A DNA stretch of 63,936 nt, counting the filler, from Craspedostauros australis (taxonomy: Eukaryota): the NCBI GenBank assembly GCA_030167865.1. It is 9 parts of 9 records of this genome, joined end to end, with 100 filler letters (N's around TTAATTAATTAA, not from the genome) between each part and the next. Parts side by side here need not be neighbours in the genome. Positions count along the whole stretch, not along the records: positions 48,970 to 53,566 come from JALAGF010004776.1; 8 more parts are not named here. One strand, 5' to 3'. A program made the position numbers and the translations under genes. Under the pieces are notes generated by a model, which did no database searches, had not been told where the DNA came from, and worked only from the letters and a program-made list of their open reading frames with translations. Below, piece by piece: positions 1-63,936 of this stretch (position 1 is its first letter; each line of letters opens with the position of its first letter).

Positions 1-1849
1 GGAAGGATGGATGATGCAGAACAAACAACAAGTGTGTACAGCTGCCTGTCGTGTGTCTCCGTTGGACGGAAAATGTGGCCGATCGGTCACGCCGACCACG
101 GGGGGAGGAGGAGCTGTGCGTGGGTTGGACTAAGATGACCACGGCATGATGATTGAGTCTCGGCATCAGTTCGTGCAATGAAAGGGAGGTGGCACCAGCA
201 ACCATTCCAACCTCATTGGCGGAGACAAACGGAAGACCCGAGGAAGAATGGAACACCCTGGCGACATGGTGGCAACACAGTAAGTGGCATGCGATGAACA
301 AGCTGAAGAACGATGGTGACGCACCAGCGTCATTTTGACTCCAAGAGAATGTGGTTCGTTAAAGCATCGGAATTCGCGCGTAAAAACACATGAAATGAGG
401 TGGAGAACACCGTTTTTGTATGAAAAAGTATTTTTCTGATGCACTAATGATGGAGATTACCGCGCCTCCCTGGTGGTTCCTGTGGAGAGGGAGAGGGAGA
501 GGGACAGGTGATTGTGTTCTTGATCAGTCGACACGCAACATCACTCCACTCTCCCTTGCCTTGTGAAGGGCCACGGAGAGGCAGTTTCGAAGGTTGAACA
601 CAGTCCCGTTGCCTTCTCTCTGTGACTCTGTGTGCCTATTTTGCGCAATGTTTGCGTGGTGTTTGACATGACCATTTGTGTCTCGTGGTGACGAGCGTTC
701 TGTTGTCATCGTCGACGGCGTTGTTGATGATACCGCACCCACGAACCTGTCTTCATGCCCTCGACGAGCATCTGTTGTCCTTCAACCCCGTTCCGACGAA
801 ATAGAGCCGTTCTGTCATCACTTCTGCACATGTTTGACAGTTTGGATCAACCAGAGATCAACCAGCCAAGAGGCAATCAAGCTACAGCGACAACCAAGAG
901 ACGGGGGGCTCTATACAGGTACACCCTCGACTTATAATTAGCAGGGGAGAGAGAAGGAACGAAGCAAGAGCGACAACGAGAGCAGCGCACAAGCCCGCGA
1001 CATCATTGTCAGCAATCCCCTTTCTCGTTGCAGGGACACGCACGTCACACCACGCCGCGCCACGTCGAGCCACTTCTGTTCTGTGTGACCAGCATCGACG
1101 AGGCGTTTGAGGAACACGGGGCCCTGTTGACTTGGAAGTGGGGACAACAAGGAAGCAGCGCCAAAAACGAGAATAACGTCCGCCGCGGCACCAAAATTAC
1201 CTCGCACACACCAAACACAGGGAGAGACCTGTCTGCCAAGCGCCCTGTGTGTACAACATCTGCCCCTCTTGCGTACAAGTGCCACACCGGTACTTCCTTC
1301 GCACGTATCTATTCGTGCAAAAAGCAAGGACGCAAGGATTCGCCAGTGTACGAGTGCGAGCAGCAGGTAGGCATCAGAGCTCCCACAAAGGCGCGAGCAA
1401 TTCTCGCCAAGCAGCTCGTCACGTGCGTGCAAGACACTCGCTGCAACGAAATAGGAGGCCCTACACGAGGAGAACAAGGAGCGCGCTTTATCACCCTGTC
1501 CCCATCTCTTCACACCGTCCCGCACATCATACTGCACATCATACCACAGATCACACCGCGTTCACTCCATTCCACAGCCTCCCGTCGGAATAAGACTGCC
1601 TTTGTGACCGTTGCTGTTCGTGCAGCGTCTCCTGCACCCATCCTCTTGCACAGTCGTAGCTGTAGCTCGTACACAAACACTCCACCCAGGTCTGTGGGCA
1701 GCTTCCACCACAACCACACGAACCACCCATCCTTCACCGTTCCACGCCGCTCCACGCCGCTTCGCACCGTGAACAAAGAAAGGAGACAACGACAGAAGCA
1801 TAGTCTAGCATTCTACCACAGAGCTCTTCGAGCCCATTTGCTCATCCAC

Positions 1850-4800
1850 ATGCAGATCCCAATGGCGCCCGTCCCAGAAGGAGAAACCCCAGGAGTCGCA
1901 GGAATACCAGAAGGACCGTCGCAAGACGCCTTCCAAAGTGCTTCTGGGGCCATGGAGATGGCAACCGTCGATCGGGTCCCTTCGGATCTAGAGAACGCAG
2001 TCAGCACCTCCCGTCGCTCCGACGATGGCCAGAACGATCGCAATGTTCCCCACAAGAAGCGGGGTCTGCGCTTTGGAGGTTCGCAAGAGATCCACAACAA
2101 CAGCGACAGAAGCCGCGAGCAAGCGCAGGGCGACAGCAACGGCGCTGGCCACCACAAGCTCGGCAAGGGGCACGATGCGGAGGAGGGCATCAATGGCCAT
2201 GGCGGCCGCGCGGTTCAGGGTGACACGGCTGACGACAACCACAGCTACTCGGTGTCCGGCAGCAGCATGGACACGAGCGACCCTCTCAAGCTTCACAGCC
2301 GGAAGTGGATCTTCGGCCTCCTCATCCTGTGCATAGGCGCAGGTGCGAGCGGCGCATTCTGGGGCTTGGGGCTTCGGGCCGTGGAGCACGAGGAGGATCT
2401 CCTGTTTCAGCAGGCCGCGGATGACCTCGCCTTCTCGGTGGAAGATGCCTGGCTCGACTACGAGCTCTTCGGAATCTGGGTCCACGAGTCCTGCCACGCA
2501 GACTTCAGGGCAGCCACCGAGACCGAGCTGGGCATCTGCACGAGGAGGCATTTCCGAGAGCTGCACGAGTACATCAAGTCCATCGGCCTGGAGTTCCACA
2601 ACGTGCAACTCGCGCCGAATGTCACCCATTCGCAACGCGCAACGCTGGAGGAGGAGGCACGCGCCTACTATGCGAAGTACTATCCCTCTGTCAACTACAG
2701 AGGCATCACCTCGTTGGGCTTCTCCGAGACTGGGGTCACCTTCTCGGAGAGTGAAGACAAACCGTATTACTTCCCGCTGCACTACATCGAGCCCATCAAT
2801 GAGAACACAGCAGGCATCGATTTTGATATCACATCGTCGAGGCTGCAGTGGCCATCCGTCGAGCTGGCGTTGGACACGTGGTCTCCCACGATCACAGATC
2901 CCGTCCGTTTGGCGTTGGAATCGGAAGAAGGCGCGACCGCCGTTGTCATGCACCATCCCGGCATCCCGCTGCAGGAGCGCAATCAAACGAAAGAGAACAG
3001 CGTTTCTGACAGCCTCGCGCTTGTCACCATCCGCATCCCCTCCCTCATGCGGAGGGCAGCCACCAAGCAGACGACCGACGGCATGGACGTCTTCATGTAC
3101 GACACCACCAACAAGGAATCAGAACCGAAATTCCTGGGAGCGGCCGTATTCATGGTCCACGATGGGGAAACCCTCTCCACCACGATGCCACCCGTCGAAA
3201 TTGCCGACATCGGCAAGCCCAAGGATCGTCGGTACGCGGAGCGCATTATACACATCGCCGATCGCGAGTGGCTCGTCGCAATCCGTTCTCAGGATGGAAC
3301 ATACGAGGCGGATATCACCTACGTTGTGCTGGGAGGGTCGATCATCATCTTCGCGAGCATCATCCTCTCCGTCTGGTTCTGCACGCACATGAACCGGCTC
3401 GTCAAGATCAACAAGATCAAATCGCAGGCAGAGCGAGAGAAGTCGCAGATCATCATCGAGACGGCGCGTCGGCAGACCGTTGCAGAACGCCAGCTCAACG
3501 AGTATCTGGCCCACGAAGTCCGCAACCCGCTCTCATCTGCCATCGCCGCCCTCAGCTTCGTGTCGGCAACCGTTCACGATACCCACATTGCCGACGACAG
3601 AACCAAGGCATCGCTGCGAGACGACCTCAAGATCATGGACGCGAGCTTGCAATTCATCAACGAGCTGCTTCGGAACATGCTGGACATGCACAGAGCAGCC
3701 GACAAGCAGATGAAGATCACGATGGCGCCGACGGACCTGCTCCGCGATGTTCTGGAGCCGGTGGCAGCCATCCTGTACCTGCGAGGCAGTGAGATGCAGA
3801 TCCTCGTCGAGTGCCCCAACAACTTGATGGTCCTCACCGACCGCCTGCGCCTCAAGCAAATCGTCCTCAACTTGGCGACCAACGCTTCCAAATTCGTCGA
3901 GCAAGGCTTCATCCGACTGCGCGCGGCGATTATCGACGGCTGCGTCCAAGTCAACGTCGAAGATTCAGGACCTGGTGTTCCGCCGGAGAAGCGCGATCGG
4001 CTCTTCGTCAAGTTCCAAGAGAGCCTGGACCTACTCAATCAAGGCACCGGCATCGGCCTCTGCCTCTGCAAGCACCTGTCGCAACTCATGCACGGTGACA
4101 TCTGGCTCGACTCCCACTATCACAGCGGGGTCACGGGTTGCCGCGGATCTCGGTTCGTCGTCGATCTGAAAGTCCCGCCGCTCACGGTGGAGCAGGCCAT
4201 GTTGCAGATGGGATCGGACGATTTTGAGGAAGATGTCAAGATATCCTTGGAGGACGGGACGCTTGTTAATTCATCCCAGTCATCATCGGTCGCACCTGCC
4301 ACCTCAACATCAACACCATCCACGGAGGTGGGCAGCGACCTCACACAGAGATCAATTTGCCACACCAGTCCCAAGGGAGAGGATGCGGTCGTAGCGGCAT
4401 ATGCTCTGCCTGAAACTCTGTCCGTTTTGTTCGTGGATGACGATATGATTCTGCGGAAGCTCTTCAAGCGCTCCATCCAACGAGTGGCCAAAGAGTGGCA
4501 AATCGAGGAAGCATCCAACGGCGAAACGGCATTGCAGATGGCGCAGTCGAAGCATTTTGACTTGATCTTTGTCGTAAGTACCTGCTGTGTCACGTCGCGC
4601 TTCGCGATGCAATGTGTTGCGACGCTCCAATCTCCTTTACGATCATTTGTCCAAAGCCATCCGATTGTCTTGCTACTTCTCCTTGCTTCCTTATTCCGTC
4701 TGTCACATGCCATTCACTCGACCAACACACACACTAACGTTGCGTTGCGCTTGCTCTACTTCTCTCTGTTCCACATTCCCAAACCAAACTGGTGCAATTT

Positions 4801-5085
4801 AAACTTCCTCAACACATTCATCACCAACCCCCCGGGATCATCCAACAACAGGATCAATACATGGCATCGATTGAGAAGCAGCTGTTGGGGAGCGAGACGG
4901 CCCGTGCCTTGCGTTCGAGGGGTGTGTCAGCCAAGATATGTGGGCTTTCGGCCAACGACGCGGAATCACTCTTCCTTGATGCGGGAGCCAACTGCTTCAT
5001 GTTCAAGCCGTTCCCTTGCGAACCAGTGGCGCTGAGAAAAGAGCTGCACAGAGTCCTACACAGCGGATCGCGAGGTGGGGATTGA
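1850..5085 (+). CDS. CHASE-domain hybrid sensor histidine kinase (TM-CHASE-TM-HisKA-HATPase-REC), 2 exons, ~985 aa
   Basis: Exons 1850-4573 and 4852-5085 (GTAAGT...CAACAG, phase 0). Splicing gives DLIFV|DQYM and restores the receiver Asp. H-box YLAHEVRNPL, N-box QIVLNLATNASKF, G1 VEDSGPGV, G2 QGTGIGLCLC. CHASE-like APNVTHSQRATLEE...YFPLHYIEP lies between two hydrophobic helices. Start could be ATG 1850 or 1862. Confidence 0.9.
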
Positions 5086-5437
5086 TGAAGAAGAAACGGA
5101 TATGTTGTCTTGTATGTATGAACTCGTACGGATGAGACTGTGCAAATACACGGACATGCCTGGGATAGCATCATGGGCAGCAGCAGCAGCAGAAGTCGCA
5201 AAATCCGAAGCAGCAGCACAACCACAAGCAAATCATGCCATCTGGCAACGTAATCGGTGGCAATCGTTACAATCGAAGCCATGGCGGATACTACATGGAT
5301 GAGTCCTGTTCAAGCCCAAATATAGGTGCATTTGTAAGATTCATGATAACTTTTTTGCATAGAATCGATCACGCATGCGCTTTTCTCCAGCAGCGACATC
5401 AAGATCCTGCTGCTCCGCCACGCTATCTGGCTCTCCG

Positions 5438-6550
5438 CTATTTCTGTGCCGAAAGCAACGCAATGAATCCGTCCCTGGTACCACCAGAAGCTGGAGTAAC
5501 GACGGTCAGAACTTGATCGACAAACGCTGCTATGACTCTCTGATGATCGAACCCAGAATTGTCAGCGTTCATGAGCTGCGCATCACCTTCCTTGCACCGC
5601 CACCGAAGCTTGTCTTTGGCAGCGTTCGCCGCCTTCGCACAAGATCGATCCCTCCTCGCAATGACACCGACGAACTTGCGCAGCTTCTGATCCATCTGGT
5701 GGATTTGGTTCTGCAGCGTCCTCAGCCGCTCGGCATGGAGCTCTTCTTCATTCCGGCTCTCATCCACCACCTGCACGATGGGCGCACAGTCCCGAATGAA
5801 CTGCAGGATTGCGTGAGCGTCGTTATCTTGGCTATCATTATGCACCGATTGTACAAGGCGTTTGCAATTGGCCTCCCAGTACACCTCGCCAGGTGGTTCG
5901 AAGGATTCTCGCATCTTGTCCATGACGTGCTGCGGAACGCGTTCTCGTCCCTCACGACGATCATTGCGATCCACACACACATCGTACGCAGTGTCCATCC
6001 ACAGAATTCCGAACTTGACGGACACCGATGTCTGAGCAGCTTTTGATGTTGATGTTGTTGCGGGCGGTGCAGCATAGTCACACAGCAGACGATGGACCTG
6101 CTTCCTCATGCCGCGGAGGTGGTAGTTGTCGTTGAGGAGATAAATCCGTGAGGGTACATCCTGTTGCTGCCGCTGCCGCTGCTGATATAATGGTGACGCT
6201 ACCAGCTCGTCTAACCCACATCGCAGCGTCTCCATCGCTATTCGCCTTGCTTCGTTCCACGCTTTGCGTCGTGCCTCCCAATCAATGTCAGTGGTTAGAT
6301 TGTTTGCTGCTGAATCGTGAGCTGAAGCAACAGCCGAGGCAGTGGCAGACGCAGACTCAGCTACAGCAGAGGACGCATCGACTACGCCTTGTTCCAGAGC
6401 GTCATATTCCACGTGGATGATCTTTGGAAGCGATGACGACGGCAACAACGACAATTCCACCAGTCGCCTCGCGACGGTGCTCTTCCCTGAACCCGGAAGA
6501 CCGCAGAGGAGGATCACAGTGGCGCAGGGAGTGGAATGGCCGTCCTCCAT
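5438..6550 (-). CDS. PSTK: L-seryl-tRNA(Sec) kinase (PSTK)-like P-loop kinase, 370 aa
   Basis: N-terminal Walker A LCGLPGSGKST, IIHVEYD, LNDNYHLRGMRK, CVDRNDRR..ERVP, FEPP, and C-terminal HQMDQKLRKFVG, as in the PSTK/KTI12 family. Confidence 0.75.
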   Translation of the reverse strand: MEDGHSTPCATVILLCGLPGSGKSTVARRLVELSLLPSSSLPKIIHVEYDALEQGVVDASSAVAESASATASAVASAHDSAANNLTTDIDWEARRKAWNEARRIAMETLRCGLDELVASPLYQQRQRQQQDVPSRIYLLNDNYHLRGMRKQVHRLLCDYAAPPATTSTSKAAQTSVSVKFGILWMDTAYDVCVDRNDRREGRERVPQHVMDKMRESFEPPGEVYWEANCKRLVQSVHNDSQDNDAHAILQFIRDCAPIVQVVDESRNEEELHAERLRTLQNQIHQMDQKLRKFVGVIARRDRSCAKAANAAKDKLRWRCKEGDAQLMNADNSGFDHQRVIAAFVDQVLTVVTPASGGTRDGFIALLSAQK

Positions 6551-6870
6551 GTTGATGTCTCGTGGTGAATCAATGAGCGTGGCCGTGGTGATGAATGAGG
6601 AAATGAGGAACGAAATGCGAAATCGATTGGAAGCTACGGCGATATATATATGTTATGTAGTTCTTCGTGACCAGTCGCCAGCCTCAAACGTGCATTTTGA
6701 TCAACTCGACCACGTGTGAACATGACTCACTCAATCACGTATCGAAACAACCAAAGCCAAACACATCCAAACCATTGCCATCTCCTTGTGCGTTGCCAGG
6801 CCTCCGCAACTCGCACAATCCGACATCCCATCGCACCCATCGCACCCATCACAACCCTTCGTATCCCATC

Positions 6871-8487
6871 ATGCTGTCGACGCTTCGAGAGGCAAGAGCT
6901 GCGGCAAGGTTCGGCAGAGGCTGGTTGAATTCCGCCGTGGAAAAGTGCAGCCAGACGCAGCAGGCGAACCACACGTGGCCTTCGCCATGGAGCCAACCAC
7001 GGCAGACTCGCAGCATGCATGCGTCGCGGGTGCTTGCGGTTCCCAAGACGGAGAACGCATCGAAGGATACGAGGTTGGCGGGAAGGATCCGGTTCTACAA
7101 GGAGCTCGATGTCGTCGAGGTCCCAGCCCCGTGGGATCAGGGCAACGAGGATGGTGCAGATGACGATGCCGTGGCGTCGCCGATCTCCGCGGGCGTGGAT
7201 GGCACGGATTCCGCATCAGGCGTGCAACGTCCGACGGCCGGTGACAACCGCTCGCAGCTGCGCGCCATGCTGCAGCCACGCACTCCGGGCACAGAGATCG
7301 CATCGGATGCGCAGAATGAAACACAATGGTTTGGCGTTTCGTTGGATGGAAGGACGCTGAAGACGCCGATGGGGCAGGCGCTTGCCGTGCCAAGCCAGAG
7401 CCTGGCGTTTGCCATTGCGGCGGAGTGGGATGCGCAGAAGAAGTACCTGCAACCAGCGCAGATGCCATTGATGACCATGACCTGCACGGCGTTGGATCAG
7501 GTGTCCATGCACCCTGTCAGCTACCAGGAGCAGGCTTTGAATTACTTGACGACGGACACGGTGAGTTGATGCATAGTGGAGTATGCGGTGACATTCACTG
7601 CTGGTGCTCCTGCACCTGCGGTTTCACTCGAATACAGAGTATTGCTCATCGGTCTTTGTTCAAGGACCTCTCTTCTGCATGGCACCGAATGCATCACCAT
7701 GAGGATAGAGCAATGAGTCACAGATTTTCCATGTGTCTGCTCTGCTGGTCGATGTTGGAAACAGAGCTACTATGATTCATTTTGTACTCTTCCTGCCAGG
7801 CATACGCAATCCATACTATCTGTCCTCCCAAACAAAACACACGCACAGATGGGTTGTGCCACAATGTTGCCTCCGTATCAGCAATTCCTTTCGGTTTCAT
7901 CTCATTTTGTCTCACTTTACTTCATTCCGCTCTACCCTCTTTTTTATCCACTTTTGCAACTGCCACCATGCTGCTGCTACCATCGCATGCACTCACAGAC
8001 ATGCTTCTGGGCCGACCCGACCGAAGACCGAGTGCTGCATCGTCGCCAGCAGGAGGCGTGGGATGGCTTGCACAGCTTTGTGAAACAGCATTTCGAATCC
8101 AAACCATCCATCGCGCTGGGCGCTGGCGAGGCGTTGGCGATGTCCCGCAAGCGCAAGAACAAGCCGAATGCCGGCCTCCCACATCCCGACCAGCTCTACG
8201 AACGTGCGAAGGAATACACCGTCAATCTGGATGCGTGGCATTTGGTGGCATTGCACGCGGTGTGCATGCAAGCAAAGAGTTTCTTCGTCGGTGTCGGTAT
8301 GCTGGAAAAGGCATCGCCGTTGGATGTAAAGAAGGCAGTCGAGGCATCTCGTGTTGAGGAGGAGTTCCAGATCTCCATCTGGGGTCTCGTCGAAGGTGGA
8401 CATGACTACGATCGTCTCAATTGTTCCATCCAGCTGGGCGCTGCACAGATTCTATTGCAAACAATCCGAGCTGAAAATGAAGTGTAG
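6871..8487 (+). CDS. ATP12: Mitochondrial F1-ATPase assembly factor ATP12/ATPAF2, 2 exons, ~392 aa
   Basis: Exons 6871-7560 and 7999-8487 (GTGAGT...CACAG, phase 0; LTTDT|TCFWAD). Motifs RFYK, VSLDGRTLKTP, LAFAIAAEW, MPLM, ASRVEEEFQ..WGLVEGGHD. Arg-rich N-terminal presequence. Confidence 0.93.
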
Positions 8488-8904
8488 TGCGATACTCTTT
8501 CAACAATTTTAGAGCAGAGAGTTTGGTACGAGCAGAGTACTCCTACAAACATTCTATTCACATCATACAAATGGAGTAGTGATGTTTGGCACTGTACGTA
8601 GGTACGAGCTATGCACCATGCAATAGTGAACTAGAATTTAGGAAGCTCATGGGTGCGATGAATTTGCAATCGACGTTGTGGCTGAAAAAGTACATGAAAC
8701 AGAGATGATGTTTGCACTCGCACTCGTGGGAACGACAAGCACGGAATATGTCATAGATACTGAGCCACGCATGATGTTGCATAACATTCCCAACCTCCTT
8801 TGCGCCATTCACGGTGGTATAAAATCTTCCCCCTTCAGTTCTTTCCTGTCCACCTCCCTCCCTGTCTGCCACCTGCCTTCTCTTCTCTCCATTCCTTCCT
8901 TTCT

Positions 8905-10134
8905 TTAGTCGGCACTGAGGATGGAAAGGCTGTGCTGAAGCTGCTGAGTGTACCGATTAAGCGCAGACACGATCTGAGAATCCTTGACTTGCCGTTCCGT
9001 GGCCTCGTCCAACAAATCCTGCTGCAGCGCCTTGAGCTCATGCTCGACACGATTTTGGAATGCATCCTGCTCCGCCGCTCGCGATTGATGCTGCAGCTGC
9101 AGCTGCTGCTCCAACTTGCACACCTGTTCGATGCGCTCCTCGCGTTCGTGATTCCAACGCGCCTCGAATTCCTTGGAGTATCCCTCGACCTGCTGCAGCA
9201 GCCGTCCTTCCCGCCGTATCCGTGCCTTGCGCTCGGCTTCCTGCTGCTGCTGCAGATCCTCCAGCGACTCCTTGAAGGTCGCGGCCTGCTTCTGCACCTG
9301 CTCCACGTGCGCGGTGGAGTCCGTCTTCCACCGCTCCTCGAGATTGTCCAGCCGAGATTCGATGACCTCCAACCGCGAACGGATGCGCTCGTTGTCCTCC
9401 TCCAGCTGCTTTCGCAAACGATCCTCCATCTCCTTGACGAGCTGTCTGGCCTGGCCGTCAATGCTGGTGGTGGCGTCCAATCTGCGTTTCGTCTCGGCCG
9501 CAATCCCCTGCTCCAGCTGCTTGATCTGGACCTTGAGCTCCGCGACGTGGTATTCCTCTCGTTCTTTTCGGATCTGGAGATTCAGACCAACGATGCCGCA
9601 CGTGAATGTCGTGGATGGGGGAGAAATGAATTGTGAAACAAGTGTTCGGAGGAGTAGAGTGCGGGTACGTGCCGTTCGGTAAAGAGTGTTAGCGCGCGGA
9701 ATGAAGTGAGAAAGTGAATGTTGAATTTCCACCTATCAAATTGTTTCATCCGCATGTCTGCTTCATGTGAGAACCAGATATTATAGAATACTACAGATTA
9801 CTCTGTACAAGCCTGGGACGAAGATATAATGGATGAAGGCAAATTGACTTACCCGATTGCGTTCTCGCATGACCTCCTCGAAGGTGTTGGAGTCATCCAC
9901 GGTTCCCACGTCGAGCGCGGTGAGAGCCAGGTTGAATCCGGGCGAGGTGGTGGCGATGTTGCGGACGATCGAAGGGCTCATTGTCCGCACATTATTGCTG
10001 GTGCTACTGAAGCTGATGTCGTTGACGTTGATATCTGCATGAGTGAGCGTATTGTCGTTGTCGTTGTTGCCGCTGTTGTGACTGTTGTCGCCATTGTCGG
10101 GCTTGATCACGTTCTCTTCGGTTGGAACTGCCAT
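8905..10134 (-). CDS. SF-assemblin/beta-giardin family coiled-coil protein, 2 exons, ~316 aa
   Basis: Exons 10134-9853 and 9573-8905 (GTAAGT...CTCCAG, phase 0; RERNR|IRKERE). Non-helical head, then rod with ETKRR, ERKARIRREG, and the family-like C-terminus ERQVKDSQIVSALNRYTQQLQHSL. Confidence 0.78.
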
Positions 10135-10985
10135 CGTGAGATCGTCCTTGTTTGTATGGTATGATAGTATTGGTGGTGTTGGTATTCTAGTATGGTACTG
10201 TGGAAAGTCTACTCGTGCACAACCGACTTGGCCTTTCCACAACTGATCTCTTCTGTTGACTTTGGGCTTGGATGGGCTTGGTGGTTGGCGTATCAAGAGA
10301 GGAGACTCCAATTGAAGAATGAACTCCAACAAGAACGATGTCCGGATCGCCCATGGCCAGCAATGTCATTGGTTGTAGCATCGCCTTCTTCTCTTTGTCT
10401 TTGTTTCGTGTTGAGTTTTCGTGGTATTTCTGAGTCACGTGTGATCATGACTTGCTTGCTCCACATAGCCTATCGCTGCGCGTTAGCCTACTGCGCTGCG
10501 TTGCGAGTGGCAGCACTCTTTGATAGAGTGTAAACCTTCCTTGGTCCTTCCATTGATGACAACATATCTTGGACTGAGTTCGGAAAGATGAGGCACTCTT
10601 CTCTGTGTCTCTCCTACGTACTCATACAAACGACGATTGTACTATGTGAAGTTGGTCTTCAGAGGTCAGAACACTACTCGACGTGCGTGTACTGGAGTTG
10701 GTGACTATGCAAAAAGTACTCTAAGGTTTGCCTGTTGTTGCTGGCGAATGCATTGATGTGTCAGGAGCAATCCAGATCAATGCTTCAGTATGCACCATGC
10801 GTCATGCTTGTTGGAACAGTCTTCGAAATCAAATGGTGCTGCTGTCGATTGAGATCATGTCATGAACTTGTGATCCCGTTGGATCCCATCGTGGGATTCA
10901 GTGTGCACCCCAAATGTTCACAGCTCCGCGGATATTCGAGTCGAGAGCAGGCATCGTGTCAAGGCCATCGTGCTGAGACAGTCAA

Positions 10986-11996
10986 TCAAGGGGTCTTGGA
11001 GTGTGACGAGTCACCTGCGCTGTCAGTGCTGGAATTGGATTCTTCGTCCTTCGCCGCGTCCTTGCTGGCATCATTCTTCCGTCCAAAGTACCTCACCAAC
11101 GTTGGCATGGTGGCAACCGTGAAACCAAATCGAATTGGTTCCGTGAACTTGACTGCGATCCATGCCACACCGAGATTTCCAAGCCCAGGATTGCGTTCGA
11201 AGAACGGCACGAATGGCTTCGTCCAGGCGTAGTGGTTCATGACCTCGACAACGACTTCCACGGTGGATCGGGGCCCTCCGCTTCCATCTTCCGCCGGTGC
11301 CACGTAATCAATGACGAAGGCTGGGTCCATCAATCCGTTGTCGATGACGAGGAAGAAGACACCCAGAGTGGATACGTACACGGTGAGGTACGTACCCACG
11401 AAGATTCCTCCGTACTTGCGCATCATGTCTTGGAACCCCGGTTTGCTCTTGTTGTTGTTATCGTCGTTGCTTGGAGTGGTGGCGGCTCTTGCGTCGCCTT
11501 GGGCCTTCAATTTGGCATCGTCCGTGCTATCATGGGTATCATTTGAACCTTTCGATGACAATGACGCTGCTGCTGTCGATCCTGGTGGTGGTGTGGTGGT
11601 GGAGAATGCGCGCGTGTGGACGGAATGATTGATCCCCAGAATCTTGTTGCTGTTGTGAAGGAATGGCATGACCGAGCGAGAGGCATCACAAGTGGCATCA
11701 TCCCGCTTTCCGTTGTCGAAGCTGGACACCGATGCAGACCGATCCGCAAGGAACCACGGCTGCCCATTGTTGACGATCGTCGATGAATGCCATCGTCTTG
11801 CGACCGATTGAAGCTGTTTTCCATCCCGCAATGACGTCAGTCCGCTGCAGATTCTTTGATGTCTCATCGCGTCGTTGACGATGATGGCGCTGCGTCGACT
11901 GCCGATGGCGGCCGTCGGTGATGCGAAGCGACGCAACGCCGCGTGGACGATGCCATGGTGTGGAAACATGCGTCGTGGACACTGGCTGGCGATCAT
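10986..11996 (-). CDS. FAM210/DUF1279 mitochondrial membrane protein
   Basis: MMRKYGGIFVGTYLTVYVSTLGVFFLVIDNG and NLGVAWIAVKFTEPIRFGFTVATMP match DUF1279. Arg/Ser-rich presequence from ATG 11996. Confidence 0.85.
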   Translation of the reverse strand: MIASQCPRRMFPHHGIVHAALRRFASPTAAIGSRRSAIIVNDAMRHQRICSGLTSLRDGKQLQSVARRWHSSTIVNNGQPWFLADRSASVSSFDNGKRDDATCDASRSVMPFLHNSNKILGINHSVHTRAFSTTTPPPGSTAAASLSSKGSNDTHDSTDDAKLKAQGDARAATTPSNDDNNNKSKPGFQDMMRKYGGIFVGTYLTVYVSTLGVFFLVIDNGLMDPAFVIDYVAPAEDGSGGPRSTVEVVVEVMNHYAWTKPFVPFFERNPGLGNLGVAWIAVKFTEPIRFGFTVATMPTLVRYFGRKNDASKDAAKDEESNSSTDSAGDSSHSKTP

Positions 11997-13186
11997 GGTG
12001 GATTGGGAGCGAGAGAGAGTGTGTGTGTGAGAGAGAGTTGTAGTCGTATGACATGGGAATGAGAATGAGGACTGAGCGATGTGGTGTGGAGATTCTTCTT
12101 GGTGCTGCGTACGAGCATCTGTGTCTCGCAAAACGTTTGTGTGCGGGTTTCGCGCGTTAAATTCGCGCGCTGTCATTTGTGCGTGTTGCTCTTGTTCAGG
12201 TCGCGTTTTGTCTGCGAACCCTTCTTGTCCCTGTTCGTGTTTGGTTTGTTCATCTTTTCCCTCCGTGATCTCTGTGTACGTTTCTTGACTCATCTGACTG
12301 ATGCGTCACGACCCACGGATGGCGGACAGACGAATCGTTCCCTTTCCGCCAACAGATTCGTGCTCTAAAACTCCACATGTTCACCTCTCCAAGATCATCA
12401 CATTGGTTGGGATGGAGCCTCCAAGATTCATGAGTATGTTGAAGTGCTCCATTCCGCGAACAGAGTGTTGGAGGAGACGAATCTCTCCCTCTGCCATTAC
12501 TATGGCTGTTGTATTTTCCAAACAAGTCAAGGGAACGCAGCCGGGTTCCATCACGAGCAGGAAACAGCCCTGGGGATGGCTCTCCTCTCGATCGTCTCCC
12601 AGCGCTGAATGGTTGATTAGGCACGTGATGGAAGGTCGAAAGTAGGCTACACAGAAAACCGTTGCTTGCAAACTTCTGTGTTGTGCAGTTCCGCACACGC
12701 ATCGTCAAGAGCTATGCTCGAGGTCGTACTCGTGATCCTTTCCTTGCTTGTTGGGGTACACGATCTTCCAGGATCAACGACGAACGTGTCTCCCACGGCT
12801 ACCATCCTGTGAGTAGTCCCATCTACACACACACAAGAAGCCCGCGATTGCGACGACGATTATGCACGACTTGAATTGTCGACATGGATGTGACTGATAC
12901 CCGCCAATGAAAGTGCGCGAAACGGTCCCCGCACGTCCACCGATTGACACCAACAACGCAATTTCACAATCAGAAGCCAAACACATCAACCTCCTTCTGG
13001 CAATTCCAAAAGATCCAATCAAGGTGCAACATGGCGATCGCCGCATCCAAACAGAAGCGTTGATGCAAATCCCTCCACGCCCTGCGATCGGCCGTTTGCC
13101 TGTTTGCGTCTTCGTGAGGACGAACACTCTGCACAAAAAGCTGCGCATCCAGTCCGAAACGCAACACCAACAACCAAGACGCCAAC

Positions 13187-15625
13187 ATGAACCTCAAGTG
13201 CAACTTCGCAATCGCAAGCCTGTTGGCCGTGACAGGTGAGTGCCGTGGCGGATGTCAGATGAGATGTTGCGCCATGCTGCATGCGCAGCTGAAGGCAACG
13301 GCATGCTCGTAGATCCGACAACTCCATGGTGACCGCGTTCGTCGCCAGTCTCTTGGATTCTGGACAAAAGGAATCTATTTGGCGAAAACGGAAGGTCATG
13401 ATGGGCGGGCATTGGATTCGAAAGGAACCCCAGGCATAGAATTCCTCAAACCAAGATGGCCTACTGTTGGTGGTTGGTGTCCAAGTATCGGGATGCAACT
13501 GGTACCAGGGCTTCAATACACACAGAGAGGGAGAAAGAGACAACTTGGTGCCACGAGAGCGCAACCGAACTGCCCGTTTCGTTTCAAAGATCAACACATC
13601 GACTCACACCGGCTCCTATCATCCTTGCCATGCTGTTGTGCCATGCTATGACTACAATCATATTCCGTGCATTCATCGTCGCTGTATCATCATCATCATC
13701 ATCTTTTTCTTGCTCATGGATAACATCTGCCATGAATGCTCTGCCATACTCCAATGAATCTTCCATTCTCTCTGCCCCACACCACAGTCACAGCATTTTC
13801 GCCTGCCAAGCAAATCGGTGCAACCCCGTTCGGTGCTTCCACTGCGTCTACCACAAGCCTTCACATGTCGACAATCCAATCCGTCAAGGCTCGAGAAATC
13901 TTGGATTCCCGCGGAAATCCAACCGTCGAGGTGTGTCTCATGATGGAGAAGCCACTTGATTGCTGCTATTGCTTCTGGTGGTGGTGCCGCGATTGATGCG
14001 TTGCTTGCATTGCTCTCGATTAATAATCTCGGCAGTGATCGCGTTTTGGCGACATGGCGGTGCAAGGAAAGGCTGTGTGTCGCCATTGGCTTGGTGGATT
14101 CTTGCACTCACAATCAGGGATTGGGATCGACTTCATTGATGCACGCGAATATGACTGCACATTTGTGTTCGCATGTATTGGCATCTGCATTCGTCCATGA
14201 CCAACCACTTGCTCACATTCTCAATTCGGACACTGGACTCCACATTATCGGATCCTCCTATTCCATCGTGACTTTCTATGTTTTTTGGTTTGGTTCCATG
14301 CGACGCACCACCGGTACGCTCTGGCATTCGCTGCTCTGCTACTACCACATTTCCATCGGTGTGATCATAATGCCGAACAGGTTGAGGTGACCACCGAAGA
14401 TGGCATGTTCCAAGCCTCTGTCCCATCTGGTGCATCCACCGGAGCCTACGAGGCCGTCGAGCTTCGCGATGGCGGAGACCGCTACATGGGAAAGGGTGTG
14501 CTCAAGGCAGTTGGCAACGTCAACGATGTCTTGGGACCAGCCGTTAATGGCATGGACGTGTCCGACCAGTCCTCCATCGACAAGGTCATGATCGACCTCG
14601 ATGGAACCCCAAACAAGGCCAACATGGGAGCCAACGCCATCCTCGGTGTCAGTCTTGCCGTCAGCAAGGCGGGAGCAGCAGCCAAGAAGGTCCCGCTGTA
14701 CAAGCACTATGCTGACCTCGCAGGCAACGACCTGGACAAGTTCACCATGCCTGTGCCATGCTTCAACGTGATCAACGGTGGATCGCACGCGGGCAACAAG
14801 CTGGCCTTCCAGGAGTACTTCGTCATCCCCACAGGAGCGAAGTCGTTCGCCGAGGCAATGCAGATCGGATGCGAGGTGTACCACACCCTTGGCAAGATCA
14901 TCAAGGCCAAGTTCGGTGGAGACGCCACCCTCATCGGAGACGAGGGTGGCTTCGCACCACCATGCGACAACAGAGCAGGATGCGAGCTCATCATGGAGGC
15001 CATCGCGCAGGCAGGCTACGAAGGCAAGTGCACCATCGGTCTCGATGTTGCCGCCTCCGAATTCAAGGTCAAGGGCGAGGACGGTTACGACTTGGACTTC
15101 AAGTACGACGGAGATGTCGTGCCCGGCGAGGGATTGGCCAACTTGTACCAAGAGCTTGCCGCTGACTTTCCCATCGTGACCATCGAGGATCCATTCGATG
15201 AGGATGACTGGGAGAACTGGTCCAAGTTCACCGGAAAGAACGCCGAGCAATTCCAGGTCGTCGGAGATGATCTGACCGTGACGAACATCGGGAAGATCTC
15301 CAGAGCCGTCGAGGAGAAGGCCTGCACATGCTTGCTCCTCAAGGTCAACCAGATTGGTTCCATCACCGAGAGTATCGACGCTGTCAAGATGGCCAAGCAG
15401 GCCGGATGGGGCGTCATGACGTCCCACAGATCCGGAGAGACCGAAGACACCTACATCGCCGACCTGGCCGTTGGTCTTTGCACCGGCCAGATCAAGACCG
15501 GCGCCCCATGCCGATCGGAACGTCTGGCAAAGTACAACCAGCTCTTGCGTATCGAGGAGGAGCTGGGTGCCGAGAACACCGACTACGCCGGCGCAGGCTT
15601 CCGAACGACATCGTGGATGGGCTGA
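13187..15625 (+). CDS. ENO: Enolase with bipartite plastid-targeting presequence, 3 exons, ~478 aa
   Basis: Exons 13187-13235, 13788-13930 and 14381-15625. Spliced N-terminus [27 protein letters not shown]...[29 protein letters not shown]. Core motifs [60 protein letters not shown]. Confidence 0.96.
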
Positions 15626-16513
15626 GCAAGTACGAGCACAAGTGCCAGTACAAGTATGAGCATGAGCGGAGTAAAGCATACATTAGGAATCTGTACGTTG
15701 CTGCCACCACTTACTCTACTCTACCTTGACTTCCAAGATTCCACGGCCCCTTGCTTCGAATGCTCCATTGTTTCATGTCAACACGATCCACAAGCAAGGG
15801 GAACAACGGAGTGATACTCTAGAGTGCAGTGGGTAACGAACATCATCAACGCCTTCTCTTCTCCCCATCATGTCGATACCGTTGACACCTCATCTCTTGA
15901 GCGGATGCAATGAGTTATCGAGTATGATAGTATATACAACCTGCCGTCTATGGTATTAGAATGTCATGCTTGTGCGTAAGTTCTGCGCGAGTCCAGATCT
16001 ATGCAGTGGTTGTTGCTGTGGTTGTTGAAGTCATGGATTCCAACAGGACAGGTTAGTCTTGGTTTCTGTTTTGTGTCTGACTGCGACGAGTGCTGCGCAA
16101 TTACTCTATGTATTTGTTGCAGCAGGCATCAGTAGCCATGGAGGGCGATGAATGGCATCAGCAAAGATAACAGATGGTTTGTTATTGCTGATGCAAGGCC
16201 ATCGAGGTTGGTGTGAATACGATACATCATGCAACTTGATCAAATGATGCAAGGCATCCTTCGATCAGGTGAACGAACCAAACAAGCCAAGCGCACTCAA
16301 TGTATGGAATGTACTCGTATGGATTGGTTGGCTGTCACGAATCTGCACGATACTTCGAGGATTGTGTTGTCACCATTGCGGCTTTTGACAATGCAGCAAT
16401 GATGGCAACGATGTTGGTAGTTAGCGTTTGTGTTCGAGGATTGTGTCCCACCGGCTTGATTGCTGTATGGATGGTGTGACTGCGAGAGGGGGGAGATCGT
16501 GTCACCCGCCTGC

Positions 16514-17609
16514 TTAGAACATTGGGCTTCCGGTGAGGGCTGGGACGGATCCTGGCACGTTGGCGGCGGCGACGAAGGACATGATGGCGATCATGGCAAG
16601 GCGTCCGTTGTTCAATTCTCGGCTGCGCTTGACTGCCAGCGTGGCGTCATCGACCTTGGAGAAGTCGATTGGTGGGAAGATGATGGTTGGGGTGTCGCCT
16701 CCCTTGGTGTAGTGGGTTCCGCTGGACTCGCTGATGATCTCAGCAAGGAAGATGAGTCCGATGATCTGCTGCTTGCCTGTGGCCGTCCATCATCGTGTGT
16801 ATTGGGAGTGGGAGATTGGTGTTTTTGCAGGAATGGAAGGAGATGGGTGAGATTTGTTAGATGATACGGTGAAGCTCGCAAAGCTGTGGGGCATCGGGCA
16901 TCGGGTAGTCATGTGCTCATGAATCTGTGGTTGTTCAACATGAATGTTGGCCACGACGATTGGCATATCCTCGCATCGAAGTACAATAAAGTATTATACA
17001 ACAGAGTAGGGTCGAGCGGCGGAAGCATGATAGCACAGCTCATCTCCGTTGGCCACCGCCTGCCTTTCATATGCATTCTCATTGCGATCCAATGCCGCTG
17101 GCCGTGCCAAGTGCTCTGTGGCGTCACGCTAGATTCTCTGTTCTCCATTGGTCTTTCAAAAGCAAACTCAATTCAAATCCCAACTTCATAGGTACGGGCA
17201 CAGGTATAGGAACAGAAGCAGGCTCGAATGCAGAAAACGAAGAGGAAGACATACCACCATCTGGGACGGCATCCCAGGCATCGAAGGGCTTCATGCCGGA
17301 GAGGGACTCGAAGGAGACATCCTTGCTGAGCATTCCTGGGAAGTGGAAGCCGGCAGCCTGGACGATGTATCCGGTGGTGGCGAGCATGGCGACGCGTGCG
17401 TGCTTGAGCTCGGCGGCGCGGAACCAGGCGAAGGTCTCGTCGGATCCGAGGGTGGCCAGGTCGAGCGGATCGAAGCTCTTGGCTGGCAGGGTGCTGCCTG
17501 GCATGTCATCGAGTCCGGCACGAAGGGCCGAGGAGACGGCGGCCTTTGGGGCGCTGGTGAATGCAGCGGCGGAGCTGGCGAGAGCGAGAACGAGAGCGGC
17601 GACCTTCAT
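16514..17609 (-). CDS. LHCR3: Fucoxanthin-chlorophyll a/c light-harvesting protein, Lhcr (Lhcr3-like), 2 exons, ~205 aa
   Basis: Exons 17609-17255 and 16776-16514 (GTATGT...CACAG, phase 1). Presequence MKVAALVLALASSAAAF; FDPL, AELKHARVAMLA and RELNNGRLAMIA. THYTKGG..PTIIFPPIDFS resembles Lhcr3 as I recall it, so the subfamily is less certain than the family. Confidence 0.9.
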
Positions 17610-18599
17610 GTTGGGATACGGTTGGGGTTGGCTTTTCAAAAGTTGATTGGTGTTATGCTCGATCGGGGAGTCAAGGTGGGCGTTGTCGCAGTTGCGACTC
17701 TTCGCTTGTCTCCTCCCTTCTTCCTTGGAAACGGGCCACCAGTTGGGAACGGGACAGAACGGCAACCAAGACAGGAGAGAAGGATGGGACAGGCCAACCC
17801 TTCGTCATGGTCGACGTTGCCGCGCAAAAAGGAGGAAAACGGCAAAGATACGTCACGTGAAGATACGGAGCCACGGAACCTCAACCCGTTGCTTCGTGTG
17901 GGTATCATGGAATCTGGAATTTTGGCATTGCCCATCTTTTTCGGTATACCATACTGGTACTACATAGTATAGTCTCGGAAGTACCAATGTAAAGGTACCA
18001 CGTAATATGACCGAAACGACCCGAAACGTCACATGTGTTCCCTTGACGCGTGGAAGCATCCGCGACAATTGTCCACGTTGATTTGATGGACGAAACCTCA
18101 ACTTCACATCACCGCAAAGAAAACGATGGGGCGAGAAGCAATGGAAGAGAACGCCGACAAATCCAACCAGTCTCGCAATCCGCACGTCGCCGCGACGTCT
18201 TCACGTCATCATCATCTGCAACAGCCACAGGATCGTCAGTCGGTGGGTCGGCAGCAGCCTCACAAATCGCACGCGCACATCGATGAGTTGGAAGTGAGCT
18301 ACACCACTCTGCTACTCTGCTCTATTCCACTCCAATCACCTTGACTACTTTTCGCATCAGCATCCGAGCACTCGTGTTCCTCTTCCGTATCTCTTGACAC
18401 ATCCACATCAATTCGACCAAGTGCCGATCGCGGAAAAGTGAACTCACATTTCCATCTACGCACTCCGCATCAGCATCAACATCAGCATCAACAGACAAGT
18501 GAGAACGACGATACGCACTATTTCGCCGCACACTTCATTCCCAATCAGCGAAGTTACATCAGCATCCGCACAAACACACAGCATACTAGCACAGGCAAC
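17610..18599. promoter_or_regulatory. Divergent promoter between the Lhcr and Tic110 genes with ACGT-core elements
   Basis: Head-to-head ATGs at 17609(-) and 18600(+). ACGTCA at 17850, 18026 and 18203; CACGTG at 17854. Confidence 0.4.
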
Positions 18600-21500
18600 A
18601 TGAAATTCACAGCCATCGCAGTTGCCGCTGCCCTCTGCCTGGCAGACAGCAACACATCGGCGTTCACCGTCCAGCAGCACACCTCTGGCGTCTCCGTCGG
18701 TGCTGCCGTTACTCCGCTATCACCGCTGGCAGCACAGAATTTCCTTCCACAACAGCCGCAGAGACGCGGCAGACTCCAACCGCTCAACTTCGCCGCTGGT
18801 GGAATGGAAGAACTGCAGGAGCTGCTCGAGGCCAAGACCAACCCCCTCGACAAGAAGGCCCGTGAGTCGCCCTCCCTCTTCAAGTTCGCGGGATACGCAT
18901 CCATCCCGGTCTCCGCCGCCCTGGGTTTCGGCATCGTCCCCAGCCGCCGTTTCGCAGCGCACGCCGCAGGAGCCATCATCACTGGCGTGGCCGGTGCCAT
19001 CGGAAAGTCCAAATTGGATGCCATCACCGAGGACGCCGCCAAGCCGGCCATCGCCCAGGCCCTGGTCGACAACGGCATCGAAGACCCGGACGCCACGGCC
19101 GCCAAAATCAAGGGTCTGCAGGAAACCTTCGGAATCGTCGACGATGAGGAATTCGAGTCCCTCTGCGCCGACATTTACAGCAAGTACCTGCTGGGCATGG
19201 TCAAGCACAACCCCATCGCCAGCCACGGCGAGCCGGATGAGCTCGACTCCGTCAAAACCGCCCTCTCCCTCACCAACCTCCACGTCGGAGAGGCCCACGC
19301 CGCCGCCGCCAACGAGTGGTACCGAATGACCACCAAAATCGCGACCGAGGAAGAGCTCGATGACCCCGACAGCCTCGAGCGCAAGGCCATGGACAAATTC
19401 CTGTTTTTGACGGAGCGCACCTTCCAGAAGGCCGACGAGACCCAGGAGGCCTTCAAGTTCGAAATGACGCGCGTCGCCAAGGCCATGAAGCTCAATTACG
19501 TCGAGGCCATGGAGCGCGTTGCCGAGGTTGCGGAACCATTCTACCTGAGGGCGCTCAAATCCACGCGCGCCAAACTCAACACCAACCAGGTCTCCGAGGC
19601 CATGCTGGAACGTGCCCGCAAGACCTTGGGAATTGAGGAGGAGACCGCCTTCGACATGCACATTGCGGCATTCAACGAGGAGGTCAAGGAGCTCTGCGGA
19701 CTCGCTTCCGAGGAGGCCTCCGACGATGACGAGGAGGCCGACATCGATCTCTCGGCTGCCAAGTTTGTGGATGGTGCCAAGGATCGCGTAAGTTGTCGTT
19801 GTCTTGCATATTGCTTCGTACATTGCTCCACTTTGTTCTCAATTCTGTTGCATCGTGCTGCGATGTTGTCTTCAGCGTCGATTGTTCTCTGCCTTCGTTT
19901 ATGCCCACACGCCTGCTTTCAATCAATTGTCACTGACCAATCAACTCGCCGACCTTGGAATCATTTTCCTTTCGCCATCCTCGTCATTTTATATTTTTCC
20001 ACACTCAACAATTACAAAATGTACACGCACTCCCATCCATCCACGCATCCATCGAAATACACAGCTATACAAGCTCAGAGACGTTCTCAGCCTCTCCGAT
20101 GAGGATGCTAACTACGAGATCGCTGCCGAAGTCACGCCACTCTTCCAGGCCACCGCCCTCGACACCATGAAGAGCGTGCTCGTTGGTAACAAAACGCCAG
20201 ACGAGGCATGGGAGATCATGAACTCCCGCCGGCAGGAGCTCCTTCTGGCCCAGAAGGACAGCAAGGGACTCATCTCCTCCATGGTCATGCAGGCCCTCGG
20301 CGCCCCGCTCGAGGAGGCACACAGATTCTCCAAGGTCAACAACGAGGAGGCTGTCTATGCCAACATCCTCGAAGCCCTCGATGCCAAGAAGGCACTGATC
20401 GCGATCCTCACCAAGTCCGGTTGGGATGAGTTCGACAACTTTGACAAGACCTTCTGCGACCCATGGGACAGACAGTCTGCCAACGGATTCCTGCGATCCG
20501 ACGAGCGTTTCAAGCTGTACAAAATCTTCCTTGGCCGATCGCTGCGAAAGGCTGAGGACGGCAAGCTCTCCGATGAAGCCTTTGGCCGCATGATGGAGGT
20601 CAAGGGGTTGCTCGGCGTTTCGGACGAACAGGCCGAGACCGAATCTCGCGCCACCTTCGGACCAGAACTTCAGAAGGCATGCCTGCGCGCCACGACGGAA
20701 ATTGTCACAGACTTCACACCCGAGCTCGCGGTCAACATGCAGAAGGAGATCGATGACATTATGGACAACTACCGTCTGTCGAAGAACTTCCTGCGTGAGC
20801 AGGGTGTCAGCTGCTACGGAAAGGCCGTCGCTTTGGTGAGCGAGAAGTCGCCAGGTGGCGTTCCAACCAACGAGATGGAGGAGTCGCTGAAGTCGCTCCA
20901 AAAGATGTTCAACATGGAGGCGGAGGACACGTACCCAGCTCACATGGAGTACTTCGGTGCTGTGTACAGAAAGAGCGTCCTGGAGGCCATGGGCGCAACC
21001 GGCGTCATCCGATCCGACTTCCGTGAGGCACTGGACGACCTGCGCAGCCGATTGGGCGTGAACGAGGAGGATTCCAAGAAGCTCTTCCTCGAGGCCGTCG
21101 AGGAGAAGATGACACCGATGGTCGAGTGGATCAACAGCGAGATGGAGCGCACCAACCTCAGTCAGCAGCAGCTGGCCCAGCGACGTGGCAAGGACATGGG
21201 ACAGGATGTCTTCCAGTCTGGAAAGGATGCTGATGTACGTGCATTTGGTCGTGTTGGTGTTAATCTTGTGCAGATGTATGTTGTTGTTTGTGTTATGACT
21301 GTCTGCACACTCGCTTTGCAATTGTATCGGTTTTGTTTGCATGGACAGGATTGAATTGGACTTGATGCATTTGCCGTCAGCCTACGACGTTTGCTAACCT
21401 TCGCTTTATGCCACTTTTCCATGCCTTGCGGATGCCAATACACTTTCGCTGTGCCTGTCCACCAACACCACTTCACGCTCTTCCAATCACGATCACAATC

Positions 21501-22518
21501 ACAGGGCAACCTTGGCCTTGGAGCGGAAGTGAACATCATGGGAGACATCATGAACCTGGTGGACTTTTACACCGAGAATGAGATCGCCGAAGAGAAGGAG
21601 GTTGGCACGAAGGAGGTCGACGGCAAGGAGGTTCCAGTGATGGAGACCTCCTACCCTGTCACCGCGCTTGGCAGCGGCTCACTGGATCAGGAAATGGCAG
21701 AGGCTCTGTACAGGCAGATGGTCGTCGGCGCCTTCACGAATCAGGGACCGCAGGCAGCACGGTACGAGGCGTCCCGCGCCAAGTTCGGTGGCATTCTGGG
21801 TCTGACGAGCGAGAAGATGGAGGAGATCAATGACAACATTGGCAGCACCGTGTACGACAACTACGTGTCAAGAACGATGATGACGAAGGGATCCTTGGAT
21901 CAGCAGGACATGATGTTCCTTGCCAACATCCAGGGCAAGCTTGGCCTGTCCTCGGAACAGAGCGAGAAGTTCCTGATGGAGTCGCAGAAGAAGGTACTGT
22001 CGGAAGAGATCAACCAGCTGATGGACGACCCCACCCCTGCAGGGTTGAAGGCATTCCGCGAGAAGTGCAACAGCATGGGCATGGACCTCGCCGAGGACAT
22101 TGGCGTTTCCACATCGCGCCTGGTGCGAATGTTCGAGAGCGAGATCGTGCCTGGCCTGAAGAGCGGCGAGATCAACGTGGAGAACAACGACATACTAACC
22201 GAGATCCAGGAATCGTTGAATCTGGAACCGGAGGAATGCGAGACCATGTTCGAGAATGCCGTGCTGAAACTTGCCAAGTCGGCGTTTGACCTGATCAACA
22301 ACGAGCTGATGAGAGGCAGGGATGACAGCGTGGTGGACCCACTGAAGGAGCTTGTGCGATACAACCTCCTGATGGAGGGCGACTTGGGCCTCTCCGTGGA
22401 CGAGGCCACGGGGTACCAGATCTTCAACATCTACGATGCGTTCGACCATTCCGGCGAGGACGAAGAGACCGTGGAGTTGAACAAGGAGCTGCTGAAGACC
22501 GCCATGGGCATCGAGTAA
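18600..22518 (+). CDS. TIC110: Plastid inner-envelope translocon component Tic110-like, 3 exons, ~1123 aa
   Basis: Exons 18600-19787, 20065-21234 and 21505-22518 (all GT-AG, phase 0). Bipartite presequence (...NTSAFTV), two N-terminal hydrophobic helices, then a long acidic helical region (LGLTSEKMEEINDNIGSTVY, LANIQGKLGLS). Confidence 0.75.
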
Positions 22519-23178
22519 ATCGACGGCTGTCCTCTCTAGCTATTCTTCTTGAAATCCATGCATCTATTGAAGCAAGGGAAGGAGGATTTTACCATGATAG
22601 ACAACGTATTTGACTGTACTCCGTCCTCAAAGGGTAATCGTACCCTTGTCTTTGCCTTGGACATCAGGACGTTGGGGGAGCTGGTTGCGATTGACGAGAG
22701 GTCCAAATTGAGGAGGGGACTGTCGTTCATTCCTGCCACTCCTCGAGCTTCGATTTTCAGCATATTGTGCCATTTTAGCACATAGTAGGTCGTAGTTGTA
22801 GATTACCAGTGTCTCCCTAGTGTCTTTTGGCTTGGGTGGAGGCCAATTTTTTTGGTAACCATTGGTAACAATTGGTAACTAGTCGTATGAGTCAATTTCG
22901 CCGTAGACGCTGGTACATTTTGTACGTCAGTCCCACTCGAAGCGGCCCAAAAAACACCTTTTCTGCCACAAACCTCCTCGGCAAGTTCATGCCGCTCCAT
23001 TTGTTTGAGCTCTTCTTTTGTGAGCATTCGCATGTGTGACTTTTAATCACCCTCTCCAAGTTTGGCGGCGATTGGATGGGTAGTTGTCGAGATCTACTCG
23101 TTTCTCTGGGGCCACCACTCCATATTGTCATTCACGAATGCCAATCACCGCGATGTATCGTGGCGAATTTTGTGTACC

Positions 23179-23202
23179 CCACCGCGTGTTAACACGCGGT
23201 GG
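23179..23202. repeat. Perfect 24-bp palindrome CCACCGCGTGTTAACACGCGGTGG
   Basis: The sequence equals its own reverse complement. Confidence 0.9.
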
Positions 23203-23431
23203 AAATGATCACAAAACATTGTGGTGCCAACCGATGTGTTCCTCACATGCCATGATCAGTTCCTTACATCCTGATAGCATCCATTGTGGCTTCGTTCATC
23301 GTATTGCATTGTAGTTGATGATATGGTTGATACTTTCTACAATATCATTTCAGTTATACTCCAGAATACTGTACACCAGCAACAGTCTTGGCAACAACAA
23401 CTTGGATGCATGTGTATTGTTGCATCAATCC

Positions 23432-23531
23432 NNNNNNNNNNNNNNNNNNNNNNNNNNNNNNNNNNNNNNNNNNNNTTAATTAATTAANNNNNNNNNNNNN
23501 NNNNNNNNNNNNNNNNNNNNNNNNNNNNNNN
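23432..23531. other. Artificial contig linker N44-TTAATTAATTAA-N44 (also 31616-31715, 34854-34953, 45895-45994, 48870-48969, 53567-53666, 61105-61204, 62310-62409)
   Basis: Identical 100-nt structure eight times. TTAATTAATTAA gives stops in all six frames, and genes are cut off at the linkers. Confidence 0.97.
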
Positions 23532-23959
23532 CATGCCGCGACGAAGGCCGTCGAGCTGCTGCAACCCGATTGCAATGGGATGTCGGTTGTGGAAACGCAT
23601 CTGGCACCGCCGTTGTGGAACTCCCATCCGTCCTGGAAGGCCTCCCGCAATGCGGATAACGCAAAATCCATGGCCTCATCGTCATCATCGTCCTCACCGT
23701 CGTTGCTTTCACCGTCTTTGCCATTGTTCCTGCATGGTGACACCTGTGATGAGATCGGGTGCAGATCGTAAGTGAAGTGCTGATCCAGCTGCGGCACGAT
23801 CAGCTCGATGCATGCAGAATCTGGGGTGGGCGTCACCTCGATCCGGCATGTCAGCGGAATGGCGCAGGCGATGACCGGCAGATCGAGGTAGTCCTGATGC
23901 TCGCCAAACAAGCACACCCTGCCAGGCGCGACGGCAGTGAACGGCGTGTTCAAAGTCAT
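23532..23959 (-). CDS. Galactokinase-like GHMP kinase, 5' part (cut by the contig end)
   Basis: APGRVCLFGEHQDY (galactokinase-type signature) and IPLQSGCSSSTA (GHMP ATP-binding loop). Confidence 0.85.
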
Positions 23960-24836
23960 TGCTGTGGAGCGATGGGATGCGGCAGGAGGTGCTCGGTGGC
24001 TTCAGCTCGTACCATACGAGTGCCTATCGCTTCTGTCATCGTCGTTGCCCTCCGCCCTCCTTGGGATAGTCCCATTGTCGGTTGTATTCTGACGAGCTGT
24101 GTTGTGTTGTGCATCATGAGAGTGTGCACAAGATTTTGTCGTGTTTCGATCCATTTTCGTCACTTTCAACCGTTTCACTCCAAATTGTTGTTGCTTTGTA
24201 TTGGAGCGAAACCAGTCACGAGGACTCGAGTGAGTCACGATCAGCAGAAAACAACAACAACCGCAGAAACAGACACAGAAGACTCAACGAAAAGAAAGAG
24301 ATATTGGAGCGAAACCAGACGAAGGTGTGACGTCACGACGGGATGGCAACAGCATTAGAGTCAAACGAGTCAAACGAAAAGATAGGCTCAACAAGGAACC
24401 AAGCAACAAAACAACCGGTTGTGTGCTGACAGCAACAATAGCAGCAGCAACAGCAGCAACAACAGCAACAACAGAAACAGCAACAACAGAAGACATAAGT
24501 CGACTTCAAATAAGACCAACATCGTAGTTACAACAAACCAACATCATCTACTGTGGATTCTGAGTTAGTTCTAATAAGAGAAACCAAAACACCGAAGACA
24601 CAATCTGTCAAACAACACATTGGATACGAACTCATACCCAACTACCGCCACCGTTTCAATACAGACATCGAATTGCCACTCGTATTCATCACACAGTGGA
24701 TGCTACTCATAAAAATACAAGCTATTGAAGACACACCATCGATATCTCAGCCTCATAGTAGATAGCTCAGACAACACACTTTCTCGACAGCCAATCCAAC
24801 GCCAAAAGACCACCAACCATCAACCATCCTCTCAAC

Positions 24837-26512
24837 ATGCCGAATGTTACGAACCAACAACTCCTTGATACTGCTGAGGCAGGTGACTTGTCGGTGTTGA
24901 AGGAGTGGAAGAAGCAGAACGAGACGCAGAATGAAGGAGTTGATGTCAACATGGTTACAGGCAGGAGAGGTCGGACTCCCCTTCATCATGCATGCTTCAA
25001 CGGCCACCTGGAGTGTGTGAAGTACCTCATCGAATCATGTGGGGCGAACATCAACTGCGAAGACAACAATTGTATCACTCCCCTTCATTTGGCATGCTTG
25101 TATGGCCACCTGGGGTGTGTGAAGTACCTCATTGAATCATGTGAGGCAAACATCAACTGCAAAACCAATGATGGTTCCACTCCCCTTCATGTGGCATGCC
25201 TCAACGGCCACCTGGAGTGTGTCAAGTACCTCACCGAATCAGGTGGAGCGAACGTCAACTGCCAAAACAACTATGGTCACACTCCCCTTCATTTGGCATG
25301 TCACAACGGCCACCTGGAGTGTGTGAAGTACCTCATTGAATCATGTGAGGCTGACATCAACTGCAAAGACAACGATGGTCTCACTCCCCTTCATTGGGCA
25401 TGTTACGAAAGCAAGCTGGAGTGTATCGAGTATCTCATCGAATCAGGTGGGGCAGACATCAACTGTCAAAACAACCACGGTTCCACACCCCTTTTTCACG
25501 CATGCGAACATGGCAAGCTGGAGTGTATCGAGTCCCTCATTAGAGGACTTTCGCCTTCAGTTCACCCACAACTGCAACAACGCTGGCAACAAAACGAGCA
25601 AGAGGATGAACACAAACACAATAACCACAAGAGGACCAACGTCAGCATTGGAGAAGACCGCCTCAGATCTTTCTAAACTGGGAACAGGACAGACAACATC
25701 TTCTTGTGTGGACAGGGCGACCAACAACAACCAATCAAGGCAAACTCTGGAGTCCTCATGATCGCTGCCCCATCCATTGAGACACTGATCGACAAAGGAA
25801 TCCGACATCAGCACGCGAATGATGACACCGAAGACGGCGCGGCTCCATCCAAACAACCATCCCTCTTCCCCACCTCCAACCAAGGCACGTCCGATACGTC
25901 CTCCAATGCATCTACACAGGCAAGATATCCTTGAATGACAGCACTCGTGACAACGCCGCCACTCACATCGGTGCTCACGCCAACGCTCACCACGATGTAG
26001 ATGCCTCTCACCAGCCAACTCCCACCCTCACTGGACAGGACGATCTGCAACAGCTGATCCTTGTGGCCAACAAGTTCGGCTTCTGGCGACTCAAGCTTGT
26101 TCTTGAAGCAGAGTTGGCCCGCAAGCATCTCACAGAGGACACCACGATAGATGCGTTGATATTCGCCGATCAACACAACTGCTTGGTGTTGAAGGATATG
26201 GCGATGAGAATGGCAGCTGAAAATGAGAAGGATACGTTCACTCATCTAGATTTAAGCAAACTAATTCTACAACCTCAACTGATAGAAGACATCGATGTCC
26301 TCCGCAGTGGGGGAGCAGAGAGTGATGGTATTGATGATGAGTACAGCTGTATGTCCATGATGGAGTTATACAAGGTTACGGATCAGGATGAGAGTACAGC
26401 ACAAGTGAATTCGTACATGGATCGGGTGACATTGGTGGACTTCGTCCGTTCCATGAGAACCAAATCATCCAAAGTGATTGAGGTGGACGGCGCTGCTGAA
26501 GAAGAGGGTTGA
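24837..26512 (+). pseudogene. Ankyrin-repeat + BTB/POZ(-BACK) gene disrupted by a nonsense codon and a frameshift
   Basis: Six ankyrin repeats, then TAA at 25674-25676. The same frame continues TDNIFLCGQGDQQQPIKANSGVLMIAAP (BTB start). After a frameshift within 25826-25853 it reads IPLPHLQPRHVRYVLQCIYTG...LILVANKFGFWRLKL...ALIFADQHNCLVLKD to TGA at 26512. Confidence 0.75.
24969..25545 (+). repeat. Tandem 102-nt ankyrin-coding repeat, 6 units
   Basis: Units start at 24969, 25071, 25173, 25275, 25377 and 25479, with near-identical DNA scaffold (ACTCCCCTTCAT..GCATG..GGAGTGT..GAATCA). Confidence 0.92.
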
Positions 26513-28081
26513 ATTGCCAGACCAGACCATGCCATACCAGAAGTTATCAAGAATTGGACGCATGACGGAATTGAGTTGATGGATAAAAATAGTCATCAGA
26601 ATAGTCATTAGGATAGAATCTGTGTGAAAGGAGCTGGAGCAACTTGAGATCCAATCATTGAATGGTGCGTCCGGCATGCCTTCACCGTCGCCTTTGGTGA
26701 TCCATGCGGCATGCTGCTCCATGCAGTCCCGTATCGTTCGCAGCACGGTCTGGCTAATCCGCGAGATACGCATGGTCTTCTGTGCATGAATTGCAGATGA
26801 TCCCGGTTGGTGTAAGGCACGTTGGTGTGCAACATCAGTGGCCAATGCGACATGAAGACGATGGTTCAGCCACCGCTGTTGTCATGGTGATCGTCGTTGC
26901 CGATCATATGGTTTCCACGTTCGCTCGTTTCGTGGGTGTGGAAGGAGTTGTGTGAGAAACGATGGTGGACCCCGCGGGCATCATGCTTGGCTTGTTGGAA
27001 TCGAATCCAACTTGACGAGGTGGAGCGTATTGCGACTGTCAGCTTGTTGTTGTTATTGGTGGTGTTGGTGGTGCAGTTCGTGCATGATATCACGCAGGGC
27101 ACAAGCGTATGCCAGCAGCTGCATGGTTTTCGATAGGTATGGCCGACAAAGATGACGAGCAATGGGAGAAGTTTCCGACGTCCTTGCACACGATTTCAAT
27201 AATGGTGGATCCAAGGAGACAGTGCCTCTGTCTCATCATTTGCGGTTTGTGGCAGAGATGCATCGCTTCGAGCATCGGTATGAACAGGCGTGGCTGGTTG
27301 TGGTGCGTGTTGTGGAGACTGAGGAACATCTCCAAACTGATGGCTCTGTTGGTCTCGGGAAAAGTCGCTGCGCTTGATCTCACGGATGCATCCGTCCAAC
27401 ATGTGCTGAATCTCCGTGTCCGACAGTGCATTGGACGTTTATGTAGGTGGGCGCGGCCACTGATGACTTGAATCCAGACCGCATCACGGGCCATGCCATG
27501 TCTTGCCATTGCTGTTGGGTTCTGTTGTTGGCGCTGCCATTGCCCATGTCCCAAGATATTCTCTACTCCGGAGCAATTGGTTTGATGTCTTCCTTTCTGG
27601 TGTCGCTGAGCGATGCGACAAGTTTGAGATCGCTGTTCGTCACTGCTTGCCATTCATCATCATCGGCATTTGCATCACCGGCATCATCATCGTCTCTTGC
27701 CATGGTCGCCTTCGTTGATTCTGGTTGGCGTGCCATAGTTTGCGCAGCCGCTACTTGCTTGATTACTTCATTGCTTCGCTGCTTTGTTGCTTGAAGGAGA
27801 ATGTCTCAGTTTTGGCTGATACCTCCATCAATGTAAACATAGTCATGCCATTTCATCTTTCTTGCTCTCTCTCTCTCTCTCTTGTTGTGTTGATGCCGTT
27901 TCATGGATCATGGGTGCAAAATCGAAGATTCGTTGGTTTGGGTGGTGTCAAGAATTGTTGGCGCGTTTGGTGAGTACTCGTCTGTCTGCCATCCGTTGTT
28001 CATTCAACCAATGACACACACAAACACTCACAACGAACATCATCTCTGTGTTGTCTTCATTCGACGCAACTCTGTTCGACG

Positions 28082-30593
28082 ATGGCGATGGCGATGGCGA
28101 CTCCTCCAATGAAGCCGCATCCCTTCACATCGGTACCACCAACACCAACACCAACAATCAGACAAGATGATGAGACATCGACATCCAAGAGGAACTGTGG
28201 GAAGGCTCACCAGTTGCTCCGTACCTTGACCCACCCGTCGTACGACTATGAGTATGGAACCTTCCATGAGTATGATCTACTCTGGGAGTTGCCACAGCAA
28301 AGCGTCCAGCCTGATAGGTACTCTGTTCGAACCTTTGTGCGGTCATGAGGTCATGACGATCGAAGTTGCTGGAAGAGGACGGTGTCAGACTGATAGCAGA
28401 GAAGCAAACGGAGATCAAGCAACCGCAACAGGCCGACACGAAATCGAAGGCGAGCAAGCCCACCAGCGTCGCCCAAGAGGCCAAAGCAGCTGCAAAATCA
28501 GGTCGTCGTGCCAGTGTCAGCACAGATACACCAAGCAGCGCCAATAGAAGTGCAGCAAAAGATGCGACAGCTTCAGATGTGAAACCATCATGTGCGACGA
28601 GTCTTGACATGCAAGCTCATGAGATGCCATTCAGCTCCCTTGATCCCAGCAAGTTCATCAACAACGAACCGATGCCTGTGCCAAACACCCCAGATGGACT
28701 CAGCTTCGCCACAGCCCCAGCACTCAGCGCAACCTGCGAACGGAGCAGTCAAGACAAGACGAAGCTTGCCCAGAGTCGGAGACGCAGGCCAAGGACACAA
28801 ACGAATTCCAACGGAACGACCAGCAGCGCCAAATCGAGGAGCAAGAGTTTGGAATCCTTGGAATTTTCGAAGGACGGACACAACATGCCAGGCACAACAT
28901 ACACACCAGGCGCATTGAGCGCAGCCAGCACCCCGGCTGTATCTCGAGTTGCGACAACGAAAAAGTCTCGCAGCAAGAGCCTGGAGTCAATGTCCAATCT
29001 GCAAAGTCTCTACGACGACGACGACGACGATGGCAGCGTCGACGTTGCGACAAGTGCTGCCGTAACGAACGGTGGGAGAAGCTCTGCGGCCCCCGTCACG
29101 CCTGGAGGTCGGAGCGCGGCATCTACACCAGCCCCCTTCAGCCGCACACATGAAGAGAGACAGCCGTTTTCGTCGTTGAACAAGCGCAGGTCAACGTTGG
29201 AAAGTATCCTCAAGGCCAAATGATCATCATTACGTGAAGTGTCGTCGACCAATTCTGCCAAATCGAAGCAACGACCATCTCTCGAATCCCGACCATCGCA
29301 ATTGGCCGATCTTGCATTGACCAAAGCATCCGCAAAGGCGCCATCATCGCCATCATCATCGCCGTCGCCACCGTCATCATCATCATCACAGTCCAAATCC
29401 AAACTCAATCTTCAACAGTTCGAACGCAACCACGAACATGGAGGTGTCTCGGCCACAACCCCAAGCCCCATCCAGTCCTGGAGCCTTGAGTTTGGGAATC
29501 GAATTGCAATCGAGCAAGAAGGAACGAGGGGCTCCTTCTCACAACAGATCTGCATGCAGTTCGTTGCGCCCAAGTGAAGACTCAAAGCAACGACGTTCAT
29601 GCGGACAAAGCACGGGTGCTCTGTGCGAGGCGATCAAGGAAAGGATCTCCAAGGTGCTTGGCAATGGGCCCCGACGTCACCACACCAGCAAAACAAGAGA
29701 CGTGTCATCACCATTGATATTACCATCGATATCACCGTCGCCACGGCATCGGCGGAGAAGCGCACTGCACACCAGTGGCAAGCCGCACGCGACATCATCA
29801 AGATCAAAGAGTGTGGAACATTCGCCATCATTGCGTCATCGTCGTGACGGAGAAATTCACACTTCCTCCTCTGGAAGAAGCCGCGGCTCGCCATCGGCGT
29901 GGAGTCGTCGAAGCCCGTCCGATCGTGGCCGCAGAAGAACTGCGCAAGTATCGAAGGACTCATCGCCATCATCACGGCCACAACGAACATCCGGCAGTTC
30001 GGATGATGTGAACGCAGCCTCACGTTCACGCGAAACCAACTCAAATGCGCACTCCCCTGGTACTGGTTTGCAACGGCGCAAGGGCTCATCTTCCCAAAAG
30101 CATGCCCGAGGAAGTTCGCGAAGACCAAATCAATGTGGCCGTAGCCAATCGACACCACGTGGCGAAGATCGGCAAAGATCAGCGAAGGAAGTCCTCCGAT
30201 GAACGATCACCATCGGCGCGACAACTCAACAGATCAAGAGGATATCGAAATTACAGCGTCGAACGGCACAGCAATGAGCGAAATGAAGATGGACGGCATG
30301 GCAAGGAGCGACATGGCCAACAACATGGCAACAAACGTTCGTCATCATGCGGGGCCCTTCAATCAAATCGCCGTGGACGAAGCAGATCGTCAACTCGCGA
30401 TGCTGTCTACCACGAGAAGCTGTCTGGCACAAAGCCGCTGCAACTCACACCAAAGAAAGCAGTCAGGAGCAAGAGCGCGTCTCAGTACAACGATCACTCG
30501 ATGAATGGCACCAAACTCCCACCCGTGAGGCATCACGATACGATGAGAGTAAATGAGATGGAGGGCCGCTCCGTACTCGTATCATACTCATAG
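28082..30593 (+). pseudogene. Ser/Arg/Lys-rich low-complexity protein gene, fragmented
   Basis: Consecutive ORFs 28082, 28366, 29239, 29438 and 30045 share the same composition. 8-nt duplication GGTCATGA at 28341-28356, in-frame TGA at 29221, and later frame changes. Confidence 0.5.
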
Positions 30594-31152
30594 AGGTGTG
30601 GTAGATCCACATCCCTGTAATGCAATACACCTACAAATACACTGTGATGTTCTATGATATATGACCCTGTTGCAGATAAACCACATATGCCCCATCGAGA
30701 GACCTCGTCAGGAGCTCGAGGTTTGTTGTCTCTAAACAAAATATAAACCACATAGACGTCTTCATAATCTTCTAAAACCTATACCTGGAGACTTTGAGCT
30801 TCATAGAAGATGTGGTTCAAGAGATATGATATAACTTATTTTGATGCCCCTAGCCTTCCCCTCTCGCAGTTTTCCGCGTTGTGTGCTTGGTTCGTGTTTC
30901 GCATTCACGGGGATTTTGACGGGTGGGTGTCCAGACTTCGGTTTTTCCACCTTCCTCTCTCAATAATCACACATCACATTTTGTGCGCGGATGTTGTGCG
31001 TTGTAAACATGCACTGCTGGTGGCGGATTGGAGCCCCTCAGCGTTTGCTTCTTCCTTGCCTCTAGCCATTCTCCCAATCCTCAACCAACCACGACGCACT
31101 CCCTGTTGTACACAGCCTCCTTTAACCCTCGCCCTCCTAGTAGTATCGCATC

Positions 31153-31615
31153 ATGTCGCCTCTCTCTCGTTCGCCCCGTCGTTCCGTCCATGATTCTTCC
31201 CATGGTTCCACTTGTCTCCGATCGGTGAAAGGTGCTCGGCTGTTTCCGTTGGTACAGGATGGCGTTGACAACATCATCCCTGATTGTAGTGATGACATGA
31301 ATACAGACAACATTGTGCTCCTGGATTGGGACAATGGCAACGACGGCGACGATCGTGACTGTTGCGATTACGATGGGGATTATCATCCTGATGATATCCC
31401 TGTGCTGTGCGTGATACAACGAGGAAGTATGGCGGAAACGCTGAGTCCTCCCAAACCATCAAGCACGCAGATCCTGCGAAGTAACAGGCTGTGGATGACT
31501 TTGTTTTTCATTTCTGTTAAGCTGAAGCTCTGTCGTTTCTTCCATATGCTGGGGTTGCATACCAGCATCCTGAACGCATTCCGAAATGGCGGCAACAAAA
31601 GCATTCCTGCACCTG
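31153..31615 (+). CDS. Hypothetical protein, 5' part open into the contig end
   Basis: ATG-initiated frame with an acidic stretch, open to the gap. No recognisable domain. Confidence 0.3.
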
Positions 31616-34600
31616 NNNNNNNNNNNNNNNNNNNNNNNNNNNNNNNNNNNNNNNNNNNNTTAATTAATTAANNNNNNNNNNNNNNNNNNNNNNNNNNNNN
31701 NNNNNNNNNNNNNNNATAAATATACAAAATAACCGTGTCTCCCATATTGGAGCTGGACCTCAACAACTAGCGTTATCGTGGTGCATTTTCTCCCATCCGC
31801 TGGCCGGCGCGAAGTGCCAATCGGCAATGACAATTTCCAAAAAGCGCGCGCCTTGGCATTTTTGAAAAAAGTCCAGAGCATCGAGTCTCATCCATGCATG
31901 CTGCCGACAAGGACCGGACCGACTCAGTTTTGGTACCACCGTTCCGGACAAACTCGTTTGTTGATACCATGGGAAAACTTCCGTAGTATCGGGCGCCACG
32001 TCAGTGGGCGCCCCTAAGTAATCGATTGGCTCACAGCTCTTTTTCGAAACGAGTTTACAGGGGACTTCGGTTACTTCGAAAGGGAGAGAATTACAGTGGA
32101 AATGGAACACACGAAAATGAGCAGAATTTCTGGAGGAAATCTGCAATCGACGATTTCTGAGAGAATCAGGAACATCGTCTGTCCATCCATCAATGGTACC
32201 AAGAGAATCTCAAGGTACTTCCCAACTAAACCTCAGATGACGATATCATCTGACAGGCTACTGCATCACCAATGGAACATGACATCTGGAGAGCAGAAGG
32301 ACGCCTACTGACGTCGACAGGATGTCATTGTGTCACCATGTTGACATCTGTCTCCAAGTCAGAGCAGGAGGCGAAGATCCAATGACCGAAGAGGATCAGC
32401 ATCATGGATACTGAAGGTGAACTTCAAATGGTAAGTACTCATGGAGTAGGAGCCAGTAGTGAATGAACGGAGTGTCGAATGCGGAGTACGCATCGAACAT
32501 GGAGTATCATGCAGTACAAGTACACGATGCTGAGACAGAGAGAGAGAATACAGAGAGGAGCGAGAGAGCATCTCGCGTACCGACTCATAGTCGGAGACTG
32601 AATCTACGAAACAGATTGAAGCACCGAGAGCATCGGGCAAGAGAACGGGCATACACTGAGAGGATCGGAGTAGCCAACTAATGAAATAGCAAACAGACGA
32701 CTATCAACCAACACCATCTTCCACGATCGTAGGCTTCCAATCACAGAACTTGCCAACATCTACGTTCTCGGTGCGGTATCCTTCACACCCATCTACGATT
32801 ACGTTCCAACATATCAGAATCAAAGTTGCAACCTGGACCGACTTCAAAAGAAAATCGTGTGACGTCGGGGAGTATGTCAGGAATCGGGTGTTGTGAAACA
32901 CCGAATTGCCGCTCCTCCCAATAATGTGGAGTTGAGCACTATGGAATGCTCCATTACCGCACCTCCCAATAAGTCAAGAGTCAGGAGTCGAATGTCATGA
33001 AATGCTACATTACCGCAACTCCCATCTTTGACCATTGTGACACAGAAAATGTGAGCTGCACGTGTTTTGTGAAGGAGAACGACACGTGCCGAATGCGAAC
33101 CGGACTATGGTGTCCGTGACCTCAATGCAGGAATGCCAATCACACGTGTATGTCGCATGGGGCAGGGATGTTGGAATCGTGACCAACATCACGATACACG
33201 CGACTACAGCCCCCATGTCGCAACCAATGAAAAAGAGTACTGGAGGAAGGCCAATGTCACGAAGTGTGAGACGGCCTGTGAACGAACCAGTGATGACGAA
33301 CTTCCAAGAAGCCGGTGAAGCGATCGGCGAAGAAACCAGCAGAAACGACAGGAGAAGCATCGGAGAAGATCGGAGATGATCGGAGATGTTTGATGGTCGA
33401 GGAGCTGAATGAGCTCCCAACCAAGGTGCTCCTGCGACGAATGGGCAATCGTGATCTGATCGAATGAACCGATCTGTGTGATGCCTACGACTCGGTGATG
33501 TCTATGCTAACGAAGCTATTGGTAGAGGGCAGGAGATGGAATATCTGAGATGCATGATGAGATGCATGATGAGATGAACCAATACTGCAAGATGAGATGT
33601 ACNTGGAGTACATGCTGCATGACATGATGAAACAGGAGGACAGCACTGCATGAGCAAGGGCAAGACTGTGTGCTACTGTGGATTATGTATGCTTTGGCAA
33701 ATGGAATTGAAAGTGATGAAGATGTTGTACTCACAGTTCCAACAATGCAATAACATGAATAGGTAACCAGAGACTACTACTAGAGACTGGGGTACCCCGG
33801 ATTTCCAACAGGAGTACAAAAGGAACGTAGGCTGAAAGGAAATTTGTTTGTTTGTGAAAGTACTGGTTGTAATGTAAAGGCTTTGCAATTTTATGATTAT
33901 TGATGGATCGTCTGAATGAATGGGAGCAGAATGAACAGCGTGAATGGCAATGCTGTACACATTTTCACCACGCAAACCCACATGACTTCAGGATATTCAG
34001 ATGATCAATTGTGCCTGTTTTGCCACGTTGTTTCATGCAAGGCATTGCCCACAGGTGTGTTCTTCCATGCTTGTCCACTCATACCAAGACCAGAGGTCTT
34101 GGGAGATCTTTGTTTGATGTTGCCGGCATGCAATTGGTCTTGGATGAGAAACGTGATGTTAGCACAGGCCAATGTTGGAATCCTGTGGCATGCATCAGTT
34201 TTTATGGCTTGACAGTAGCATGTTGTATACATACAGAAGGTGTATCTTGGCCTACCTGCATGGAGGTCAAAGATCACATTGGGCAGTCTTGGTTTAATTC
34301 CCACGCTAACACAATTGTGATGTTGATGGTCAGTTTTCGTCCGTGCAAAACAAAAGACTGCACAGAAGGTACCAAGCATGACAATTTGGACCCCTTTGAT
34401 TAAAATCATCAGGGTGTCCCAATATTGTCTGTGGCCATTAACTCAAACTCACCGGAAACACGAGTGAGACTCTCCACGAATCACTTCTTCCGTTGTCTCA
34501 TGCTGACCGCTTTGGTGATGTGGAAAACGAATGACATCGGCAAGGCCAAATCCAAGACTCTATCCAATGTTATCGTTACTATCCGACACAAGGGTACTAT

Positions 34601-34953
34601 ACTTATCAACACAGAGCAAACTTGGCGAGTGCTGGATTCGTCGATTCCCCATGCCATAGTCGTAAGCAAAGTTGAGGCCTTCCTGCGCAAGCGATCTTCG
34701 CGAACATACCATTCCCAGTTCCGCAACTCGTGGGTGTCAAAAGAGCATGCAAAGCCATCCCGCATCCACCATGTTGAAACAGGTCTCAATCCTGTTGCTC
34801 ATGTAGACCGGGTGGGGCTACAATTGGTTCACTAAGTTAGTTGTTCTGTTATCNNNNNNNNNNNNNNNNNNNNNNNNNNNNNNNNNNNNNNNNNNNNTTA
34901 ATTAATTAANNNNNNNNNNNNNNNNNNNNNNNNNNNNNNNNNNNNNNNNNNNN

Positions 34954-35418
34954 TTGATTCCCTCCATGCTGATGACTACTGCACCACTGCCGTGGTCTTA
35001 ACGCGTGTATCCAACCTGCTTCAACTCAAACAATGGAATCCGAGAGCCAGCTCCAACCACAGCCACTGCTTCATGGTCGTCACTGCCACATGCCATGATC
35101 TACACTGCAGTGTATCTACGTATGTGGAGAGCAAGGCGCTGTAATGACTGTATACCCTGTAGCACTGAACCAAGTACATCAGTGCAGGGTCTCGCCAAGT
35201 TGTGTGGCATCGTTTCTTCACCCTACTAACACTACAAGCTAACTCATAATAAACACAGACAAGGATTAGCTACAAAGCACTCATCTACTCATCGTTACAG
35301 TAACAACTCTTCAATCAGTACACCTCTCTTGAACTGCATCACACGGCTATCCCGAAGCTGGCAGATTCAAGAGACATCCTCCACCGATTCGCGCCGACTA
35401 CGCCCGAATCCTAACTGT
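34954..35418 (+). repeat. Left arm of a ~465-bp inverted repeat (partner 37107-37570)
   Basis: Reverse complement of 37107-37570 over its whole length. About 80-85% identity in the segments compared by eye. Truncated by the contig start. Confidence 0.92.
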
Positions 35419-35686
35419 GTAGAACAACCAGGATCGTCACCAAGGTGGCTCCAGCCATGCCCACAGCCGCACATCGTAGATGTCTGACACATGCGCATTA
35501 TATTCCACTCTCCTTCCTTTGTGTTCGCCACAATCATGGCATCTGAATTGTGTGATTGCCCTCCTTCGGTTTGGTGCTCTGACGTTTATGCATGATGAGG
35601 CTTCTCTGACCATCACGCAATCAGTGCACTCGCCGGTTATTGATTGAAAGGCTTTGCACACAAACCGCGTCACCTGACGAGTGGGG

Positions 35687-36064
35687 TTATTCTGTGTCCG
35701 GCCCACAGCACACCATACCCTCTACCGGGATGTTGGTACTGGACGAGTCGTACACAATGGTTCCGATCGGCGGTTGCCCGTTGCTTTCGCAGCGGTAGTT
35801 GCTACGATGGGTTGACCCATCTCCGATGTCGCCGATCAGCACACCTCGGAAGACTTCTGTGCAATCAGATTCTGTCATGCTTGGCCACGGCCACGTGCCT
35901 CCGCCTCCACTACCACCTCCGGAAGATCGTTGATCTGGGTTTCCAGAGGACTTCATGGAGTCATCCTTGTTGCTGTTCTTGTGCACGCCTGTCAGGAAGA
36001 CGGCACACACGGCGATGGCAATCACCAAGATGATCACGCGAAGCCTGCGATTCTCAGTGTTCAT
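35687..36064 (-). CDS. Small N-anchored Cys-rich protein (125 aa) with a GDIGDG..C..EG.VCC domain
   Basis: MNTENRRLR + hydrophobic VIILVIAIAVCAVFL, a Gly/Ser linker, then DCTEVFRGVLIGDIGDGSTHRSNYRCESNGQPPIGTIV...IPVEGMVCC. Confidence 0.7.
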   Translation of the reverse strand: MNTENRRLRVIILVIAIAVCAVFLTGVHKNSNKDDSMKSSGNPDQRSSGGGSGGGGTWPWPSMTESDCTEVFRGVLIGDIGDGSTHRSNYRCESNGQPPIGTIVYDSSSTNIPVEGMVCCGPDTE

Positions 36065-37106
36065 GATGTTGTTGGTACGGTTTCTGTTCTCCTTGCCCTC
36101 GTCAAGTCTCGCGCTGACTGCGTCACGATATCGTGTATTGTGTTGACTTGCTTTGTGATGTGTGGATCTTCTGAGTGGGCGATTGATGCTTGGCAAGATT
36201 GTGAGACGAAATGCGAGGCAACTCAATCTGGGTCGTTCTCCGGAGAGTATTGATGTGTTCTGGTGTGTGGTCGCAAATCCCCCTTGCGCGAGGGTCGAGC
36301 ATTCTGCGCGAGTGTGGCAACGAAACAACGACGATGGCTCGAGATCAAATATCCCACGAACGCGACGGTGTCAGTCGTTTGAAACTCAAGTGAAGGCAGC
36401 GGCCGCGTTGACGACTGACACTTTTCGCGTGATCTCGTTTGCCTTGGATGCTGACGATGGTTCGGAGTGTGAGCGTTGTCGTGCATCTTCTGTACGCCCT
36501 GGCTGTTGCTGCTCTCTCTTGTCTGTTCTTGGAGATTGCTGCGCTTTCGCCAAGATACGCACGAGTGCGCGCACAGCCAATAATCCACGATTGATGACCT
36601 TAACCCAGAAACGACGTATCTTCCCACAACATGCAAGATTGAACAGCTCAAATCAACACGCAAGCAGGGATGCATATGAAACGGTTAAAACGGGGTTACC
36701 ATGCGAACACGGACGACGCCCAACCATGAGAGACTTGAGCACTCTGTGACGATCCTACATGACCCTATAACCCTTATAATCTATATTTATGGGGTTTACC
36801 ACCCTCAATACCAATGCATGCGTGTGTCAACTTGAATGCACCACTCTCTCAATCTCTCTGCCATCGCCAAGACCAACCTTGTGTTTCACCCGGGACACCC
36901 AGCAATACCCTTACCGTCCGGTACTTGGATTAGTCATGGATAAAAGCAACGGACAGACCGCTCACAGAACCCAATGACATTTCGAATCGAGTCACACGAT
37001 GCCCGTCTCTGTCTTCGGACAAGCATTTGAATTTGATTGGACGTTACATTAGTGTTACACATCTCAGTCTATTTCTGTTGGTGCAGATGGTGCAGAACAA
37101 AGGCAG

Positions 37107-37570
37107 ACAGCTAGGATTCGGGCACAGTCGACGTGAATCGGTGGAAGATGTCTCTTGGATCTGCCGGCTTTGGGATAGCCATGTGATGCAGTTCAAGAGA
37201 GGTGTACTGGATTGAAGACGTGTTACTGTAAGGATGAGTAGAAGAGTGCTTTGTAGCTAATCCTTGTCTGTTTATTCTGAGTTAGCTTGTGGTGTTAGTA
37301 GGATGAAGAAACGATGTCACACAGCTTGATAGGACCCTGCACTGATGTACTTGGTTCAGTGCTTGAGGGCAGGCAATTGTTGCAGTTCCTTGCTCTCCTC
37401 ACATGTAGACACACTGCAGTGTAGGTCATGACACTCAATGGAGGTGGTCGTGAAGCAATGGCTGTGGCTGGAGTTCACTCTCGGATTCCATTGCTTGAGT
37501 TGAAGCAAATTGGATATACGTGTCAGGACTGCAGCAGTAGTGCAGTAGTCATTGGCATGGAGGGAATCGA
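37107..37570 (-). repeat. Right arm of the ~465-bp inverted repeat
   Basis: For example GGATTCGGGC, GATGCAGTTCAAGAGAGGTGTACT and CCCTGCACTGATGTACTTGGTTCAGTGCT are reverse complements of left-arm segments. Confidence 0.92.
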
Positions 37571-38403
37571 GGTATGTTGTAGTGAAAGGATCTGAGGAGC
37601 ATATAGTTCCCAAGGTGAGATGTGAGTCAGGTCGGTCATGTTTGAGTCATGATATATTCGTGAATGGAGGAGAGAAAAGGGGAGAAAAGATTTGGTGATC
37701 AATCAAGTCGAAAGATTTCGCGCCAACACAAGAATTTCTCCCAATCGGGTTGATACCGTGTCCGGCAATAGACACACATTTAGTCTGTCCGTCAATCGTT
37801 CCAAGATTTTTGTCTGTCCTTGGTCAGGCTGTCTACATCGTCCCAAATCTCGACACGCAGTGCTTGGTCATCTGGATCGTTTGGGTCGTATCGTCTGGCA
37901 ATCGACCGATACGGTCATCAGATCGTGTTCGATGACTCCTGCGCGCGATCGGTGTCAGAACCACGCGCGCGAGGATGTATCACGGACAGAATCCTTCCAG
38001 AACAGAAGGATACACAACTCTGAGGACCACATCCCAAATCGGCAACCACAATGGCAACAACAACGACAACACCCACTCGTTCGCCCACGTGATCGATCCT
38101 TGTTCTGTTGGTTCGAAGAGTCATCGAACGAGAGAGAGAACAACCCAGAGACGAAAACGGCCGCTGGTCCATTCTTCTTCTGGTGTTGGCGTCAGACACA
38201 CAAGCAGAACGCAACACAACTGTAACAAAAAGGACAACAACAGCAGAATCGGCAGCATCGACAGCACCGGACACCAATCGCCTCATCAGACATCACCCTG
38301 CAGAACAATCCAAGTACGCAGAAGTGTAGGAACAGCAACTACAGTAACTACAGCACCCAACGACAGCACCCAACTACAACAAAGGAGACAACTGCAATCC
38401 AAG

Positions 38404-40450
38404 ATGCCCTTTAGATCATCCCTTCTCACGAGCTATCTACTGCCTACTGCCTGAGGGATGGTTTCCCACACGGAGGCTCTACTCGCAGCAAACCATTGGC
38501 GACAGCCACAGGCGAGGTCAGCGTTGATGTGTCCGTCACATCTTCGGTAACTGACGGCACTGCTATCAATGGAGCTTCGTTGGCGTCTTCTATTGGCGCT
38601 GGAGAAGGTCCTGAGACGGTGAGTACAGCAACAGTAGGACGTCGTCCGTGCGCTGTGCGCGCATTCGCTTGCTTTCGGTTGCTTTCGCTTTCGGTTGATC
38701 ATGTTTGCACTTGAGTCGCTCCATCCACCCTGCCGATTTCTCAAGTGTGCGCGCAATCAGCAGACCTCCTCACCATCCTTGCTTGCTCGTTCGTTCGTTC
38801 GCTTCACTCTTCTCTTCTTCGTCACCGACTCGTACGATGGTTATGTTGATACTGATGATACTGATGACACTGATGATACTGTTCTGACGACTCTTGGATT
38901 CGATGCCAATTGAATTGGATGCCAATTGAATTGGATTGAATTGAACTCCGACGAATCTCGTGGCGGTCGTCGCCGCGATACCATCTGCCAATCCGATCTC
39001 ATTCGTTTGGCACATGTGATCAACGTCTGACGCATGTGATCAACGTCATTGATGCACACATCGCATCAACCTTCGTGACCAATCAATGAATCTGCCAACA
39101 ATCACGCATATGAACACGCATTCAAAAACCAAAATGAATATCTCCATATCGACACACGCATCAAATACCATGCTCCACGATGCGACTCGATAGGTACATT
39201 ACGATTCCTACTCATGCACATACATCACCGCCACAACCACTACCACCACAACGAATTCCACGACGACGACCATGACGCAACGCAACGCAACGCAATATTG
39301 GTACCTGCATCTGCCATAACATCCAAAATGAACACTTGCACCTGCCTGCACACTGCACCAGTACCCATCGGAATGGAATGATTGGAAAACTCACTCACTG
39401 ATTAGCTGACCGACCAACCAACCATCCATCCAACCACCTCCACTATCCAACCAAACAGGATTACAAGTCACTCAAGATCACGTTCCTTTCATCCGACACC
39501 GGCGGCGGACACCGCGCATCTGTTCAGGTGTTGGCGAAGCAATTCCTCATCAAGTACCCCAGCAGCACCTACGAATTGGTCGACGTTTGGACTGATCATG
39601 GCGTTCTGCCATACCGCACCATCAAGAACAGCCACAAGAGAATGTCGTCCAAACCGTGGCAGTGGAGGATCTTCTACCACCTCTCCAACATCCGCCTCAA
39701 CATCCGCCTCAACCGCGTCTCCTCAGAATTCCACTCGCAGAAAATGTGCGGAGGTAGAATCCGACGCCGCCTCCAATCTCTCCAACCTCTCCAACCGGAC
39801 GTCGTCATCTCCGTTCATCCAGCCATGAACTTCACACCCCTCAAGAAGACCATCCACATCTCCAAGCATCAAGACAAGCACATCCCATTCTTCACCGTCG
39901 TTGCGGATCTCGGCTCCGCTCACAGGATGTGGTTCTCGAAGCACGTTGACAAACTCTACGTCGCATCAGAACGTCTCCGCGTCTCTGTGTCTGTGTCTGT
40001 GTCACCGCCAGGAAGCAAGGCAAGACGCCCGACGAGAACATCGTCCTCACAGGGCTGCCCATCCGTCATGACTTTGCCGTCCAGGCCGACAAGCTCGGCG
40101 ACCGCACCTCCGAAACTGGCAAGCAGTATCAGCATCAGATCCGCCAGCAGGTCTGCCAGCAGGTCCTTGGCGATGAGGGCGATGAGGCCTATGATCCATC
40201 CAAAAAGATGGTCCTCATCATGGGTGGCGGAGAAGGTGTTGGAGGATTGTCGGAGATTGTCGACCAAATGTACATCGACTTGGTCAACCGCGGTGTCGAT
40301 GCCACAATCTGCGTCGTGTGCGGCCGAAACGAAAAGCTGAAGGCTGATCTGGAGGCTCGTGATTGGGACGCCATCATTAGGGAAGCAAACGAGGACGGCG
40401 GGGAGCAGTTCACCAGACGGTGGCAGCAACGACGGCGACGACGGAGATGA
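38404..40450 (+). pseudogene. MGD: Monogalactosyldiacylglycerol (MGDG) synthase, frameshifted and 3'-truncated
   Basis: Exon from 39459 (after CAAACAG) reads LKITFLSSDTGGGHRAS, PDVVISVHP, IPFFTVVADLGS. After a frameshift near 39981-40001 it reads VLTGLPIRHDF, VLIMGGGEGVG, ICVVCGRNEKL. No KAGPGTIAEA C-terminus follows. A putative upstream exon ends at the 38619 GTGAGT donor. Confidence 0.88.
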
Positions 40451-40726
40451 CGAAGAACGAGAACAAGGAGATCGGCGACGACATTGGCAAGCATACTCAG
40501 AATTGGATCAAGCTGAATGAGGGAGTGTGAATCGAGTGTGAATCGAGTGTGAATCAAGAGCCCAGACTCGTTGGACAACATGCCTGAGTGGGATGCATGC
40601 GCACCCGTGATGGAATGGAATGGCATGCAACGCAATGCAACGCAATGGGCTGATTAATCGATGGATCGATCGATCCAATAACGACATCTGAAGTCGGACT
40701 AGAGAACAGTGTTAATGATAGCCAAC

Positions 40727-40802
40727 CTCGTCACCCACAAAACTCCACAACTAGTGTTATCGCTTGCTGGCTTGCTGCATTTTACATTCTGTGCAGGTCG
40801 TA
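40727..40802 (+). repeat. Short dispersed repeat (AAAACTCCACAACTAGTG.TATCG...CATTTTACATTCT.TGCAGGTCGTA); copies at 50511-50576 and partially 31763-31789
   Basis: Direct sequence match between the three loci. Confidence 0.75.
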
Positions 40803-41356
40803 CTTGTGGTGTGGAGTACGTATGTAGACTCTTTTGTGGGACGAAGGTCCTCTCATTCGTGTAGGTCAGTGGATGTCTGTGGTCATGTCCAGGGCCCTTC
40901 GACGAAATTAGGAATGAGGCAACAGTGCAACGGACGTTGTGCATTTAGAACCGAATATGGGTATAGTGGCCAATCAGGAGTGTGCTGTGACTGAAGGAAG
41001 TCGAATCGAATCGAATCGAATCGAGTGTTGCATTGTGTTGTGTTGCGTCGTGTTGCGAGGTCCAAGGCGTGAATGCGAGGACGAGCGCCACGACATCCAA
41101 TCGCCCACAGTAAAAATGGCGCGAAAGTTCGGCGGTTCGCAACTGATAGTCGTGAAAACCACACCTTTCTTGTTCCCTCCACTGTTCCTTCCGCCATTCA
41201 CACACAAACACACGGTTGCAACAAAATCAAGCACCAAGAAAATAAGCAAGACAGTCAGCAAGACAAATCATAAAATCCACTGCCACAACAATCACTTTCC
41301 ACCATCACCATCATCATCATCACCATCATCATCACCACCAAGCAAACCATCCAACA

Positions 41357-41941
41357 ATGAAGTTTGTTCCCACTGTCGTTCTTGCTCTGTGGCTCACCAC
41401 AGCATTTCCCAGCTGTGTCTTCGCAACAGCCAGCCCCACCAAGAAGCCCTGGTCGATCCTGGGTGGAGCCACCATGGAAGCTGGCAGCAACACCAAGGGT
41501 AGCATGCCAGGCTGTGCCTTTGCGCCACACAATCTTCATGGCACGACAGGTGTGACCACAGCTGGTGCAGCAGCTGGCACTTCAGGTGGTGCTGCAGGTG
41601 GCATTCGCCCAACACCAAGTGCAGGGATGCGTCTTCCATCTGTGCGGGGCTTGTGGAAAGCCCTTTGCACAGCCATTCTCCCACAAGACTTTGAATTTGT
41701 GAAGAAGGTACTATTTGTTGCTATTGTTGGTGCCGTTGTTGGCGCTGTTGTTGGTGTCGTCGTTGGTGGCAACTTGATCGAGAAGGGAGTGAAGCAGGCT
41801 GACAAGGTCGCAAAGCAACGCGTCGACCATGCTGCAGAGAAGTTGCAAGACATCGTGGACAGCACCTGGCTCAATTTCAGAAAGAGTCGCAAAAAGGCCA
41901 GCAGCAACAGCACCACCACCGTCAACGAACCAGCCATCTGA
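41357..41941 (+). CDS. Hypothetical protein with signal peptide and a GxxxG-type TM helix, 194 aa
   Basis: MKFVPTVVLALWLTTAF.. signal peptide, VLFVAIVGAVVGAVVGVVVGG TM, basic C-terminus. ATG context (CAACAATG) resembles the other genes. Confidence 0.6.
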   Translation: MKFVPTVVLALWLTTAFPSCVFATASPTKKPWSILGGATMEAGSNTKGSMPGCAFAPHNLHGTTGVTTAGAAAGTSGGAAGGIRPTPSAGMRLPSVRGLWKALCTAILPQDFEFVKKVLFVAIVGAVVGAVVGVVVGGNLIEKGVKQADKVAKQRVDHAAEKLQDIVDSTWLNFRKSRKKASSNSTTTVNEPAI

Positions 41942-42110
41942 CCTCTCAGCAGCTACACTCTACTGTGACACCTGTGCCATGAATGCCATGGTAGGCATGG
42001 ACGGAACACAGCACACTCCTCATATTCGTACATAGTCATACAATAACAGATAGAAGAAACTACTGGGAAATCATTCGTATTCGATTACTCGTATTCTATT
42101 ACTTGTGTTA

Positions 42111-45100
42111 CTGCATTTGTCCGACCGCAGTCGATCGAGCGGCATCATCTCAGCCCAGATCATGAGTTCCTCTTCTCACTCGGTTGGCTTGATGACAACA
42201 CAATCAGCCTGCCTGTAGAAAAAGCCATCATCCTTCCATCCGGTTGCCATCAGCATCTCCTCCGTGGGTCTGCAAGAGTGTGCAGAGTAGTGGACGAATT
42301 TCTTCATGGATATCGGTACAATGCACGCTGCTCCAGCTTGCATTCAATGTCGTTCAATCATCTACCATCTGAGCATGTCGCCAATGGTGTTCTATGAGCT
42401 ATGTGTCGACTGCAATCACCTGGTGCACATGTAGGCTCACGCAGCGACCTTGTTCTTGTGTGGTCTCTTCTCGACGTCGTCTTCCGTGTAGGACGGATCC
42501 GTCGAGCTTTCGGTGCCGCCATCCTCATCTTCCTCATCCGTTTTCGTGGTGAGCAAGGACCGTGACTTTTGCTTGCAGAAAGACGATTGCATCGTATCCT
42601 CCTCATTGCGGTGCTTGTGCAGCACGCGATGATTGTGCAGCACGCGGTGCTTGGAAACGCGTGGAGGTGGACACGATCTCACTGCTGCTGTGATTGCTGT
42701 CGCGGATGGAATCGGCACGCCGACGTCTCGTGGCGCTGCGGATGCGGTGCCTCTTGTCGCCAACGTTGCTGCTGCCCTTCTTGCTTTTGGCGGGAGCGGC
42801 CTCCTGCGCCGCAGATTTGTCTGTGTCATTGCGTTTGTTGGATTTGCGTGCGGCGGATCGATGATGCGATCGCGTGGATTGGTTCTTCATTTCCGTGCTC
42901 TTGCGAGATGAAGATTTCTTCGCGCGGGAGGATTTCGGCTTCGACATATCCATAACATCGCTCTTTGACGGAGTCTTCTTCAACGATTCTCCATTCTTGC
43001 TTCGCGTTTGTGTGATGATCGATGCCTCGACCGAGTTGACGGTTCTGCCGTTGTGGCTGTCATGGCTGTTGTCGAAGCGTCCTGCTGTGGCTGATCACCC
43101 ACGGACAGCTTGCGCAAGGATCGGTTGAGGTCATCCTTTCCGCGCGTCGAACGGTGACGCGACCGCGTGGACGGGTTGGTGTCATCCATATCCTTCTTGC
43201 GCGATGATCTGTTTCTGGAACAGCTGGATGGATCCGCGGCATTGTCCGATGCCTCTTCCATCACCTTCTTCAGGTCGCGTTGCTTCCGCGACGACTTCTG
43301 CCGCGCCAATCTGCCAGTGCGGTTTGGCGTTGACAAGGTGGCATCCTGCGAGGCCATGCGTCCGGCAGGGTCGGGTGCACTCTCCTTGCGGCATGATGAC
43401 CGATGACGGGATCCCGATCGCAGAGTCGCCTCCGCCGCATCGGCATTGATATCAGATTTGCACTCGTCACGATTGGTGCGGCCAACCTTGTGCTTGGAAC
43501 GCGAGGATGGTTCCAACTCTCCCTCATCCTGGCTGCTGCGATGCGACGAACGATTCTTGCGACGAGTGGATCGTTCCCCTCGTGCGGATGCCTCGCGGGC
43601 GTCACTTGGATCCATCTTCGAGGATGATCCTGTCTTCGTGCGTCTCGATCGGCCCTCCTTCTGGTGTGACGATCCCAATTCGTTCTGATCCAGTGTGCGT
43701 TGATGATGTGATGACGTGATGACTTGCCACCATCGTCCTTCTTGGATGTCTTGTGTCTGTTCCGCGTTGATGGTGACTTCAAATCACGATCATGGTTGGA
43801 CTTCTTTTCCAGGTTGGGAACGAGCAAGTTACCTTGGGCGCGCAGGCGACGCGACGATCCGCTCTTCTTGTGGCTGGTGGCTGGTGGCTTGTGCTGCTGG
43901 CTGTCTGGCTGCGCGATTGTGGGCTGAAGATGGTATCCGATTCGGACGGCGACATGAGGGTGGAGAAGCTAGTAGTATCTGCGTGCTTCCCTCGACGATG
44001 CGGTCGTGATGGTGCTGTTGTGAAGATCCAATGCCGCTCCAAGATTGCCATTGCCATTGCCATTGCCGCTGCTGTTACTGGAGCGCCGTTTCGACAAGCT
44101 GGATTTGCCCTTGGACTTGCGCTTTGGTTTGGTTTCCGCCGAAGACTTCCCAACTGCGATGGCTGCCGCTGATGCCGACGTGGCGTTGGAACGCCTCGCC
44201 TTGCTCTTCCTGATGAATCTCGTCTTGATTTTCTCCACCTCACCATTGTCGCAAAGACGACTTGACGACCGCAACTGCGACGATGAACCAAACATGGACG
44301 TTGCCGTCGTGGTCGCCGTGATGATCGAACCATTTCGGACCTTGGACGACGTTGTTTTTCTGTTCTGCGCAGCGGCCGAATCGCCGTCTCCCGTCATGAG
44401 GCTCTTCGTGCTGCGTCTCATATCCTTTTGGAAGGTGATGGTCTCACGGTGATCATCGGCATCCTTCTTCGCCTTGGATTTCGCATCGTCGTCGTTGTCA
44501 TTCTGCTGCTGACTGTACTTGGATGGCGACAACGGCGCGTCATTCTCGTCATGACCGTCGCTCAACTGAAGTGACTGTTGCGACTGCTGCGACGGTGGTT
44601 TCAGCGGATGACGCGATTCCGCGTTGCTGCTGTCGCCATCATCCGGAATCGAAGTGAAACCGGAATCTTCCAACGGCGATGACTCGTGGATCATCGGGAT
44701 GANGAGACTGTGGTGACTTCCGCTGTGTTGGCCGGGCGGTGAAAGGAAGGGCGGCTGATCACCGGCCGTCGACGTCGACGTCGTCATCGGTGCCCGTGGA
44801 CTCCAACATCGTCGACGATCTCATGATGCTGTGTGGGTCAAACTGCGGGTCAACTGCGGGTCAAGCTGCAGGTCAAACTGCGGTATATCCTTGAGATCCG
44901 TCGTCATGTTCATGAGGCTGTCATCCAGCGACTTCGTGTGCGTGATNGACATGGAGCTGCGCGNCTGCTNCACCTGCNGTGACTCGCAGTTGAATGACGC
45001 TTCATCCGGATCATCATGATCGTCGTTATTGTCATCATTGTCATCATTGTCCTGCTTATCAAAACTGCCCTTGCGATGATGTGAGGAAAAGAACTTGATG

Positions 45101-45873
45101 GGCAGACCGAATCGTTTGCGATTGGGAGACACCGATTGTTGTCTGCGGCGATTCCTTGTGAGCGGAGACATGAGGATCCCGTTGCGTTGCTGCGGCATTG
45201 TTGTTGTTGTTGTTGTTTCGCCGCTCTTCGATGGTGCATCGGTCACCTTGTGTTGACTCGACGACAGCTTGTCGATCGTATCCTTCTTGTGGATTGAAGA
45301 TTTGGACTTCTTGGGCCGCTTGCGTTCTCCAACCCCGTCGACACTCCTGCGACTATGCTGCGATGTTCGGCGATCCTTCTTCCTCCTCTTCGTCTTTTCG
45401 TTGGGCACCGCCGCGGCATCGGATTCCGTCACGCCATCATCATCATCATCATCATCATCTTCGTCGTCCTTGAGACAGTGTCCGCGCAACGCCAACGCCA
45501 ACGCCAACGCCAACGGCACGCGCTTATTGTCGGGCCGCAACCACCCGAAGAACTTGGTGATGGAGAGTCGCTGTTTGTGCGTGCCCGTCGTATGCGGTGC
45601 ATGGCGCGCGGACGGCGTGAGCTTGGGCACGGGCGAGGCCGGAATGCACTTTTTCGCGAATGAGGCCGATCGCTTGACAGCGTCGAGGGGTTTGGTGACG
45701 CGGACGTGCTCCGATCGCGATGGATGCTGCTGGTTCTTTTTGGAAGCGTAGCTGCTGTCGCCGCTGGGCGTTTTGCGTGGGGCGCCGATCGTGCGCGGGT
45801 GCCCCGATTGTGACTTTGGTTTGGAGCGATTGCGTCGCGGCATGGGTGGTTCGAAGGGTGGTGGCGATGGCAT
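42111..45873 (-). pseudogene. Large Ser/Lys/Arg/Asp-rich disordered protein gene, fragmented
   Basis: Chain of ORFs (45873, 44787, 43827, 43678, 42983, 42829) with the same composition. In-frame TGA at 44821-44823 and several frame changes. Tail EEMLMATGWKDD...KPTE*EEELMIWAEMMPLD. Scattered single Ns indicate a low-quality consensus. Confidence 0.5.
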
Positions 45874-45995
45874 CGGTTTGATGCCGTTATCGGANNNNNN
45901 NNNNNNNNNNNNNNNNNNNNNNNNNNNNNNNNNNNNNNTTAATTAATTAANNNNNNNNNNNNNNNNNNNNNNNNNNNNNNNNNNNNNNNNNNNNA

Positions 45996-46763
45996 TCCAC
46001 GCAATGCCTGCACGAAAGTGACTGGATATCGCTGATTCGAAAATGGACGCTACTGGTGCCGTTTCTCGTCGGTGCTATCCCGGAAACTCGCACCATCGTG
46101 ATCCCGTCGTATCATTACGTCATGGAACGAAAGCAGCATCCGTCACGGTCCATCATTGTTTGGTTGGTGAGCAGAACGAAAAGGCGGCAACGAACACAGC
46201 GCACGAGCTCTCCAGCTGCGTGGATAGAATGGACACCGTTGCATGACGACGCTCTCTACAATGACGATGTGCAAGTCAGCGCAGGGCACGTCTGTATTGG
46301 AAGAGAGCTGAAGCCATACCAGTACGTTCTGAAGCACTGATTCTTAACGTGTGCGATGATTGGCATCAGCGCCATCTTCGTATTCCAATCCGCCTCCGTA
46401 GGCCTGCTGATGTATCTGTGGGAACGCCGACGGCAAGGTCTTGAAGAAAGAGCCAGCGATGCTTCGCTCCAACTGGAACTGGATGGATCGTTAGATTTTC
46501 ACGGCGACAACAATGGTGGGGTCGGGGAACATGATGACACTGATGATGAACCCTGGTTGAGCACCTTGGTGGATGGGGTGCAAGCGCAGCCACGGTCGCA
46601 GTCGCAGGTGAATGCCGTAGTCAGTGAGGATTCCAACGGCACCAATGGCCAAAACACCCACGGTGATACGGCCAGTCCCGATGTCGAGCCTGATATCCAC
46701 TCCAATGCTAACGCTGAGACCTCCCGTCGAGGCGAGTCTCCAGCAATCATCGTGGATGAATAG
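45996..46763 (+). pseudogene. Seipin (lipid-droplet biogenesis) C-terminal part with an internal TGA
   Basis: HESDWISLIRKWTLLVPFLVGAIPETRTIVI...VQVSAGHVCIGRELKPYQYVLKH*FLTCAMIGISAIFVFQ..LLMYLW, then an acidic tail. This resembles the seipin lumenal end plus TM2. TGA at 46338-46340 sits where Trp is expected. 5' end cut by the linker. Confidence 0.62.
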
Positions 46764-47603
46764 ACCTATTGTTGGATCGTTGGGAAGAATTCGCTGTGGG
46801 CAGCGACGGGAGATACATGGTTCGAAAGTCTCCATCGGGGAACATCAAGCTTTGTGCTCGCACCATGAGTCGCCCACCCGACCATGCTCCGCCGCGTGCA
46901 AACTCTACTCTGGTCCACTTGAGCGTGCACCATCCCATCCTCATGCTGAATCGTCAAGGTGAGGACGCGCGTTTCATCGATGACTCACTTTTTGTCGGAA
47001 TGCCAACGGATCTTTCGCAGTTTGGGCACGGTCAGAGACATGAGGAACATGGAAAGCGTTGCCTGTGGTGCATGAACAGCAGAACAACCTCCGCAACTTG
47101 GGACAAGAACGGCAATTTCAGAGGCGATGGTTTGATCATCTCCACAACAAACAAGATCGCCTCGCACTGGTGAAGTGTCATGTGTGCATACCATATGGTA
47201 CGATACCGTCGAGATATCGATATGTTTTGGGGCACGCCTCAAAGCAGTCGAAGACGCGTGCGCATCTGACGACTCGCTTGTACTCCTGTTATTTCGGTAC
47301 GTACGCACGTTATGCTACAGATAGATATCACGAAGTTGATGATGCGGGACTATGAATCTGGTGTCCAACCATGCGAAAGCGCGAGCATCACCAACAGATG
47401 AAAACCTGGGATCTGTTTTCCTGTCTATCTCTGCTGCTCATGCGTGCAGACGATTGCAGGTGCGACTTCTCTATTGCGGTATGTGGATATGCAACACGAT
47501 GACTAACATTAGTGATTCCGCTTCCATCTGACCAACGAGCCAAGTCTCTGGTCCTCTATTCCACACGTAATAGATATTATACGTACTAAATCATACACCT
47601 GCA

Positions 47604-48869
47604 TCAAAAATGCCTCTTTCGAGAGATGGGCTTGGTTGGTTTGCTTGATTTCGATGGTGCTCGCCTCCTCCGTTTCTTGGTTGTGGGCGGCGGTCTCTCA
47701 TCTCTTCTTGCCTGGACGAGATCCATCTCGCGCTTCTTGCGGAAGCCATGCGCGGCCTTGTCCCGTGCTTCCGCGAAGGTGACCTCGATCCAACAGCCTG
47801 TCTCCTTGCACTTCTTGAGGAAGCGGCTCTTTCGCTCCTGCATCTTGTGCACCAGCTTCTCAGCGACGTTCAGCTTGGCCCACCTTGGCGCTTTGTCGTA
47901 CTCGTCGAACATATCAGCAATGACTGCCTTCATGTACTGATTGCCGGGGTGCTCTTGAAACGGCCTTCCACGTCCCATCAGAATGTCAACCTCAGTTGGA
48001 CTGCAACTTGGACGAATGCTGTCGCTTTCAATAGGATCAACCACCGTGAGTGGCAGCGATGAAGAAAGCTGCTGTGGTGATGGCGGCATTGACCTCTGTT
48101 TTGGTGGGAGTGACAGAGTTGGCGACCTGCCATTACGCACGACTGCAGCTGCTGGGATGTCTGCGCATCGGTCTGACGATTGGAGATCCACAGCGGCATT
48201 CTTGTCTTCCTCTTCTTCAGCATCTTGGACGACTCGCATCGATGACGCATGGCTGACATCGTTGCGCTCAGGATGATCGTGAGCGCCAGAGATGCCATTC
48301 CCGTTTCTCATCTGTGTTGCCATTGCGGTCCGGTAGGCTTCCAGCGCTCTGCGATGCATGATCCAAGCGCTGGCCCCCGCCATTTTGAGCATCCCCCTGT
48401 CATCGAATGGCAGGACCTGAGGTGACACGCCGTGCGAAGAGAGGCTCTTGATGTTACCAGCCAGCGTACCGAAGAATGGCTTGAATCGGTGGCGAGTATG
48501 ATGGGCCAGCGAGAGCTGAAAAATGTCTACCATGGCCCTCATGTCCTTCGTATCGTCTGATAGGAAGTACATCCTCTTCACGTTCACCGGCGTGGTCGTG
48601 GTGGTCTGCGCGCAAATGCACATGTTCAGCCGTTGTTTTGATGTTACATTCGGCATCATCTTGTCCAGTGCATGCACCATCACTACTCCGTTCTTCTGTG
48701 CGTCGACGTCTTCTACAACCGTCATGGCTGCGTAAAACAGGGCCCGGGCATTTGCCAAGGTGTCGAACATGCTCGGGACGAACTCTGTCGCTACGATTAC
48801 GCGACTTCCATGCGCATCCTTGCATGGAAGCGGTTGTACATTCCCAGCTTCCAGCAGAGCGACCGCTCC
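47604..48869 (-). CDS. CRAL-TRIO-like N-terminal region + DUF6824 domain protein (5'-truncated)
   Basis: Frame is open from the gap edge (LLEAGNVQPLPCKDAHGSRVIV...QKNGVVMV). C-terminal DILMGRGRPFQEHPGN...RFLK...WIEV...ARDKAAHGFR is DUF6824. Confidence 0.82.
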   Translation of the reverse strand, partial: GAVALLEAGNVQPLPCKDAHGSRVIVATEFVPSMFDTLANARALFYAAMTVVEDVDAQKNGVVMVHALDKMMPNVTSKQRLNMCICAQTTTTTPVNVKRMYFLSDDTKDMRAMVDIFQLSLAHHTRHRFKPFFGTLAGNIKSLSSHGVSPQVLPFDDRGMLKMAGASAWIMHRRALEAYRTAMATQMRNGNGISGAHDHPERNDVSHASSMRVVQDAEEEEDKNAAVDLQSSDRCADIPAAAVVRNGRSPTLSLPPKQRSMPPSPQQLSSSLPLTVVDPIESDSIRPSCSPTEVDILMGRGRPFQEHPGNQYMKAVIADMFDEYDKAPRWAKLNVAEKLVHKMQERKSRFLKKCKETGCWIEVTFAEARDKAAHGFRKKREMDLVQARRDERPPPTTKKRRRRAPSKSSKPTKPISRKRHF

Positions 48870-51520
48870 NNNNNNNNNNNNNNNNNNNNNNNNNNNNNNN
48901 NNNNNNNNNNNNNTTAATTAATTAANNNNNNNNNNNNNNNNNNNNNNNNNNNNNNNNNNNNNNNNNNNNGCGCATCACCAGTCATCGACGCGCAGCACGG
49001 CGCAGCGCACCACAGAACGGCATGGACAACACAGGAGGATGGTCACAAGGTGCTTTGTACCATCCACTCTTTCCTTTGTGGGAAGGTCACAGTCATTCTA
49101 CATTCTGTGTAAGCTATGACTACAAGCAGCAGAGAAACAGGAGGAACTCGTTTGAGATGNNNNNNNNNNNNNNNNNNNACTTTGTGAGGAGGATTTTGTG
49201 CCTCCGCTGTGTCGTTGTGGAATGGATTCGCAATTCGGGACTCGCAAAGTGTTCTCATTGATGGGCGCATTCGGTAGAATTGTGGTTGATCTCCATGGCC
49301 CCCAACAGCAAAAACTGGTTGAGAACACCAAACACAACACAACAACACGACAATGGAGAAACACAACAAAACTCCACAAACGCCATCAAACGGCATCGAC
49401 GGCACTGTCACAACCAGCGGTCCAGTGCAAGATCTGAGCACATAGGCGGAACCGCCATGGAAAGCTTGGTGGACGAGCGAGAGCGGGATGTCATCTTGGC
49501 TTATTTGGGGCCGTGGCAGGCCCACGCGCACATGACACGATTCGGAGGAAAATCCGCTTGTTGGATACGGTCTCTGCCCGGAATGCACAGGCCATTCCAA
49601 CGACTATTGATGGGCAAGACGCATCCAGGAGGATGGTATGAAGGCTCCCACGAAGTTTGAGGGTCGGGGGTGGCCTGGAAGGCGCCCTCCGCAAGAAACA
49701 AGTTGAGGGCAAGAGTTTTTTGGTGGGTGGCGGCGGACACATCACGTGACTTCGCTGGTGATGGGTGTCATTGACAAGTCACCCAGATCGCCAAGCCACC
49801 CACTCAAGATGTGTTCAAAATCAACTCAGGGATCGGTTCATGAAGCGCCGGAAAAAACAAAGGTCTGGAAGAGGCTGCAGCCTGGGATGCACACAAAATG
49901 GTGTTTTTGGGGTGTCGCAAAAACTCCATGGTGGCATCAGCACATGGAGGTGTACCTTTGGAGGTATGAGCGCCCAACCCATTCTGAACACATCAGTGTG
50001 TCGCCAGAGAATGTTGGAACGCATGGGGAGCATGTGGAGGAGCTGCAAGGATTGTATCGACGAGATACGGATCCAAATACGAACGGCATCCGTGTCGGAA
50101 TCGGGTGTTCGAAAATTCTGCGTTTCAGTGCAGGGAGCCTTTGGGATATCCAATGCGCCCAGATTTTTCTGTCCTTCATGGAGTGGACAGATGGGGGGTA
50201 TCCGGAGCCAATGTGTTGCGCAGATTGTGAAAATGCCAGGGATGATAATGATGATCATGGGTGGTGAAGGTAGGGCAGCATGGTGCCATCGAGAATTTTT
50301 CCCACCCACAACCTGACTGACAGCAAGCCAAAAGGACATTAAAAATAAAGTCCATACAAATTTAACTTCGATATTCAGAATAAGCGATAGCCAAGCGTCC
50401 GAATGCACTGTCTAGTTTTAATTTTAAATGGTGCGTTGTTGAGATATAACATCATAAGCAGTTGTTTGGATGGTTTTGGGTGTGCTCTATTTTAGTCTAC
50501 TTTATCACGACTCATCACGAGTAAAACTCCACAACTAGTGCTATCGTGACCCATTTTACATTCTCTGCAGGTCGTAGTATGCGCACGAAGCTCGTATTTG
50601 CCCACATGATCGCCGCGAACAGAAAGGAGACAAAATGAACGAATACCTGATACTGGGATGGAGGTATCTCATTGAGCAACTCAGAGAAATGACGTCACAT
50701 GTTGATGTGGTGTTGCGACACACCCGCGGAGAGAAAAAAGAGTCTGTTGATGACGTGGTTGCGAGCGTGCAGCACTCGGGAAGGGAGTTTTGGGAACAAC
50801 AGGAACAGGGTTTACCGCAGCTTCCAACTTAACCCTTTACCGTTAATGACAGTCCCAACTCATGTCCCACAGCACACTCGTCCGAGCGGAGTAGTAGACG
50901 TTATCGGCACGAGTCTTGCGACACTCCATCGGAGAAATGGATGGGAACAACCCGTGCCATTGGTCCCCCACGCGCAAACAGAAGAGAGGCAATGTGAAGA
51001 ACACACACACAAACGAAACACAAACGACTCACTGACACACACACAAACGAATCACAAAAGCAATCGGATCAAAAGTGGAGAAATCAAGTTCCGAACCAAA
51101 ACACACACGGCAGCCATCGCCTGTCATTGTGGGATGCACCCACAATGAAGTTTTCTGTGCACCATCCACAACCATCAGGAACTTTCGCAACGGTAGGCGA
51201 AGGATCAATAACAACGACACAACAAGAGCAACAACAGTAACATCAGCATCGCGATACCCAAAGTATAGTCTTGAGGCAAGCATTCGACACGTGCACAAGT
51301 GCAAGCGCTTCCCCTCTTCATTGATCGGAATGCCAGTGACCAGAATGCCCTTGCTGACTTGAGGTGGTGCAGAGAGTTGGTCGCAGGCAGAGGACAGAGG
51401 ACAGAGGACAGAGGGTTGGGGTTGACTTTGGTGCTGGAAACCAGAGCGCACACGCACGAGTAGACGCAAACAGACACCACCACCAACAACAGCCACACCA
51501 TTCATCCAATAGTGGGCACC

Positions 51521-53558
51521 ATGGTCGGCATTACTCCCTCAGGCGGATCTCTGGACAACCAGTACCATCACAGAGTGCTCCAGGACCTCATCCGGGCGCT
51601 GCAGGATGATGAGCTCACCGACCTCACCCTGCAAGGATCCGACGATTCCTTGGTCCTGGCCAACCGATTCCTGCTGGGAGCACGGTCGCCGGTGTTCAAG
51701 CGAATGCTCTACGGATCCTTCCAGGAATCGAAGCAAACCATCATCTCCTTGCCGTACGAGCACGCAGTGCTGGAGGCCGTCGTGGAATGGTGCGGCTCGC
51801 ACGAGATCTCCACCTTCCGAGTGGGCTTGGGACGCAACGCCGCTTCGGCCAGACGTCTTGTGCAGCTGGTGCAGGCGGCGGACTTCTTGGAATTGACAGA
51901 GCTCGCTCGGCTGGTGACGCGGCTGACGCATGACCTCGCATCGAGGTACCCGCCGTTGGCCTGCGTCGTGTACGATCAAGTGGAGGATGTGGATCACTCG
52001 GCCGTCGGACAAGAGGCGATGCTCCTGTTGTACTGCCGTCCCTACGCCGCGCTGCCACCGTGCGGGGAGACGGATGGAGGTGTTGCGCAGCTGTCGGCCG
52101 AACGTCTCCACGGCCTCTTCTCCTCGAAGCACGTCCAGGCTGGCGAGTGGTTCCTGTTCCAGATGCTGCAGCAGTGGGTCGAGGCACAGCCCGACCCATC
52201 GCATGAGGATGTCGTCGAGGTCGCGAGGGCCTGTGCTGCTGAGATCACTCTGGAATGGATCGAACCGCAGGACCTGCTGGGTGCGGTCCTCAAGAGCCAA
52301 TGGATCGCTCCCGACCTCATCACGGCCGCCATCACCCAGCAGGCGCTCAAGGCGTCGCAAGACAGGGTCTGGACGCTTTCATGTCGAGGACCGACCGTGG
52401 AACGCATCCTCGTGGAAGGGGCGGGACATGCCAATGCCAACGGCATCTACTACAGAATACCCGGGCTGGCGAACGGGCAGCTGTACTCCAAACGAGAGGT
52501 CGCCTGCGGTCAGCAATTCGTCTACACGCTCAGTTGCAAGCAGCTCAATCGCAAGAAGGTGGAATGCCGAATCTTCTCCAGCAAGCTCCTGACCCAAGAC
52601 GGTGTGAGGAAGATCATGGACCTAGATGATGAAGACGATGAGAACCCCCGGCAGTACCCCTTCCGTCCGCTGCTGCAGGTCATCCGTTGCGAGACGGTCA
52701 TCACGGACGCCACGCCAACCTACATGTCCACGGGTCCATCAGCATCGCTGGAGCGTCGCAAGAAGAGGAAGCTGCAAGTGAGTCGGCGTTGCTGCTCATG
52801 TCGCTGTTGCATGCGTGGATTGTGTCATCGTCGTTGTTGTTGCTGCTGCTGCTGCTACTACTGCCGCCGTCGTGATTGCTTTGAGTTGCACTCTACCTGC
52901 GGGCACTCCACTCCATACAACACCCAATGCATGATACATGATACATGATGGACTCCAACTCTCATTCTCACACACTCCGATTACCAAAACGTCAACAAAT
53001 ACACAGATCCTGTTGGTTTCCGACGGCGAACACTTCATCACGGCGACCATGGCGCCGAAGCTGAGGAACAGCAACAGATCCAGCGACATCGGTCTCAACA
53101 GTCTCATCAAGCTGCTGTCATACGAAAAGTACATCCTGCAGGGCAAGGTGGCGATCCGAATCCACAAAGTATCGCTCGTCAGCCAGGATCCGGGGCACCA
53201 GTTCGGCCATCCCATCGATTACTACGACGATGATCATCCCGCCATGCATGGGTCCGAGCACGCGGATGGCACGGACTCACCGGTCATCACAGAGACATCG
53301 GTGGAATCGCACATCGGTGCACAGCTCCAGCTGCAGCAGAGCCTGTCGCAAGATCCGCCCAGCGACTTGAGCGAGTCGGAGGAGAGCCTTTACTTCTCCG
53401 AAGAATCCTTGATCAGCCTCTACTCGTGCCAATACGCTGTCAGCCACGCGCCTGTGGATTCGAAGATCCCGCGGCAAGGCTGGAAGGTTGACAGTGATGG
53501 GAATGCGCCGACACCATTCTGCCGTTGGATACCAGCTGCCAAGGATGCCGAGGCATGA
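51521..53558 (+). CDS. BTB/POZ-BACK protein with a C-terminal domain containing an RPA70N-like OB fold, 2 exons, ~602 aa
   Basis: Exons 51521-52777 and 53007-53558 (GTGAGT...CACAG, phase 0). BTB LTDLTLQGSD..VLANRFLLGARSPVFKRMLYGSFQE; BACK-like EWFLFQMLQQW; ILVEGAG..ANGIY; RPLLQVI...ILLVSDGEHFITATM...NSLIKL..Y...FGHP; IPRQGWKVDSDGNAPTP. Confidence 0.88.
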
Positions 53559-54383
53559 GCTGCCGANNNNNNNNNNNNNNNNNNNNNNNNNNNNNNNNNN
53601 NNNNNNNNNNTTAATTAATTAANNNNNNNNNNNNNNNNNNNNNNNNNNNNNNNNNNNNNNNNNNNNGGTGAAGTCATGGCCCCATTCATCATGATGGCGA
53701 TGGAGATGGCGCATGTGCAGAATTCGTCGTTGCAGCCGAGGGTCCTGCCGACGACAGTGGAACGATGATCAAGAGTATCTCCGGTTGCAACGATGAGGCA
53801 ACTCGTGGGGTCGTGGCGGCTGAAGAAGCCGAGGCCCGATTCAACAGCATCAAGGACGGTGATGGTGTGAATGATCTGCTGGCCAGAACCGTGAAGAACG
53901 GCGCGAGACTGCTCACTGGTGCGGAGAATGCATGCCGAGGAACCTTTGCTTCGGGATTGCGCACGGTGAAAACAACAAGGTCGGAGACAACTTCTTCATC
54001 AAAAAGTCTACGTGCCGTGCACGGCCGGCTCCTCATGCCGTCAATGTGCACGTAAAGAAGTGTGCAGCGAGAACAGCACATTGGCCTACATAACGACTTG
54101 TGACGCAACGTGAACACAAAAAACTCGAGAGAGAGAGAGAGAGAGCTTTCTATTCTGCTTATGGCCACCTAAGTTATGAATACACTTCCATCTTGCTTCA
54201 ACTATTTGCACTACGCAGCCAGAGAATTGAGAGTATTTTGCAGGCCGCGCAGTCGCCGAAGGGTTCGTGTGAATTCCAAATGCTCCCCGCCTCAGCCAGT
54301 CCTTCTCTTCCAGCTGCGCCTGTCCCAAATGTTTTTGCACAATACTATAGCTAAGTTTGTCCTGCGGAACCTCCGCCACCTCT

Positions 54384-57300
54384 TCAAGACATGTCTGTCA
54401 ATACTGATAGATCGTCATCGTCATCATCACCATTGGCATGGCCTTCAACAGTTTCATGGATGGCGTAGGACTTCTCCCTTTGCCTGGCTCTTGACTTCAA
54501 ACCGTCGCTCCTCAATCCAGTGCTCGTGACAGTTGGAACCACAGTTGCCTCTGGAGTACGAACAGTCACAAGATCAAAGCAGGCATCCAATCTCTGCGGA
54601 TCCATAAGCGCGACTGTTTGAGCAATGACGCCGTCGCTCTTTCGTGCGTGGCGCACAAGATCTTCATCGATGTGATCTCCGCGCCGCTGTCGCAGGTCCT
54701 CGCATTTGGTGACGGCGCCCCAAGCCTCGTAGAATTCTGCGGCGCGTGTGAAGTAATGGCGGATGAGGTTGGATGTTCTGTCCCGAGCATCGCGCGTGCT
54801 AATTCGTAAGAAGGCCTCACCGGCCATCTCGCACGCCAGGCCGGCTTCGTGGATATGGTTTCTCGATCTGGCCTTCTCGATCGCTTCGTCGTAACATGCT
54901 TGGACGTACGTGGGCGTTCGTGGGCCCATCTTGATGGCCTTCATTTCTGCTCGCAATAGGAGGTAATGGTGACGCACGTTGTTGCCTTTTGTTTCGCACA
55001 TTTGCTTGAGTATGTGCTTTTGCTTTCGGAGGATCGAGATGTACTTCCTTTGTTTCGTCTGATGATAACGGTTCGATGCCATCAGACCGCCCAATTGGGG
55101 TATGGATGATGCCACGGAGTACGCGAGGTCGCTCACCTTGGCGTTGTCCACAAGGTGGAACAGGACCTCGGCAAACTCGAACTTGCGGAAGAAGACCGCA
55201 AGGTGTAACCGGCTCCAGTGCGCGGTGTTTTGGAGGTACGGATCGCCACCTTCGAACTGTTTGAGGTTGCCAAGTTCATCCCAATCTAGCTTGAGGATGC
55301 CAGCCATGTACCTGGGGGCAAGGACGTACTCTGGCATGAGCTTGGAGTGGGCCTCGATCTTGTAGATGGTGAATTGTTGCAAGGCAGAATCGACAGCGGA
55401 TGATAAGCCGTCCAACGGGTATCCCTCCATGTATGCATAAATGAGACTTGAAAAATGAGACACGATGCCTATCTCAAAGTCACCACTCGACATGGCGGCT
55501 TTGTATGCCTCTTGAAAGTCAGAGCTGATCTCCGCAGGCTCCTTCGTGTATGGGTCGATGTAGATGGCCGCAACGTTGTAAACCAACGCGCGGATTCGTG
55601 TCCCGTCAACCTTGTGAATGGCCTTCTTTGCGAGTTCGATGTATCTTCGTGCGTTGGAATACTCCCCGAGAACAAGATGAAGCATTGCGAACATGGCCAG
55701 TCCTTGGCAGGAGCCTTCGCAGATGCCTTGTGCTCGAGTGATCTGGACCATCTGAACCGTGGACAGCACCCACGTGAGGGTGGATTGACACACGTAGCTC
55801 CGCACCGCGATTTGTTGCAGGAATCCGATGGATTGGATTGTGGCGGGATCTGTTGTCACGGGGCATCGGCTGAAGAACTCGTCGTCACTTGTTTGTCCAA
55901 AATAGGATCTTGCCGACATCAGTTGCCATACCGATCTGGCCAGGAACCCGCGCTTGGGATACACGTTGCACAGCTGGGCGCTGGCTTGGCTCATCTCAAG
56001 CGCGCGCTTGTGCTTGTCCTGTCTTGCCAAGGCATCCGCCATGGAGTGGTAGGTGGCAAGCTTGTGTGAAATGCACTGGGCATGCTGCAAGAGTTCGTCG
56101 CTCAACGAAAACCCCAGCTCGAAATTGCCAACAGCCAACTCAAGATCTGCTCTCGAACGAATCAAGCGCAGTGTGAGCTCGTATTGATATTTCCATGGGT
56201 TGCCATGGGCCTTCTTCAATTGCTCTGTCGCGATTTGCAGATATTTGGCGGCTGGGATGAGAGCGGCGATCTTCAACGCGTGCTCGCCGACTTCCAGATT
56301 CTGCTTGGCGGCCTGCAGATGATCCTTCGTTCGTGCCAAATTCAGATATTCCATGGCGACAAAAAGCAGGGCACCATCATCCGTGGCTGCACGGGACGTT
56401 GCAAGAGCGGCTCCGTCCCCTTTCTCGGAAGACTGGGTACCATCTGTGGACGCTGCACATATGTTCCACAGACATTGGCCGATGCGCAGTTGGAGCTTGA
56501 TGCGGATCTCGCCGAAGGGTACGAGACTCCGGGCCGCCTGCTGGACGCGATCATGCGCAAAGGAGTACGTAGTGCCTCCGATCGAGTTGTGCAGCATGCT
56601 TTCCAGCACCGCTTGTTCGAGCCATTCGACGACCGGAATGTCGTCATCGGGGATGTTTGGGGAGGATCTGAGGTTGCTTTCATCGTTGCCAAGGATATCT
56701 TCTGTGCCGCGGTTGTATCGGACTTCATAGTCCTGCAGCATCTGAAGCAGGCCTGAGTCGAAGGATGATCCGATGTACGATGCGAGTGCCAAGAGCTTTT
56801 GCAATGGACGAGGCAAGGATCGAATCCTGGATGTCAGGAGATAGGTGATGCCGTGCGGTCCTGTTGCCATCAATCCCCCATTCCCACTTGTGTTCGAATG
56901 GGAGTCATCTTGGAATTTCCATTGGGAGGAGATGGCATCGTATGCCAAGCCATGCGTGCGCTCCATCTCTCGCAACAGATGGATGGCGTGAAAGATATTG
57001 CCGCCAGTCTGTTGGTACAAATGCTCGGTGAGTCGACCGACGAACGCATCATGATCGCTGTGATCTGCGCCCCCAAGCTGGAGGAGATTCGACACCCAGT
57101 CGTAGAGCTCTTGCGGAGAAAAATCCGCGAGATGGATGCTGGTGTATGGCATGGGAGCGTTTCTCGTCTTGGCTCTGAGCTCTGTCGGAACGTCTTCCCG
57201 AGACGATGACTGACGGATGTCATTCAGAAGCTTCATGAACGGGAGAGTAGCATTCGGCTCCAGCAGCTCGCCCGGTGAGTGAGGATTGGTCTCTTGACGG

Positions 57301-58271
57301 ATGGTGCCGATCAAAAGTAGGTGAGGCCGGTGCAGGATGGTGGATACCAGATCCATGCTCTCCTGCGACGCCCACTGCAGATCGTCGAGCACCATCACCA
57401 ATGGACATTCCTTGGTCGATATGATTCTGAGGAATTGCGTGAACGTGTACTGGAGCCTGTTCCACGATGTCTCGGTGGAGAAGTCGGTCGGAGGTTTTGG
57501 AGCCGTCGCGCCTTGATTCTTCGCTTCGGCCGCCACATCACTGGCGCTGTTCAATAGGATGGACAGGGCCGGGATGAAGGAAATGAGGAGATCCTTTTGC
57601 TGCGATGTCATCCAGCTCGATTTGACTCTTCGACGCAGACGTTGAAGCTCCGTCGCCGTCTTGCTCTTGCTGTCTTTGTGCCCATCGGCATCGCTGATTG
57701 CGGCCAATCTCCCCGAACCAACCGTGAGGGTGGCAGCTTGGGACTCTAATTCGGCGCACCAGGCCGAGAATGCCTGCGTGATGGCGGCGAAGGGATTGTT
57801 TCGTTGGGATTCTTCAAACTTGCCCTTGATGATGATAATCTTGTGCCCGTCCCCTGATTGTTCGCAAAGCTGGGAACAGAACGCATCCACGAGCTTTGAC
57901 TTGCCCGTCCCGCTGGCACCCCATACAAACACAGCCGGAACCCAAGGCTCGGCGTCACTCTTGTTTACGTCGCATGGGGGCGTTGCCGGAGATGTCAGCT
58001 TCAGTACCTCGCCTCCATCGGGCGCCTTGCCGCCTCCATTCTGCGCCATCACTCGATAGAAAACATGACGCATCGTCCTCAATTCTTTTTGCCTCCCATG
58101 AAATCCACCCGCAAAGCAGCCGTCCTTGAAGAACGTAGTGGTGGGGTCGATGAGGTCGCCATCACATTGGTAGTCACCATCTGATGTGGACGTGCACGTG
58201 GACAGGGAACTCTCCAGGTGAGGACTTGGTTGGCCCGGAGTGTCGTCATGCACCGACGCTGTGGCGAGCAT
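54384..58271 (-). CDS. STAND-class (COG3899/AAA_16-type) P-loop ATPase with a helical TPR-like C-terminus, 1295 aa, single exon
   Basis: FHGRQKEL, Walker A GASGTGKSKLV, GKFEE..PFAAI, Walker B VMVLDDLQWA, LLIGTIR, TGGNIFH, RIRSLP..LALASYIG, YSFAHDRVQQAA. Confidence 0.9.
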   Translation of the reverse strand: MLATASVHDDTPGQPSPHLESSLSTCTSTSDGDYQCDGDLIDPTTTFFKDGCFAGGFHGRQKELRTMRHVFYRVMAQNGGGKAPDGGEVLKLTSPATPPCDVNKSDAEPWVPAVFVWGASGTGKSKLVDAFCSQLCEQSGDGHKIIIIKGKFEESQRNNPFAAITQAFSAWCAELESQAATLTVGSGRLAAISDADGHKDSKSKTATELQRLRRRVKSSWMTSQQKDLLISFIPALSILLNSASDVAAEAKNQGATAPKPPTDFSTETSWNRLQYTFTQFLRIISTKECPLVMVLDDLQWASQESMDLVSTILHRPHLLLIGTIRQETNPHSPGELLEPNATLPFMKLLNDIRQSSSREDVPTELRAKTRNAPMPYTSIHLADFSPQELYDWVSNLLQLGGADHSDHDAFVGRLTEHLYQQTGGNIFHAIHLLREMERTHGLAYDAISSQWKFQDDSHSNTSGNGGLMATGPHGITYLLTSRIRSLPRPLQKLLALASYIGSSFDSGLLQMLQDYEVRYNRGTEDILGNDESNLRSSPNIPDDDIPVVEWLEQAVLESMLHNSIGGTTYSFAHDRVQQAARSLVPFGEIRIKLQLRIGQCLWNICAASTDGTQSSEKGDGAALATSRAATDDGALLFVAMEYLNLARTKDHLQAAKQNLEVGEHALKIAALIPAAKYLQIATEQLKKAHGNPWKYQYELTLRLIRSRADLELAVGNFELGFSLSDELLQHAQCISHKLATYHSMADALARQDKHKRALEMSQASAQLCNVYPKRGFLARSVWQLMSARSYFGQTSDDEFFSRCPVTTDPATIQSIGFLQQIAVRSYVCQSTLTWVLSTVQMVQITRAQGICEGSCQGLAMFAMLHLVLGEYSNARRYIELAKKAIHKVDGTRIRALVYNVAAIYIDPYTKEPAEISSDFQEAYKAAMSSGDFEIGIVSHFSSLIYAYMEGYPLDGLSSAVDSALQQFTIYKIEAHSKLMPEYVLAPRYMAGILKLDWDELGNLKQFEGGDPYLQNTAHWSRLHLAVFFRKFEFAEVLFHLVDNAKVSDLAYSVASSIPQLGGLMASNRYHQTKQRKYISILRKQKHILKQMCETKGNNVRHHYLLLRAEMKAIKMGPRTPTYVQACYDEAIEKARSRNHIHEAGLACEMAGEAFLRISTRDARDRTSNLIRHYFTRAAEFYEAWGAVTKCEDLRQRRGDHIDEDLVRHARKSDGVIAQTVALMDPQRLDACFDLVTVRTPEATVVPTVTSTGLRSDGLKSRARQREKSYAIHETVEGHANGDDDDDDLSVLTDMS

Positions 58272-59771
58272 CCTGTACGATCCTGTGTTCGACTTCTTGG
58301 GCTGTGCACAGCGTCTCTCGTGCTTGTTGGATTGGTTCGTCGATCAATGATTGGTCAATGATTTCAGCTGCACTAATATTTTATGGAATGTGGTGGCAGA
58401 CATGTCGGGCTGTGTGGATGGATGTGCATTCGAGTACTACTCTTGTATCGAGTATGGTGGTAGGTCCTCGTATGGTCGAGTGTGCATGACTACCTGTGTG
58501 TTCGCACCATACTAGGACGCTTGGTTCTGCTCATGATGTTTCTTCAACGCCGCGGCAACAAGGTACACTTGAGGATGAAAAAGTGGTGGATTGGTGACGT
58601 GGTGGTGATCAATGTGTCGTCTTCTGTCAGTGGGTGTCGATCCCATAGTCGTGGGTTGGTGAACTGTGGACCATACTTGCGATGGCTCTTTGATCATGGC
58701 TGGGGTCATGAGCGTGGACAAGTTTCATTGCGGATGTGTCCACAGTGAGTGTTTCCCGCTTGTTGGCGCAACCTTCATGTGGGGGCGTGTCGCACCCTTG
58801 TCTCCGAGCAAGCGTTCGGGATTGGTTAAGGGATTGTTTGTGGTCCCTGGAAGGAGAGGACAGTTGATGGCTGACAACGAACACCATTGACTATGTCTAC
58901 ATAGTGATTGTTCCACCCATTGAATTTGCATTGAAATAGTACGTGGCCCGTGGATTGGATGGAGCACCACGCTTCGGAGGTCACTTTGTGAAGTGTCGCA
59001 GAATTGGTGAGAGCCGCCGTCTATTTGGCACACGGCAAAGGTTTGTGAAGTAATAGAGCCCAAACGTAATGGCTGTTGTCTTGTTGGCTGTTCTTTAGCT
59101 GTAGGCAGAGGCTTGACTGGCAAGCGATCCGGANNNNNNNNNNNNNNNNNNNNNNNNNNNNNNNNAGAATACTGGTAGATGGTGAAGAAACGTGCGGATT
59201 ATGAGATTAGTGCTATGGTTCTTCTCTTCGAGGGGAATCTCCTGTGATGTCCTGTATGACAGTGCGTGTGGGTTGTGTAGCCCAAGTACCGTGGGTTGAG
59301 ATCCGTCGTCTGGGTTCTGTGAGAGACAATGGGCGATGATGCTCGTTGTTGTGGCTTTGGTTCCGTGCGTCGGCGTTTTGGCGATGGTGGGTGTCAGAAA
59401 CTTGGTTATCGGAACCCCATTGGTTCCCTGACACGAATTCCGAAGATCCGCTTCAAGGTTCTGGATCTGTCTCCAAACGTGGGGTTCGGCGAAGTGTCCG
59501 TTCGACCTACTGGAATGCTGACGAGTCGGATGATTCGTAGTCTCTCTCGCTAAGGTGGTTACTAGTTTAGCTCTATTATGAAGGAAACGAACCTCGCACG
59601 AGCGGTACCACCCACCACTCCGAACGGTTGCGGCAGGCACGTAGCATGCTCGTAGTACACCGTTGTGCTCATACAGTCATCATCGACACCATCTCACCGT
59701 TGGGCATATCTTCTTCGTGGAGGTGTGGATAGGTTGGCGACGACTGATTCGATGATCGATGCTTGTACCTC

Positions 59772-60935
59772 TCAGTCCCTCCCACCAATGCCTTCCGACT
59801 CCTGACGTTGTTGTTCCACCAACCAGGCCGGAAGATTTGATACGCCGCGGCCGCGACCTCGGCCTCGCCCCATGCCACCAAGCTTTTCCAATTGCAGCAG
59901 CGCGGTTGGTTCCTTCACAGTCGGTAACGCCGAAAGCACTTCCTGCCGTTCCTCTTCCAACCGTCTTCGAAGTGCTTCTTGGCGTTGGAGCGTTTCCTGG
60001 ATTTCTCTTTCTTGTTCTTGACGTTCTCGCTCTAGCTTCTTGCGTTCCCAGTACTGCAACAGGTCGTTTGGCACGTACGGATCGTACGGATCTTGGACAT
60101 CGAACGGTTGTTGGTGTTGGTCGTGTGAATGTCGGTGATCTTGGGACTGGCGATGTGTGTCATGCCCGTCTCCAGCGTTAGGAACATCCATGTCCACGTC
60201 ATCCATCTCGATTTCGTTCACATCCGTGCTGCTTCTTGGGAGAGGGCAAGCATTGGAGTCATCTTCCACTTTGATCAGCATCTTGGTCGTATCATCGTGG
60301 ATAGACAGCAACGGGGATCTCACAGAATTGATCGGAAGATCTTGAGCGGATGACGTCGATTTGCTTGCCGTTGTGTAAGACGTTGCAAATGAACTCGTCG
60401 CTTCAGATGGCGGTGGATTCGATGTTGACGCAGTGGGATCTCTGATTACTGTTGTTTCCGGAGGGATTGCGTGTGGTTCCTGCTTCACCTTCGTTCTTCC
60501 TTCGACAACCGCAGCAGCAGCAGATCCAGCGTCTGCGTGGACGCTAATATGCAATCTTGGCCGTTGCTTCGATGCGGATGCCTTCGGTGTCGAAAGCGCT
60601 GTCGAAGTTGCCACAGCTTTTCGCTTCCGAGCAGCAGCAGGGATGAACGCCATCGACGTCCCGGCCTTTCCGATGCCACCAGCGATGCCCGACGCCGATG
60701 CCTTTGCAGCTGTCTTTTTGCGCGACACCGACTTTGGCGCGAACATCGTTCTGGAGACCGGCGTGCTGGGCTTTGTTGTGTCAGCTGATCTCTCGGGCAC
60801 ATCCTCGAATTTGGATCCTTTGTCGAATTCCTTCTCCTTCTTCACCTTCACCTCATTCCTGCTGCTGCTGCCATCGCCAGCTGCATCATCCTCGCCCTTT
60901 GTGGCGGGGAGATCGCCGAACAAGCCACCGTACAT
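59772..60935 (-). CDS. SPF45/DRT111-like protein (N-terminal motifs only), ~387 aa
   Basis: MYGGLFGDLP start, FIPAAARKRK, DPYDPYVPNDLLQYWERKK plus coiled coil, ending GRGRGRGRGVSNLPAWL. Confidence 0.65.
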   Translation of the reverse strand: MYGGLFGDLPATKGEDDAAGDGSSSRNEVKVKKEKEFDKGSKFEDVPERSADTTKPSTPVSRTMFAPKSVSRKKTAAKASASGIAGGIGKAGTSMAFIPAAARKRKAVATSTALSTPKASASKQRPRLHISVHADAGSAAAAVVEGRTKVKQEPHAIPPETTVIRDPTASTSNPPPSEATSSFATSYTTASKSTSSAQDLPINSVRSPLLSIHDDTTKMLIKVEDDSNACPLPRSSTDVNEIEMDDVDMDVPNAGDGHDTHRQSQDHRHSHDQHQQPFDVQDPYDPYVPNDLLQYWERKKLERERQEQEREIQETLQRQEALRRRLEEERQEVLSALPTVKEPTALLQLEKLGGMGRGRGRGRGVSNLPAWLVEQQRQESEGIGGRD

Positions 60936-61205
60936 CGGGGCGCCTGATGCTCCAGCCACAGTTGCCACCGTTGCTCCCGTCGGTTGTATTGAGTTGATTG
61001 TGGTGGTTGCTGTGATTGGTTCGGATCTATCTGTCTGTGGATGGAAATGTAGCTCGTATCATGCTATACCATGCGCTTCCGTTGGTCTATCTACTTCTCT
61101 CTCTNNNNNNNNNNNNNNNNNNNNNNNNNNNNNNNNNNNNNNNNNNNNTTAATTAATTAANNNNNNNNNNNNNNNNNNNNNNNNNNNNNNNNNNNNNNNN
61201 NNNNA

Positions 61206-62309
61206 ACACCAGCAGCTGATAATCCATCACAGAAACCATACACCGAGTGGAAAGGTACCAGCGACGACGCAGCGTACATCATCGGTGGACTCTTCCGCAA
61301 CGAAATCGCCCCCAACTTCAAACAGTTCATCACCAACCATCCTGACTGGATCCAGGCACCACCAGGCAAGAACTACAACCGCAACAACCTGCGTGGAAAC
61401 TTCCGAAGCTGCATCAATCGTCTCAAGCTACACAGGGAAGGGAAGAATCAACGTAAGTTCACAAGTTGGATTGCTGTGTCACAAGCATGCCTGATCAAAC
61501 TCACATGCTGCTGCTGCTGCTACTGCTTCCATTCTTGTTCAGGCCTGCCAACTGACTTCAAAAGCCAAGCTGGCCTCCCTGCTACACCAGACAGGAACAA
61601 GGACATCACATCAACAGAGCGCAGTGGCTTGGCCATTCAACCAGGCGACGCATTTGGAGAGAGCGACGACGACGACGACGACGAGAGCTTCGTTGACAAC
61701 GATCACGAAAGTGATATCAGCTTGGAGAGCATCGATCTCGATAGTGGCAACACCACCACCAACAACAACAACAGCAACAATAACACTAACAACAACGCAG
61801 ACCTCACTCCAGGGCATCTCACAACTCTTGGAAGTCCCATCTCTGAGGCATCCTTTGAACCAGATCCTCAAGCCAGCACACAGATCGCAGCAGCCAGATC
61901 CGTTCATTCTCTTGTTGTTCGTTTTTCTGAGACGCTCGTTGACACCCCTTTGGTGACAGCGCCACCGCAAACCAATCCATCCAACAAGCGCGCGCGTTTC
62001 GAGGAGGACCATCGCGACACAACCNNNNNNNNNNNCACCAGCCCACCAGCGAACACCAACGAACACGAATTGGGACCAAGGAAGATCGATTTTGGCGAAG
62101 TCGGCGAATTGACAAAAAATATTAAGAAGATGACCGTCAACCCGTTGGGCCAGGAATCCAAGGCCCTCGTCTTGGGGGGCCTGCATCTTATCCCCATCAG
62201 CGTGGACGAACCAACCAAAACTGCAAATCAAGCTGATCAGCGTCGTGGCTTTTCAATCCACTACCACTGCCCGTACCTCATGCACTGGGAGAATGTGGCA
62301 TTCCAAATT
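61206..62309 (+). CDS. Hypothetical protein, partial at both ends, probable intron 61453-61542
   Basis: Open frame across the whole contig (EWKGTSDDAAYIIGGLFRNEI...NLRGNFRSCINRL). GTAAGT...TTCAG phase-1 intron keeps the frame. Acidic and Asn tracts. Confidence 0.5.
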
Positions 62310-62409
62310 NNNNNNNNNNNNNNNNNNNNNNNNNNNNNNNNNNNNNNNNNNNNTTAATTAATTAANNNNNNNNNNNNNNNNNNNNNNNNNNNNNNNNNNN
62401 NNNNNNNNN

Positions 62410-63936
62410 GTGAACGCGCCACCCCCTGCTGCGCCTGACGTTGCACCACCTGTCGCGCCTACCCCACCAGCGAGGCTCCCTCGTCGCTGCAACACTGTTG
62501 TTGCTGGGGGCTACGCAGATGCCTCTGGCAATAGCGACAGCACGTACGACGACAGCGGCAAGGAGCAACGAACACGCGCCAGCAGGAACAGGAGAGGAGG
62601 CCAGTTCGGGTACGATCCGGAAGAGGCGGGAAACTGGAGGCGTGATGCCATCGGTCGTATCATGGTAGCGCTTCGATCTAACCTAGATCCTAAAATCCTC
62701 CAGCAAATGCCNNNNNNNNNNNNNNNNNNNNNNNNNNNNNNNNNNNNNNNNNNNNNNNNNNNNNNNNNNNNNNNNNNNNNNNNNNNNNNNNNNNNNNNNN
62801 NNNNNNNNNNNNNNNNNNNNNNNNNNNNNNNNNNNNNNNNNNNNNNNNNNNNNNNTTCATACGTACGCGGCAATGTGGAGCTTCCTCCGACAATGTTGGC
62901 ATCTAACCTGTACACCCTCTGCTTGCTCGGACAAACTACAACATCCCACACAGTGAGAGCTGCTTTGGCCATGTCTGCACCACATGCACAATGCACTGCT
63001 ATCTTGAGCAAGCACGCACATGGACTGTCGGAGGAACAGAAGGCGCGCATGCTTTCCAAACGCGACATCATCACGCAGAGCCAGGCCTGCACCTTGCGCG
63101 GTTACTATGACATCTTGAGCCACGGCGAAGTCATCCCATCGCNAGTTCTCCAGTATCGCGTGCGTGCCTGTGATCTCTCTGGTGTGGTGTCCTTCCTCAT
63201 GACCACTACTACATACAAGGCAGGGTTGAGTCACATGGTACAGTATGGCGGGGTTCAATTCGAAAATGTCCCAGTGTTCGATCGAGGCGGCACGACCATC
63301 CGAGAATTATTCGGCATGTACTCGTCCACTACAAACAACCCAGTGGGAAGGCCGGCGTTCACCATCATTACTAACCTCCTCACACGCAAAAGCAAGATCA
63401 AGACGGGACTTTCTTCCTTCGAGAGTTACTTCTGGATGGCAACGGAGAAACTCAAACAGGCAATTTCGCGCCTAGTCGAGCTGCTGGAGGCTAAGTATGA
63501 AGCGGATGGGGAGGAGAAAAACGATGANNNNNNNNNNNNNNNNNNNNNNNNNNNNNNNNNNNNNNNNNNNNNNNNNNNNNNNNNNNNNNNNNNNNNNNNN
63601 NNNNNNNNNNNNNNNNNNNNNNNNNNNNNNNNNNNNNNNNNNNNNNNNNNNNNNNNNNNNNNNNNNNNNNNNNNNNNNNNNTCGGCCACGTTCGCTCTCA
63701 CCACCAAAAAGGAGAAGAAGAAGGCAACATCCACATCAACCAATCAACGAAAACCACGCACCAACAAGCACAAGCGCAAGAAGACCAATCTCAAAAGCGA
63801 CACACCAACCATCACAAATGACATTCCAGTGGTCACAACAAACGAACAACCGCGTAAAGTATGCAACCGTTGTGGCGCAGCAATGCGATTTGTGGATGAT
63901 CGTTTTGTTCCTTTTGTCACAATGCTTAAGGACAAC
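62410..63936 (+). mobile_element. Long open frame (absent from the ORF track) resembling the N-terminal part of a DNA transposase (Sola3-like)
   Basis: Frame +1 has no stop in 62410-62711, 62857-63527 or 63682-63936. It includes FENVPVFDR...ELFGMY...PVGRPAFTIITNLLTRKSKIKTGLSSF and a later CNRC. The family assignment is from memory only. Confidence 0.4.

Follow-up and report, generated by a model that had tools for sequence, protein, structure and literature searches.

The locus analysed here raises the question of why a protein with BTB and BACK domains, of the kind that usually passes substrates to the cullin-3 (Cul3) ubiquitin ligase, should also contain an OB fold resembling the N-terminal domain of RPA70 (RPA70N), and what that fold could contribute to the protein that carries it. 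The locus lies in a stretch of 63,936 nucleotides from Craspedostauros australis, hereafter the window. We consider it probable that the gene belongs to a conserved BTB-BACK family in which an RPA70N-derived OB domain is nested in a C-terminal beta-domain, and that the product is a putative Cul3 substrate receptor.

Gene Model

The locus is predicted to be a two-exon spliced gene on the + strand encoding a 602-aa product. Translation would begin at an ATG at 51521, in the context CACCATGG, and the resulting N-terminus lines up with the starts of orthologs. The peptides quoted in an initial annotation of this DNA, as well as its two exons and its 602-aa total, were all found where it had placed them. 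The gene is divided as follows:

51521..52777, + strand: exon 1, 419 aa ending ...RRKKRKLQ, in collinear alignment with full-length orthologs; it contains the BTB domain, the predicted 3-box/BACK helices, the host beta-domain's N-half, and, from the OB fold, its first helix, strand 1, and loop
52778-53006, + strand: intron, 229 nt, GT-AG (GTGAGT...ACAG), with GCT/GTT triplet runs
53007-53558, + strand: exon 2, 183 aa plus a TGA stop (53556-53558)

Just beyond exon 2, at 53567, a run of spacer Ns begins. With exon-intron boundaries marked by a slash, the donor is CAA/GTGAGT at 52778 and the acceptor is ACAG/ at 53005-53006; unspliced read-through of the intron runs into a stop at 52946-52948. 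When all GT dinucleotides in 52640-52948 were enumerated against all AG dinucleotides in 52800-53060, six combinations retained an open frame, and 52778/53007 is the only open-frame splice that retains both conserved OB strands, LLQVI and LSDGEH. Relatives that were called without splicing (P0060, P0062, and P0065) continue with VS.. at the intron site, as a GTxAGx donor would read. A single contig from one run, which is RNA by guess only, spans 53024-53560; it includes no junction read and is uninformative on splicing.

It is highly improbable that the gene is a modelling or assembly artefact in which two unrelated coding pieces were juxtaposed by chance or misassembly. The window does consist of short contigs chained by spacers, but both exons fall within one unbroken piece (48970-53566), and the same order of parts, which the initial annotation had proposed looking for in diatom proteomes, is found in dozens of relatives, including full-length, intronless ORFs derived from transcriptomes (P0040, P0047, and P0024).

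The BTB/3-Box/BACK Module

The N-terminal two thirds of the protein appears to be a KLHL-type BTB/3-box/BACK module with a Phe-x-Glu loop, in which the following features can be placed:

51602..51922, + strand: BTB/POZ domain (aa 28-134; Pfam PF00651)
51719..51727, + strand: Phe67-Gln68-Glu69, aligned with Phe130-Ser131-Glu132 of the KLHL11 alpha3-beta4 loop (family profile versus KLHL11)
51923..52381, + strand: helical 3-box/BACK-like region (about aa 135-287)

In the window, the PF00651 match passes its gathering score (E = 8.4e-09; 36 bits against a cut-off of 20.5). Pfam BACK reaches 15.8 bits in the window itself, below its cut-off of 20.9, and the BTB-3-box-BACK fold is supported at the family level, by profile and fold matches in relatives. 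On these two grounds, the above-threshold BTB domain and the BACK fold of relatives, the BTB-BACK architecture first read from this DNA is supported. Within the module, F67 and E69 are each conserved in at least 90% of 52 aligned rows. The equivalent Phe-x-Glu loop of KLHL11, between alpha3 and beta4, contacts Cul3 by inserting into it, as described in an excerpt of PMC3597819.

Based on these sequence features, a Cul3-adaptor role is plausible for the window protein. Alternatively, the BTB-BACK part may have no Cul3-adaptor function and the protein may be an oligomeric scaffold or regulator that relies on BTB for self-association only, a view that draws on the absence of Cul3 binding in many BTB proteins. 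We regard it as unlikely, given that the module specifically resembles the KLHL-type BTB/3-box/BACK adaptors and retains the Phe-x-Glu loop.

The Embedded OB Fold

The C-terminal third of the protein is a seven-stranded beta-domain of ~100 residues into which an OB fold and an acidic disordered linker are inserted. The OB fold is split by the intron:

52586..52777, + strand: OB fold, first part (aa 356-419), comprising an N-terminal helix, strand 1 (PLLQVI), and a long L12 loop
52754-52771, + strand: RRKKRK run closing the L12 loop, just before strand 2
53007..53228, + strand: OB fold, second part (exon 2 aa 1-74, spliced aa 420-493), from strand 2 (LLVSDG) through ...FGHPIDYY

The insert had previously been assigned to 52661-53222; its location was right, but these bounds are slightly narrow compared with 52586-52777 plus 53007-53228, which include the N-terminal helix.

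Judged from sequence profiles and from the structural model of an ortholog, the insert is genuinely homologous to RPA70N. A profile derived from 35 N-terminal domains of RPA70-type proteins, a set chosen from matches to a family profile and hence biased toward likeness, matches the whole domain in the spliced product at 65.9 bits and exon 2 alone at 50.8 bits. The same profile matches 13 of 13 insert-bearing family members and, above 5 bits, none of six uninterrupted paralogs. The model of the ortholog P0037 superposes on the RPA70N structures 2b29 (TM 0.80) and 5eay_D (TM 0.85), with an rmsd of 2.2-2.6 A over ~120 columns; together with the profile match to the spliced protein, this supports the RPA70N-type OB fold that the initial annotation had proposed. 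Family profiles in turn match human RPA70N chains (1.3e-9 to 2e-7), covering chain positions ~14-123, and outside the family the embedded-OB profile finds its best matches in the N-termini of proteins with a full RPA70 domain set.

Pfam Rep-A_N (PF04057) gives 13.6 bits on exon 2 alone, under its gathering score of 26.7 bits; among 20 relatives scanned, it exceeds the cut-off in eight (28.0-41.4 bits) and reaches E <= 0.1 in 15. A phmmer search of PDB sequences with exon 2 alone returned no match at E <= 10, and RPA70N was reached by profiles only. The Pfam models tRNA_anti-codon, REPA_OB_2, and Rep_fac-A_C, all of which are found in true RPA70s, have no match in the window exons or in the 20 relatives. 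Proteins with tandem Rep-A_N repeats were also considered as donors of the insert and rejected, with per-domain scores of 44.5 bits or less against 54-66 for the N-termini of proteins with the RPA70 set. For the relative P0066, the ESM Atlas leads to Rep-A_N clusters at 0.78-0.79.

Human RPA70N grips its partners through R31, R41, R43, R91, and K88, according to an excerpt of PMC10479964. At these positions the window has Glu in place of R31, Ile in place of R43, Leu in place of K88, and a gap beside a Lys at R91, in a comparison in which the alignment of the loop is uncertain and the RRKKRK run adjoins strand 2. In the family as a whole, the R31 column holds Asp or Glu in 32 of 52 aligned rows, and one large subclade retains an Arg at the place of R43 (IRKYYRVR-LSDG). 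Counted by position, the canonical RPA70N arginines appear to be mostly lost from the window OB, and the hydrophobic floor of the groove is retained, with counterparts of I33, M57, V93, and I95. With this floor kept and the canonical arginines largely gone, the ligands of the groove are likely amphipathic peptides, which need not be the acidic motifs recognised by RPA70N. Because of the positional loss of most arginines, we put forward capture of canonical RPA70N partners by the embedded OB only as a hypothesis.

Instead of binding substrate peptides, the embedded OB could have nucleic acid or ssDNA coated with RPA as its target, and would then bring the BTB dimer to ssDNA, alone or together with Cul3. 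The window OB is related to domains of an ssDNA-binding protein, its L12 loop has the RRKKRK run, and direct ssDNA binding by the RPA70 N-domain is reported in an excerpt of PMC3561959. However, its nearest relatives are the protein-docking N-domain and not the DNA-binding domains A-C, and in most of 25 members measured the OB is neutral to acidic (net charge -7 to +4) and is then followed by an acidic linker, which makes this alternative rather improbable.

The Host Beta-Domain

The OB fold and linker divide the host domain into two halves:

52394..52585, + strand: N-half of the host beta-domain (aa 292-355: ERILVEGAG..NGIYYRI..LYSKRE..FVYTLS..ECRIFSS)
53229..53414, + strand: acidic Ser/Asp/Glu-rich linker (spliced aa 494-555), predicted to be disordered in the ortholog
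53415..53543, + strand: C-half of the host beta-domain (exon 2 aa 137-179, spliced aa 556-598: SLYSCQY...IPRQGWKVDSDGNAPTPFCRWIP)

That the OB lies inside another domain, as originally claimed, is supported by paralogs that carry the same domain whole. The profile of this uninterrupted domain matches the two exons separately, at aa 292-314 of exon 1 (profile positions 4-26, 20.9 bits) and at aa 137-179 of exon 2 (profile positions 69-110, 31.8 bits), and in 20 of 20 family members it matches in two pieces ~200 residues apart. Many columns of the N-half are invariant or nearly so; the C-half has Y, P, W, G, P, and P columns in common with the paralogs, and core columns are shared over 61 rows.

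In the paralog P0145, the domain is modelled with a pLDDT of 85-94 over most of its length, confidence dropping in the loop that joins strands 2 and 3. In the ortholog model, pLDDT is 45-52 in the N-half of the host domain (residues ~300-345) and under 50 in the linker (residues 494-544). All 25 family members measured carry a net negative charge (-1 to -12) over the 60 residues following the OB. Manual strand matching of the two models would place the insertion point in the hairpin between strands 5 and 6. Because the N-half is poorly predicted in the ortholog, it is from the paralogs that we infer that the two halves continue to pack together into a single domain.

The low confidence of the N-half in the ortholog model would also fit a protein in which the segments flanking the OB are now independent, giving a BTB-BACK part, a small beta-unit, the OB, a linker, and a C-terminal motif. 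This arrangement is quite improbable: the core residues of the uninterrupted domain are kept in both halves in every family member examined, and in a manual comparison the order of strands corresponds one-to-one between the ortholog and paralog models.

The host beta-domain, which folds confidently in the paralog model, is an undescribed module of BTB-BACK proteins. Pfam has no family for it (11 proteins, E <= 1). Foldseek found nothing for it at E <= 1e-3, and the remaining matches listed were filled by the helical part of the protein, for which reason we do not claim a new fold. The nearest ESM Atlas lead for the host domain is an unnamed eukaryote cluster at 0.75.

Family Distribution and Origin of the Insert

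The window protein has 64 relatives at E <= 1e-3, the best of which is 55% identical and none of which comes from the window itself; a profile of the C-terminal region recovers 139 representatives at E <= 1e-3, 53 of them at E <= 1e-30. The named insert-bearing entries are two from Nitzschia and one transcriptome labelled Tiarina. The insert-bearing family is probably diatom, a taxonomic range that rests on those few names. When weak matches were fetched, 11 of 12 proved to be BTB-BACK proteins with an uninterrupted domain, and 48 more of these turned up. In a phylogenetic tree, one branch (SH-aLRT 100) parts 26 insert-bearing rows from 20 uninterrupted rows. As a single branch separates the two, the sequences fit one gain (or one loss) of the insert in a BTB-BACK lineage that has uninterrupted sisters.

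We found no paper on an architecture combining BTB with RPA70N or Rep-A_N, in diatoms or generally, in line with the initial annotation, which knew of no described protein with it; yet one public Nitzschia inconspicua entry already has automatic BTB and Rep-A_N labels.

Proposed Function

As a Cul3 substrate receptor with a nested OB, the reading that we favour, the protein would dimerise via its BTB domain and bind Cul3 via the BTB domain and 3-box, and the composite C-terminal module would serve as the substrate receptor. In this module, the old beta-domain may form one surface and the groove of the captured OB a second, peptide-binding surface.

A more far-reaching proposal, to which we assign a low probability, is that a diatom cullin-3 receptor has, via RPA70N capture, come to read the amphipathic RPA-docking motifs of checkpoint and repair proteins, which it would either degrade or bind in competition with RPA. 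If true, the response to replication stress would be controlled at the level of ubiquitin, in a way for which no counterpart is known from animals, fungi, or plants. The role for which RPA70N is chiefly known is that of RPA's recruitment platform; a free-standing copy of it in a probable E3 adaptor would be a natural experiment in the re-use of that platform. The family would also make replication-stress control accessible in diatoms, where this pathway is little mapped. In addition, it presents a clean natural example of a domain placed within a hairpin of a second domain, with an uninterrupted, ancestor-like form persisting in sister proteins, and should be useful for studies of domain insertion.

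Comparison with Known Systems

The family of the window protein resembles the cullin-3 adaptors KLHL11, KLHL3, and KBTBD2 in its BTB domain, 3-box, and BACK helices, in matches by both profile and fold. The window protein shares with KLHL/KBTBD-type adaptors the Phe-x-Glu loop that contacts Cul3 in KLHL11, and in both a C-terminal domain stands at the place of the substrate receptor. Unlike these adaptors, it has no Kelch propeller, and the receptor place is instead occupied by a small beta-domain that has no Pfam model and contains an OB fold. A beta-domain in place of Kelch after BTB-BACK is also found in BTBD1/2/3/6 (BTB-BACK-PHR). This BTB-BACK-PHR class is named in an excerpt of bioRxiv 10.1101/575910. 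No PHR structures are among the fold matches listed for the host domain, in lists that were filled by the helical part and barely probed the host portion.

The window OB matches the whole of RPA70N (DBD-F, PF04057), including the N-terminal helix, and has a similar groove floor. It differs in that it is not N-terminal in an RPA70 and is nested in another domain, in that its canonical arginines are mostly gone by position, and in its long, variable L12 loop. In contrast to RPA70, the window protein has none of the other RPA70 domains, the DNA-binding OB folds A, B, and C.

A further comparison is with a diatom sister family represented by entries from Cyclotella cryptica, Thalassiosira, and Discostella, labelled as hypothetical or BTB domain-containing proteins, which have the same BTB-BACK part and C-terminal domain. 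These proteins share the invariant Gly, Tyr, Pro, and Trp columns with the insert-bearing family at an identity of 21-30%, whereas they have neither the OB insert nor the acidic linker, and many have a conserved C-terminal tail of their own.

Gene model and genomic setting

The gene occupies the 3′ end of contig piece 48970–53566. The window consists of separate contigs strung together, not of a single chromosomal stretch, with eight spacers of the form 44 N + TTAATTAATTAA + 44 N (23432–23531, 31616–31715, 34854–34953, 45895–45994, 48870–48969, 53567–53666, 61105–61204, 62310–62409). As these join separate pieces, genes across a spacer have no demonstrated linkage, and those past 53567, on a separate contig piece, are not meaningful neighbours; a 1319-aa open frame on the minus strand of the next piece (54384–58343) is not linked to this gene. 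Within piece 48970–53566, the ORF list gave no convincing coding frame in the 2.5 kb upstream. The gene has the following features:

51464, + strand: exon 1 frame opens; first ATG at 51521, CACCATGG (ORF reading)
52778, + strand: exon 1 donor, CAA/GTGAGT, consensus (ORF reading)
52935, + strand: exon 2 frame opens; TGA at 53556–53558 (ORF reading)
51521–52777, + strand: P0001, exon 1 product, 419 aa (translation)
53007–53555, + strand: P0002, exon 2 product, 183 aa (translation)

When all GT in 52640–52948 were paired with all AG in 52800–53060, six pairs kept an open frame, and among these only 52778/53007 kept both the conserved 'LLQVI' and 'LSDGEH'. The predicted two-exon model of the initial annotation is confirmed, the exon products joining into 602 aa. 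Full-length relatives align collinearly with both exons, with the junction coinciding with the conserved 'LSDGxH' of the family, and both parts occur within a single ORF in the transcriptome-derived relatives P0040, P0047, and P0024. Three other relatives, P0060, P0062, and P0065, evidently unspliced calls, run on as 'VS...' exactly at the junction point; because 'VS...' is the GTxAGx donor read through, the intron position looks conserved between these genes and ours. One contig, from a read run only presumed to be RNA, spans 53024–53560. The intron also contains GTT/GCT triplet runs (52822–52876), a stretch treated as repeated in read mapping.

The insert

The insert is RPA70N. Rep-A_N, the Pfam model of this domain, is weak on exon 2 alone (13.6 bits) because the domain straddles the intron. 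In a Pfam scan of 20 relatives, it was found at E ≤ 0.1 in 15 and passed the gathering score in eight (28.0–41.4 bits); the five without a match include two truncated before the OB fold and three that contain the region by alignment. Family profiles reached human RPA70N chains at E 3.9e-8 to 2e-7 in one search and 1.3e-9 to 8.6e-9 in a second, covering chain positions ~14–123. An AlphaFold2 model of the insert-bearing ortholog P0037 (597 aa, 25-row alignment, pLDDT 75.6, pTM 0.73) superposes on RPA70N with TM 0.80–0.85 and rmsd 2.2–2.6 Å, and among the matches listed all those of OB size (~120 columns) are human RPA70N entries.

A profile of 35 single N-terminal domains from RPA70-type proteins, the domains themselves drawn from matches to a family profile, served as a family-independent test of the window protein; all ten domains checked in Pfam are Rep-A_N, and seven of the ten proteins contain further RPA70 domains. 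This profile scores 50.8 bits on exon 2 alone and 10.5 bits on exon 1 alone, matches 13 of 13 family members, and exceeds 5 bits in none of six paralogs from the sister BTB-BACK family, which lacks the OB fold. The Pfam passes, the superposition, and the match to exon 2 bear out the earlier Rep-A_N/OB-fold call. Conversely, the embedded-OB profile scores best per domain on RPA70-type N-terminal domains (54–66 bits on six so assigned by Pfam), versus at most 44.5 bits per domain in proteins made of tandem Rep-A_N repeats.

Such tandem proteins, found among the matches to a C-terminal profile, represent another use of RPA70N outside RPA70: P0112, P0117, P0122, P0123, P0125, P0130, P0136, P0143, and P0165 contain two to seven tandem Rep-A_N domains, with nothing else matching strongly in Pfam. 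We know of no description of them.

Nesting within a host domain

The C-terminal profile, searched against 1.84 billion representatives, gave 139 matches at E ≤ 1e-3; 53 fall at E ≤ 1e-30, and all of these, or nearly all, are the family itself and its fragments. Some weak matches are confined to ~60 profile positions at one end, either the first or the last, and of 12 such partial matches retrieved, 11 are BTB-BACK proteins and one is a C-terminal fragment. In these 11 paralogs, 'ERVxVEGAG..NGIYxR' and 'xLYSC....vP..GW....PaPxCtW' are ~50 residues apart with no OB between them and share one uninterrupted ~100-residue domain. A further search added 48 uninterrupted proteins, the named ones from Cyclotella, Conticribra, Thalassiosira, and Discostella.

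In a model of the uninterrupted paralog P0145 built on a 61-row alignment, the host domain is confident and seven-stranded (110–114, 123–127, 140–143, 152–157, 160–165, 168–177, 206–210), with pLDDT mostly 85–94 and 66–71 in the long loop joining strands 2 and 3. A 112-position profile built from paralogs alone matches each exon separately, at aa 292–314 of exon 1 (profile 4–26, 20.9 bits) and aa 137–179 of exon 2 (profile 69–110, 31.8 bits). It also matches 20 of 20 family members in these two pieces, separated by ~200 residues; the architecture recurs in other proteins, in line with the nesting proposed in the initial annotation. Core columns common to all 61 rows include invariant Gly, Tyr, Tyr, and Pro and nearly invariant Val-Glu-Gly, Asn, Cys, Pro, Trp, Gly, and Pro. 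At the sequence level, domain insertion is well supported.

In P0037, strands 311–315, 323–328, 349–358, and 363–372 are followed by a helix, the OB, a disordered stretch, and strands 546–555 and 582–586. Comparison of strand order with P0145, made by eye, places the predicted insertion point at the tight hairpin that links strand 5 to strand 6 of the paralog domain, the host N-half of P0037 being poorly modelled (pLDDT 45–52). We consider the host domain an undescribed domain of BTB-BACK proteins and claim no new fold. Several uninterrupted paralogs (P0142, P0145, P0146, P0164) also contain a conserved C-terminal tail after this domain (…APxLEEMxDPTIAxKRxS.YFD… …TLEQMMxLPxDR), which is missing from the insert-bearing family.

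A tree was built from 46 rows, fragments excluded, using the 412 columns with at least 60% occupancy; as insert-bearing rows make up 57% of the total, this filter should exclude the OB columns. One branch (SH-aLRT 100) separates 26 insert-bearing rows, including window exon 1, from 20 uninterrupted rows, which fits a single gain or a single loss of the insert.

This architecture is already present in databases, as a public Nitzschia inconspicua protein has automatic BTB and Rep-A_N labels. We found no paper describing the family or architecture in literature on diatom BTB with RPA70 or cullin, Rep-A_N with BTB, or BTB/RPA70N/CUL3. The papers listed for the last of these lack the term RPA70N, and those on diatom BTB and cullin were judged by title and abstract among the matches listed.

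Comparison with KLHL adaptors and human RPA70N

The BTB-BACK assignment of the initial annotation is supported: Pfam BTB matches aa 28–134 of the window protein (36 bits, cut-off 20.5), and BACK, weak in this protein (15.8 bits, under the cut-off of 20.9), is clear at the family level. A 43-relative profile matches the KLHL11 BTB-BACK (chain positions 32–273, E 1.2e-10) and KLHL3 (E 2e-10). Foldseek matches of the P0037 model at E ≤ 5e-8 are the crystal structure of KLHL11 BTB-BACK (TM 0.60), KBTBD2 chains in complex with Cul3, and a KLHL22-Cul3 complex. KLHL11 contacts Cul3 through Phe-130, which inserts into it, and through hydrogen bonds from Ser-131 and Glu-132 (PMC3597819, in excerpt). 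The KLHL11 'QFSESRS' aligns with the family consensus 'sFrEaks', the window counterpart being Phe67-Gln68-Glu69, with F67 and E69 at least 90% conserved across 52 rows. The Cul3-contacting Phe-x-Glu loop is thus kept by the window protein and its family. Given this loop and the matches to KLHL-type proteins, the gene product is most naturally read as a putative Cul3 adaptor, a plausible role.

In human RPA70N, partners are held by a hydrophobic floor (I33, M57, L87, V93, I95) together with a basic rim (R31, R41, R43, K88, R91), according to an excerpt of PMC10479964. In a HMMER alignment to a solved chain, I33, M57, V93, and I95 correspond to Val, Met, Val, and Ile in the window protein, whereas R31, R43, and K88 correspond to Glu, Ile, and Leu, and R91 to a gap adjoining a Lys. 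Family-wide, the M57, V93, and I95 columns are hydrophobic, and Asp or Glu occupies 32 of 52 rows at R31 and 31 of 43 at R81; a large subclade keeps an Arg at the R43 place ('IRKYYRVR-LSDG'). Each of the 25 family members measured has an acidic linker after the OB. RRKKRK (52754–52771), encoded by the last part of exon 1, lies in the OB L12 loop, directly before strand 2; speculatively, it could line the groove or, by resemblance, could be a nuclear localisation signal. Based on the residue mapping, the hydrophobic floor of human RPA70N is kept in the window OB but its basic rim is not; in our reading, the groove may still bind amphipathic peptides, with its specificity shifted off the acidic motifs found in canonical partners of RPA70N.
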